DNA of 64,000 nucleotides from Negaprion brevirostris. Its lineage: Eukaryota. A program made the translations under genes and the position numbers. The notes under the pieces were generated by a model. The model was not told where the DNA came from, did not search any database, and worked only from the letters and a program-made list of their open reading frames with translations. The first letter of the stretch is position 1, and every line of letters starts with the position of its first letter. This document shows, piece by piece, positions 1 to 64,000 of this stretch. The stretch spans positions 88,484,128 through 88,548,127 of the forward strand of contig JARDVH010000025.1 of NCBI GenBank assembly GCA_030324005.1, in the 5' to 3' direction.

Positions 1-241
1 ATAATATGGTGACCAGAACGGCACATAGTACTCTAGCTGTGGCTTCACCAAAGTTTTATACAACTCCAACATGACTTCCCTGCTTTTGTAATCTATCCTT
101 GATCGATTAAAGCAGATGTCCCATATGCCTTTTTCACCACCTTACTAATAGCCCTTTCGCTTTCAGAGATCTGTGGACAAACACACTAAGGTCTCTTTGT
201 TCCACAGAAATTCCTAATGTCCTACCATTCGTTGAATACTT
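1..241 (-). mobile_element. CR1-type LINE fragment (RT C-terminal region)
   Basis: Similar to 20935-21130 (gaccagaac..., cctttttcaccacc, ttcagagatctgtggaca), whose minus strand reads as CR1 ORF2 (QFW.PHYR.D). Confidence 0.75.
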
Positions 242-1344
242 TCAGTACCGGTTGGCGCCTAGTCCTTGCATTTTTGTTGGATTTGCTATGCAGTGAAGAT
301 CATGTTTGAGGTGGAAACCGCATGGTGACTCTGGAAGGAGCTGTCTGGGCACTCTGGGAGGTGATTTAGGAGGATCCTTGCAATGACCTTCTCTGTGCAG
401 ACAGCAGGGAGACTTCTTTATAGTTATCACAATCAGACTTGTCTCCCTTCTTCAATAGTCGTACGAACACAATATTCCTGAGATGCCACAGCATGAGGGA
501 TTCCAATGTATAATGACAATAGCTAAGACTGTCATAACAGTACTAGAAAATGTCTTTAATAAAAATATATCACTCAGCAGAACTACAGAAGCTATCTAAG
601 AACTGTTTGTTACAAACAAAAACTGTTGTTATTGTCAGTGAACATTTAATTATCTTGGCCTAGACTGTAAGTATTTGGATGAGTTTTTCCTGTTTATAAA
701 AGGCTAAAATGTGTTTATGATTTTTGACCCATTTCATATAAACCTATATAAAAAATAAATTTCAAACATTTACAGACGTTTCAGTCAGGTTATAAAAGGT
801 TGATGACCTCTTGCTGCATTCATGCTGCAAGCTTTCAGTTACACATTGACAGTAAAATCAGATGTAAAACAGATGTTAAAACACCAACTAACTCTGAAGC
901 AAAACATTCACATTATCTTAACCAGGAAGCCTCACTCCCTTTGCTCTGGTGTCGGGTTGGGCCACAGCTCTGTTTTCAGAATTGAGTTATGCTATCCCTG
1001 CGATGGTTTCACAATGGGGTGTCGCTTGCACATTTTATTGCTAGAGTCACAGAATTCAAGGCCCACCTTTACAACAACATCCCACCTCCATATTGACTTT
1101 ATTCTTTTTGTGTAGAAAATCATTGTCATTTTGTTTATCAGTGTAACGAATAGGAGATAGCCAAGATACAGAAATAGGCAGTTCCAAACCTACTAGTCTG
1201 GTTAGTTCAGTGGAAGCATTTTTCTCGTGATAGTAATGGAGTAAGGAAAAATATGCATTCAGATAATCAGGGATTTTATCCTGTGTGTCACATTTCAAAC
1301 TCACAAGTTTAGCTTGGTGAAAGGGCGAAAAAACTTAAAGGGAA

Positions 1345-1700
1345 GGCGATAGCCTAAGTAATATTATCGCTAGACTATTAATCCAGAAACAGGACTCAGG
1401 TTCAAATCCTACTACAGCATATGGTTAAATTTGAATTTAATAAAATGTAATATCTGGAATTAAGAGTCTACCGATGACCATGAAACCATTATTGATTGTG
1501 GGAAAACTAATGTCCTTTAGAGAAGGAAATCTGCCATCCTTACCTGGTCTGGTCTATGTGTGACTGCAGAGCCATGGCAATGTGGTTGACTCTTAACTTC
1601 CCTGTGAAATGGCCTAACAAACCATTCAGTTCAAAGGCAATTATGGATGGGTAATAAATGCTGGCCAGCCAGCAATGCCCATGTCCCATAAATGAATTTT
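1345..1700 (+). mobile_element. tRNA-derived SINE
   Basis: B-box-like GGTTCAAATCC at about 1399, conserved body, and tail ending AATGAATTTTAAAAA. Related fragments at about 18283-18440, 27737-27900 and 34810-34930. Confidence 0.75.
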
Positions 1701-2519
1701 AAAAATCTGTCTGATTTGTTACCTAGTCTCAAGATATGGGAAGTATTTGTTGGCCATCAGCAGTTTAAGCAATGGATTCTAAATTTAATTTAAAAAGTCA
1801 TTATAATCTTTAATTCAACGTTTCATTTCTTGGTATTGTCCTCCTGATAATCAGACATACTAGCTATTTTTATCCATGCCTTTGTCACCTCTCCTCCTTA
1901 CACCCAGTGCCTTTATCTCTCCTGTGTATAGTGCCTCAGGATACATTTCTTCATTAAAGACGCTCTGTAAAACAAGCATGCTGCTCTCATAATATCTGGG
2001 AATCATTGTGAATGGAATAGTGAATGATTGGCATACAGACCATGGAACCACAGTGCAGATAATTGTGGAATTGCTCTTAGTTCATTTCATACATCGGGAA
2101 CTTTCCNNNNNNNNNNNNNNNNNNNNNNNNNNNNNNNNNNNNNNNNNNNNNNNNNNNNNNNNNNNNNNNNNNNNNNNNNNNNNNNNNNNNNNNNNNNNNN
2201 NNNACCCCCATCCCCAGCACTGTACTGGATACTTTTTTTTTATAGTATACTGTATTTCATTGAGTCATTATGGCACAAACGGAAGCTTTCCAGGACATGG
2301 CACCCAAGCCATTTTTTTTCTAAATTGGGATTATTTAATATAGTGCAATATTAGAATTAATGTGCAGTCAAATGTCTACATTGCTATCATTCTAAACTAT
2401 CCATGCTTGCTCTGTATCATTTTGAACTTCTTTGAACCATTGCATTCCTCTGGGATAAGAATGTCCTTTTTGACAATGGTTTAACATTAATCACTTCATC
2501 AGACTATCAAACTACATTA

Positions 2520-2990
2520 AAGAAAGAAAGACTTGCATTTATATAGCATATTTCACAACCATCAGACAACTCAAAATGTCTTATAGCTAATTAATTACTT
2601 TTTCTTTGAAGTGTAGTCACTGTTATAATGTAGGAAATGCATCAACCAGTATGAGCTCAGTAATTTCCCACAATCAACAACACGTTAATGACCAGGTAAT
2701 TTGTTTCTGTGATATTAATTAAGGAATAAATACTGGCCAGGATACCCAGGATAACTTGCCTGATATTTTTCAAAACAGCACTGTGGGATTTGTTTTCATC
2801 CAACCAAGCTGGCAGATTGAGCCTTGGTTTAGCATTCCATCAGAAAGAAGATGCCTCTGACAGTGTAGCACTCCGTCGGCATTGCACCTAAGTGTCAGTT
2901 TTAATGTTGGTGCTCAAGCCCTGGAATAAGACTTGAACATTGAACTTTGTGAATTAGGGACGAGACACTACCAACTGGGCTATGGCTGAT
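2520..2990 (-). mobile_element. Deu-domain SINE (SacSINE1/AmnSINE1-like)
   Basis: Core gaagatgcctctgacagtgtagcactcc...tgcac resembles the reversed Deu domain as recalled. L2-like tail aaagacttgcatttatatagc at the left end, B-box-like cttgaac at the right end. Confidence 0.7.
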
Positions 2991-4269
2991 ACATCAATGA
3001 TTTGATCATTTACTTCAAGATACATCATTCTCTTCAGCAGTTGTTTTTAACCTAAGAAGTGGGAAGCCAAATAAAGCATGACTCTGAGCACACTGATCTT
3101 TATTTCGTAGTTCCCATGGCACCATACAGACGGTCTACTTTTTAACTAATACTCCACAGGACAGATGTCCTGGCACATCCAGAGATTCGACCCAAAATTT
3201 CAACGTGTACTCTTGCAGAATTGAATCGGTAGCCTCAAGCACTGGCAGCACCATGCAACTTGTTTCACAAATGTTACACTTTAAGGTTTATGAAAGTCAT
3301 CCTAAAAGCATACACTGTCCTCATTGTAATCCCAGTCTTGGTGCAGAGTAGGATTAATAGGTTCCATGCAGCAAGTGCATTGCTTGCCTCTGCTGTGGGC
3401 ATAACCATACCCATTATCTTAGTCTTACCAAGACTATTACCTTTGATTCTGGTGGCACCCAGAAGTTTAAAACAGTCAAAGGAACCTGTTCTGATGTGAA
3501 ATATAAGTGCCTCCAGTGGTACTGGCATTACTTAGTTTATTTTGTAATGTTGCTTCCGACTGCAACTTTGTGTCAGTGGCAATCTTGGAATGTGAAGTGA
3601 AAGTATATTTTAGATCAAAACATTCTGGTTACATTTGACAGAAATAGTCAAACCTAACTTTGCCTTCCCACACCATTTCAGTCAGTTATAGCTCCAATAA
3701 TTCATGCTCTTTTTCTACCCTTTTTCACTACCCTTTTTCTTTTTCAGATATTCATCTGGCCCAGCAATGACAGAAGAGCAGGAGGTGGAAAATCAGGAGG
3801 ACAGTGATAAATAAGAAATAATATCATTCAATCTTATGTCTGTAGCCACCATCTAGGAAATTGGCACTGCACCTGCTTTAGAGAATATAGTCAAAGCTGG
3901 ATTTGCACGTGATGAAACATTGGGCATAAGTGGCGTGATGTCAGGGTTGGGTGTCAATAGAAGGTGAGACTGGAATTCACTAGAGGGTGAAGTTGCATAA
4001 GAGTTGTGCTGAAAAGGACCTGGACAAGGACTTCAATGGGGTGACCTGAAGAGAAAGGATGCTGGGTATGCACAATGAAATGCTTGGCACATTGATTGAC
4101 GTGTCAGAGAGTCAGAATGTTATGTAAAGCAGCATGAAGGAGTCTGGCACTAACTTGGCAAAGGTCTTTGCATAGTGCTTGAAGCCCATCCTTTTGAGTG
4201 TGAAAATGGTGGTCAACTCCGTTAATACACATGCAGACCATGAAGCAGTGTATGAATGCCAGCATCTGG

Positions 4270-4500
4270 AGAATCTAGAACTTGGAGAAGTCGCCCATTA
4301 AAGACAGAGATGAGGAAATGTGTTTTCTCTTAGAAAGTTTTGTGACTTTGGAATTCTCTTCCTCAGAATGTGGTTGAGGCCAAGCCCTGAATATCTTTAA
4401 ATCAGAGGTAGATATGTTCTCAATAAGCAAAGGAGGTTAAAGGTTATTGGGGTAGGCAGGAATGTGAATTTGAAGTTAAAATTACACAGTGGAATGGCAG
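4270..4500 (+). mobile_element. CR1 LINE 3' fragment
   Basis: agacagagatgagga...tttggaattctcttcctcag...gtggttgaggc matches the ELRRNFF...LWNSLP..VVEA end of CR1 ORF2 also seen at 31332-31625. Confidence 0.7.
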
Positions 4501-4609
4501 TGGTGAGAGAATGAGTGCTATCATCCTGAGACAGTTCAGCAGGTTTGTGCTCCACAGGGCTGCTACCTCTCCCTGGGGCAACTTCAACAGTTTTGGTTAT
4601 CTATTAGAG

Positions 4610-4960
4610 GATATATTATATATCTTGTAATGAGTGGTATGACACGCTCCAAGCCGCTTTGAATAGTGGTCTCCACAGCAATGGTTTTTTTGAATAAAGG
4701 AGAAAGCTCAATGGGCCAAGTGGTCTACTCATGCGTCTAAGAATGAGAAAGAAAGAGAGAGATTGCTTACTGCTCCCTTCAGCAGTTTCCCTGATGAGCT
4801 TGAAGACTGCTGTCCATGCCCGGTTTGGCAAAAATCAGTTCTTATAAACCTCCTGTCTGTATATTCCCAAAAAGTAATTTGATTATCACATCTTGCAGTC
4901 ATTGTTGGAGAACAAGCAATCACATTTTGAGCTGTCAACTTAGAAACTTTTGACACATTT
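4610..4960 (-). mobile_element. Decayed L1/Tx1-like LINE 3' fragment
   Basis: Minus-strand peptides with a Cys/His remnant (CD..ITFWE) and W..VFKLI, as in the ORF2 C-terminus of L1-clade elements. Weak. Confidence 0.35.
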
Positions 4961-5519
4961 CAGTATAGTAGAAACCAAAAAATAGGTGGGATTATTTCTC
5001 CCTCCACAGAGTGTTTGGGTGTCTATAGGGTGTATAGGTTAGCAGTTCCCATTGTCTTTACTGTTAATTAAAATTGAGCATCATGCGTTATTAATCTCTT
5101 CCTTAGTTAGTGTTGGATTTTGATATCTATAGACATTCTTTTGGAATGACTCTCCTTTCAACTTTCTTCTGGAGGGGGTCCTTGTTTGTTTTTCTCATCT
5201 TCACATTAGAAGGTATCCTCGCAATAAGCAGTTTATAGTCTCAGTTTTTAAAGTAAACATTTCCAGTCAGTTAAAAGCTTTTTTAAAAATAATTTTTCGC
5301 AATTGAAGACACATTTTAAAAGTAGAGACAAGATAGATAGATTTAGAAAAAAAATTGCCATTCCACATCAGTTACATAAGTGAGAAACTAACATAAACGA
5401 ACATTCGCTTGTCTAAACAATTATTTCAGTAATTTTGAATGTCAATTTTATCAGGGGTAAAGTTTGAAAAATCATGTTTTGCTTTGATTCAATGTTTTCA
5501 TACAAAAGAAACAAGTCGT

Positions 5520-7046
5520 GCCCAGAGTCCTATATCGAAGAATCATCCCAGAATGGATTCTACCTTTCATACCTTGTCCAGACTTCATTTTTGAGGCAAT
5601 TCCACAATGTTTCTGGGTTCATTCAGGAATCCCATTAGCTATGGGCCCATGAGGCTGTACCTACACTTGCAGAGGGCATAGGTGACTTCCTGGACTGCAG
5701 GTTTGTATCTCTAAAACATAAGCCAGATAGCAATCAGTTCCAGAGGAATCAGTGGGCAGTCAATTCTGGGCAAAAGGGATAACAACAATTATCTATTTTT
5801 CATGTCTTCAGTCTTAGTATGAGATTGGCCTGTGGCTTCTGCTCTCAGGGTGGCAGACTACCCCTCCAAGTTTCAGACTTTTCCCCTGAGTGGGCACTTT
5901 TGTCGCAACACTAGTGGTGTGCGAAGTTTGCTTCAATTATGTGGCAATGACCCTGTTCACAAAATTTGCAGTATGGTCATGGTGAAACAAAAGGCAGAAG
6001 CTTCAGCTACACTTGGCCCTGATGTTTGTGAGGAAGTTAGATGTGGTGGCAGTGACGGAGACGTGGTTACGTGAAGGGCAGGACTGGCAGCNNNNNNNNN
6101 NNNNNNNNNNNNNNNNNNNNNNNNNNNNNNNNNNNNNNNNNNNNNNNNNNNNNNNNNNNNNNNNNNNNNNNNNNNNNNNNNNNNNNNNNNNGGTAGGTGT
6201 AGGAGGATGCGGCGGCGCGGGCTCGTTGGGCCGAAGGGCCTGTTTCCTGTGCTGGGTTGTTCTTTGTTCTTTGTTCACTTCCTGCAACGTAATGGTACTG
6301 CTGGAATTTGTATCTTATTGTGTAATTGCATTCTGAGTAATCAGATGGGTGTACCTCATGTTTTAATCATAGATGCCTTATCAGCAAATTAGGATATCCT
6401 TTCTAACATGAAAATAAATAATTTTTAAAATGGGTGTGTCTGGACACACCTGAATCTCACCAGGTGACTCACTCCAAAATATCTGCAAAGTTTAAGAATA
6501 CTACCTGAAGCTGCTCTTTAGGTTCAACTATCATACTGCAGGCAAATCTTTTTTCCCTCTGATCCATAGTCTTTGCTTCCACCCAGAGACTAATTTCACT
6601 TGTTAGATCCATTTCCATGGGCAATAGACATCCTTTGGCAGCTTGTTCATGTGCACTTTCTTCCTGAGTGCATCCCAGCAGTCAGTGTCAATAGATTAGC
6701 CTGAGCTAATGCTGATCTCAACTAATATCAATACTTCCAACAGGAACACTGGAAATTAAATAAAAATCTGTCTGATTTCCCCTCACTAATTGAAGAGCAC
6801 AGAAACTTATCTGCTCTCTTCTTAAAAGTAGTAATATTTGCCTCAAATACACTCTGTGGCAAAATCGTTAAGACGCCGCCCAGAGTCCAAGATCAAAGAA
6901 CGTAGGTACAGCCTCATTGGCCCATAGCTAATGGGATTCCTGAATGAACCCAGAAACATTGCAGAATTGCCCCAAAAATGAAGTCTGCACAGGGTATGAA
7001 AGGTAGAATTCATTCTGGGATGATTCTTTGACCTTGGACTCTGGGC
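5520..7046. repeat. Inverted duplication: 5520-5664 versus 6902-7046 (145 bp arms)
   Basis: Reverse-complement match read by eye, e.g. aatgtttctgggttcattcaggaatcccattagctatgggcc versus ggcccatagctaatgggattcctgaatgaacccagaaacatt. Confidence 0.95.
6014..6250 (+). mobile_element. Young CR1 LINE collapsed around an assembly gap
   Basis: Left flank encodes the AP-endonuclease start LDVVAVTETWL.EGQDWQ, nearly the same as the reverse of 21760-21833. Right flank is the CR1 3' tail tgggccgaagggcctgtttcctgtgctg. Confidence 0.8.
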
Positions 7047-7890
7047 AGCATCTTAATGATTTTTGTACTTGCAGCATCTTAACGATTTTTGGACTCGGCT
7101 AAAAACAAATGTAGCGCCTCAGACTGAAAAAACTATTGGCTAACCGTGAGTTTCCGACTGTATGCAGAATAAGTTAAACATGAAATTTCTCCTAACTTCT
7201 TGCTCTCTTTGGGAAAATTGTTACACCCTTTCTACTAGCTGCCCAGGTGCAGAAAATACGTTTACCTCAACTTACCCTGTCTAAACCCTTCTTAATTTTA
7301 ATAAAATCTGATAAATATTTTTTCTTTCTCTGTTCAAGTAGAAATAGTCCAGGTTTCTCTTCATTATGTTTTCATCCTTCATATCAACTTAATAGGTGGA
7401 ATTTTATGGCCTTGCTCGTCCCAAAAGCCCGCCCAACATCAACGAACCTTTCCACGCCTACTTCGATTCCTGTGGTGGGCAGGATGGTAAAATTCTGGCC
7501 ATTGAATCCAAACTGGCTGCTCAGTATGGTTTTAATGTCCTTTAAATAAAGTGGTAACCAAAACTGCACACGGCCATTTAATTTTACATAAACATACCAT
7601 AACTGTTTTTATTCACAGTATTTTTTATAATTTTTAAAGTTCAAAAGGCCATTGGCCATCTTTTGGTTTTATCTACCTGTATTTCCCATTTCAATGAATT
7701 ATGTGTTTATATTTGTTCTCTGAAATAAACTGAGTTGAAATGTGTGATTTTAAAAATTGCTACTTTTACATTATGTTTTCATGTAAAATTTAGACAACTT
7801 ACAAAAAATATTTATGCTGAACTGCCTTTGCATGAAAGTCAATCAGAAAGAGGCAATTGATTTCAGTAACTCCCACAATATTTGAAAACC

Positions 7891-8010
7891 TAACAAAACA
7901 ATAACTGTCATTTATACAGGAACTTTAACAACAAAACAATAACTTTCATTTATACAGGAACTTTAACAACAAAACAATAACTTTCATTTATACAGGAACT
8001 TTAACAACAA
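7891..8010. repeat. Tandem repeat, about 3 x 38 bp
   Basis: Unit acaacaaaacaataactttcatttatacaggaacttta, at the 3' end of an old minus-strand L2-like remnant (about 7900-8850). Confidence 0.9.
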
Positions 8011-9181
8011 CTCAAGAGACTTCATAAAGATGTAAGCAAAAATGGATGTTAATACTCAGAAGTGTGATTATAATGAGCTTTAAGTGGGAGATGGGCTTAA
8101 GGAGAAATTTCCCAGAGAGCAGGACAGCTGAATGTGTGCCCACTAAGCAACGACATGTGAAAAAGGGGGTGATGCAGTTGCTTGTCATGCTGAAATGTTT
8201 TCTCTGAGCTATGGAGAAAAGAGGTTGTGGTGGTATTCAAACACAAAAATGAGGATTATAACTTTCAAATATTGGGTACTGGGAGCCAATGTAAATCACC
8301 AAGGATTCGGTTAATGAGTGAACAAAATAAGCCACAGACAGCAGAGTTTTAAATGAGCTATCTGAAAGACAAACAATGAGATACCTGCAAGGGAAAGATT
8401 GGGATAGTCAAGTCTGGAGGTGTCAAAGCACTGATGATCGTTTCAATGCTAAAGATAGTAATGCTGGCAGGTGATGTTACAGAGGTGGATGGCAGAAAAT
8501 GTTATAATAATTAGTAACTGGGATGGAGAGGATGTAAATGAGTTGGAAGCCCAGCTCAAGAAAATACATAAGTGACTAAGTCTGAGAACAGTCTGTGTTA
8601 GCTGAAGACATTGGCTTGGGAAGGGCATGGAGTTGCTAGAGAGGTTAGAGAGTTACAGTCAGTTTTCTTCCGTTGAAGAGGTGGAAATCTGTTTAGAAAG
8701 ATTTAAAAAGGTAGCTGGAATAGAGATGGACACAGATCTGAGCAGCAGCAACATATTTATGCTCGTTAGAGAGGAGGAGAGGTTGGAAATGGAGCACAAA
8801 TTTACAAGGGTCAAGGATATGTTTTGTGGGGATAAGTGGTGACAGTGGTTTTGAAAGGGAAGGGTGCAACCCTAATTAGAAAGAACATGTTACAATGTCT
8901 CAGCCTTCTTCACCTTCACTTACATTCCCTTCATCCAATTACAGCACTGTCCCCCCAAACTTTAAAGTACAAATCTCTTCTGATTTTCTTTGCTCTTAAG
9001 GAGTGTCATCCAGGGTCAAAACATTGGCTCTATTCCCTCTCCACAGATGCTGAGATTTTCCAGCATTTTTTGTTTTTGTTTCAAATTCGAGCATCCGCGA
9101 TACTTTGCTTTTATAAAATAGTGTGGGATCAGAAAGGGAAGATAGTTGAACTTTTATTATAGAGCAAGAAATATGTAGGGG

Positions 9182-10217
9182 GTCAGTACAAGCTGTCAGA
9201 TGAGAGTAAGAAGAAAGATAGTTTACTCTATAAAGAGGGAATAAAGGAATGTGAAAATAAATAGGTTACTACAATGGAGGATTTCAATCAGTATGACATT
9301 AATCAGGAATGCTCTTTTGATTTGGAGTTCGAGTTACAAATTGTGATGAATAATCACTTCATAATACACTGTAATAGGACAACCAGGGGAGCAAATATGT
9401 CAGTGCGGCGACAGTAAGTGACCCAGATAACATACCGAAAACAGAAGCTAATAATGATAATAATACAGGAGGTAATAATGATTACAAAATCAGCAAATTA
9501 AACAAGATCTGGGACTTAACATTACCAAGGACCAATATTCAGAGGTATAATTTTAAAAAGGCTAAATCAAGGGCATGGGAAAAAATCATTTTGGTGAAGA
9601 AAAATTAAATATCTTTGAAGCATACTGCTGAACTTGCAGGATTAAGTGCATGGATAGGATTAACAAATACAAACTGAATGGTTAATCAATTGAACGATCC
9701 AAAGTGAAATTATAAAAAAAAATGAACTTTATATAGCTGATAGGAAGAAAGGTTGAGAAACAAGTCGATGAACATAACCTTCAGAAACACAACGGCAGAG
9801 GGATCTTGGTATTCAGACAAAAACAGAAAATGCTGTAAAACGTCCACAGGTCTGACACCATGACCACTATTTTACGACTTCGCTCATAACAATCAAAAAA
9901 AATTGTTTATTTTATGATCATTATTACCTCCTGTATTATTATCACTATTAGCTTCTGTTTTCAGTATGTTATCTGGGTCACTTACTGTCGCCAGACTGAC
10001 ATATTTGCTCCCCTGGTTTTCCTATTACAGTGTATTATGAAGTGCTTATTCATCATAATTTGTAACTCGAACTCCAAATCAAAACAGCATTTCTGATTAA
10101 TGTCATACTGATTGAAATCCTCCATTATAATAACCTATTTATTTTCACATACCTTTATTCCCTCTTTACAGAGTAACCTATCTTTCTTCTTACTCTCATC
10201 TGACGGCTTGTAGTGAC
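9182..10217. repeat. Inverted duplication: about 9182-9490 versus about 9909-10217 (about 305 bp arms)
   Basis: Continuous reverse-complement match with scattered substitutions, e.g. tttgatttggagttcgagttacaaatt versus aatttgtaactcgaactccaaatcaaa. Confidence 0.95.
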
Positions 10218-10799
10218 TTCGCTCAGGCGAGGCTTGTAAAATCCTGCCTGAGGCCAACGGACAATTCTGTTCTGTGAGCCCTGGAATTGGGCCGGTGAGG
10301 TGGTAAAATTCCAGCCCAGATGAAGAGAAAGAATAGAGCTAATGCTTTGAGTCAGATGTTTGGTTGGATCTCTGATGAAGGGTCATCCAGACTTGGCTCT
10401 ATTCTCTCTCTTCTCAGATGCTGTCAGACCTGCAGAGATTTTCCAGCATTTTCTGATTTTCGTTCCAATTCCAGCATCTACAATAATTTTTTTTATCTTG
10501 GTACGTTGACACACCGGTCATTAAAAGTGGCTATACAAGCAGTTACAGCTATGACATGGCAAATTGATTCTTCAGTTTGTATTCAAAGGCATAAAATACA
10601 AAAGCAAAAAAAAAATTGCTCTTCTACTGTACCCAGCACAGTTGAAACATTGTATACAGCTTTGGACATAGCATTATTGGAAAAATATAAATGTAACATG
10701 AAACATACAAAACAGATGTAATTGAATGCTGCTAGAAATAAAAACTTACAGCAACGTGGGGGGCTTTTTTGAAGTTCGGACATTTTCTGCAGGAAATGG

Positions 10800-11280
10800 G
10801 AAAATTAAGTGATGCAGAGGACATTTCTCAGAATGGTCCCAGGGTGAGGGATTTTACTTTCTAGGTCAGTATGGAGAAGCTGAAGTTGTTCTCCTTGGAG
10901 CAAATGAGATTGAAGTTAGATTTAATGGAGATGAACAAAATTATGACAGCTTTGAATAAGATAGACAAGGAAAAGCTGTTTCCACTGGTTGACAAGGTCC
11001 AGTGCATATAGATATATGGCTTAGGACAAGAGATGCAGGGGGGAATAAGAGAAAGAACTATTTTACGCAGTGGGTGGTAATGACCTGGAACTCGCTCCCC
11101 ATAAGGGTTGTGGAAGCATATACAATCAATCATTTCAAAAGGATATTGGATGGACACTTGAAGACAATAAACTGGCAGGACTACAGGAGTAGAGCAAGGA
11201 CTGGATTGATTCATGGAGAACAAACCTGAACTCAATGAGTGAAATGGCCACCTTCTGTGCCATTAATGATTCTATGACTC
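10800..11280 (+). mobile_element. CR1 LINE 3' end
   Basis: ORF 11002-11229 reads RKNYFTQWVVMTWNSLPIRVVEA..I..FK..LD, followed by the tail gaaatggccaccttctgtgc...atgattctatgact. Confidence 0.85.
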
Positions 11281-13099
11281 AATGCTCCAATGCAACTGGA
11301 ACCTTTGAGATTATGAAGGATTAAAATCTGACGAATATTGAGAATTTTTTCCACTGTAATGGTAATGCAAGTACACAATTTAAAAATGATTGCAAAACGA
11401 ACTAAAGGGTGTTCACAAATAATTGTGGAATGCCTCAGACCAGAGTCCATAACTTTTAGATGGTAATTGCATGCCAAAAATATATATCAAAGCATATAGG
11501 GGGTGAATGGTGTTAGAATGATGTATTTTTTAAGATTATAATAGGGTGCAACGGTAGCTTTAAATTTGGTGTAAATGAAGGGACGCATTTGACCTATTTC
11601 AAAGTATGCCTGACTGCAAACCTGAGCAGTTTGATTGTTAGAGATCAATGAAAACTTAGATTATATTACTGAGAAGGCGGCGCAAGGTAGTTATGCTGAG
11701 AGACAATCTCTGAGTTTACAATGAGTAGACTCTGAAGGCAGGATTTTCCAGCCACATTCACCCCGGAGGATTCTGCCCAAGGTCAATGGATCTTTACATG
11801 GTCCTGTCCATCCTGCTACAATTCCCATGGCGAGCTGCACGGGAAAATTCCATCCTGAGTCTCCCAAAGTCCAAGAAAGGCGTTGTAGATATTAGATAAT
11901 AAATAGTTGAACAGTAAATTTTCCATTTGCTTCAAAGATGAAAGGGAGCTGAGCTCAAGGCTACATAATTAGTATTTCTACCTAGATGCAACGTTAATGT
12001 GTTTCACATTGCCAGGGAAAGAGGTCACAGCAAGCCATTTTTGAGATCAGACTATTGTCTACCCTCCTAATCAATGAATATTTCAGACAGTTAACAGTGC
12101 TGCGTGGTCAGGAATGAGAAATGGTTGATTGGCTTTGTGAGCTGCCACAGCCAGATGTGGGAAGAAAATGATCTCTTGTCTAAGGATTGCAAGAGATTCA
12201 TCTTGGCATGGTCAGGGGAAGAAGAATAATCAGAACAGATTTTACCACCACTGTTTGATTTAAGGAAATTTCTGAAAACTGAGGGAAGTGAATGGAGATG
12301 GTCTCTCTAAGGTGCCACTCAGCAGAAAGAGGAGCGCTTCACTGGAAGCTGAGAGCAAATGTGGGCTAGAAGGACTATCATTCTTTGAAGAATATAATTT
12401 TGTGATAAGTATAAAATGCCAACTTTCCTCTCTGAGATTTAAAGTATAAGTTGCCGACAAAAGAAAAGTGTTTTGTCTACAGCGCTTTCAGTCATTTGTT
12501 ACAGTAAAAGTTTAAAACTGTGAAATCTTATTGTAAGACTCTTTCAGTCAGTAACTGGAATTAGGAAATTCTTTAAAAGTTATCAATCTCTACGGAAATT
12601 ATAATAGGGTAGTGGGATTAGATTAGTTGCTCACATATCAGAAGATAAACTTTGGCGCAGATAAGTGACCTGCTCTGTGCTACAACATTCCTTGATTCTA
12701 GAGTGGTGCTCATGGAAATAAACATGAAATGAGCATAGATGAACATGCTAAACTTAGTAACAAAAAAAATCTCTCAGCAATACAACAGCAAGAGAGCTCT
12801 CAGAGAACAGGTGAAAACTCTAAAAATAAGAAAGAGTGCTGTAACTGCGAATGAACATGAGGAGTGAATAAATGCAGTGATTGTTTCTTTCAAATATTTA
12901 CTAGCAATGTCTCGTCCAGATGGATCATCCAGATAGGCTTCATAATGTTGATGTCATGAGATGGAGATGCTAGACAGAGCTAAAACAAACAAATCCCCAG
13001 GAACTGATGATACTTATTCCAGAGTACAAAAGAATTAGATTTGTGAAATGTCATTGGCTATCAATAGGAAGCTGATGAATGCTGAAGAGGTCCCGCCAC

Positions 13100-13890
13100 T
13101 ACTTGCATCAATATAGCACCTTCAACAGAACACAAAACACTTCACAGACGTGTCATCAAACAAAAACAAGTGCTGAGCCAAAGAAGCCAATATTAGGAGT
13201 GATTGAAAGTCTGGTCATAGAGATGGCACTTAAGGAAGGTCTTAAAGAAGGAATTGGAGTGGCAGAGAAGGAAATCCACTGGGATCAGATGGCTGAGGAC
13301 ACAGTTGCCAATGGTGGAGAAAAGAAAGTGAGGGAGCACTGAAAGCCACACTCAGAGAAATGGAGACTGAATTGGGGATGGGAGGGTAGAGGGTTAGCTA
13401 GAGGCTGGAATAGGTTACAGAGAAAAAGAGAGGTGAAGCAAAGAGATTTGAACACATAGATAAAGATTTTAAACCGGAGGTGTTGGGTGACCAGGAGCCA
13501 ATATAGGCCAGCAAGAACAGGGTGATAGGTGAATTGAATCTGTAATAGGCAAGGAAACTGGCAGCAGAGCTTTGGATGTATTTGTAATATCCAGAAAATG
13601 AAGGTTAGGAAACTAACCAGGAATGGTCAAGCATGACATAGGTTTCATAACATATAGGCTGAGGCAGGGGTTGAAGTCGGTAAGTGATGTTACAGTAGAG
13701 GATGGTCTTTGAGATGGAGAATATGCAAGGTTGGAATCTCAGTTTGGAGTCAAATTTTGTCTGGAGTGGATAGGGTCAGGAAAGGGGTGGGTGTGAGAGT
13801 CAAGAATTTCTGGTGGGGGGCAAAAAAGTGATGATTTGGGTTAGAAGTTGTGCCTCATCCATGACCGGATATCAGATAACCAGTGTGAAT
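13100..13890 (-). mobile_element. Old L2-type LINE remnant
   Basis: Starts with the L2-like tail acttgcatcaatatagcacc; purine-rich body includes gggtgaccaggagccaat, similar to the remnant at 8280. Confidence 0.55.
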
Positions 13891-15109
13891 GAAATACGAA
13901 ATCAGTATATTGTAGTCTATTTCTTGGACTCCACAAAATCCTATATTTCCATGCAGACAATTGTTTAAAAAACAGAAAATTGTTTTCTAAGATCCTCTTA
14001 CTCACTTTCAAATCCTTCCAAGGTCTTTCATCCTTTTACCACATTAATTTTTTTCCAGCCAGTCTCCTCAATCAACTTTAATTCTACTGGTATTGTTCAC
14101 ATCCCAAATCTCTCTGCTCCACTATTGATGGACATAGGAATTCCCTACCCTTTATTACCATCTTCCCTGCTTTCAAAAACCTTTCCCTTTGAATAGGCTC
14201 TCAAGGTTTCCGCTTTTCTTTTTTTCTAGTGTCCATCGTCTTACATCTGTCTAATTAAGTACTTGTCCCTCTGTGTGGGCAATGCAATGGAAAGACGTTT
14301 TTTGTGTCACAAATTTTATTCCTGTGACAATAACCCCTTTTCACTTTTCTATACAATATGGTTTCACATATCTTACAGGCTGAGACTTCTGTACAGTGCT
14401 ACCTGCATGCAACATTGTCAGAAGCGTTTTGTAGTGACTTGACAAATAAGAAAAAGAGCAAGGAAATGTAATAATGATTTAGCTGCCACTTTCTTCTTAA
14501 CCAATACCATCAAGAGTCAATTATTATTCTCAGTGATGCTTCTAAGAGCCGTGCACAAAAGAATAGCAATGTTTGCTAACAAAACAGCAGTTGCTAGTCA
14601 GTGTATCTCAAATGTTTTGAGCTATGTCTGAAGCTTAATAAGGAACTACATATATGCATTTTAATTTCTCCCCATATTTTACCAACATATACACATTTTC
14701 CCAATGACCACATTTTGATAGCATATGCAATGTTTAACAGCAACAGTTTAATTCTTAAATATATCATTGTTAATGCGATCTTCCTATATCATTGTTATTG
14801 CACCTATTCCATTTCCTGAGCTGTATGCACCAGTGTCCAGTGTTAAAATGAATTCACATATCACTTGTTGCTTTTGCTCATTTTTTGTTGTTGCAGTTAT
14901 GTACAAGGCCATTAATATTAATATCATCCAGTCTCTTCTGCTTTGAGGAGCTAACCAGCCCCCAGCCCAATCGCCTAAGTATCTTTTCATTCTGCTTTAG
15001 TGGATTACCATTTCAAAACCACTGTATAGACAGCACCCAGTAGCTGACCTACAATCCAGGTGCTGATATGCACTCCCCCCTCACGTGTATCACCCCCAAG
15101 CATTGACAA

Positions 15110-15187
15110 GGTAGATGATCTGGAGGAGGGAACCAAGTGTATGGTGTCGAAATTTGCTGATGACACCAAGATTGGTGGAACGGCAAA
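15110..15187 (+). mobile_element. CR1 RT fragment running into a gap
   Basis: DDLEEGTKCMVSKFADDTKIGG contains the RT catalytic FADD motif. Confidence 0.85.
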
Positions 15188-15489
15188 NNNNNNNNNNNNN
15201 NNNNNNNNNNNNNNNNNNNNNNNNNNNNNNNNNNNNNNNNNNNNNNNNNNNNNNNNNNNNNNNNNNNNNNNNNNNNNNNNNNNNNNNNNNNNNNNNNNNN
15301 NNNNNNNNNNNNNNNNNNNNNNNNNNNNNNNNNNNNNNNNNNNNNNNNNNNNNNNNNNNNNNNNNNNNNNNNNNNNNNNNNNNNNNNNNNNNNNNNNNNN
15401 NNNNNNNNNNNNNNNNNNNNNNNNNNNNNNNNNNNNNNNNNNNNNNNNNNNNNNNNNNNNNNGTCATTCCCACCCTGTGTGTAATTGAC

Positions 15490-15720
15490 GGAAACCCCGT
15501 GGCCTCTGCCGGCCAGAGAGCCCGCCCAGTCCCCGGGCGCCGCTCCGCCGATTGGCCAGCTGCCGCCCGATGGGCTGCCGCCTCCATCTTACCATTGGCG
15601 GAGCCGCCTGTCCGTCACGGTGAAGCGCGCGGAAGGGAGCGGGGCGGGGCGCGAGCCGCCCGTCAAGGTGGGAGTGAATTGAGTCGGGATTGGGCGGGGT
15701 CTTTCTCTCGGTCTGCCTGG
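15490..15720 (+). promoter_or_regulatory. TATA-less CpG-island promoter with inverted CCAAT boxes and GC boxes
   Basis: CpG-dense patch in CpG-poor DNA. ATTGG at 15551, 15594 and 15689; GC boxes at 15521 (CCGCCC), 15641 (GGGGCGGGGC) and 15692 (GGGCGGGG). Confidence 0.85.
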
Positions 15721-15762
15721 CTGGAGCTGAACCATTCTGTGGAGCGACTGAGCGGGAGGAAG
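15715..15762 (+). other. Probable non-coding exon 1 of the 14-3-3 gene
   Basis: Lies directly after the promoter elements and ends in a good donor, AAG|GTTAGT (GT at 15763). Beta/zeta/theta genes have a non-coding first exon. Start position is approximate. Confidence 0.6.
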
Positions 15763-16286
15763 GTTAGTGAGATCCTGGGATATTCAGCACTCTCTGTCTC
15801 TGTGTGTGTGTATGTATGGGGAGGCGAAGCGAAGGGCATGTTTGAATTAATAAATGAAAGAAATTATTTAAATTTGATACCAGGATCAAATCTTTCTGTT
15901 TGGATAGATTTTTAATTTAAATCCGCCATTTTCCTGTTTTTGTTGGTAATCTGCTGTTTGCACATATTGAAAATTAGGACCGATTGTGGAGGGAAAATGT
16001 GTAAGTCCAGGGATTCAGTCAGCGTGTGTGTGTCTAACTATATTCTACTTTATCGCTTCCTCTGCTGACTTCCTATCCGCTCACCTTATTTTATTTCTGT
16101 TAGCAGTGACTGGAGAGAGTGATAAAAGGAGAGGGGAATTAAAGCGGACGGGATCCTTGTTCCCTCTCCACTGTTTGTTTTTTTGAACAAGGAAAACACT
16201 CCCAAGAGAAAGCCAAAAAAAAACCCCCCTCCCTTTTCCTCGCCCAGGCCAGCCCGGAGTTTTGATCAGCCGGAGGGGAACAAGCC

Positions 16287-16623
16287 ATGGAGAACACCGA
16301 GGGGGTCGAGCCGAGCCAGCAGGCCGAGCAGGTCAACTGCAGCAGCAACCCGGAGAACGAGGAGCAGGTCCAGCGGGCCAAGCTGGCCGAGCAGGCCGAG
16401 AGGTACGAAGATATGGCGGCCGTGATGAAAGCGGTGACCGAGCAGGGCTCCGAGCTGTCGACCGAGGAGCGGAACCTGCTCTCGGTCGCCTACAAGNNNN
16501 NNNNNNAGGGTCATCTCCAGCGTGGAGCAGAAGGGCGGCACGGACGAGAGGCACCTGGAGCAAATCCGAAATTACCGGGAAAAAGTGGAATCGGAGCTGA
16601 GTGAAATCTGCAACGACGTCCTG
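16287..16623 (+). CDS. YWHAQ: 14-3-3 protein (theta-like), first coding exon, with 21-aa N-terminal extension
   Basis: Kozak GCCATGG at 16284-16290. Translates MENTE...[44 protein letters not shown], then a 10-N gap (16497-16506), then [39 protein letters not shown], then donor GTAAG at 16624. 14-3-3 family is certain; the theta paralogue call is tentative (about 0.6). Confidence 0.95.
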
Positions 16624-18569
16624 GTAAGAACAAAAGGGGTAGGGTGTGTTTGATCCCGGTGAGGGGGGTGGGGGGGGGGGAACTCAGCTGACAATAATTG
16701 TTTTTTAAACAGTGAGATGGTCTACCTGGAGGCGCAGAAAGCAACTATTATTTCGTCGAAACACCTTTTTGAGGTGTTAAATGTTCAATTCTAGCGTCCT
16801 TTTCCTTTTATAAAAGGAAGACTTTACGAACGAACTGAAATCTAGGAAGTCTGGTTTATAGGGCGCTACTTTTTCGGTCTGAGGCTATTATAGACTTTCT
16901 GGGTCAGTGTGCCATTCGCCTTAAGCACGTGTTTAAGATGTAAAAAGACCTGAAATGGTCCTTCAAACCTAATTTCTTCATAACGGCAGGGTTGCGACAA
17001 CGTGATTGTTTTTAAAATTTGTATCCAATTGATCCTCGATACTGCAACCATTCCATGGACTGACTTTTTTGAAAAAGTTAATCAGGGACTATAATATTTT
17101 TGGTCGTACCAAGGTTACTGTTGGCTCATTATGGGCAAAAAATACAGTTCCTTATGTACTCTTTGGATTTGCATAACTGATTACTGAACAAATAAGGAAA
17201 ATTGAGTTAGTTTTAAACATCTAGCCGAAGCTATTTGGCCAATACTTTCACTCCTGCGAGAAGAAAGTCTCTTGCCTAATTTATGCCTTCTGTGGTTGTG
17301 TTGGCTAAATACTCAATGTAATTGTCACTATTGTTGACTGTACATCGATTCTTAATTCGAACAGTCAGATTAAGACTCTGTCAATAATATGCTAGTGCTG
17401 AATTAAGCACCCAGACTGAATTGTAATTGGTATGACTGCTGCTTTTTTATATTCCCTACAATAAAAGAATTTTCACTGCTAAAGGACCTGCCTGGGCCAA
17501 AACCCTCTAAAAATGCGGTTGATTTTGTTATGTTGTGGTTTTTTTCTTAAAGCTAGGCATTTTCTATGCAGTGGGAAAATTAGTCTTTCTGTTTTTTTGC
17601 CACCATTGTAGTAGCTTGTTGAGAGATTTTGTTTGTAACGTTCCAAATCAGTGTGTTCATTGAATGCTCAGGATAATGCCTGGGACTGTAAATGGCTTGA
17701 CATGTTTTGTGGTGGGTTAGTTTGACTAGGATGTAAATGCTGGGTGTGGTGAATTGGTGTGAATCATATACTATTGGTTATCTTTATTTTGTTAGCTTTT
17801 TGCAGCCAAAATTGCTTTGGTGTTTAGTAGTACAAATTGCAAATCTGTTTGTGCTTTTTTTAATCAATAGTTGAAGCATTTTTTGAAGTTTTCAACCAAA
17901 CTAGTCAATCAGTGAATGTCATCTGTTGGCAGCCCCAGACTAAGTTCTCAATTTGCCTGTTCTGACTTGCATCTCATTTTTAGATATCCTGAATGTGGGT
18001 TTTACTTCTATGCTACTGGGAGTGCAACCTACATAAAGTTACTCAAATTGCAACTGTAACGTGAACGTAGGAAGTTTTGAACAACTGCAGGACACCAGGT
18101 CAGTTCTGTGTAAGGGAATCTGAGGCCTTGAGCTTGAAACAGGGCCATGAAAGGAATTTGAAATGCAGCTATTTCGGCATTAAAACTTCCTATCATAGGC
18201 TTAAATGTGTGAGGACGCTGGCAAGACGTTGGTTTGATGTACTGTCTGCTCCCTTTCGTTAACATGTGAACTGTTAATAAAAGTGGCAATGATATTGCAG
18301 TATTTTCACAAGATTAGTAATCCAGAAACCCAGGGTCGTACTCTGGGGACCTGGGTCTTAATGCCACCATGGCAGGTGGTGAAATTTGAATTCCATGAAA
18401 ATCTGGAATTAAAGTCTAATTGTTGTAGAGCCTTCCTGGAAAAACATTTTGAAAATGTATTTGAGCTGNNNNNNNNNNNNNNNNNNNNNNNNNNNNNNNN
18501 NNNNNNNNNNNNNNNNNNNNNNNNNNNNNNNNNNNNNNNNNNNNNNNNNNNNNNNNNNNNNNNNNNNNC

Positions 18570-19010
18570 GCTGGTCACAGGCCTCCAGTTTGAAAAACAA
18601 CTCTCTACAACCACCCTCTGGCTTCTGTCAAGAAGCCAATTTTGTCTCCATTTAGATACCTCACCCTGGATCCTGTGAGATTTAACTTTAAAACAACCTA
18701 CTATGCAGTCTCTTGTCAAAGGCCTTGCTAAAGTCCATGTAGATAACATCAACTGCACTGCCCTCATCTACCATCTTGGTTACCCCTTCAAAAAACTCAA
18801 TCAAATTTGTGAGACATGATTTTCCACTCAGCCTTGCTGACTGTCCCTAATCAGTCCTTGTCTCTCTAAATGCCTGTAGATCCTGTCTCTCAAAATACCT
18901 TCCAACAATTTACCCACCACAGATGTGAGGCTCTCTGGCCTGTAGTTCCCAGTCTTTTCCCTGCAGCCCTTTTTAAACAAAGGCACAACATTTTCTACTC
19001 TCCAATCTTC
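18570..19010 (-). mobile_element. CR1 LINE RT fragment
   Basis: Minus ORFs read DWRVENVVPLFKKG.REK.GNYRP.SLTSVVGKLLEGILRDRI and NWL..RSQRVVV..CFS.WRPVTS. Confidence 0.9.
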
Positions 19011-20118
19011 ATATTTTTGTAAATGCAAAACAATCCAAGGCAAAATCCAATACCAGCGATTGCAATAACATTACTCCAGTTCACTAAGGACTTATGTTAA
19101 AATTACACGGATTCAGCCCACATTCAGCAGCAGGCCCACCTTCCAACTCCTGGATTAAGGGCAAACCACCAATCACAGCCAGAGTGAGGACGCTGTAATA
19201 TTGACAGCACCCCGGGGAGACGCCAGCCAGAATGCCTGGGCGCACCAGGGAGATGCCAGCCAGACAGCCTAGGTGCCCCCAGGGAAGCTGGCTCTGACTA
19301 GTCCAGTCTTGAGGAGCAGATTGATGGATTCAGAAGTATAAACCACACAGTGAAAAGGAAAACAAATCTTTCCGCCACAAGCTTTTTAATTATATTGAAA
19401 CATTATAATTATAATGAAACTTTCTTTAAAACCCAGATCCCGAAACAGAATTATATTTTTTTTCAAGTAACATAATCCCTCAACTGGTAAGTACAGCTCA
19501 TTTTTCTATATAAATATAGAAAGACAGGAGAAATATTCAGTGCTGAGGACAAGTAACAGGATGGGGGGTAGATAAACCATGGCAAAGTGATGCACACTCA
19601 TGCATATAATAGACTAGATGTGGTGCTATATAGCCTACGGAAAATCTTTTAAAGGGGTAAGTCAGATGTTACAGAACCTAACTTGTATCAGATGCAAATT
19701 AAGTAGTCTAGTGGGGATATATTTCCCAATGTTGTGCCAATTATTAACAAGGAAACTTATCACTAATTCAGGAGCAAAGCATATTCTTCCATACCATAAA
19801 TGTTAAGATATTGTACTGTCATTTCTCACTGGCATCAGTTATGCCTTTGACCCAGTGCAAAGGATCAAACTCAGGCAAGTGTAAATATCTTGTTGAGCTC
19901 TAACTATTGCCAGGGATCCAGGTTGAATTCCAGCCATGGGTGACTGACTGGGTTTCCTCTCGATATGGAGTTTTCGTGTTCACCTTCCATGTGGATTTGT
20001 TTTCCCCTGGGTTTTCTGGTTTCCTCCTGCAGTCTGTAGGTCAGTTATTTTAACCATGGTAAAATACGTGGGGGATAGGGAGAGGAGTTGTCCCTGGTTA
20101 AGATGCTGTTTTGGAGGG

Positions 20119-20300
20119 TCAGTGCAGACTTGTAAAACTGCAGAAATGTGGAGTAATGTAATACCCAAATAAATAAACCCTTGGAAAGAGGAGGAAAGGT
20201 CTCCCTCTAAGCCTTATCAGAGGCATAACCTCTGATTTTGCAAAATTAATTTTATAGTCTGAAAAGGAGCCAAGTCTGCCCAAGAGCAACATTACTGTGA
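20119..20300 (-). mobile_element. L1-clade RT fragment
   Basis: GSFSDYKINFAKSEVMPL resembles the L1 motif F...SGYKIN..KS. Confidence 0.55.
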
Positions 20301-20519
20301 TCGTGTGTTGCTTACTGCTCAATTGTACTGCATACAATAATGGACAGTCCTGTCTAGTTCTTTGCCAAAGACTGAAATTATCAAATCTATCACTATTAGT
20401 AAGAACATTGCTTATTTATATAGCACTAAACAGCCTCCCCAACCTGTCCAAATTTCTGCAATATAGAACAAATGATTCCATTCCATCCAGTCAAAAGCCT
20501 TTTCTATATATTGAGTGCT

Positions 20520-21310
20520 AGAATTGGTACAGTGCAGAAGAGATCATTTGGCCTATTGAATCTGCACCTGACCTCGTATTTCCATTTTACCAGTGCTTGG
20601 CCCATAGCCTTAAATGTTGTGATGTGCTAAGTGCTCATCAAATTAAGGATAATACAACAACCACAACCACCACCACCACCACCCCCCCACCTCACCCAAC
20701 ACATTTCAAGAATGTCTCCTTGTGACTGACTCTTGACTAAGGAGAACAGCCACTCCTCATCCACTCTGTGTGCCCCTCATAATCTTGTAAACCTCAATCA
20801 GGTCACCTCTTGGTCTTCTCTGATTCAATGGAATCAATCCAAGCCTATTCAACCTCTCTTCATAACCTAAATATTCCAACCCAGCCAGCATCCTGGTGAA
20901 TCTCCTCTGTATCCCCTGCAGTACAATCAGATCATTCCTATAATGTGGCAACCAGAACTGCGTACTACTCCGGCTGGGCAAGTTCTATGTAACTCCAGCA
21001 TGCTTTCCCTGCTATGCCTTGTGTACTGTATGCCTTTTTCACCACCCTACTAACATGCCCTTCTGTCTTCAGGGATCTATGGACACACAAAGGTCCCTTT
21101 TTCACAGAACTTCCTAGTGCTGTGCTGTTGAACACAAGTGTATCGCCTTGCACTTTAGGGTCTGACCCTTTGACACTCCTGTCTATATCTTGAAGCCCAA
21201 ACCCCTCAGCTTCACTGTTAACCACTTGGCAATCTTTGTCATCTACAGCCTTACTAACCCCACCCCACCTCGTTTATATAGATGAGGGAGCCCAGTACAG
21301 ATCCATTTGG
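20520..21310 (-). mobile_element. CR1 LINE 3' portion
   Basis: Minus ORF reads QFWLPHYRND...L..IQRRFTRML.GLE.L.YEERL.RLGL..L.QRR.RGDLIEVYKIMRG. Confidence 0.9.
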
Positions 21311-21454
21311 TACACGACTGGATACTGACAAAGACTCAATGGCAGCTCTATTCTCGCTCCACAGATGCTTTCAGAACAGCTGAGATTTTCCAGCTTGCTG
21401 TTTTTGTTTCAGATTCCATCATTGGTAGTATTTTGCTTTTACTTTCATTACCCT

Positions 21455-21575
21455 CTGTCTCCCACAACCAAGTAAAAAGTCTGACAACACCAGGTTCGAG
21501 TCCAACTCAAACCTGTTGTTGTCAGGCTTTTTACTGTGTATACCCCAGTCCAATGCCGGCATATCCACATCGTCC
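21455..21575. mobile_element. Penelope-derived hairpin fragment
   Basis: gtaaaaagtctgacaacaccagg...cctgttgttgtcaggctttttac is self-complementary and matches the ends of the element at 54294-54895. Confidence 0.6.
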
Positions 21576-21691
21576 CACAACCAAGCCAATTNNNNNNNNN
21601 NNNNNNNNNNNNNNNNNNNNNNNNNNNNNNNNNNNNNNNNNNNNNNNNNNNNNNNNNNNNNNNNNNNNNNNNNNNNNNNNNNNNNNNNNNN

Positions 21692-21835
21692 AACGCCACC
21701 CCACCACCTCTCTTCAACCCTTCTCTGTCATACCTAAAACACTTATACCCAGGAACATTCAGCTGCCAGTCCTGACCTTCACATAACCACGTCACTGTTA
21801 CTGCCACCACATCTAACTTCCTCACAAACATTAAG
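21692..21835 (-). mobile_element. CR1 AP-endonuclease fragment
   Basis: LDVVAVTVTWLCEGQDWQLNVPGYKCFRYDREGLKRGGGVA. Confidence 0.9.
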
Positions 21836-21909
21836 TTTCCCAAAATGGGATCTTGTCAAAGGCTTTACTGAAATTCATATACATCTGACATCCATCAGTA
21901 TGAAATGCT

Positions 21910-23070
21910 TCGAATGGTTAGTCATGGTAAATCAGTTCCAGCGTCCCAGACTTTCTGGATCCACTACAGTTGGCCTACTGTCACAACAGGTCCACAGCAG
22001 ATGCCATCTCCCTGGCTCTGCACTCAAACCCTGGGACATCTATGTCAGACTCCTTTTTGTTTGATTACAGCTCAACCTTCAACACCATTATTCGCATGAA
22101 ATTTATTTCCAAACTCCGTGGCCTGGGCCTCGGCTCCTCCCTTTCTTACTGGATCCTGAATTTCCTAACCCGCAGACCACAATCGGTAAGGATAGGCAAC
22201 AACACCTCCACAATAATCCTCAACACCTGTGCCCCACAAGACTATTCTCAAGCCCCTACTACTTATACACCTCTGTGGCCAATTTCCCTCCCAGTTCAAT
22301 TTTCAAGTTTGCTGATGACACCACTGTATTGGGTCAGATCTCAACAACGACAAAACAGAGTCCAGGAATGAGAGAGAATCTGGTGAACTGGTGCGATGAC
22401 AATCTCCCTCGATGTCAAGAAAACAAAGGAGATATCATTGACTTCAGGAAGTGTAAAGGAGAACATGCCCCTGCCTACATCAATGGGGATGAAATAGCAA
22501 GGGTGTCCAGATCACCAACAACCTGAACTGATTTCCACCCTACCTCCATGCCGATACTATAGTTAAGAAAGCCCACCAAAGCCTCTTCTGTCTCAGAAGA
22601 CTACAGAAATTTGCATGTCAGCTATGACGCTCCAGCTTTTACAGATACAACCAGAAAGAATGCTTTCTATGGTGCATCACAATCTGGTAAGGCTCCTACT
22701 TTGCCCAAGACCACATGAAACTACAAACGGTAGTGAACATAGCCCAATCCATCATGCAAACCACCCCCCCATCCATTGACTGTCTACACTTCCTGCTGCA
22801 TCAGCAAAGCAGCCAGCATAATTAAGGACTCCATGCACCTCAGACAGAAAAATCTGAGGTCAGGTATCAACTGACTTGAAGTTTCTTTCCTGTTACTGTC
22901 AGACTTTTGAATGGACCTACCTCGCATTAAGTTGATCTTTGCTCCCTAACTATGATTGTAACATTACATTCTGACTCTCTCGTTTTCTGAGTGGTATGTC
23001 TTATGTGTATAGCATCCAAAAAACCATGCTTTTCACTATGTTAATACATGTGACAATAAATCAAATCAAA
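21910..23070 (+). mobile_element. Rex1/Babar-type LINE, 5'-truncated
   Basis: AY..NRSTADAISLALH, LFDYSSTFNTI, WILNFLTRRPQSVRIG, KFADDTTVLG; 3' tail aataaatcaaatcaaa at about 23055-23070. Confidence 0.8.
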
Positions 23071-24836
23071 ATTGTTGCACAATCCTCATTTACATACTTG
23101 GCCACCTCGCATTCAATCAGATTTATTGGGCATAACCTGCTGACTATCCCTGATCAAGCCTTTGCTTTCAAGTGGAGATAAATGCCCTCCTTCAGAAATG
23201 ATTCCAATAGTTTCATTACCACTAACGTAAGACTCACTGGTCTGTAGTTCCCTGGCTTATCTCTACAATGCTTCTTAAATAGCAGAACCACACTGAGTGT
23301 TCCCCAGTCCTCTAGTACCTACCCTGTGGCCAAAGAAGAATTCAAAAGTTAGGTCCAAGCTTCTGCAATCTCCTCCCTTACGTCCTGCAGCAGTCTGGGA
23401 CACAAATCATCTGATCCTGGAGATTTGTCCAATGAAGCCTGCCAACATTTCTAATACCTTGTCCATCCTTACGTCAATTTGCTCAAGAACCTCAGTCTCT
23501 TTCCCTGAATCCCAAACCTTCTTCATCCTCCTCTTGAATGAAGAGATGTGCAGTGTTCGGTGAATACTTTGTGTTCTCTGGCTGCACCCACAGACTGCCC
23601 CCTTAGTCTCCAATGAGCCCTNNNNNNNNNNTATTTCTAGAATATCTTGGGAATTTTCCTACTTTTACTAGCCATGGCTTTCTGTGGATTTCTCTACTTG
23701 TAGCTGTTCCCAGTTACCTTTTATTAAAATCCATTCTCCCCAGCCCAGAACATTATTGCAAGTTCTTTCTTGGTACAATTTTGTGATTGCTATCGCTAAA
23801 AATTCTCCCCCTCAACCACCTGTCCAGCTTCATTCACCAGAATTAGGTTCAGCACAGCTCCTTCTCTTGTTGGATCCTCTACATATTGGCCTAGAAAGTT
23901 CTCCTGTATGATTAAGAAATCACTCCATCCAAGCCCCTAATACTATCCTCATTAATGATGGCAAAGTTGAATCTCCTACTATAATTTCTCTTTTGTTACA
24001 TATCATTATGACTTGTGCTCATATTTATTTTCTGACTGGGGGAGGTCTATAAATACACAAGTAAGTGTGGCTGCCTTTATTGCTCCTAAATTCTACTCAA
24101 AGCTTGATGTGATGTTCCCTCCAAGATATTATCTCTCTTACTACAGTAAGTGGCTCCTGAACAACGCAGTGCTTCCCTCTTTCACCCCCTCCCCTATCTT
24201 GCCTGAAAATTCTATATCCTGGAATGTTCAGTCGACAATCCTGACCCCCTCTCAACCACGTCTGTTGTTACTATTAGAGGGTATTCAGCCTTAATGTACT
24301 CGAGCTTAATACAGTTGTATCCCTCTGACTTGATTGTTTTAATGTATAATGCTGTGTCCTTATTCTGCCATATGTTTTTTCTCCTGCCGAATTAGCTTAA
24401 ACTCCTCCCAACAGCACGAACAATACATCCTGCAAGGATGTTAGTCCTGCTCTGATTCAAATGTAGACCAACCCGCTTGTACAGGCCCCACCTGGTGCTA
24501 GTGATCCAGGAATCTAAAACCCTCTCTCCAGCACAACTCAAGTCACGCATTCATTTGTATTTTTCTCCTAGTTCTGTGCTTCCTCTCATTAGTTGTAATC
24601 TCGGGATCACTCCAAGGTCCTGCTGTTTAGTTTACTCTAGCTTAGCCTCCTGAATTCTTGATGCAAGACCTTCATCCCTCTTTCTACCCTTGTCAGTTGG
24701 TGCCAACATGTGTAATTGCCTCTGCCTTATCACCCCCTCTCTTCATGATGCCCCACAATAGTTAGTGTCATCCTGGACCCTACCACCAGAGGCAACACAC
24801 TATCCTGGAGCCATGTTGACAGCTGCAGAACTGCCC
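23070..24836 (-). mobile_element. Old CR1 LINE, left part (continues at 31647)
   Basis: Reverse-strand GNYRPVSLT (agactcactggtctgtagttccctgg at 23230-23255), APE start near 24220-24260, and ORF1-region sequence up to ...ggcaacacactatcctggag...cagaactgccc. Confidence 0.75.
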
Positions 24837-24961
24837 ATAAGAACATAAGAAATAGGAGCAGGAGCAGGCCATCTAGCCCCTTTTGCCTGCCCTGCCATTC
24901 AATAAGATCATGGCTGATCTGTCGTGGCTCAGTTCCACATTCCCGCCCTCTCCCCATAACC
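24837..24961 (-). mobile_element. Young CR1 3' end running into a gap
   Basis: ataagaacataagaaataggagcagga...ttcaataagatcatggctgatctg is nearly identical to 31240-31365. Confidence 0.9.
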
Positions 24962-25109
24962 NNNNNNNNNNNNNNNNNNNNNNNNNNNNNNNNNNNNNNN
25001 NNNNNNNNNNNNNNNNNNNNNNNNNNNNNNNNNNNNNNNNNNNNNNNNNNNNNNNNNNNNNCAATAGCTGGAGGGGTGGTGGGGTGGGGGTGGTGTGGGG
25101 GGCGGGGTG

Positions 25110-27640
25110 GGCGGGGGGCGGCGGTGCAAGGATCTCCCGCCACCGTAACGGATGATGGCCACAATGAGGAAACCCGAGAACAACGTGTTAGCCCGCTACA
25201 TTGAGTCCACGTTGCCACACAGCCTATTGTGGAGCTGTGCACAAAACGTTTTAAGATGCACTTCTGACGCGTGGTCTGCACTGTAATATATCTCTTCGTG
25301 CGCCTCCCGCATCATCATTGAGTGTTCCATGCTCCACAATATTGTGCAACAGCGACAGGCCACATGGAAGAGGAGAGGAGCATTTCCAACTGCAGCATAA
25401 GAAGGGGGTGAAGTATGAGGATCTGAAAGATAGAGGACAGGAAGCTACAACAAGGTACGGGAGGTCAGGGCAGAACAGGATGCCGTCTTCTTTGTAAGAT
25501 TCACGTAATTGCTGCCGTACAGTGTGGCAGCTAGTGCCAACACCATGCCACCACGCTTTTAGAAACGCTGCAGCTGCAGGCCCCAAAATAACCCTGACGC
25601 ATCCACTCCACCGTCCTCTTTCACCCCACACGCCACCACGACCCATCCCCTCCCCACCACCTTTCACTCACTCATCCCCCTCATATGTTTCTGAGACACA
25701 TTACACCAGGGTAATGGGCCTGGGCTGGCGGTGCTATCAAGTCTATAGTTAAGGCTGGATGATGATGACGAGTCACTGTAAGGCACACTGGGATCCTGCC
25801 CTGGCGCCATACATCTCTGACTCCTACCAGTTCTCCGACTGCGCACTGGCCTCTAGGGATAAAGGTTTAGATGACAAATGCGTGGGATAATGGGTCGAGT
25901 GATTGGTGGGGTGAAAGGGGTATAAAAATGGGCATTGTTTGACATAGGGTTTATTAGAAGTTTGGGAATGCAGTGCAGGAAGGCGGCCTCTAACCTTTAA
26001 CCGAGGAGCAGATATCGCACATCACAAAGGTCTGTCCCTCAATGCATGGAAACGGGAAACATTCAGACCTGTCGGTAGGAATCAGAAATATTAGTCACAG
26101 CTTTAATATTAAAAAAAAGATTAACCCTGTCTAGTGTTGATCTTCACGTGTGCCCTCATAGTTACGATGCAACCTTCGTATATTACATGGCCTACTGCTA
26201 ATCCTAGGTCACACAGGTTGCATATCGGAGATGGAGGCGCCCAACTATGATCATATTCTGTGATGATCTTGGAGGGCGTCGATTGGGAGACTGTGACCTG
26301 AAGGGTACCGGCCGACTTGCACATGATGCTGATGCCTCCGTGTCACCTTATTTATCCTGGCATTTCCTGGTGTGAGGAAGGAGAAGTTCGAAAGTTCAGG
26401 GGTCGTCCGGCGTCTCCAGAACACAGAAGGCTTCAGCAGAACCTCCAGCCCTTCTTCCTCCCTCGTGGTGCCCGTTGACCCAGGGACACTCCGTGAGACT
26501 CCAGTGCAGTTGTACTGAGATCTACAAGCCTCGAGGTCACCTGGCTCTGCCAGTCACCGAGGTCCAGATTTATCTGTACCATGTCCTGTCATCCACACGC
26601 ACTAGCCGTCTGACACTGGGCCAAACTCGAGAGCCAATCTCCATTAGCCCCGTGAGGACAGAGTTGCCAAGGTCCACATCCACAGCCTGCTGAGCCTCCA
26701 AAACCCCTGCAAGAGCCCAAGGCATGGCCAGCTGCGTCACCAAAATCCCTCTGGCACACTAGATCATGGGCCAACGTGCCTTCAGAATGCCAACAACATC
26801 CTTGGTCATGCCCTATTGTGTCTCTGCCATGATCCGTTGTGCATTCAGGATGGCCTGCACTCGACACCCATGAAGGCAAATATCTGACTCAGACGTTTCA
26901 CGACTGATGCCACCCTTACAATATTGGCTGTGTACCACGCTGTGCCAGCACCACCTCCTGTGACAGTGCCCTGTTGAATTTCTAAAAACTGTCTTGCTGC
27001 TGCTGCTGCATTCTTGCAGACAACCACCAAAAATTGTCCTGGTCTGCTGATGCATCTCCACCAGCTTCTGGATGACCTATCCCAATGGCTTGACAACTGG
27101 CTCTGACCAGCTCAATCGTCACATCTTGCAGAATTCCAATTGGAGGGTCTTAGCGGCTGCTCAGTGCTCACCAGTAAGTGACCCAAAAGCGTCACCTGTA
27201 ACATGGCCTACCGTCGTGGTTGTCTGTGTCGGTAATTTGTGTCGTAGTTGCCTATGTCAATTCATTTGTGCTGTCGTAGGGGGATCGTCCAGCCATCATT
27301 CCAAGTTGTCCTCTGAGGTGTCCTGAGAATCTGAGCAGACAGAGCAGAAGGGCGGCGGCACCAAAAGAGCCTGGGGCATCAGAACTGTCTCCTCTAAGAA
27401 TGGAGACGTTCGTCGAAGGTTCGGAAAACAGTCTGCTTAACATGGCACTTGCATCAAAAAATACATTAGGAATATGATTCAGCTGATGCTTACCTGCATG
27501 TTAGATGCCGGCTTCGCTGTCGATGAGCATTTCCTGCTCCAGCTCTCGGGCGTACTGCTCAAAGTCTGATAACAGGCAAAGCTCGGGAAACCACCATGAA
27601 TTTTCTCCATCCATCTTCTACTAATTATATCCTGTGAACA
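25110..27640. mobile_element. PIF/Harbinger DNA transposon remnant (nuclease C-terminus on +, probable second ORF on -)
   Basis: Plus strand from 25208 reads HVATQPIVELCTKRFKMHF*R and from 25323 CSMLHNIVQQR, matching the HARBI1-type H..TR..IE..FG.LK.RFR and CC.LHN motifs. The following GC-richer minus-strand ORF debris fits the convergent second ORF (inferred). Ends are approximate. Confidence 0.7.
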
Positions 27641-27899
27641 TAATGGGGATTAAATGAAAAACTGTATCGAAGGGCATGGGTTCAATGTGTCTCGGAGTGG
27701 GGCTGCATCAAGTCACAATGAGCAAACATGATAGAGGGAGATGATGACAGTGGTATTATCGTTTAACGAGAAATCTAGATAAATCCAAGACAAATGGGGG
27801 AGATTTCAAAACGTAATAGAACATCTGGAATTAAATGTCGAATGGCAACAATGAAACAATTAAGCGTTACTAATTATCGTAAAAAAAAATCGTTCACTT

Positions 27900-30800
27900 T
27901 TGTACTTTCTGGGGCAAAACTGCCGCCTTTTTATCCATTCCTGCAAAAATATATATATATTACCACCCAAGATACAGCTGGACGGTTCAAAAATTACATG
28001 TCTGCACGGGTGGGAACGCAAAAGGTGGTGAGGTAGCTTACAAGAGGGGGGGCGGTGGGGGGGGAAATAAACGTTCCGCACAAACGTCCTGACTACAGAT
28101 ACAGAATAATCACCAAACACTCCTGTGGCGACAAATTTTATTTTGGATTACCTGGATCAGGCGTCTTGTTAAATTCGAAAATGTATTCTTGATAGAACTG
28201 ACAATGAAAAGGTAAATGCAAAGAATGATTCCAGAATGTTTGAAGTGATGATGTCAATCTGAGTGAACTTACTCCGCCCTTGCTGAAATAAGAAGAAAAT
28301 TAAGCCACTCCGTCCCAGACAGGATAGATCTTTGTGTCATAAGACTTGCAGTGATTTTAAGACATAAAACTAAAAATCTAACGGAAATGGGAGTTACATC
28401 AGGTAGAATGGGAGTGCGTGTTTAATGATAGGAATTATTATACTGCAATAATGGATTCTAATTAAAATGTGTCACATGATTATGCAAAGTTAGTGAATCA
28501 ATCACAAAACTGGAGTAGTAGTTCGAAACACAAAGCCTGTTTTAAATTTTGAATCTGGGAAGGTTGAAAACTGTATTAGATGCCAGACGGGCTAAAAGAG
28601 AGAGCCCAGTTATAATACTAAATTGACAAATTAATATAATAATAAATGAGGGAAATAATTCAGTGGAATAAATGAGAAAATAAAATGAACGGAATAATAA
28701 AAGGTATATTAGAGAGGAGCTGATAATAAATAGAAGAGAACAGAATCAAAAGTGAGATTCATTAGATACAAGAGGGGTATTTAAAGGGATTCAAGGAAGT
28801 AGAATAGTTTACGTGATAGCTATAGATGAGGAAACAACGTATCCTTAAAAGAAAGAAGAGGCAAACTAAACATCAATGGGCAGTTGAAAGCCCACAACAC
28901 AGTTTGCTTAGTTTGGGAAGATTCTGACATAGGAAAATTTGCTGTAAGCAAGTTACCTTAATAAAATGATGTTCTTTAGGACAAGAACAAACAATTAAAA
29001 TAATATATGGTCTGGGATCAGATTAAAAGATTTGATATCTGTTTCAAATATGTTCTTTGGTTATAATATTCGAAAAAAAATGCATAAAGAGTTTTCACCA
29101 GAAAAAAGGATAAAACAAGCATTGAAGAGTTTTTTTTAGCTATTGTAGGAAGTTTTTGGAAGATTACGCCCAAGTGCGAAAGCCCTCACAGGACTTAATA
29201 AAGGGAGGGAACACTAGTCAGAACAATATAGAGGAGAGCGATGCAGAAGTACAGGCTTTTTTTTCAGATTTGAGTCAGGCTTTGTGACAGCACCAGCTCT
29301 GGGATTTCCTGAAATCGCCAAACTATTTCACATTTTCTGTGAGGAAAGTGATGCAATGCAGGCAGCTGTACTTGCTTTGCAGCACAGGACAGAATATTAG
29401 CAAGAGTGGTCCCAAAACAAGTGAGTTTTGCATCCAAATGGACCGGGCCCTACGACATCATTATGACAAGTGACACTTGTATTGATGTGAAAACTGAAGC
29501 GTTATGATCCAAAGGATAATGTCTGAACACGCAATGATGAGGGAAACCGCCTGCATGCTGAATGTTACCAGGCGTGACTTAGCGCTCTGCAGCACAGTGC
29601 AATTGGGCATTTGTATTCATTTTTTTCTTTTATATGGCGTGCATGTTATTTTTTAAAAGGGCAATATTGAGGACTCAAACAAGTCACCGCTTTCCAGAGC
29701 CACCTGAAGAGATAGAAATGTTAAGACTTCCCTAACCTAAATCGAATTCTCTCCTTTTAAACCCAGGACGCTAGCTTGCATGGAAAGAGTTAAATTAATA
29801 GTGTTGATTAATTCATGGTGCCCCAGGCTCATTTTGTTTTAAACCCATAGGTCACGGAATTTAAATGGGTACTTCAGCTTTGCGGACTCATCCTCCTGGA
29901 CGTCTCTTCAGAAACACTGTCCCTGAAAGATGTCGACCGATCCTTCAAACGCAACAGACCTTGGTGGGCCGAAATCCCATGGGCTACGGAGCGTTGTGCA
30001 ACTTCGCCGACGGAATTTGCATTCGGGCAGGAAATGACTGGACTAAAGATAAAACTTACTTTAATGCTTCGTTATAAGTTTATCCGGACAAGGATCACGT
30101 ACTTCCGATGGGGCCACTGATTGTGTGGATCACAGGGAACTGCAGAAAAAGGACGGATGTATTTTTGGAATTATATATGTAGCTGGGCTCCGCCCATCCC
30201 AACTGCCCAAGAAGAAACTTGGAGTGTGAGGATATTATGAGGAGACGGATGCAGTGGCACTATCCCAGTATGCTTGTTTTCCCCCTCCTATTACTCCACC
30301 GTCCGCTCCGTTTCCCTTTCCAGCAATATTGCCATGTCCCATGGTGTATAAGGGACCAGAGAACTGGATTGTACTCCTAAACGAAGGAGAAATGTTGTAT
30401 GATAATGTAAAATAGGAGATTGGACCGGTTCTCGTCAATATTCAATTGCCGGAATACTGTTCAGAACAATCTAAAAGCATATATATTTTATTAAGTCAAA
30501 TTATATTTGAGACAGGCTGTCGACGCCATGGGGACATCTAGAGCTCGGAGACAGGAGAAAAAGAGGGATAGTTAGTGACATGCTCACAGAGGTGAATACA
30601 GGACCCTCCCTGGTAAATTCATTGGATATCCAGGGGTGAAGTGAGAAAGTGGAACAACTTAAACCGGTCATGAGGGATCTCCTAAAACGATCAGAGGAGT
30701 CACAAGAGATACATTCAATTTTGGGGGAGGCAGGTATGAATATCCAGTTAGATAGAATAACATGCTGGAGGACTATGCTCGTACGATTGACCACCAGATA

Positions 30801-31232
30801 GACAGAGAGAAGGGAGGACACTGCACTCTTATAACAGGGGCAACTTTGCCTTGCATACGGCCTATGGGTGGTGAGACAGATGAAACATAATTACGGTCAT
30901 ACCCAAAGAGGGGCGGTATCCAAATTGGATTGACAGCTCCCGCTTGGCACATATAACAAGGCGGACAGGGGTATTGGAAAAATGCACCTTCAAAGGCCTC
31001 ACCAGTAGTCCCTGATTGTGGGATGAGCGAGACTACTGGGGGTGGGGATTGTCCTGATGAACTCTAAAGTTATACCGGGCTCAGGATCTTTTCCCTTGTT
31101 CCAGTTGGAAAACATCGGAGTAGTACCGGGAAATAACTATCTCCATTATCACCTGACCGAGACAGCAATCATACATAGGAACAATTCCTTCTATGCAGTC
31201 TCCCTTGCGGGGTGCAAGCAGAGAGGTAACAT
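27900..31232 (+). mobile_element. Decayed, internally deleted endogenous retrovirus (pro-pol-env remnants)
   Basis: Protease-like NFILD/GSG at about 28134-28165; RT thumb YCRKFLEDYAQVRKP at 29141; connection domain TAPALGFPEIAKLFHIFCE at 29287; integrase C-terminal KWTGPYDI at about 29436-29459; env with furin site RRKR at 30553-30564. No LTRs or YxDD motif seen. Confidence 0.85.
29780..31232 (+). pseudogene. Disrupted retroviral env-like gene
   Basis: Splice acceptor at 29766, then ATG at 29780 with a hydrophobic start; Cys- and Pro-rich SU-like part; RRKR|GIVSDMLT..., a heptad-like segment, GRYPNWIDSSRL and FQLENIGVVPGNNYLHY...VSLAGCKQRGN. Contains stops and frameshifts and is cut by a CR1 before any transmembrane anchor. 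Confidence 0.75.
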
Positions 31233-31646
31233 TAAGAAAATAAGAACATAAGAAATAGGAGCAGGAGGAGGCCATCTAGCCCTTCGAGCATGCCCAGCAA
31301 TTCAATAAGATCATGGCTGATCTGAAGTGGCTCAGGTCCACTTTCCCGCCTTCTCCCCATAACCCTTAATCCCCTTGGCTACCAAAAACCTATCTACCCG
31401 CGCCTTAAATATATTTAGCGAGAAAGCCTCAACCACTTCAAAGGGCAGAGAATTCCAAAGATTCACCACCCTTTGAGTGAAGAAGTTCCTCCTCAACTCC
31501 GTTCTAAACCGCACCCCCCCCGACTTTATCTTGAGGCTGTGCCCTCTAGTCCTACTGTCCTTTCTGAGCGGGAAGAGCCTCTCCACCTCTATCCTATCCA
31601 TCCCATTCATCATCTTATGTCTCAATGAGATCTCCCCTCATTCTTC
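31233..31646 (-). mobile_element. Young 5'-truncated CR1 LINE
   Basis: ORF 31332-31625 reads SRTRGHSLKIK..RFRTELRRNFFTQRVVNLWNSLP.EVVEA.SLNIFKARVDRFL; microsatellite-like tail at 31233-31255. Confidence 0.92.
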
Positions 31647-31950
31647 GTCTGTTCCCCTGACAATAGAATCTCATTACTATTGCCCTACCTCCCCTCCTAT
31701 ACAGAGAGGCTGCTTGTGGTGCCAGAAGCTTGGTGTTATCTGGAGGAAATAGGGGACTCTTGGACTGCCTGGTCATCAATTCCCTTCCTTTGTTAGGTCA
31801 TTTCAGCTTTGGTGTGACTACCTCTCTCAACATGCTGTCCACAGTGCTCTGACTCATGGATGGACTGGTGTCCTCAACTGCTGTTCTGGCTGTGAAACAC
31901 AAGCTTCCAGGTGCTGTAGCTGGATGCTTCCTGCACACATAGTGACCTGG
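31647..31950 (-). mobile_element. Old CR1 LINE, right part (continuation of 23070-24836)
   Basis: Begins gtctgttcccctgacaatagaatc, which follows cagaa..gcc in the shark CR1 ORF1 region as recalled. Confidence 0.6.
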
Positions 31951-32734
31951 GCACTGGAAATGTGCCCATCCTCCCACATGAAACAAGAGGAGCAAACCAT
32001 GGCTTTGAATTCTTCTGGCATGACAAAGCTGAAGTTTAAAAACTTTAGACAACTTTTTAAAGATGAAATAAGTCAAATAATTTCCTATCCTTGTACAATG
32101 ATTTACAATTTAATATAGCTTGTAAATTCCCAACTGGACTGCTCCTGTTGGGAAATTTTTGGCAGTGATGTCTGGAAGGACACTTTTCCCAAACTAGCTA
32201 TTTGTCAGCCACTTTTGGAAGATCTGAATAATGAATAACCTAACATTGTTGCATGGATTCTGGCTGCCTATGTTCCCAGTCTGATTGCCCTGGATAATCA
32301 AGGGGTGTTTTTTTTCTAGATACAATGCCAGTGTCTTTGCTATTTCAAGGGTAAAATTGACCAACAGCGTGAACATTCCTCAGGATTCTTGCCTGCCTTC
32401 AAAATCAAGGAAATAATGGGCTTCAAGTGGTTGTACATACTGATCAAATTAGCAAGTCTTTAAATTCCTTAAAATTCACCCCTAAACCTATCAGGCCCTG
32501 GAGTCTTCAGGTCCATCGAGGCAAAAACCACTTCCCCTTACAAATGGGTCCATTTAGGGTTGACCTTTGAAAGTTGAGGGAAGAGAGGTTCCAGATGCAA
32601 CAGTGTACCTTCAGATTGATGTTTTATACAAAACTGCATGGAAGCATTTTAAATGCTTTAAGACCCTCTGCCTTAATCATCCTATTAGACTTCTAGATTC
32701 TGTGGCTATAGTCCTAAGGCGAACAGAATATTTG

Positions 32735-33010
32735 TTGAATCCCTACAGTGCAGAAGGAGACCATTTGGCCCTTTGAGTCTACACTGACCACAATCCTATC
32801 CTGGCCTTATTCCCATAACCTCTCATTTAGCCTGCTAATTCCCCTGACACTAGGATCAATTTAGCATGGCCAATCAACCTAATCCACACATCTTAAGACT
32901 GTGTGAGGAAACCGAAGCCCCTGGAGGAAACCCATGCAGACATGGAGGATGTGCAAACTCCACACAGTGACCTGGATCCCTGGTGCTGAGGCAGCAGTGC
33001 TAGCCAGTAT
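32735..33010 (-). mobile_element. HE1-type V-SINE
   Basis: caatttagcatggccaatcaacctaa...ggaaacccatgcagacatgg...tgcaaactccacacag...gaggcagcagtgcta (V-domain plus tRNA head). Confidence 0.85.
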
Positions 33011-33049
33011 CCCAAAGAGGAAGAGTTAATTTCTAAACTCACGTTTTTG

Positions 33050-33270
33050 TTCAGGTTCCATTCCTGTCTTGGGCCACTGAATCTGCACGTTCTCCCTGTG
33101 CTTGTGTGAGTTTCAATCCACAGTCTGAAAACATGCTAGTTAAGTGCATTGGCCATGTTAAATTCTCCCTCTGTATCCAAAGAAGTGCCAGAATGTGGCA
33201 ACTAGAGGATTTTCAGAGCAACTTCATTGTAGTGTTAGTGTAAGCCTACTTGTGAGTAAGTAAACTTTAT
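33050..33270 (+). mobile_element. V-SINE, head-to-head with the previous copy
   Basis: ggttccattcc B-box, tctgcacgttctccctgtg V-domain, tail gtaagcctacttgtga...taaacttta. Same subfamily as the reverse of 59465-59755. Confidence 0.8.
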
Positions 33271-35344
33271 ATGCTAAACTCAGCACATTGAGCCAGCTGT
33301 TTGGATTGAATTAATTTCTTTCACCATTTAGTGACTAGGATTCTTAGCAAACTCTCTCTATTTTGGCCAGTTTTATTTTTAGCTGTTGCTCCAGCATTTT
33401 TTATTAGCTATTTATGAAATGACTGAACCCCTCTGCACAGAATTGAGGGGCTTCCTTGAGACAGATTTGACTTCAGTAGAAAAGATTGACTTCAGTCTAA
33501 AAGCATGAGATAGTTATCCTCATGCAGAGATGTTAAATCTCCTGGATGCAGACTGAGGATGAAGCCCCTCGAATAGAAAATTCTAGAAAGACTGGTATGT
33601 GATCAGATCACAATGCTGCTGTGGAGCAGATCAGTGTAATATTGTTTATGGCATGAAAAATCAATTCAGTAATATTAGTGGGGGGCAGAGAAGGCAAACT
33701 CTATCTTTCGGATGCTGTGTTCTCCAAACATGAAGTTCCCCACTTCCTCACACCTTGATCTCTTTGCCTGTTGAGTGGGAGGATTCCGGGTTATGGGAAG
33801 TTTATACACCAAAGGATTAAGATGACAGTTGAAGTCCCAAGTATGAAGCAATTTGATGCTAATTCAAAGACTTTTTTGACAAAGTGAATAATTCGTAAGG
33901 CCATCGAATTTCATTTATTGCATTGCTCCTTACACAGCTCCAATCTGAAAGATGCATTCTTAACTAAAATTAGTCAATGAGGCAAAAATCACCAGTCCCA
34001 CCCAGTCTGTTTAAATTTCAGGCTTATTGTCATCCAGTTGAGTTTCTTGTAACAAGGGTATGTCAACTTTCTCCTTGTCAAGGAAAGACATTATTTTAAC
34101 AGAATGATGTAACTACTGTTTATTCAGCCAAAGAGTGTAGGATATTAACGTTCAGAACTTGGTTTGCTGCTAAAGATTTCCCCATCTCCAGCTATACCAA
34201 AAGTAGCAGTCTTAAGCATGAGATTTGTCTGTACTCTTGCAGGAACCAATTAAAGACTCGTTAACCCCCAGCAATTAGTTCTAAGGGGGTTTTCCTTACT
34301 AAATGTGAACAGGGTTATACTTAAAAACCTCCCATAATTACATCATGGAGTCTTTCCTCATCAGAAAAGAGAATATATGCCAGAAAAAGTGAATACAGAA
34401 TACTATTTCTGCATTCTAACTTCTCCTATTACGACTTGAGCCACTTGCCTACCTCACAGTAGAGGCATTAATATTTATCATGAGCAAAGGATTAAAAGGA
34501 ATATAGTAATACTAAGCATACAGATGAAAGGAAGATGGATATTTACACACAGCCCTAGTGTTGTATAATCTGCAGTGTACTCCCTTGCCATATTGAAATC
34601 TGTTCTACCCCAGTTAGTTCTGACTACTCCTTTTTTGACTATTTTCTTCTTTGCATTCATCTGTTCAACCGGTAATATTCTTGGGACTTGATATAGAATT
34701 CTCAGTCCTAGATTAGGCACGTATGAGCTGTGTAATCACAGGATTGCAATCTGAATTGCACTGGAGCTCATGGAAATACAGCTATTCCTGTGCTCTTGTC
34801 ACATGACTCTCAACATGTCTGCATGTGACTCTAGATCCACAGCAATGTGGTTGATTCTTGAATGCAAGTGCCACATTTCAAGGACAGTTGAGGGGTGGAC
34901 AATAAATGTGTGTGGGCAGTGTGATAGAAACATGCAGAATTTGCAGTGGGAGTCTTCAACCCGATGTGTCTGTCAGCAGAAAAGCAACTAAAATGCACAC
35001 AGCTAATCACAGCCACTTTCTCAGTCTGAGTTTCTTATATGGCCATATTAACTGTATAAAATGGGTCGTGTCCTGATTTTTGTGCAGATGAAACCTATTA
35101 AATTTGAACTCCATGCCGTTCAGTACTTGGTACCTTTTGCGGCTCACTTCCCTTTCCCACAACCAATGTGCCTGTTGCAAACTAAAAAGTCAGATGTTGA
35201 TCTTCAGTGGTGTAATGATTGTTAGCTTTTAAATTGTTTTTGCAGAGAATGAGTCCCATTGTTCTACCCTTGCTGTTAGGCCCAAAGGATTATGTGGAGA
35301 AGTTTTTACTGGTGAATATTGGAAAATGAGGATAAGATCACCAA

Positions 35345-35590
35345 TCCCTACAATGCAGAAGGAGGTCATTTGAGCCCATTGAGTCTGCATCCACCTCCAA
35401 AAGAGCACTCTATATGGCCCTAGTCCCCTGCCCTTATCCCCATACCCACACATTTTACCATGTCAACCCACCTAACCCATCTTCAGGCTGTGGGAGGAAA
35501 TCTTAGGAGAATGTGCCAACCCAAGCTGGAATGATCAAATCCAGGCCCCTAAGGCTGAGAGGCACAGTGCTAACTATTCCACCGCACAGC
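35345..35590 (-). mobile_element. HE1-type V-SINE (degenerate)
   Basis: atccctacaatgcagaaggagg...ctgtgggaggaaa...gctgagaggcacagtgcta, matching the copy at 32735. Confidence 0.7.
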
Positions 35591-37154
35591 CCTTTGAGGA
35601 GCATAGATTCATGGAAAATATTAAGCAAGTTGAGAAGACAAAATGCCAGGATTTGGCTAAATATATGCCAGGATTCTGAAGGAAATTATGCAGCCCTGGA
35701 AATTGTATTTGCTGGGCGGTATTGAATGTTTTCTGCAGGTCTGAGTGCCCATGTAGTTCCTGTGGTTTCTTTAAGACTGGGCACTTGCCAAACTGGCATC
35801 TGTGGTAGGGATAATGAAAATACAAGAACCCCCCTCAAAGAGAACATGACCAGCCTACATGGGCTTAATGTTGAGGTTGCAGGGGAGGAAGGCAATGGGA
35901 TGACTGTTACACGTAGATCCTGAGGTGCATGTGGTTGATGTAAGAACGAGGAAGAAACCTGCAGAAGTTGAGCACTCTTTTCTCACTGTGGTCTTGTTCT
36001 ATTATTACCCACTTGTATTCAATGTGCATATGTGATTAGCCCTACAGGAAGGATGTGATCAAGACTTTTGAAAGGTAAAATATAATTCAATAGGTTAACA
36101 GTTATAAATGTATTTTTCAAAGGAAGTGGGTGTTGCTGGCTGGGCCAGCTTTTGCACATCCTTAATTGCCCTTGATCTGAGTGATTTGTTCAGCCATTTC
36201 CAATGGCATTTAGGAGTCCATTACATTGGTGTGGATGTAGAGTTGCAAGTAGGCCAGGCCAGTAACAATATAGGGTATTAATGAGACTGTACTTGGAGCA
36301 CTCTGTAGTTTTGGACCGCTTGTGGAGGGATGTAGTTGTATTGGAGACGATCACTAGGTTGATTCCAGAGATGAGAGGTTGAACAGTTTAGGCACATAAT
36401 CCAGAATTTAGAAGAATGAGAGGATAAGATGATAAAAGATATTGACAAAGACAGAGTGGATGCTTCCTTTTGTGGGGCAACCTAGAACAGGAAGCTATAG
36501 TTCTAGAATAAGGAATACCAGATTTAAAACAAATCAATTATTTTTCTCTTCCAGTTATATATGGCTTCACCCAGTATGTGATGGGTGCTAGGACATTTGA
36601 GACTGAGTCTGCTGAATGGTGGAGCAGATTTGAGGTGCTGATTTATCTACTCATGCTCAGAGTTGTGTGGTGTGTTTTATGACAATCTACTATTCCAGAT
36701 TTGTATTTCACCAACTACTGGGGATTTGAATCAAGGTCTCCAGGGTCTCTGGATTACTAGTCCAGTGACAGTACAATTGCCATCATCTCCTGTGATGAGA
36801 TGGGGGGAAGGAGCTGATGCAGCACCTGGATAGTAAATGTAAAGTGGTGATTTTTTTTTTGATTAAAGTAGGCACTGGACTCTGCAAGGGTAGAGGGATT
36901 TGGAGGTTCAAGCCTGAAGAAAGCAACTCTGCAGATTGGTAATGTTACATTTCAACTTATTTGCAAATGCTGGTGTCTGGATGCTTCTACTGCCAAACAA
37001 TAGTCTTCCCATCGCTGGATGCTGGTGAGGTAGATGCTATGCAACAGCACTGCCAAGAGTTGTATGTTCTGAGTGATCCACATAGTCCATTTGTGTGTGT
37101 ACAGCAGTTTTGGTGCCATTGATGTGAAGCAAGACTATCTACAAGTATTAGACT

Positions 37155-37325
37155 CAGAATCCCTGCAGTGCAGAGGCCATTCAGCCCATTAAGTCTGCAC
37201 AAACTTATCTACAGAGCACCTTATCTAGGCCCACTCCAGCCCCATTAATCCCCCAACTTTTGTCTTTGGACTGTGGGAGGGAACTCCTAAAGATATGGGG
37301 AGAACTCCACACAGTCACCCAAATC
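37155..37325 (-). mobile_element. HE1-type V-SINE fragment
   Basis: gaatccctgcagtgcagaggccattcagcccat...tttggactgtgggagg...actccacacagtcaccc. Confidence 0.7.
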
Positions 37326-40300
37326 CCTGCAAGTGATGTTGCCTGCAGTTGGTATTTTGAAGTTGTTGAATTCTGCAATCAACAGATCATATACTAAATA
37401 TTTTTCGTCTTGTATCCTTTAACATTGGCTTGTTCAATTTTCCACTTGGCTCCTTGTTCATTTGAAATTATTGAATAGTTCCAAGTTTGAATCAATTTAG
37501 GAATAAATATCTATGCTGAATCTGAAATGAAGTGGTGGAGAAACTCAAGATCTGACGACATCTGTGTGGCGAGAAAGTCAAATGACTGCTATTTGATTGT
37601 TATTTCTGTTTCTCCAGAAATGCTGCCAGACCTGACAGTACTTGAAAAATTGAAGTTGAATTTGGAAATTATTCTAAACATTTGGTATAATTTGCTTAAA
37701 TAGTGGTCTTTAACTTGCCAATATTCCTCATGGTATGCCTAAGAAGGTTATGTGAATAAAACAGCCTGCTAGGATATTTTAACAGGGTGAAATGAAGATT
37801 GTAGAGACACTTGTGTGAAGCATAAACACTAACTTAGATCGATTGGGTTGAGTGACTTGCAATAAGTTTTGTAAGTTACAAAACTTACAATTCTCATGTT
37901 AAACTGTTTAGAACTTGGGTCTGACCACCATGTTCCAAGAAGGATACGAGAGCAAGTTATATAAAAGGAGGATTGTGCTGAGAGCATTCCACTATTAAGA
38001 AAAATTGACCAGAACACTTAGATCTCTCAAAATTAGAGGATTTGGAATAGGCTGCGATAAAGACATTCCTGCCACTTGAAAGATTCCAAATCCAGGGTCA
38101 AATATAAAATGTGTTCTGCAGAATACATGAGTGAGAATGTGGACTTCTGAATATCCTTCCACTTTATTCCTGTCATTATATTTACCCAAGTAAGCAAGTA
38201 TAAATGTTGGCATGGACCTTTTGTATCAAATGGCCTGCTTTCAGACTCTCGCTCTCTGGATAAGACAGTGTGATTAGAAACAACCAAATGTGGACTTGAT
38301 AGTGGGATCGTTGTTTGGAAAATCCTATACTATTGTATTTAACAATTATATGATAGGCATATTAGATTTTGGACAGGTGATATATTTATAGAAGGCTTTT
38401 TGTTTCTGTAGTAACGTGACAGATCTAATTGTAGCCTCAACTCCACTTTACTGTCTGGCCCCAGAACCTTTTGTTCCCCTGTTCCACAGAAATCTGTCTG
38501 AGCTTCTGTTGCTCTCTGGGGAATTCCACATATTTAGTGACCCTTAGAACTTCTTAAATAGAAGATCCCTAATTTTGACGGTAACCCCGATTTCTTCTAG
38601 ATTTTCCTAAAAGGGGAATTCCAAAGTAAGAAGACCAACTGTACACAATTCCCCAGATGCAGTCCCGCAGCAACATTTTCTACTGACTTTTATACTCTTG
38701 TAATGCCAACTTTCAGTTGCCTTCCTAATCATTTACTGTCACTCTATACTAACTTTGATTCACCTACCAGGAAACCTGAATTTGCCTTATAGTAGTGTTC
38801 TGTAGCCTGTCCATCTAAATGTACTACATTTCTATTCTTCCTGACATTCTCACTTCCCCCATAGCTCTCCTTTTGTAGTTGCTTTGTTGTGTTCTTCACT
38901 ATTTGCTTGCTTATCTTTGTCATTCCAGTGCAAACCTTATAATATAAAATTTGAAGCAGAAGTTAATTTACACTAAACTTTGTACCATAAATGCATTTGA
39001 TATTATGAAGATGGAAGAGCCAAGAGATTCTGGAGGTGGTGTATTAAATAGCAATTTTCATAAGGTCTTGGTCACTTAAACTATACTCTCATAAATGCCA
39101 AATGTCCACTTTCAAGTTGGCTAAACATGTATAATGATTTTTCTTCCAATATTCTGAAAATTAAGGGCTAGATTCAGCAGAATTCAAGAGGGAATTGAAC
39201 TGTTGCCTGAAAAATGGGAGTGGCACTAGGTCAATGTCTGCTGTGGAGCATTGGTGCAGACATGACCAACTGAATGGCCTCCTGTACTGAGATTCATTAA
39301 TTCAGGTACATCCTTATTTTGCACTTGAGCAGCTTTGGGTGATAATAGGAGGAAGAAAAATCATCCATTAATTCTAACACACAATTTAGTGAAATGTGTT
39401 CTGCTGCTTCAGTCCTGTCTATTCCCAAATTACCTCCCTCCCACAATATCCTCACTGACCACATCACCTCAACACTGGAATCCGTCACTGCTCATTTTGT
39501 CCCTTTTCCACACCGACCACTACTGTTCCCTCCACCTTCAGTTTGTGCTGCTCATTCAACCATTGCATCTGTTATCCTTGCATTCCACATCAAATCTAGC
39601 TCTTTAATTACTTCATTGTCATCTTTAAACCCCCACAAACAGTTCAGAGCCTTGTATCTCTGGAATTGGCTCAAGAATTGCTTATTTACCCCATTATATT
39701 CTGCTCTAAAAATTGTCAGCCTCCTACTAATACTATATTTTCTACTTCCCCTGTTTCCCTCCCCAGTTAAGCCAGAAATTGTCTGGCTTGGTTTTTAAAT
39801 GTTAAATGCAACTGAATTGATTGAAACTTCCTTTTATATTCTTAAGGATGCTCAAGAACTCATTGCTTACCAGGGTCGCAGGGAAGCAGAAGCTGTATGC
39901 TAGCTTTGTAAGATTCATTCCCCCTTTCTGGCCCCTATTGTCCAGCTAAGAACTTTTACTTCAGATAACATTTGGAATGCAACACAATCTGTCCAGTTGC
40001 TGTTGTCAACATTCTGAATCTGCCATTGGTTCCTGACTGGTAAGTTAACCTTGAGTGAAGCAAGGTTTTTGTAATTTCTTTGAATAATCTCGTCTTGATT
40101 ATAAAATGCAATTACAAAAAGAACTTCAGTGAACCAAATGTATTTAAAATGGAAGAAAAACTTGTTTAAAAGGTTGTCTTCCTTTGCTACTATATTTATG
40201 CTAACCTCAGTTATGCAGTGGGAGCATAGATTTTTCATTGATTATTTGATCTGTTGCATTTATGATGCTTTGTGATTAATCTTCTAATGCATAACTGAAA

Positions 40301-43166
40301 GTGACCTCTACAGGGCTCTTTTTTGATGCCAGTATGAATAATGAATCTAAAAGGATCTTCCTTGATATCTTGTCTTGATGTACAATCTTGTGGCAAATTT
40401 AATTTCCAGGAAAACTTCGGATACTCCAAATTATCTTCCTTTTTGGCAAATGCTGTCTTCATCCAATGCAATCCCCGTCTGTGCCTCCCTCCTGAGGGTT
40501 TTAAACTTGTCATTTCAGTTGTGCTTTTTGTGACATGTCACAAAATTACGTGAGGCAATAATGCCTGGTCATGTTCCAAAAGTGACAACTCCAGATGGGA
40601 AATTGAATTGTTGAATAGAATCCCTACAAGGCAGNNNNNNNNNNNNNNNNNNNNNNNNNNNNNNNNNNNNNNNNNNNNNNNNNNNNNNNNNNNNNNNNNN
40701 NNNNNNNNNNNNNNNNNNNNNNNNNNNNNNNNNNNNNNNNNNNNNNNNNNNNNNNNNNNNNNNNNNNNNNNNNNNNNNNNNNNNNNNNNNNNNNNNNNNN
40801 NNNNNNNNNNNNNNNNNNNNNNNNNNNNNNNNNNNNNNNNNNNNNNNNNNNNNNNNNNNNNNNNNNNNNNNNNNNNNNNNNNNNNNNNNNNNNNNNNNNN
40901 NNNNNNNNNNNNNNNNNNNNNNNNNNNNNNNNNNNNNNNNNNNNNNNNNNNNNNNNNNNNNNNNNNCTTCACTGTGTCCCGGTTGCAAGTAGAAGATAAT
41001 TCCTGTTTTTAGAATAGGTGTTCTTGCCTGCTTTGTTTCTAGCTTTGTACAAACATGCTCTTGCAGTAACTTCTGTCTGCTCACCCAGTCTCTGGAGCAT
41101 CACAACCTGACTTGAGGCTTTGCTGGTGGTTCCTCACTAAGATTTGGCTGTATGCTGACATTGTTTTTTCTGCCAGCAGTCATAAAATGAACTGTCTTTT
41201 TGTGCTCTCCCTCTGACAGTCAGGATGGTTCTGGTGAGTGCTCCCATGGATCTGCTGCCCTTGTTCTTCTTGGTAGTAGTTACAGGGTTGCAAATTGCTG
41301 TTGAAGGAGCCTTGAATTGTTGCAATGTTTCATGTGGACCATGCACTGCTGCAACTGTGTGGTTGATGTAGGGGCTGAATTTGGAGGATGGGTGCCAATC
41401 AAGCAGGCTGCATTGTCTGGAGCTGCACTCATCCAGGCAAATTAAACACATCTGTAGCTAAAATTAATCATTAGCCTGCATTCCCAGCATGTGCTGCCAG
41501 TTTTACAGATAAAACAGCTGAATTTTAAACATGTCCCTCAAAAGAAACGAATACATTTCTTAAAGGCACTGTCATCCAAATGCCACAATACTAGACTGTC
41601 CTCAGTGTGAAGATGGGGCTTGGTCTTCCAAGGACTCTGCAGTGGCTAATCTCTTGGACTGATGCAACTGAAGATGAAGTCGAGTAGCTTTTTCCTCTGG
41701 TGTTCTTGCCTATCTGCCCACTGACAGATTTGCCCTTCAGGAGTTGTTTCAGTTGTGCTACTGAGCCACTCTTGAAGGGCCTGTCTCCACCCAGATTACA
41801 TTCCGTACCTTTGATAAACTTTGAACACCACTTGGAAGAAGGATGGAACACAGCAGTGTTTCCACAGCTGAAGGGCAGGAGCTGGGTTTGACCTGATGCC
41901 ATGTAAATTCGTGAGGACTAGGTTGCTTTCTTAACTGTACACTATGCCAACATCTTTTTGGGTGGGATAAGATATAATCCAGAAATGGTAATGGAGTCTG
42001 CAACATTGTCTGAGATTTGGTGAAGCTGTTGCTTGACTAGTTTGTGGAACAGTACTGTCAGTTTTAGTGCATCCCAGGTGACTTTGGGTCAACAGGGCAT
42101 GTTGTCTTTTGTCAGAGTGCCTCAGTGTGAGTTAGTTAATCTTTTTTTAATCCTAGACTTGTGCAGCAATTCAGGCAACTCTGGCTTGGTAGGCCATTTC
42201 AGAGCAGTTAAGAGTCCACCAAATTGCTATGCTATATAAGCCACTGGTTCAGGATCGCATATCTCCTCCTCTGAAGTATGTTGGCGAACTTTGCTGCAGT
42301 CCAGTAGTTTCACATTTTAACAAGACTCGCCAGCCTTAGGTTGGTGTTCCTTTTTGAACTTGGAGCATGGATGGGTTTGGGGATGGGGGGAGCAGAAGGA
42401 GAAATGGAGAGGCAGTATTAGTACTGACTCCAGTTGAGTAGCTGTTCCTTGGAATATCCTCAGTATTGTGCTTTGAAGTAAATCTTCAGTAAAATTCAAC
42501 TTCCAACAATGTCAGAAATTCTCCGGTCACATAATATCTTTGGAGGGTGGAATATTTAACATGTCCATGACCTTTCCGCAGGGCCCCAGTCCTGAATGTT
42601 TTCAGTGTTTCTTTTTAAACATTGATCAAGTGCTATGTTACCTCTCACGTTTGTTTAGGATGGGGAACAGCATATTAATGCTGCTGTTCATCCAAACATA
42701 TTGATTTGGTATCTGTTGTTTTCCCTCCCAAAAATTGTAGGCAACACCTGGACACAAGCTATTGTAAACTATCGCTGCTAGCAGCATCTTTTGTGGAAAA
42801 TTTTCCTTTTGTGTAATATCCAATGTTTTCCTGCCAATCCATGATGTCCTGCTAATGGTAATGGTGTTCATATGGTTTTGTCAATTGAGACAAAGTAGAA
42901 TGTTGTGATTTAATGCAAAATTGGCTTAATGGCTTTCTTGCAGCTTTTGATCTCGCTTCCCTCAAACCAGAGATAATTTGGGTGAGATTTCCATTAATGN
43001 NNNNNNNNNNNNNNNNNNNNNNNNNNNNNNNNNNNNNNNNNNNNNNNNNNNNNNNNNNNNNNNNNNNNNNNNNNNNNNNNNNNNNNNNNNNNNNNNNNNG
43101 GCATTCTAGTACTTATAAGCTGCTGTTTTGAATCAAGTTGTTAACTTTGACTTTTTGTTTGTTTAG

Positions 43167-43290
43167 GGATTGTTAGATAATTACTTGATTCCCAAGGCTA
43201 GTAATTCAGAAAGCAAGGTCTTCTACCTGAAAATGAAAGGAGATTACTATCGGTACCTTGCTGAAGTTGCTTCTGGAGAGGACCGGAAAA
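43167..43290 (+). CDS. YWHAQ: 14-3-3 coding exon 2 (124 nt)
   Basis: Acceptor tttgtttag, then [41 protein letters not shown] plus 1 nt, donor GTATGT at 43291. The 124-nt size matches the conserved beta/zeta/theta exon. Missed by the ORF track. Confidence 0.97.
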
Positions 43291-43732
43291 GTATGTACTG
43301 AAAGTCTTGTTCCCATAAGTAAATGTAAAATTTTGTACTGCAGTGTTTGTGACAAGGTATAAAATTGGTGAATGACCACTTAATGTGGATTTTTTGTTTT
43401 GAGGGTGTACTCCAAAACAAAACGGTTATGCCCTAGTCATTTGATATACTTTTGTTTCCTGATTTCGGCTGTCACGTGAATATGTCCCAGATAAATGGAT
43501 AGATTTAAATTCCAGTGGCTGAACAAATCCTGGAGTAGAATGTTATGCAACTTCAAATTTGTACAGTAGTCATGACCAGAATACTGCTGTAAATGTCATG
43601 TACAGGTCAACCAGCATCTTCAATGCAGGCAATTGGAAATTGAATCATAATTTATTAGCAATTGAACTTTGAATTCACAGAATTTCACAAGGTGTGCAAT
43701 TTTTCCACTCAAGTATTTCTCTGTTTTCACAG

Positions 43733-43896
43733 AAGCGATAGGAAACTCCCAAACTGCTTACCAGACAGCCTTTGAAATTGGTAAGGAACATCTGTCATCA
43801 ACGCACCCAATCCGTTTGGGCCTTGCCCTTAATTTCTCAGTGTTCTACTATGAGATTCTCAACTCTCCCTCTGATGCTTGTGAACTGGCAAAAAAA
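43733..43896 (+). CDS. YWHAQ: 14-3-3 coding exon 3 (164 nt)
   Basis: Acceptor ctgttttcacag; the phase-1 join gives [55 protein letters not shown]; donor GTAAGT at 43897. Confidence 0.97.
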
Positions 43897-44999
43897 GTAA
43901 GTTGTATGCTAATTCAGTTTTGTTTAAAAGTGAACAGGTTGTTGGACCTGTACATGTAAATTTGATGTTTGAAAATCTTCCTCTGGCAATTTACCCACAG
44001 TCTTGACACTGAGGTCCAGAATCTTGTCACAAATCAGCAGATGTGCAAACCTCAACAATAACTGCTCTGAACTGTCTTGGTTAAACAGTTTGGCAGTTCT
44101 GACCCTGTTATTTGACCAGAATCAAATGTGCACTGGAACTGGGGATACTGTATCATGATTTGGATAAACATTATTCTCTTTCTGATGTTCTGGCTGAGAT
44201 GAGAAAAGTTAGTGTGAACGTTGGTCCTGAAACCACTACTGGCTAAATGGGCTCTCAATATCAAGCATAGATGGTCCAAGATTGGGAAAGATTCATAAAG
44301 CTTGATGACAGCTTAAAAACTGTTTCATTTTATTCATCTTGCATCAAACCTATCTGAGCAACAGATGTGATCCAGTCCAAGCGATGGCCTATAGTTGAGA
44401 AATGTCCACTGAAACTTGAAGGCAACCTTTAAATAACTCCCATCTAGCCACTGACAAAATTATTGCTTGCTCTGAGACCGAAAAACACACACACATCTTC
44501 TGTATAAAGTGAGAACTGGTGTGAACCTGACTATTTTGGAATGGATTCAGACTTGTCTCCTAATTATTTTGGGGAAGTGCATTCTGAATGTGTTGTATTT
44601 AAACATTGTGTCTTGCATCTAGATTTCCAGAAGTCACTTAACTTCGGGACCCAAAGAAAATGGCTATCAGATTGGCTAATAAAATGTGGAAAGTACTTTA
44701 GGAGTAGGTTGCCTGAATAATGGGTGTTGAGATCTTGCCATTCTTAATTAGACTTTGATTCTGATTTGCAAGTGTCCAAAATAATTGGAATCTAAAGGGG
44801 TTTGAGAATTAAACTTGACCTTCTGTGGCTCACCTACAAGGGTGAAGCTTTATGAGGAGTGCATGATTAGTGTTCAACGTAGCTCTTAATTTTTTATTTT
44901 TGAGGAAATGACCACCTGAATTGAGACACAAGTATGAAATCTGCTTTGGGTGGTAATTCATATTGCATCAGCAAAAGCATATGGAGTCACTTGAACAAC

Positions 45000-45980
45000 C
45001 ACCCACATCTACAAAGAACAACTTATGAAGCAGCTGAAGGTGCTGGATACTGGAAAGGTCATGGGTCCTGACAACATTCCAACAAATGTAATGAAGACTT
45101 GTACCCCAGAACCTGCTGTGTTCTGAGCTTAGCTGTTCCACTATAGCTATAAACACTAGATTTTGCCCAGGTGTGTACTTTACACGAGAAACAGGATAAA
45201 TCTACTTGTGGCAAATTATGCCTCAACGATCTACTCAATTCATCAGTAATGTGGTGAAAGAAGACATCAACAGCAAAGTGGCACCTGTTCACTGTCGTTC
45301 CATTTGGGTTCCACCAGGGCCACTCAGCTCCTAATTTCTTTACAGCCTTGTTTCAAACATTGACAGAAAAGCTGCATTCCAAAGGTGGGTGATTGCCCTT
45401 GATATCAAGGCAGCATTTACCAAAGAGTGGTATCAAGGAATCCTAGCAAAATTGGAGTCATTGGGAATTGGGTGACCTTGGGGTATGTGCCCTCGGCCCA
45501 TCCATCTTCAAGTGCTTTGTCCATTACCAACCTTCCATCATAAGATCAAAAGTGGAATGTTCAACACCATTCGTGGTGACTTGGATACTGAAGCAATCCA
45601 TGCCCAAGTTCAGCAAGACTTGAACAATATCAAGGGCTGGACTGACAAATTGTCACAAGTGCCTGTCATTGCCAGACAATGACATCTTGAGAGAATCTAA
45701 CCATTGCCCTATGACATTCAATGGCATTACCGTTGCTGAATTCCCCCACTATCAACATTCTGGGGTTTACCATTGACCAGAAAGTAAACTGGACTAGCCA
45801 CACAAGCAAGTTGGAGGCTACGAATCCTGCAGCAGGTAACCTGCTTCATTTCTCCAAAGCCTGTCCACAAATCTACAAGGCACAAATCGGGAATGTGATG
45901 GAATACTCTCAACTCACTTAGATGAGTAGAGTTGCAACACTAAGCTTGATAGCATCCAGGACAAAGCAGCCTGCTTGATT
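45000..45980 (+). mobile_element. CR1/L2-group LINE remnant in the intron between coding exons 3 and 4 (resumes at about 46700-46950)
   Basis: K..GPDNIP, ALDIKAAF..WYQG.LAKL, TINILGFTIDQK.NWTSH, IYKAQI..VMEYS. Confidence 0.8.
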
Positions 45981-46009
45981 CTTTTTGGAACTGAAGTCAT
46001 TGGTTTGGG

Positions 46010-46692
46010 GGGGGCAATTCTTCCAAAAATTGTAAGTGAATTTGAGTGAAAACTGGAGTAAATCATGCTGGTTTTAGCAGCAGAAGTTTAAAAATAAACC
46101 TTCCCACACTCTGCACTACTGAGTGCCTCAGCATAAAACCTTTTAAATATCAGCGGCCAGGGCCGATTCCCACTGGAGAGCCTGACCTTGTGCCCTGGCA
46201 GCCCCCACAGTGCTAACTTCCACCTCAATCACTGGCCTCCCTCCCCCAATGATCCCAACTGCAGAGTGATAGCAGGACTCACACCAATTGCCCCCCCAGA
46301 TGACCTGCCACTGTGCCATGCTTGATAAGCATTGACACTTTCTGCTTGGGCAGTACTGACAGTGCACCCTTCTCCACGCAATCCTTGGTTCCCCTTCAAT
46401 TGCAAACCCCGCCCCCCCCGGTCCAAGCACGGTCTGACTGCCAGCTCACTGTTGGGAGTTGTAGTAATTCCTGTGGCGTGAAATAAGGCTGGCAGGCCTG
46501 GTGATGCCATTTAAATTGCCCACTGCATAATTTATGCAGCTCCACGCATTGCTGATGGTGCAAGAAAATCTAGCACTGGGAGACGCACTTAGGGCCAGAT
46601 GCCCAGTGCAAACTGCACAATTCAGACAGTGCTTGAATCTCTTGGCCTGCTGCACTTAAATAATCACAGCTGGATGGGGGGAGAATTGCAAA
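46010..46692. mobile_element. Non-autonomous DNA element (Harbinger-like MITE) nested in the LINE
   Basis: Ends ggggcaattcttcc and gggggagaattgc are imperfect inverted repeats; GC-rich interior; LINE sequence continues on both sides. Confidence 0.55.
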
Positions 46693-48503
46693 CTGAACCT
46701 CCACACCTCACCAGCAGTGGTATTGGCATGTACCCTCTGCAAGATGCAATGTAGATACACTTGTATTAGGCAGCAGCTACCATCCAGAAGTACAATGCAA
46801 CAGACACATGGGAACACCATCTGGAAGTTTCCCTCACGTCGCTCACTATCCTGACTTGGTAATTACTGTTCCTTCATTAGTGCTTGGCCAAAATCCTAGA
46901 ACTCCCATGCATCACTGCATCCATTGGCTTCAGCCAATAAATGCTTGAATTGCAAGCTTTTGAGTTGATTATCAAAATTCCTGCTGGGAGGAGGAACTGC
47001 TCAGTCGAAACTGGATTCCCTATCAAATGGTTGAATTAGTAAATTGGGATCTTGCAGCAGCAGCTTCATCTCAAGAAGAGAGAATTTGGTGGAGCTCACC
47101 AGCCTTGAGCTTTGAAGCTTTTGGGAGCAACTTTGGTCAGCAGTATTGATCTCTCCTGATGTTCAGTACAATGTACTCTTCAGTCATCTGATTGTCTTCC
47201 AACTGAGTGGACACGAGCCAGAATTACAATTGAAATGACATTTGCTGCTGATCCATTGACTCCTGCAGCTTGTTTGCGCTCTCTGGCATCAATATTACTG
47301 TAATGCACAGCCAGTGACCTGTTTACCTTGATGTTTAAATTCATTTCATTGAAATATAAATACTGTAAACAACATTTAACCTTTAAGATGTCCTATTGCC
47401 TAATCTAAACAGGCCCAATCGGCCATTTGCCCTAACTGGGTTTAAACTTGCCTCATGGCTTAACCAATATATCTAGTCCCTTATGAATACATCAGTAACC
47501 AGTTTGGCATATATTTGTACCACCACTTGTAAAAAAATTATTTGATCTGTTAATAGTCATTTCCACATGTGGGAACAATAGACCCAGAGCCTGCTCAGTC
47601 CTGAAGTGCCATCCATTCAAGTAATATTTATCAACCCGGCTACTCAAAAAAACTATTCCTATTATTAAATGGATCAAGCTCTATCCTGACTAGCCACAAC
47701 TCCTTATACCGGAGGAATTTGTAACTTTCAGACAAAAACTTGCTAATACCTTTTGAGTTGTATATTGTCTCTCATGGCAGAGATTTCGCAAAGGACACAA
47801 GGGATCCTGATGACTCTGCACAAGATTCCAGGCCTGGACCGCATGCACCACCTACTTCCCAAGTTAGGACAAAGTATCTCTCAACCTCCCCTGTGTGGAA
47901 ACTGAGCCCAGGAACGCAGAACTCTAGGCCAGCAGCCTGTATCATTTTGTTTTCATCAAGCAGGTAGTGACAAAGAAAATTGTCCTTCTATGGGAACTTC
48001 TGCCTTCAATACTAATTTAACTCTTCCATGCTGTCTTCCATTGTGACGTCCTTGCTTCTAAAGAGACATCTTACATTGAAACAGTTGGCCTACTACCCTC
48101 TGAAGAAATGCACTTTGGACTTGGATTCTGGATTGGTCTCAAACTGTAACTCCTATTTTCATTGGGGCTCCCTTTAATTTATAAAGAAATCAGAATTGTT
48201 AATAAATTGGCTTCCCCTCCTGTCTAACGGCAAGTTTATCCTGTGATGTTAAGTCGTCCCATGGCTATATTCAGTTTGAAAGCAAAGTTACATATTATTT
48301 GCTTATTTATTTCACTTCAGTCCAACGGAATGTCAGGGAGACTTGGCTAGGAATGTAGTTAATAATTGGTACAAATTAACAAGTTTATTCTGCTTTTCAC
48401 CAGCTGTCTGAGGAGCCATCTTTGTTTTCCCACCAAGACACTCCAGCAATTTCTGGTTAATTTTCCTGTCTAACATCTTTAATTATCTGTTTCCACCTAT
48501 TAG

Positions 48504-48599
48504 GCATTTGATCAGGCTATTAAAGAGCTGGATATTCTCCAAGATGATAGCTATAAAGACAGCACCCTCATTATGCAGTTGCTTAGAGACAACCTTACA
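48504..48599 (+). CDS. YWHAQ: 14-3-3 coding exon 4 (96 nt)
   Basis: Acceptor cctattag, then [32 protein letters not shown] (14-3-3 signature 2), donor GTAAGT at 48600. Confidence 0.97.
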
Positions 48600-49198
48600 G
48601 TAAGTTTTTTCCTTAATTTTAATGAAGTTTGAAGCTGCAGGGCTGTGAACCTTTTAAAGCATAAAATGTTTGCATATAATCTGTGCTGGGTTTTGTACAG
48701 ACACACCCCTCCCAATTCGATACATAGTTTGCGTAAGTAACAACATGGGGAGGAGTGATATCAAAGGTTGCAGGAATAAATGTTAAATTGTACCTGAGTA
48801 CAATTGACAACTGATGACTAATGAAATGGCAACTTTTAAAAGATGTTGCATGACTTCTAGTTGAAGAAAGTAGCTAGTCACCTAGACAAAAGATGATGCA
48901 ATGTATGCATGAGAAACACACATCAATAATCAAGCAGCTTCCTTGTAATTTGTGACCACATTAAACTGGAATATTGCTAATCTGAAGAATAAAAATGCAA
49001 TGACTTCATGTTTCCGTTATCTGAAGCTAACTTTTAGTGGCAACTTCTTTGTTATTTGGCATTGATGTATGTTCCCTATTGCATTGTGTTCTTTTCAGCA
49101 GTGTTGCAACTTGTGATGTACTCCATTTTTTTGGAAATTTGCATTAATTTGGAACATTGTAAATGAGAATCTGAGATTTTTTTTCTCTCCTTTCCTAG

Positions 49199-49240
49199 TT
49201 ATGGTCAAATGAGAGNNNNNNNNNNGAAGATAACAACTAA
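49199..49240 (+). CDS. YWHAQ: 14-3-3 last coding exon
   Basis: Long pyrimidine tract ending cctag at 49198, then LWSNE, a 10-N gap (49216-49225), EDNN and TAA at 49238-49240. True tail length is uncertain because of the gap. Confidence 0.9.
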   Translation, partial: LWSNEXXXXEDNN

Positions 49241-50335
49241 ATACGTGGTCCAATTCCTAAAATCTTTTTACACATCTCCATTCCTTACTGCTCCACTCAA
49301 AATACCTGTAGCAATGAAGACATCAGTCCTGTATGGAATAGCTATGTATGGAAAATTCCCAATTTAGTCTTTTACACACCACTGCTTTAAAAAAAAAATC
49401 ATTCCTTGGTTTTTGTTGGTTGTCTGCCTTCTGGTGTGCAGTTTCTGCTGTAGAAGCATATATAGTTAACTTTATAACATGAGTAACCTCCATGTAGAGG
49501 TCAGAATGTTTAATATAAAGAAATACTTGCAGTGTTTGTATTGTGAACATAATGATAGAAATTTGCTGCTCTAGACAGTAATTTGGTAATACTACATTTT
49601 TTGGTGGCTCCCACACTCAGCCTTTCATGTTCTGTTCTTCCTGCTGGTATTGGCTTGTGTGCATTGTCTACTTTTTCCCTCTGATCTCTGCAGTGAAATG
49701 CAAATATAATTTACAGCAACTTGGTATAATCAGACAAAGTAGCTGTTGCACATATGCCTTTATTTGGACTGACCTAATGTTCTGCAATAAAATGACATTT
49801 TGTAAATTTGAGGCTGAAGGCATTTAATGTACAATCAAGTCAAAGAAAAAGTACCTTGATTTTGAAATTTTGTGGATCTTCACTTTTTAAAAAAATTGTC
49901 CATGTCATCTGGTATTCACTTGTGTATTACAGCATGTTTCTGCTAAAGTTTGTTTGAGGTTGTGCTTGTGAATGGTCACAAGGCATAACTTTTTGATACA
50001 CTGGAATGGAAAACACAACTTTCCTCATTGTGCCCAATAAGCATAGTATTTCTTTTGCAGGTTTGTACACGTACAAGGGGGTGTTCAGTGAGATTTGGAC
50101 CATTATAATTACTAATCACTTATTATAATCCCCAAGCCATGTGGAAATGTTAATGCCNNNNNNNNNNNNNNNNNNNNNNNNNNNNNNNNNNNNNNNNNNT
50201 TGTCTAACTTAAATTCTTTTGGTGTTCATATAACATTGTGCTTAGAATTTGCATTGCTGTTTTAGTTGTGCCAGCAATATTATCCATATCAGTGATATTA
50301 AACTTTTTTGAAAAATAAATCAAATAACTTCAGTG
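49241..50335 (+). other. 3' UTR of the 14-3-3 gene
   Basis: Repeat-free AU-rich stretch after the stop. AATAAA at 49786-49791 and 50314-50319, ATTAAA at 50297-50302. Proximal blocks resemble the mammalian YWHAQ 3' UTR as recalled. End position is inferred. Confidence 0.7.
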
Positions 50336-53300
50336 TAATAGCTACTCGGCCCCTTCATCATAAAGATGTTAGAAGAATTTTTCTAATTGGCTTGTTTTAT
50401 CAAGTTTTTCACCCCTCCAAGAGATTAAACTGTTATAATTGAGTCATATATGGGGCAAGCTAAATGGATCAGGCAGTCTTTCCTGACCTTCATTTTTGTA
50501 CGCAAATATGAAGACTTAAGTCCCAGAAAACATGTCATCCCCTCCTTAATCAATCTAATACTTCTGCCTTTAATCTATCATATTTACTTGTTTAGAAAGG
50601 TGTGTGGTGNNNNNNNNNNNNNNNTTTGTGGATTTCTCTGGGAAAATGGTTAGCAATTTACACTTTTTTTGGTAGAAAACAATTTAACTCATGAACCATT
50701 AACCAGAAACCGTTCCTTCGTTATTTTGTGTATCTTTTAATGAACGAGAAAACCTAACTTAATTTTTGTCAAGGATTTCTTATTTTATTCTGTTATTTAG
50801 TCAATCTTTTATTCCCTGTTTACAGTTGATTAAGAACCATAGCTGAATTTTCAGGTTTTGCCAGGGGTAGCAACGAAGACAGATGTGGCCCAACAGTAAC
50901 GCTGCCACTTTGTTCCTTTCGACCATGATCAAGATGAACAGTGGAGCAGGATTGAATGGCCTACTCCTGCTTTTTGTTTGTTTGTCAGTGCAAGCCATCT
51001 TTTTGCAAAGGAGGGAGCTGTACTCCTCTCTGGGGCTAGCTGATTAGACTTAAAGGTGTTAAATACAACTAAAGGAAACTGACGAATACCAGAGGTCAGG
51101 TTAGGGGAAGATGGTGTGTGCAGTGATAGAGTAAAGTTCCAGGCCCTGCCTGCATAGGTGTGTAGAGGGGACTCCCTTCTCTCCCTATAGTGGTGGAACC
51201 TTTTCTGCCATTCTACTAAATCATGGCTGATTTGTACTTCCACCCTTATTTGTGGTGTTTTTAACTATCTTATCCATTTCAGCTTTGAAAACTTTTTTGA
51301 CTGGGTATCCAATGTTTTTGATTTCAATATGTCTAGTCATTGTTAAATGCTTCCTGAGGTCACTAGCTCCAATTTTTAAGATTATGCCTATTTGTTCTCT
51401 GTTCCTTCAATATAGCTTTCTACCGTTTCCACTTTTAAACAGCTCTAACCAACCATCTGAACTCAAATGCAGATCAAGTTTGTGCAAGCTCTTGTCAATT
51501 TAATCCTTCAAACTATGGTCTCATAAATTTGCATTGCCAGTCAATGTAACAGAATACAACAACTTACCCAGAATTTAAAGCAGTATTCCAGATTGAGACC
51601 AAGTGCATCCATTTCCCTCTTCAAACACTTCGGTTGTTAATGCAAATATCTTTTCAAATGTACCTGTTGTATACAAAAGCTGGGTGTTTCAATGAGATCA
51701 CCCGTCATTCTTAAGCTCTAGAGATCTGCATACTGGCCCAGATTGGCAAATTTCTTTGTAAAGTAGTCCTGTCGTCCACGGAACAAGTCTGAGTCTTTGT
51801 TGCACTCCTCTTTGGCAATAATAGCTTCCCTAAGGTAAGGGGACCAAAACTGTACAATGCTCTTGGTGCTTCCACACAATTGAAATAAGACCTCGCCACT
51901 CCTGTACTCCAAGCCTCTTGTGATAAAGTCTTACATGCCATTTTACTACTAAATAGCTTGCTGTATCTGCATACTAACCTTCAGTGACTTTGGACAAACA
52001 CACCCAAATCACTTTGTATATCTACACTTCCTTGTTTATCATTTAGGAAATAGTCTGCATGTCTGTTCTTTCTACCAAATTGGATTATCATTTTTCCATG
52101 TTATTTTGCAACACTTTGCCTATCAATTATTTACACTTCCTATTTTTGTATAATCTGGAATTTTGGACACCATTTTGCTTATTCCTATATTTAAATCATA
52201 TAGTGAATATAATCCAGTGGAATAGTGTTACTCACAGCCACTTTGAGGTATTGCTTTTGATTTGTTTTTAATCCAATAAGCTGTACCCCTAATTCCATAG
52301 CCTTTCATTTAAAATTCTCTGTACCCTGTCAAAGGATGCTTCAATTTTTTCCAAGAACCATATTCATTGAAATTGCCCTATCCATTGTATCTAACACAGT
52401 TTTCTTAATCACAACCTTCTGTACTGAAATCTCTGGCTGCTTCCAATCATTAATGGAATAATTGGCCATTATTCCACAAGATATTTAATAATTTGATCTT
52501 GTAGGATTCTAAAATTTTCCTGAACATGGCTGTCAAACTAATTACCCTGTTGTTAAATAGATACATATCAGCAAGTCTTCTATATAATAAATCTACTCCA
52601 CACCTGTAAAGCAGTTTTGTATGTTGAGGTTGTTAAAGTGCTATTTAAAAAAACTTAGTCTCAGGGGTCACACTTAACAGTTCCAATTCTTAGTGATTTA
52701 CATATTTCACTAATATTTTGAGATTCTCTTGTGCTGTTTATTTGCTTTTCTTAGTTTTTGCCTCCATTTTTGTCATGCTTTCAGAATATGCCCTCTCAAT
52801 CATTTTTCAGAATACTTTATTTGGCCATAGCCTTCTGAAACTTGGAATTTAGAAGAATACAAGGTGGTCTAATTGAAAGGGGAAAAAGATTGAAGCTTGA
52901 CAGGAAGTGCTGAGAAAATGTTTTTCCTGGCTGTGGAATTTAGAGCTGGGGAAATCATAGCCTGGAAATAAAAGATTGGCTATTTAGGACTGAGGGCAAA
53001 AATGTCTTGCAAAAGATTGTGAATCTTTGGAATTATCTACCCCAAACGGCTGTTGATGTTCAGCTGAGTATTTTCAGAATAGAGATTTTTTTTTGGGTGC
53101 AAAGGTACATGGGGCAGTGAAGGAAGACTGCCTGTGATCTTGAGACACAAGATGAATTTCCAAGCAGGTTTGAAGGGCCAAATATTTTACTCATTTCTTG
53201 TGTTCTTGTATGTTTTGAAAGTGTATAAAGAAGATCCTGTTCTCCATTCCTTTTGACCCATTTGTCTCCTTCCATCTCACTGTATAAAATGTGCCCTATT

Positions 53301-54293
53301 CCTGTCAGGTGCACTTTTTGTACTAACCACTTCCCTAATGTTTGTGCATTCCTCTCTGAATTGTCAAGTGCATGTTTGTTTTTGGAGATGTTGAAATCCA
53401 TTCAGTTACCAATTCAAATCTTGCTCATTAATCCATGCTGTGCTCTTTTTGTTTAACACATCTGGGTATTTTGTTCAAATAAAAAATCCTTATTCTCAGC
53501 CGCAAATGTAGTAGCTAAAATCACAATTGAAAAATGTCAAACTCAGTCAGTTCATGGTGTTAAAATTTTAGAACTCTTGTGATTTTACATAACTTTTCCC
53601 TTCAAACATTGTATAGATCAATACAGCTACAGTGCTCCTTGCCATAGCTAATTACCAACTTCAGAAATGAAAGTGGAGCTGAATCCTGATCTGAATTAAG
53701 TAGCTGATGCATACCATTGCATTAAAAGCTTTTTTGTAACAGGTTCATTTTCTCCACGTATGTTGCCTATTGAGTATATAACATAAATTTCCAAGTCTGC
53801 CAACTTCCAACTATTAACATATCAAGGGATCAAATTTGTTTCTAAACGGCCACTGTTGCTAATAAAGGAAGTTAGTGAATCTAAATGCGTATCCCTCCAT
53901 TGCAGTACCTAAAGTGTTGTTCTTCACCCCAGCAATGGATGACACCAATTCTAAATGAAATAGCTAATATGTACATTTTAAGTACTTGTGTTAAATCACC
54001 TGTGACATTATGCGCACGCCAATACTTTAATGTTCAGAGGAAGCAGGTTAGAAAGCATCTTTAAAGGGTGCTAATTGTGACCTCATTTCAAAGCGCTTTA
54101 CAGCCAGTTAATTATGTGAAAAATGTAGACACTATTGTGGAAGTGCAACAATCAACGGTAAGGTTCCAAAGACAGGAGTTTTTAATTAGCTTGTAGTAAT
54201 TTTGAGGAATGAATATTGGACAAGACACGAGATAATTTTGCTCTTAAGTAATGCCATGGAACTTTTTACCTCTCTCCCTGAACCTGAGGGGGT

Positions 54294-54895
54294 ATGATGT
54301 GGATGTGCCGGCGTTGGACTGGGGTAAACACAGTAAAAAGTCTAACACCAGGTTTTAGTCCAACCGATTTATTTGATAGTAAACTCACAAGCTTTCGAGG
54401 GGACACCCTCTTCGTCAGGTNNNNNNNNNNNNNNNNNNNNNNNNNNNNNNNNNNNNNNNNNNNNNNNNNNNNNNNNNNNNNNNNNNNNNNNNNNNNNNNN
54501 NNNNNNNNNNNNNNNNNNNNNNNNNNNNNNNNNNNNNNNNNNNNNNNNNNNNNNNNNNNNNNNNNNNNNNNNNNNNNNNNNNNNNNNNNNNNNNNTAACT
54601 GTCCTGGCTGGAGATTATACACATCTCTCTAACCTGTGCTTAACCCTCTCTCCACTCCTGTCTGTACCTTTTAAGACTTGATTAACTGTAAAAGACGTGC
54701 ATTTCAATCATTATTCTGAAAATTGAATTTGTATCTTTATATGCCCTGTTTGTGAATAGAATTCCTGCTCACCTGATGAAGGAGCAGCACCCCAAAAGCT
54801 AGTGGTGTTTGCTACCAAATAAACCTGTTGGACTTTAACCTGGTGTTGTGAGACTTACTATGTTTACCCTAGTCCAATACTGGCATCTCCACGTT
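54294..54895. mobile_element. Penelope-like element with inverted termini, gap in the middle
   Basis: Left tgtggatgtgccggcgttggactggggtaaacacagtaa...acaccaggtt..agtccaac is the reverse complement of right gttggactttaacctggtgtt...tgtttaccctagtccaatactggcatctccac; hammerhead-type cores in both arms. Confidence 0.75.
54384..54420 (-). ncRNA. Minimal type I hammerhead ribozyme motif of a Penelope-like element
   Basis: Minus strand reads AC CUGACGA AGAGGG UGUC CCCUC GAAA GCUU GUGAG: catalytic boxes CUGANGA and GAAA, stem II, and palindromic AGCU stem III. Most of the stem I 5' arm falls in the N gap. Confidence 0.55.
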
Positions 54896-55029
54896 AGAAG
54901 ATAACATCAGAGCAGACTTAATGGGCCGAATGGCCTCTTCTGCATTGTAGGGCAGCTTTTGTGTTTTAACTGAATTTCTTAAACTTGCTGTCCCCTCATT
55001 TTACTTGATATTTAATATTGTACATGAAT

Positions 55030-56270
55030 TCTTTGGATGTAGATGTTGCAAGTGAAGCCAGCATTTATTGCCCTTTGGAAAGTGGAGGTGAGCTGTTGCC
55101 TTGGAGTTAGTGTCCTCGATATACCTATCCTGCTGTTGGGAAGGGATTTCCAGGATTTCAATCCAGCGAAGGAATGATAATTATTGTTCCTAAGTCAGGC
55201 TGGTGGTGGCTTGGAGAATGAATGCATGGTTGCTGTTCATATGTCTACTGCCCTTGTTCTTGGTGGTAAAAACCATGAATTTTTGAAGATGTTGCTGCAG
55301 TGCATCTTGTATATGATGCACACTGCTGCCACTGTACACCAATGGTGGATGGGGTGTTGATCAAAACAGCAGCTTTTGTCCTGGATAGACAAATGTCTTG
55401 AGTGTTGTTGGCATTGCACTCATCCAGGCTGGTTGAGAGTATTTCAATACACTTGTGCCTTGCAGATGGGAGACATTATTTGGGAGGTTAGGAGGTGAGT
55501 TGCTCTCCAGAATTTCCAGCCTTTGACCTGCACATGCAACCACAGCATTTATATGGCAGATTAAGTTTATAAGTTTCTGGTCAATGGTAACCCCAACTGT
55601 ACTGATGCTGGGGGAGTCAGCAATGGTAATTTCATTGGTAATATCATTGGTTGTCAAGAGCTGATTAGATATTTTTATTGGAGATGAGCATTACCTGCCA
55701 CTGTGTGCACATCAGTCCAAGATATAACATTGTCAGGTCTTTCTGCACGTGGACGTAGTCTTCATCAGGGGAGTTATGAATGGTACTGAACATCATGCAA
55801 ACAACAGCAATCATTCTCCCTTCTGGCCTTCTGATTAGAGAAAGGTCACTGAAGCAGCTGAAGATGGTTGGCCTAGGACACTTCCATGAGGAACTTCTGC
55901 AGCAATATGCTTGGCCCCCAAAAATCACAACCATCTTCCTTTGTGTCAAGTGTCATTCCAACCAATGAAGATGTATATCCTGATATCCATTTACTTAAAT
56001 TTTGCTGGGGCTCCTTCCACACTCAGTCAAATAGTGCCTTGATCATGAGGTGAACCCAAACTGAATTAATGAAATGCTTATTGCGAAGTGCGGCTTGATA
56101 GCACTGTGGATAACAGTATCCATCACTTTACTGATGAAGAATTGACTAAATGGGATAATAATTGATTGGATTTGTCTTGCTTTTTGTGGAGAGGACAATA
56201 GAATGTATCTGGGCAATTTTTTACATCGGGTAGAAGTGTGCTAGAATAGGTTGGCTAGGTGCGCAGGTGC
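55030..56270 (-). mobile_element. LINE remnant, same family as 45000-45980, opposite orientation
   Basis: Minus ORFs read SISTVGVTIDQKL and HHWCTVAAVCIIYKMHCSN; ttctggtcaatggtaacccc is the reverse of ggggtttaccattgaccagaa at about 45762. Confidence 0.8.
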
Positions 56271-59200
56271 AACTAAATTCTGCCAAATAACTCATTTCAT
56301 TTGGACTTCCAACATTCCAAGCTTCATCTGTGAAGGTAGTAAAGCTTTCACAAATCACCTTTATTTGGAATTGAAAATCTATTAAAACTAAATCTTCGGA
56401 GGAGTGGCATTACCATTGGATTGCTGCTGTACTTCCATTTTGTTTTTGAAAATGCCAACAGTCCACACTGATTAAAAAGAAATCAATAAGATGTGGGACA
56501 TTCAGAATATGCTTTGAAGGTAGTGACATAATTGTCTGGAACAGCGTAAAATTAGTGATACTGTGTAGAACCATTGAGGGTGATTTGAGCCTGCAGAAAT
56601 GGTGGTGGGGTTTAAGATCTGGCTAAACCTGGAATCATACTAGCTAGATAGCAATTTCTGATTTTCCATACCCACCGTTTGTTGGCAACGTAATCAGGTT
56701 CATGCCCACAATGAGCATGAACCCGATTACAAAAGCTAAATTTGAATGTCACTAAATGCTTCCTCCCTCAGCACTTGATTTCCCCCTTGCCGTGTTTACA
56801 AACCTGCCTGTGTAACATCAAGTCAGAGCAATTTACAACAGCTTCATGCCTGTCTGGCAGATACCCCTGGGGCTTAAAGATGAGTATAACCCCAGGAGAG
56901 AAGGATATGGCCAGGCAGTAGCCTTGCCCTGTACCCTGGCACAGTTGGTACTGTGCCAACCTGAGTTAGGCTAATGCTGGGAGTAGAGCTCTATGGGAAC
57001 TTCAGGGGGAGAGAAGAGCAGTAGGAATGCTGGTGTAGCTGTTTGGGAGGCAGGGGGGATGGCAGTGTCACCAGGATTGGCCGTTGGGGTGTCAGGGCGG
57101 GGGGTCCTCGAGACCTCATTATTTCCTTTAAAAAAAAGGGTGTCTTGATCTCGGTGTACACTGCTTTGCCAATGTATTTAGACTTTCCCATTCCTTTCAC
57201 TTTGATCCTGCTCAAACTTCCTCCACTCATTCTTTCCATCTATTCTCTCACTACCCTCCTTTCATAGGAGGAAGGTAAGGTAAAGGGAAAATGGCATAAG
57301 ATGGAGAGGCGTTGAAGTAGGGCAGAAGGCTTGAAGTGTAAAGATGTACTGAGGTTGCTTGATGTCACAGCTGAATTCAAGGCTGGCACTTAATGCTAGT
57401 TGACCTGAAACTGTAGTGATGAACTGCTGCAGGTTGAGGTTTAATACAGCTGAATGGCTTGCTACCTCATTTCAGAGAACATTAGGGTCACTTGTCAGGT
57501 CGAGATGGTTGGATTCATCTCAGAAAAAAAATATAAATAAATCAGCTGGATTTTCATGCACTTTTATTGATACCCACTTCGTACATCCCATTTCTGATAA
57601 ATCGAATTAAAATTTTGCAACTATCATGGTAAAATTTTAATTTGTATTCTCTGGATTCAGTTCAGACCTCTGATTTACCAGTCCAGTTACAAAATCAGCG
57701 CACCACCATAACAGGTTTTGGGACTCTGCTTGGAAAAGTTACACCAGATACCATTTATATTGTGAATATAACTCTACAAATCACTGCTAGCATGAAATTA
57801 ACAATGTCTTTGTCAACCAGCTTGTATTCTCTACTCTTGGAGACCTGATATTTCTTTCCAGTTTTCCACTGAGTTTAACTTGGGAGCTGTCATACAACTT
57901 GAATTATCTGTTTCATTGTCCTCCTACTTTCAATGTGTCACATAGTTACATTTACAATTCTACCTACTAGTGCAATAACAATATAATCCCAAGACTACTC
58001 ACCGTTTTTAATTTCTACTTATGAGAAGTGACTAGTTTTAAGTTTAAAAAGGGCATTGCAGCTGCAGGTGCTGCTGTGAATATAATGTAATCAGTTGAGA
58101 AAATGGGGCAGCATCAAATGCACCAGGCAGCCTAAATTATATTTTGTGATCATCAGCTACAACTTGATCAAACCTTCATGCTTGCCAAGGCTGACAATCC
58201 AGTAATTTGAACAAACAATACTCAAAAAACGGTCTTTAACTGTGACTGCCATCAAGTCAATGGTGAAAATTTGTAAAAGTATATGTAGGCCTGTCGTAAT
58301 TTATCCGCAAATTTCGTGAAGGGGCCTTGCAGATGAGCGGGAATGCAAACTGGAAAATTGTCTGCTGAAAAAACAATGCAAGTGATATCAGAAGGTTGGG
58401 AGTGCTGGAAATGGAACTATTTATCACACTAAGAAACAAATGGTATTAAAAGTTAAAAAAAATGAAGGATCCTTGATAAACTCGATGGGATTGGCAAATA
58501 ATGAGTAGGCCCAAACCAGATGTGGGCCAGTGAATTATCAGTTAAACCAGGGACGTATATGACCTTTTCATTCTGAAAAATGAAAAGCAGGAATGAGCAA
58601 ATAAAAACCACCAAATTAAATTATGTTATATTCCTCTCTGTTTTCCCTAACATTTATCACATTTTTAATCAGTGCTTTTTTCATACACTCCCATCTCTCA
58701 CTTTCTGTGACCCTATTCTTTCTTTTACCTCTTGATGCTAGGTTCCTCTCTCTTTTTAATGACTCATTTTCTATTTTTCACAATCTTTTGTTTTTTTTGC
58801 CATGGCCCCATTCTGCGTCCCTTGTCCCCAAGCTCTGAATTTTAATAAGGTCATTCTTCTTTTTCCTAGCTCTAGTTTTTTTTTTAAAATAGCTTTCTAC
58901 TTTTCCAATCCATTTCTTTATTAGCCTCATTCTGTTTTTTTCTCTCTATTTTTCCAAAAAAAATCATTCTGCTTGGTAACCACCTAATTAAAACTCTTAT
59001 TAAGCAGGAATGGATTTTTAGAGGAACTGACCTGATAACAGCTGCTCTTGTTCGTCCTTCAAGACTAAGATTCATCATTGAGAGCGTTTACTGGGACTCC
59101 ATTAAGTGTGTAAGTGATTGCTTCAGGCTGATCTGTGCCCAGAAGCTTCCATTGCAAACAGCTCAGGGCACTGCAGATGATTGAGTTTTGGATGTTTCGT

Positions 59201-59464
59201 TGGTTCAGGAGTTTCTCCCCTTGTGTTTTCTCTCTCCCCCTGTGTTCTGAGTTTTGAAGGCCACCGCACTTTTGTTTTTTAAAAAAATGTGGTTTCACCA
59301 TGTGCAGTGATTCTGTGTGATCTTCTCCGAGGACTGGAAATTGGTGTCAACCACTCAATGAAACCTTTAGTGTTCTTGTGGTGCTTCTTTTGATTGCCAG
59401 AAGAGTGCATCCAAACTCAAGCTCTCCATAGCAGATCACTTTCGTAAGACAGTGCCTGTGTGTT

Positions 59465-59755
59465 ATAAGTTAAAGTTTTATTTATTGGTCACATGTAGGC
59501 TTACATTAACAGCACAATGAAGTTACTGTGAAAAACACCCACACCAGCGCTTGTTCAGGTACACTGAGGGAGAATTTAGCATAGTCAATCCATCTAAGCA
59601 GCATGTCTTTTAAGTGTGGGAAAAAACTGGAGCACCCAGAGGAAACCCTGCAGACATGGGGAGAATGTGCACTCCACACAGTGACCCAAGCCAGGAATCA
59701 AACTGGGTTCCTGATGCTGCGAGGCAGCAGTGCTGACCACTGTGCCACCATGCTG
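59465..59755 (-). mobile_element. Near full-length V-SINE
   Basis: Tail taaagttttattt, V-domain ggagcacccagaggaaaccctgcagacatggggagaatgtgc, tRNA head gaggcagcagtgctgaccactgtgccacc. Confidence 0.9.
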
Positions 59756-59879
59756 CTGTACTGTAGCCCAGCTATGACTAGCCCAACTCATTTGTAATTA
59801 CCTTAATAAAGTGTGAATACTTGGCATACCAACTCGGGTGAGCACCTCCATGCTACCATCTATCCTTAAAAAGCTTCCT

Positions 59880-60710
59880 GAAGACAACTCATCAATATAG
59901 ACAGTTTGAGAAGGTGTGCTGCCAAGGTAAGTGAATTTGTGCACTGCTGACAGGTTCTGATCATGGACTGAAATCTTAAGCTCAATGTAGGACTTTCCTA
60001 GAGTCTGCTGAATGTTCTTTTGGATTTTATGGTGCTGATAAGTTGTTGCATGCATTGGAGAACGAGTTCATGTTATATGGCATGACCAGCACTGACCCGG
60101 CAGCTGGTGCAGAGTAATTAGCAAATTTTGTCCTTGGAAAAGCTGTCTTTGTCTGGAGTAGTCTTAAATTGAGCAGCTTCCTCTGCATGTGATTTTAATG
60201 TCAGGATCACCTTCATGGAAACTGAATCATAGTGATGAACTTCTCAGAGCAGCCAAATTCCTCTTTGATGTTTCAAAGGCCCCCATGGCTGACTGTCAAA
60301 AATAGTCAAGTCAACAAACATGATGTCAAAATCCATGTTCTGTTCTTTTCATTTCTCCTGGAGCTGCAAGCAACATTTCAGTGGTTTCTTAACCTTTCTG
60401 AAACCACACTCTATGGCAACAGATCCTAGTCGAGATGTTGCATAAAGTGGTCCAGGATTCTGGCAAAGATTTTGCTGGTGTTGGAGAGGAGCGATGTATC
60501 TGTCAAATGATTGACAAATTCCTTTCTGCTTATACTGGTGGACGTTAGAAGCATCTTTCTATTCTTACTCCCATATCTATTCCTTACTCCCATATATTCT
60601 GAAAGAGTCCAGTGAGCTTCTTGACCAGGAATTGACAGTTTTGCATACAAATTGCTTGCCTTTTGAGAAAACAGTTATATTTTCAGCCACCTATGCATGC
60701 TAATCCCATA
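59880..60710 (-). mobile_element. RTE-clade LINE remnant
   Basis: Minus peptides LSAVHKFTYLGST.SQ.V.IDE and SLLS..SKIFARIL. Confidence 0.7.
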
Positions 60711-60845
60711 TTACACCATGGGGGAACTTGAAAAGCCACCAACATCAATTTGTGAATCACTTCTTCTGTGTGTTTTCAGCACATGTACAAAAGCAACTGT
60801 GTGCATGAATTAACAAGTGTTAATGGCCACTGATAATGGAATCTG

Positions 60846-61030
60846 AACAAAAACAGAAAATGCTGGAAAATCTCAGCAGGTCTCACAGCATCTGTGGAGT
60901 GAGAGTTGAGTCAACATTTTGAGTCCAGATGATCTTTTGTCATGATCGTCTCTATTGAGAATAGATTAGCTCTATTCTCGCTTCACAGATGCTGTCAGAC
61001 CTGCTGAGATTTTCCAGCATTTTTCCGTTT
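60846..61030. repeat. Palindromic Penelope-derived hairpin repeat
   Basis: aaaatgctggaaaatctcagcaggtctcacagcatctgtg pairs with cacagatgctgtcagacctgctgagattttccagcatttt. Other family pieces at about 9010-9110, 9816-9860 plus 10320-10495, and 21345-21440. Confidence 0.8.
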
Positions 61031-61767
61031 CTTATCCAAAAGTAATTATTGTGGATGCTTGACATAGAGCTCAATAATTCTGAATCCTACACCTACATCT
61101 ACATCTAGACTTCTGTGCAAAGTTTATATTCTGTATGTCAGATAAGGTTTTATAAAATTGTACAATACTAGCAACTTGTTGAGACATTACAGATCATTGG
61201 ATATATTTATTTATGAACAGAATTTGTAAATTGCAATATTCATTTAAATTATCTTTTATTTGCTTTCTGTTGACATGATTTCTACAGTTTTAGTAGAGAT
61301 GAAATAAACGCACATGATGATAAATGAAGTTGTGGTAGGTCTATTAATCAAGAGTTCCAAATTTGAAATAACAAGCTCCAAAGATTCAAGCAACAGAGTA
61401 TCTTGAATAGAAGCATGTGCCTTTTGTTTTGCAAATAAAACTTTAAAGTAGTTTAAATGCAACTTTATTTAAAAATGTTTGAAGTACAACTATAATGTTA
61501 TATATCTGCTAGTGCTTCTTACAGAAAAGGTCATTGCAATATCAAACATTTTATACCATTGCAAGAATATTGTGGAAATTTGACTTTGCATTTTCATGAA
61601 ACAGCATCTTAACTGTAATCAAAACTGAGTTCTAAAGAGTAGAAAAATACCTTTTAACCCAACATTATTTGGGAGAAATGCCCCCAGATCATTCTAGAAA
61701 ACATATTTTATGTGATGCATATTGTTAATTGAACACCAGAGGATTCCCTGATGGAACTAATTCAGAG

Positions 61768-61900
61768 AGGGTGGGATTCTCTGGTGTTGCCGTTGTCAAT
61801 GGGATTTCTCATTGATGACACCCCATGTTTCAGCAAAACCTGCAACAAGGGGTGCGCTGCCAGTGGAACTGGAGAATCCCCCTGGTGTGAACAGCCGGAG
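61768..61900. mobile_element. Short MITE (Harbinger-type termini)
   Basis: gggtgggattctctgg and ccggagaattg form imperfect terminal inverted repeats. Related short elements at about 7393-7501, 9862-10317 and 11737-11855. Confidence 0.55.
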
Positions 61901-61914
61901 AATTGTCTCTTGGA

Positions 61915-62670
61915 ACCAGAGGACCAAACCTTTTGATACACCTCTAGTTACAACCTGCCAACCAAAAAACAAAATTTATCCCCACTCTCTGCTTTCTGTT
62001 GGTTAGCCAATCCTCTGTCCAAGCTAATACATTACCCCCAACCCTGTGGGATCTACCTTGTGTATTAAACTTTTGTGCGGCACTTTATCAAATACCTTCT
62101 GTAAGTCCATATACATTATATCGACAGGACCCCCATTATCCACTTTGCTTGTTATATCTTTGAAGAACCCCAGAAAATTAGTCAATCATGATTTATCCTT
62201 CATAAAACCAGGCTGACTGTTGGATTGTGTCGTCGTTTTCCTAGTGTCCTGTTATTACTTTCTTAATAATGGATTCCAACAGTTTCCCAACAAATGTCAA
62301 ACTGACTGATCTGTAGCTTCCTACTTTCTGCCTTTCTCCCTTTTTGAACAGGGGTGTTTAATTAGTCTTTTTCCAGTTCATTGGAACCTTTCTGAAATCC
62401 AGGAAATTTTGGAATTTTAGTACCAATGCTTCCACTATCTCTGCTTCCACTTCCTTTTGAAGACCCTAAGATGTCGGCCAGCAGGTCCTGGGGATTTGTC
62501 TGCCTTTAATCCCAATAGCTTGGTCAGTACTTTTTCCCTAGAGATGGTGATTGTTTTAAGTTCCTCCTTTTCAAAAAGACTCTGCATTACCTGTTACTAT
62601 TAGGATGGTTGTAGGGTCCTCCACTGTGAGAACCAAGGCAAAATATTGATTTAGTGTATGTATTCATCTA
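61915..62670 (-). mobile_element. CR1 LINE RT fragment
   Basis: Reverse strand encodes KSPGP.G..LRV, P.FKKGE...VGSYRSVSLT and V.YMDLQKVFDKVPHK. Confidence 0.8.
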
Positions 62671-62779
62671 TTTTGTTGTGAATGATTTACAAAGTACCAT
62701 TATGCCTTTAGCTGTAATTATAGTTTTCCTTAATGCCACCCTGATTCCTAATGTCCCATTACATTTCTTAAGATACCTG

Positions 62780-63385
62780 TCCCTTCCACTCAGCTTTTTT
62801 TTTCAAAAATATACTTCATATAACATTACAGAAACATTTCCAATCATTACAAAACAGGGAAAAATGGTCATATTTTCAACATCAAAATTTAGTGTTGTTT
62901 AAAAAATGTATTATGTTACAGTATTATCCAGAGTTCTTTGTCAAGCTATATACATTTGTCCCATTGCACTTTGTGGTGCTTTTACAGAGTTACACAGTTA
63001 AACATTCTAAAATTTTTTTTAACAGTTAACTTGGTCTGCATTGATTGAAAGGCCTTACACTGTGGCCTTTCCCCATTGTGCCTTTTGCGGCAGCTACTCC
63101 AAGCTTGAGGGCATCCCTCAACACGTAGTCCTGGACCTTGGAATGTGCCAGTCTGCAACACTCAGTGGAGGACAATTCTTTGCACTGGAAGACCAGCAGG
63201 TTTTGGGCAGACCAAAGTGCATCTTTCGCCAAGTTGATGACCCTCCAGCAGCAGTTGATATTTGTCTCTGTGTCCCTGGAAACAGCCCGTAGATAGAGTA
63301 TTTCATTACAGAGCTGCTCAGAATGAACTTCGACAAATACCAATACACCTGTCTCTAGACCTTCTTTGCAAAAATACATTCCACC
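62780..63385 (-). mobile_element. Tx1-like (L1 clade) LINE 3' end
   Basis: ETNINCCWRVINLAKDALWSAQNLLVFQCKELSSTECCRLAHSKVQDYVLRDALK is a Tx1-type ORF2 C-terminus; the T-run at about 62794-62802 may be the poly(A) tail. Confidence 0.75.
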
Positions 63386-64000
63386 AGGAGATACACGACC
63401 GTCAGCTTTGTTTTACCCAAATCACTATTAGCCTCTACAGCCTAAATGTTACTTGCATTGCTTTTTGATTTATTCCTTCCTGAATCCCCCATCCCTTTTT
63501 TATTAGCTTGCCACTCCAGTTATTTAATTTGCCAGGATTCTGATCCCATCTACATTTAAGTGGAGCCTCCTCTTTCCCTGGTAGTGAGGATTTGAAATTT
63601 TTGACACTACTCTTTCTACCTTCTATTGTGTTTTTCCTATGCTAATCTGTGTGTGGCATGGGGCGAGATCCTATGTATGCTTAGCCCTGTTTGCTTCAGA
63701 CCATGCAAAGACTTCATTTCAAGATATTTGTGCCCATGCAACTATGCTAACTTGACTATATGTAGAATCAGAAGGCTAAAGCTTAGCTAAAAATTGACTG
63801 ATTCCTGAATGGTACATAATGCAGGAAAATAACAGTCCTATAACAGCAGCTGCAAGAATTGTTTTTCTAAGATGGAGACAGCCTGCTGAAAAATATTTCC
63901 AATAATGAAATAATGGTTGAAATATAGTTTGCATCTTAGTGTTTGTTTTTTCAGGTTGTTTTCGATATCCGTTCGGTGCATTCAAGTTCAATACAGAGAC

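Follow-up and report, generated by a model that had tools for sequence, protein, structure and literature searches.

Few hubs of eukaryotic cells are as conserved as the 14-3-3 proteins, and the theta isoform of bony vertebrates begins at helix 1, without an extension. A natural addition before this helix is found in the long form of 14-3-3 beta (Met-Thr-Met start in records P0139, P0144, and P0148), which keeps the inner Met, both forms being producible. We analyzed a 64,000-nucleotide (nt) stretch of Negaprion brevirostris DNA (hereafter, the window), which carries on its plus strand a 14-3-3 theta gene whose predicted product is extended by 21 residues ahead of helix 1. Our main reading, to which we assign a probability of roughly 0.6, is that the theta gene of sharks and rays underwent an early-elasmobranch tandem duplication of its first 19 codons, and that the additional copy now forms an obligatory acidic tail, predicted to be disordered, outside the dimer core.

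Six exons of this gene are visible in the window. A CpG island (15463..17250, no strand) lies over the promoter, exon 1, and exon 2, with CpG observed/expected ratios of 0.74 to 0.91 in six of the seven 500-nt windows between 15251 and 17250 and of 0.51 in the remaining one, relative to 0.20 to 0.44 in the flanks. Exon 1 (15686..15762, plus strand) is non-coding; its start is the lowest position covered by any spliced contig, and the true 5′ end may differ. It is followed by a 341-nt intron in the 5′ untranslated region (UTR) (15763..16103, plus strand; ends GTTAGT and TTAG), across which the contigs of runs X14 and X8 are joined (joint 15760>16102, cut at +2, in two of four runs). The 5′ UTR part of exon 2 (16104..16286, plus strand) contains no ATG and has an in-frame TGA eight codons 5′ of the start, and the start codon itself, ATG 16287, has a purine at −3 and a G at +4. 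The extension opens with a copy of canonical codons 1 to 16 (16287..16334, plus strand), which matches codons 22 to 37 at 34/48 nt and 7/16 amino acids (aa), and continues into a slippage-prone AGC/AAC linker (16335..16349, plus strand; NCSSN) of five residues in the window versus three (NSN) in the sevengill shark protein P0005. This linker likely represents decayed ERY codons 17 to 19 plus two extra codons. Functional helix 1 (canonical residues 1 to 19; 16350..16406, plus strand) follows, with Pro where the ancestral Met stood and an intact LAE motif.

The remainder of coding exon 2 (16407..16623, plus strand, with a GT donor after 16623) was recognized by Pfam PF00244 on both sides of a short N run and by tblastn with P0002; the N run occupies the place of 10 orthologue codons, leaving canonical residues 50 to 59 unread. 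Coding exons 3 (43167..43290, 124 nt, AG/GT ends), 4 (43733..43896, 164 nt), and 5 (48504..48599, 96 nt), all on the plus strand, are 97.7%, 96.3%, and 97.0% identical to P0002, respectively. The coding part of the last exon, up to TAA (49199..49240, plus strand), is likewise interrupted by a short N run, such that part of the C-tail is unread there; its flanks resemble the P0002 C terminus by eye, and tblastn gave no match. No neighboring gene was identified within the window. Two strong alternative acceptor-like sites (16247 and 16252) lie in the exon 2 5′ UTR, are unused in the contigs, and would retain the ATG either way. Elsewhere in the window, we recognized by eye LINE reverse transcriptase-like frame fragments (~15050-15190, 18300-19070, and 21931-22523), and a 38-nt tandem repeat is present at 7892-8010 (3.1 copies, 98% matches).

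PF00244 was detected in codons 31 to 70 (52.7 bits, E = 5.6e-14, cut-off of 33.2), and the next 39 residues alone scored 31.2 bits; in both Pfam and PDB sequence searches, the 14-3-3 domain runs onward from about residue 22. P0002, named theta polypeptide a at NCBI, is 96 to 100% identical to the window protein over four core stretches (tblastn), and its annotation already includes the extension. In a 36-row core tree, 12 elasmobranch and 13 theta-type rows split from beta, zeta, and invertebrate rows (98/92), a grouping to be read in light of a sampling that comprised one true vertebrate zeta, lacked sigma and elasmobranch beta or zeta, and may be subject to long-branch effects. At position 58, Ala instead of Ser is found in nine of 10 elasmobranch orthologues and in all 10 bony-vertebrate theta sequences; the window is unread at this position. 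The assignment of the gene as the shark/ray 14-3-3 theta orthologue is thus supported.

The first-pass annotation of this DNA had proposed that the 21 additional residues arose by tandem duplication of the helix-1 coding sequence. Consistently, ATG 16287 opens 70 codons up to K70, the equivalent of K49, and we reproduced the identity of 34/48 nt between 16287-16334 and 16350-16397. Codon 22 (16350) reads CCG, i.e., the inner ATG is gone, and hence no normal-length start exists. More specifically, codons 1 to 16 match codons 22 to 37 at 10/16, 9/16, and 15/16 of the first, second, and third codon positions, respectively, with seven of the 16 codons identical; all seven shared residues use the same codon, for which exon codon use gives a rough expectation of ~0.024. 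When the extension codons were shuffled and the best ungapped 16-codon placement on codons 22 to 70 was taken, the mean was 25.2 matches (sd 1.7; P = 0.0004, 5,000 shuffles). Similarly low values were obtained in the fixed register (P = 0.0001, 200,000 shuffles) and upon pooling codons 1 to 42 (P = 0.0002), and the harshest control, a 3-codon block shuffle that preserves GAGCAG-type micro-units, gave P = 0.021. Codon bias alone, the caveat attached to the original proposal, is thus insufficient to account for the match.

Upstream of ATG 16287 the similarity vanishes (four to six of 30 matches). The helix-1 DNA (16362-16409 of the window) is itself a degenerate 9-nt repeat (27/39 matches; TRF row 16362-16400, score 43) and a likely slippage substrate; because of this periodicity the background of similarity is raised, with other offsets of 9, 72, and 54 scoring 33, 31, and 29 of 48, respectively. 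A profile built from 20 helix-1 19-mers of non-elasmobranchs gave P = 0.001 for the window copy and P ≤ 0.002 for eight of 11 sequences, the other three failing. Similarity of the extension to its own helix 1 reached P ≤ 0.05 in 13 of 20 proteins; significant ungapped self-similarity was absent from the remaining seven extensions (catsharks, carpet sharks, and sawshark). Position 6 is Gln and position 3 mostly Asn in either copy of P0005 and the batoids, versus Leu/Met6 and Lys/Arg3 in all 15 bony-vertebrate theta/beta sequences. An origin from the start/helix-1 codons is therefore upheld, as the similarity exceeds composition-matched chance and begins at the ATG.

The 63-nt unit originally put forward was not borne out, since a spacing of 21 codons between the last EQ/DQ pair of the extension and the helix-1 AEQ occurs in the window alone. 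Ten of the 20 sequences have a spacing of 19 codons, five have 20, and four have either 36 or 16. A 57-nt ancestral unit (codons 1 to 19) is likely, the 63-nt offset being a lineage-specific state. Under a 19-codon model, the window matches at 39/57 nt with a 2-codon gap. The P0005 protein has an extension of exactly 19 residues, of which nine of 16 match its own helix 1 in register, and both P0005 and the batoids match from the Met on, with Glu2 shared and the EQV and AEQ blocks correctly spaced. Later lengthening proceeded in units of nine residues in catsharks (extensions of 26, 35, and 44 residues), six in carpet sharks, and seven in the sawshark; the 9-residue unit equals the spacing between the two EQ pairs of the copy. 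Relative to P0002, the 21-residue extension of the window reflects a 6-residue difference and the gain of one linker residue. In a comparison of P0004 with P0011 (Scyliorhinus torazame), and with P0012, two records of one species differ by one 9-residue unit of the extension (283 versus 292 aa), and a third record in the cluster measures 274 aa; this difference reflects either polymorphism or assembly collapse.

We compared the window with contigs from four runs, i.e., X1, X8, X11, and X14, the latter three from other organisms and presumed to be RNA; 18 further runs were not drawn on. The X1 contig is identical to window 15463-16460 (0 differences), and X1 may be the source of the window DNA itself. 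The contigs of the three other organisms are likewise unchanged at 16350, none having ATG there. Contigs of two of these organisms (runs X8 and X14) skip the 341-nt GT..AG intron and join 15762 to 16104, and the X11 contig starts at the same exon 2 edge; X11 and X14 contigs placed at 16377-16416 were ignored, as their loose ends come from another 14-3-3 gene. ATG 16287 is the first AUG in the spliced contigs, preceded by a covered leader of 260 nt without ATG, and a protein initiated at 16413, the following in-frame ATG, would lack helix 1. Splicing into a downstream position, the other route by which the extension could be bypassed, found no counterpart: there is no acceptor-like site from the ATG to codon 43, and all four such sites between 16060 and 16420 fall 5′ of the ATG.

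Across X8, X11, and X14, variable sites numbered 15/183 in the UTR versus 0/63 in the extension (P = 0.010), or 6/149 versus 0/63 once homopolymer-adjacent sites were removed (P = 0.12). UTR indels measured 1, 17, 2, and 1 nt. In X8 (organism E), the linker carries a 33-nt Gly/Ser insertion at 16339-16343 that is in frame and free of stops by hand count; organisms B and F are identical to the window at this point. Given the contrast in variation between UTR and extension, the in-frame indel, and the single usable ATG, translation from ATG 16287 is likely, and the extension is likely an obligatory part of the protein.

The extension is found throughout the elasmobranchs sampled. All 19 elasmobranch-type theta orthologues examined, drawn from three homologue searches and cluster listings (one of them a JGI protein), carry an extension of 16 to 44 residues, and none has the ancestral Met; with the window, they make up the 20 rows considered here. 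By legible names, they cover carcharhiniform, lamniform, carpet, saw, and sevengill sharks, skates, stingray-type rays, and an electric ray. The extension was a selection criterion in the first homologue search. The two full-length searches carried no such bias, and no elasmobranch theta of normal length was among the best 120 rows listed in these two. The 20 rows exclude P0009 (E = 4.8, no extension) as well as P0006, P0007, P0016, and P0017 (Logan, skate-type); the latter four are P0013 duplicates, partial, or have upstream-ATG starts. No chimaera sequence was among the matches listed in the homologue, 50%-representative (one match, P0001), and cluster searches, in which 90% clusters can hide members; therefore, the only bound on the age of the extension is that it predates the divergence of sharks and rays. 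ESM Atlas matches comprised only generic 14-3-3 clusters. Long overhangs also occur in other 14-3-3 proteins, most of which still have Met at the canonical start; we treated these proteins as over-extended predictions.

All 20 proteins begin with Met-Glu, a type of start that NatB generally acetylates, and none has a later Met, be it within the extension or around canonical position 1. An Asn-Pro junction is present in 19 of 20, the exception being P0137 (Narcine bancroftii). The core of P0137 is about five residues longer and its branch is long. Beyond the Met-Glu start and the Asn-Pro junction, no shared motif is common to nearly all extensions. P0005 and five of seven batoids have the same first 15 residues, at a core identity of 86 to 87%. 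A SUMO-consensus-like motif, psi-K-x-E/D, was considered as a general function and rejected, as it occurs in eight of 20 extensions (P0004, P0011, P0005, P0008, P0019, P0013, P0014, and P0015) and is absent from the window. Some purifying selection seems to act on the tail sequence, whereas its length is free.

The acidic character ascribed to the tail in the first-pass annotation is general, with a net charge of −2 to −5 in 20/20 extensions. The change of LAE to QAE proposed there is seen in only four of 20, whereas the commonest state is K-P-x-E-Q (16/20); the LAE leucine has been lost from the copy in all 20, being replaced by Pro (16/20) or another residue, and Pro occurs in 18 of 20 extensions. 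The suspected disorder is also predicted by AlphaFold2, with pLDDT below 50 and no helix over residues 1 to 24 of P0002 and 1 to 19 of P0005, though the tail alignment is shallow (17/60 rows) and the low pLDDT may stem from that. Both models are monomers of these orthologues, not of the window protein. In both models, the predicted helix starts at the junction Pro. For that of P0002, a close orthologue (pLDDT 78), DSSP reads helices 1 and 2 as a single run (8 elements), and solved 14-3-3 chains filled all 50 rows listed (TM 0.86 by target). Helix 1 itself would not be replaced by the tail.

Within the core, 25/25 positions of the phosphopeptide groove (K49, R56, R127, Y128, and their neighbors) are invariant in 10 elasmobranch, 10 bony-vertebrate theta, and five beta sequences; in the window itself, K49 and R127-Y128 are read and R56 falls inside an N run. 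Likewise, LAE, R18, D21, Y82, and E89 are conserved in 10/10 sequences. Mean core identity is 80.4% among the 10 elasmobranchs, relative to 89.6% among the 10 bony-vertebrate theta and 89.7% among the five beta sequences, a contrast that is no more than indicative, since neither age nor sampling is equal across the groups. The elasmobranch stem branch is long (0.25), and 13 elasmobranch positions share no residue with any of the 15 bony theta/beta sequences, with clusters at 1-6, 151-162, and 187-207. Carpet sharks have the most diverged elasmobranch theta cores. Positions 74, 78, and 81 of helix 4, which presumably face helix 1 of the partner, vary among elasmobranchs (R74, Q78, and N81 in the window).

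Several explanations can be weighed against these data. That the extension is untranslated or an assembly artefact, with the protein starting downstream, might be suspected from the N runs in two coding exons of the window and from the public orthologues being gene predictions; nevertheless, the X1 contig is identical, the ATG lies inside spliced contigs with no acceptor-like site before codon 43, a start at 16413 would remove helix 1, and the frame is maintained in 19/19 orthologues, and we regard this explanation as the least probable of all. Scarcely more credible is a copy that folds back as a pseudo-helix and contests the partner interface with helix 1, shifting the protein to monomers. 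The copy is derived from helix 1 and tethered beside it, and a change of LAE to QQR makes human 14-3-3 zeta monomeric (PMC10926215). That mutation, however, affects the functional helix, which is intact in shark theta, and LAE is kept in none of the 20 copies; the universal loss of its leucine, together with the predicted disorder in two models without helix and Pro in 18 extensions, makes a competing pseudo-helix unlikely. Repeated slippage of GAG-CAG-rich 9-nt units that lengthened the frame up to the capture of an upstream ATG, with no single helix-1 duplication, would account for the quasi-periodic helix-1 DNA (9 nt, 27/39), the high scores at offsets 9, 54, and 72, the modest block-shuffle value of 0.021, and the 6-, 7-, and 9-residue units of several lineages. 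We nonetheless consider this origin quite unlikely, given the 9/16 in-register matches of P0005 and the batoids from the Met on, with Glu2, EQV, and AEQ correctly spaced, the 39/57 nt under the 19-codon model, and a similarity that stops at the ATG.

A different role for a tail of the same origin deserves more weight. The tail may be a working regulator that, together with a co-evolved helix 4, shifts the choice between homo- and heterodimers or client access in a specialized isoform. The conserved first 15 residues, the fast core (80.4% versus 89.6% and 89.7%, with a stem branch of 0.25), and the variable positions 74, 78, and 81 all argue against a purely passive tail, and the helix-4 variation fits an altered interface better than it fits a passive tail. 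Against a regulator stand the length range of 16 to 44 residues, the tolerated 11-codon Gly/Ser insertion, the near-universality of only Met-Glu and Asn-Pro, and the unchanged groove and LAE. We thus hold the regulatory role possible but doubtful. Still more tentatively, shark and ray theta may be a specialized isoform with a tail that was copied from the dimer helix and disarmed through a Leu-to-Pro change, in which repeat length serves as a tuning knob that, with a relaxed helix-4 surface, sets the 14-3-3 partners and clients taken, and whose length may even vary within a species. A seemingly constrained sequence combined with free length speaks most for a peripheral flexible spacer, and a flexible spacer with at most modest influence on partner choice is most likely what the tail is.

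Under the duplication reading that we favor, an in-frame 57-nt duplication beginning at the ATG would have come first. The inner ATG would then have changed to CCG, giving an Asn-Pro junction that is likely the new helix 1 cap; Asn-Pro-Glu is a helix capping sequence. Leu12 of the copy would have become Pro, which would stop its competition for the interface, and ERY would have become NSN. Finally, slippage on the 9-codon-spaced GAG-CAG repeats and on the AGC run would have produced lengths of 16 to 44 residues.

A whole vertebrate lineage would accordingly have a fixed, self-derived, length-variable tail at the dimer helix, together with a core divergence about twice that of bony vertebrates. 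The natural series of 16 to 44 residues bears on the tolerance of the dimer edge and on the evolution of partner choice among isoforms, and it would be a clear case of a predicted disordered extension born from a folded helix. As it stands, the extension is an evolutionary curiosity in an annotated gene. The variant of this well-known protein is nonetheless real and spans the lineage; its origin is well supported, and its unit length is now corrected.

The extended proteins are publicly annotated already: the elasmobranch theta records XP_078069278.1, XP_041043838.1, XP_067840359.1, and XP_055491271.1, for example, are direct orthologues and carry the name only (theta polypeptide a or 14-3-3 theta-like). 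In the full-text literature searched, we found no description of the elasmobranch theta extension; PMC4906603 concerns a different gene, YWHAE, in tiger shark. Invertebrate-type zeta sequences P0150 and P0154 (Logan, ENA) carry a 12-residue extension ending in Ser-Asn-Pro, with Gln6, and in this resemble the elasmobranch junction, but they have an invertebrate-type core by eye, are shorter, and contain no visible helix-1 copy. Their extension is likely convergent, and the presence of Gln6 and Ser-Asn-Pro in such unrelated sequences indicates that these states can arise independently. In the long form of 14-3-3 beta, the addition amounts to two residues and is not a duplication, unlike that of elasmobranch theta. 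With vertebrate theta/tau (YWHAQ; PF00244), the shark and ray proteins share the groove, the helix-1 LAE motif, Ala58, the all-helical fold, and their grouping in the tree; relative to bony-vertebrate theta (242 to 254 aa), they differ by an additional 16 to 44 residues, Pro in place of Met1, a polar residue 6, and a faster core.
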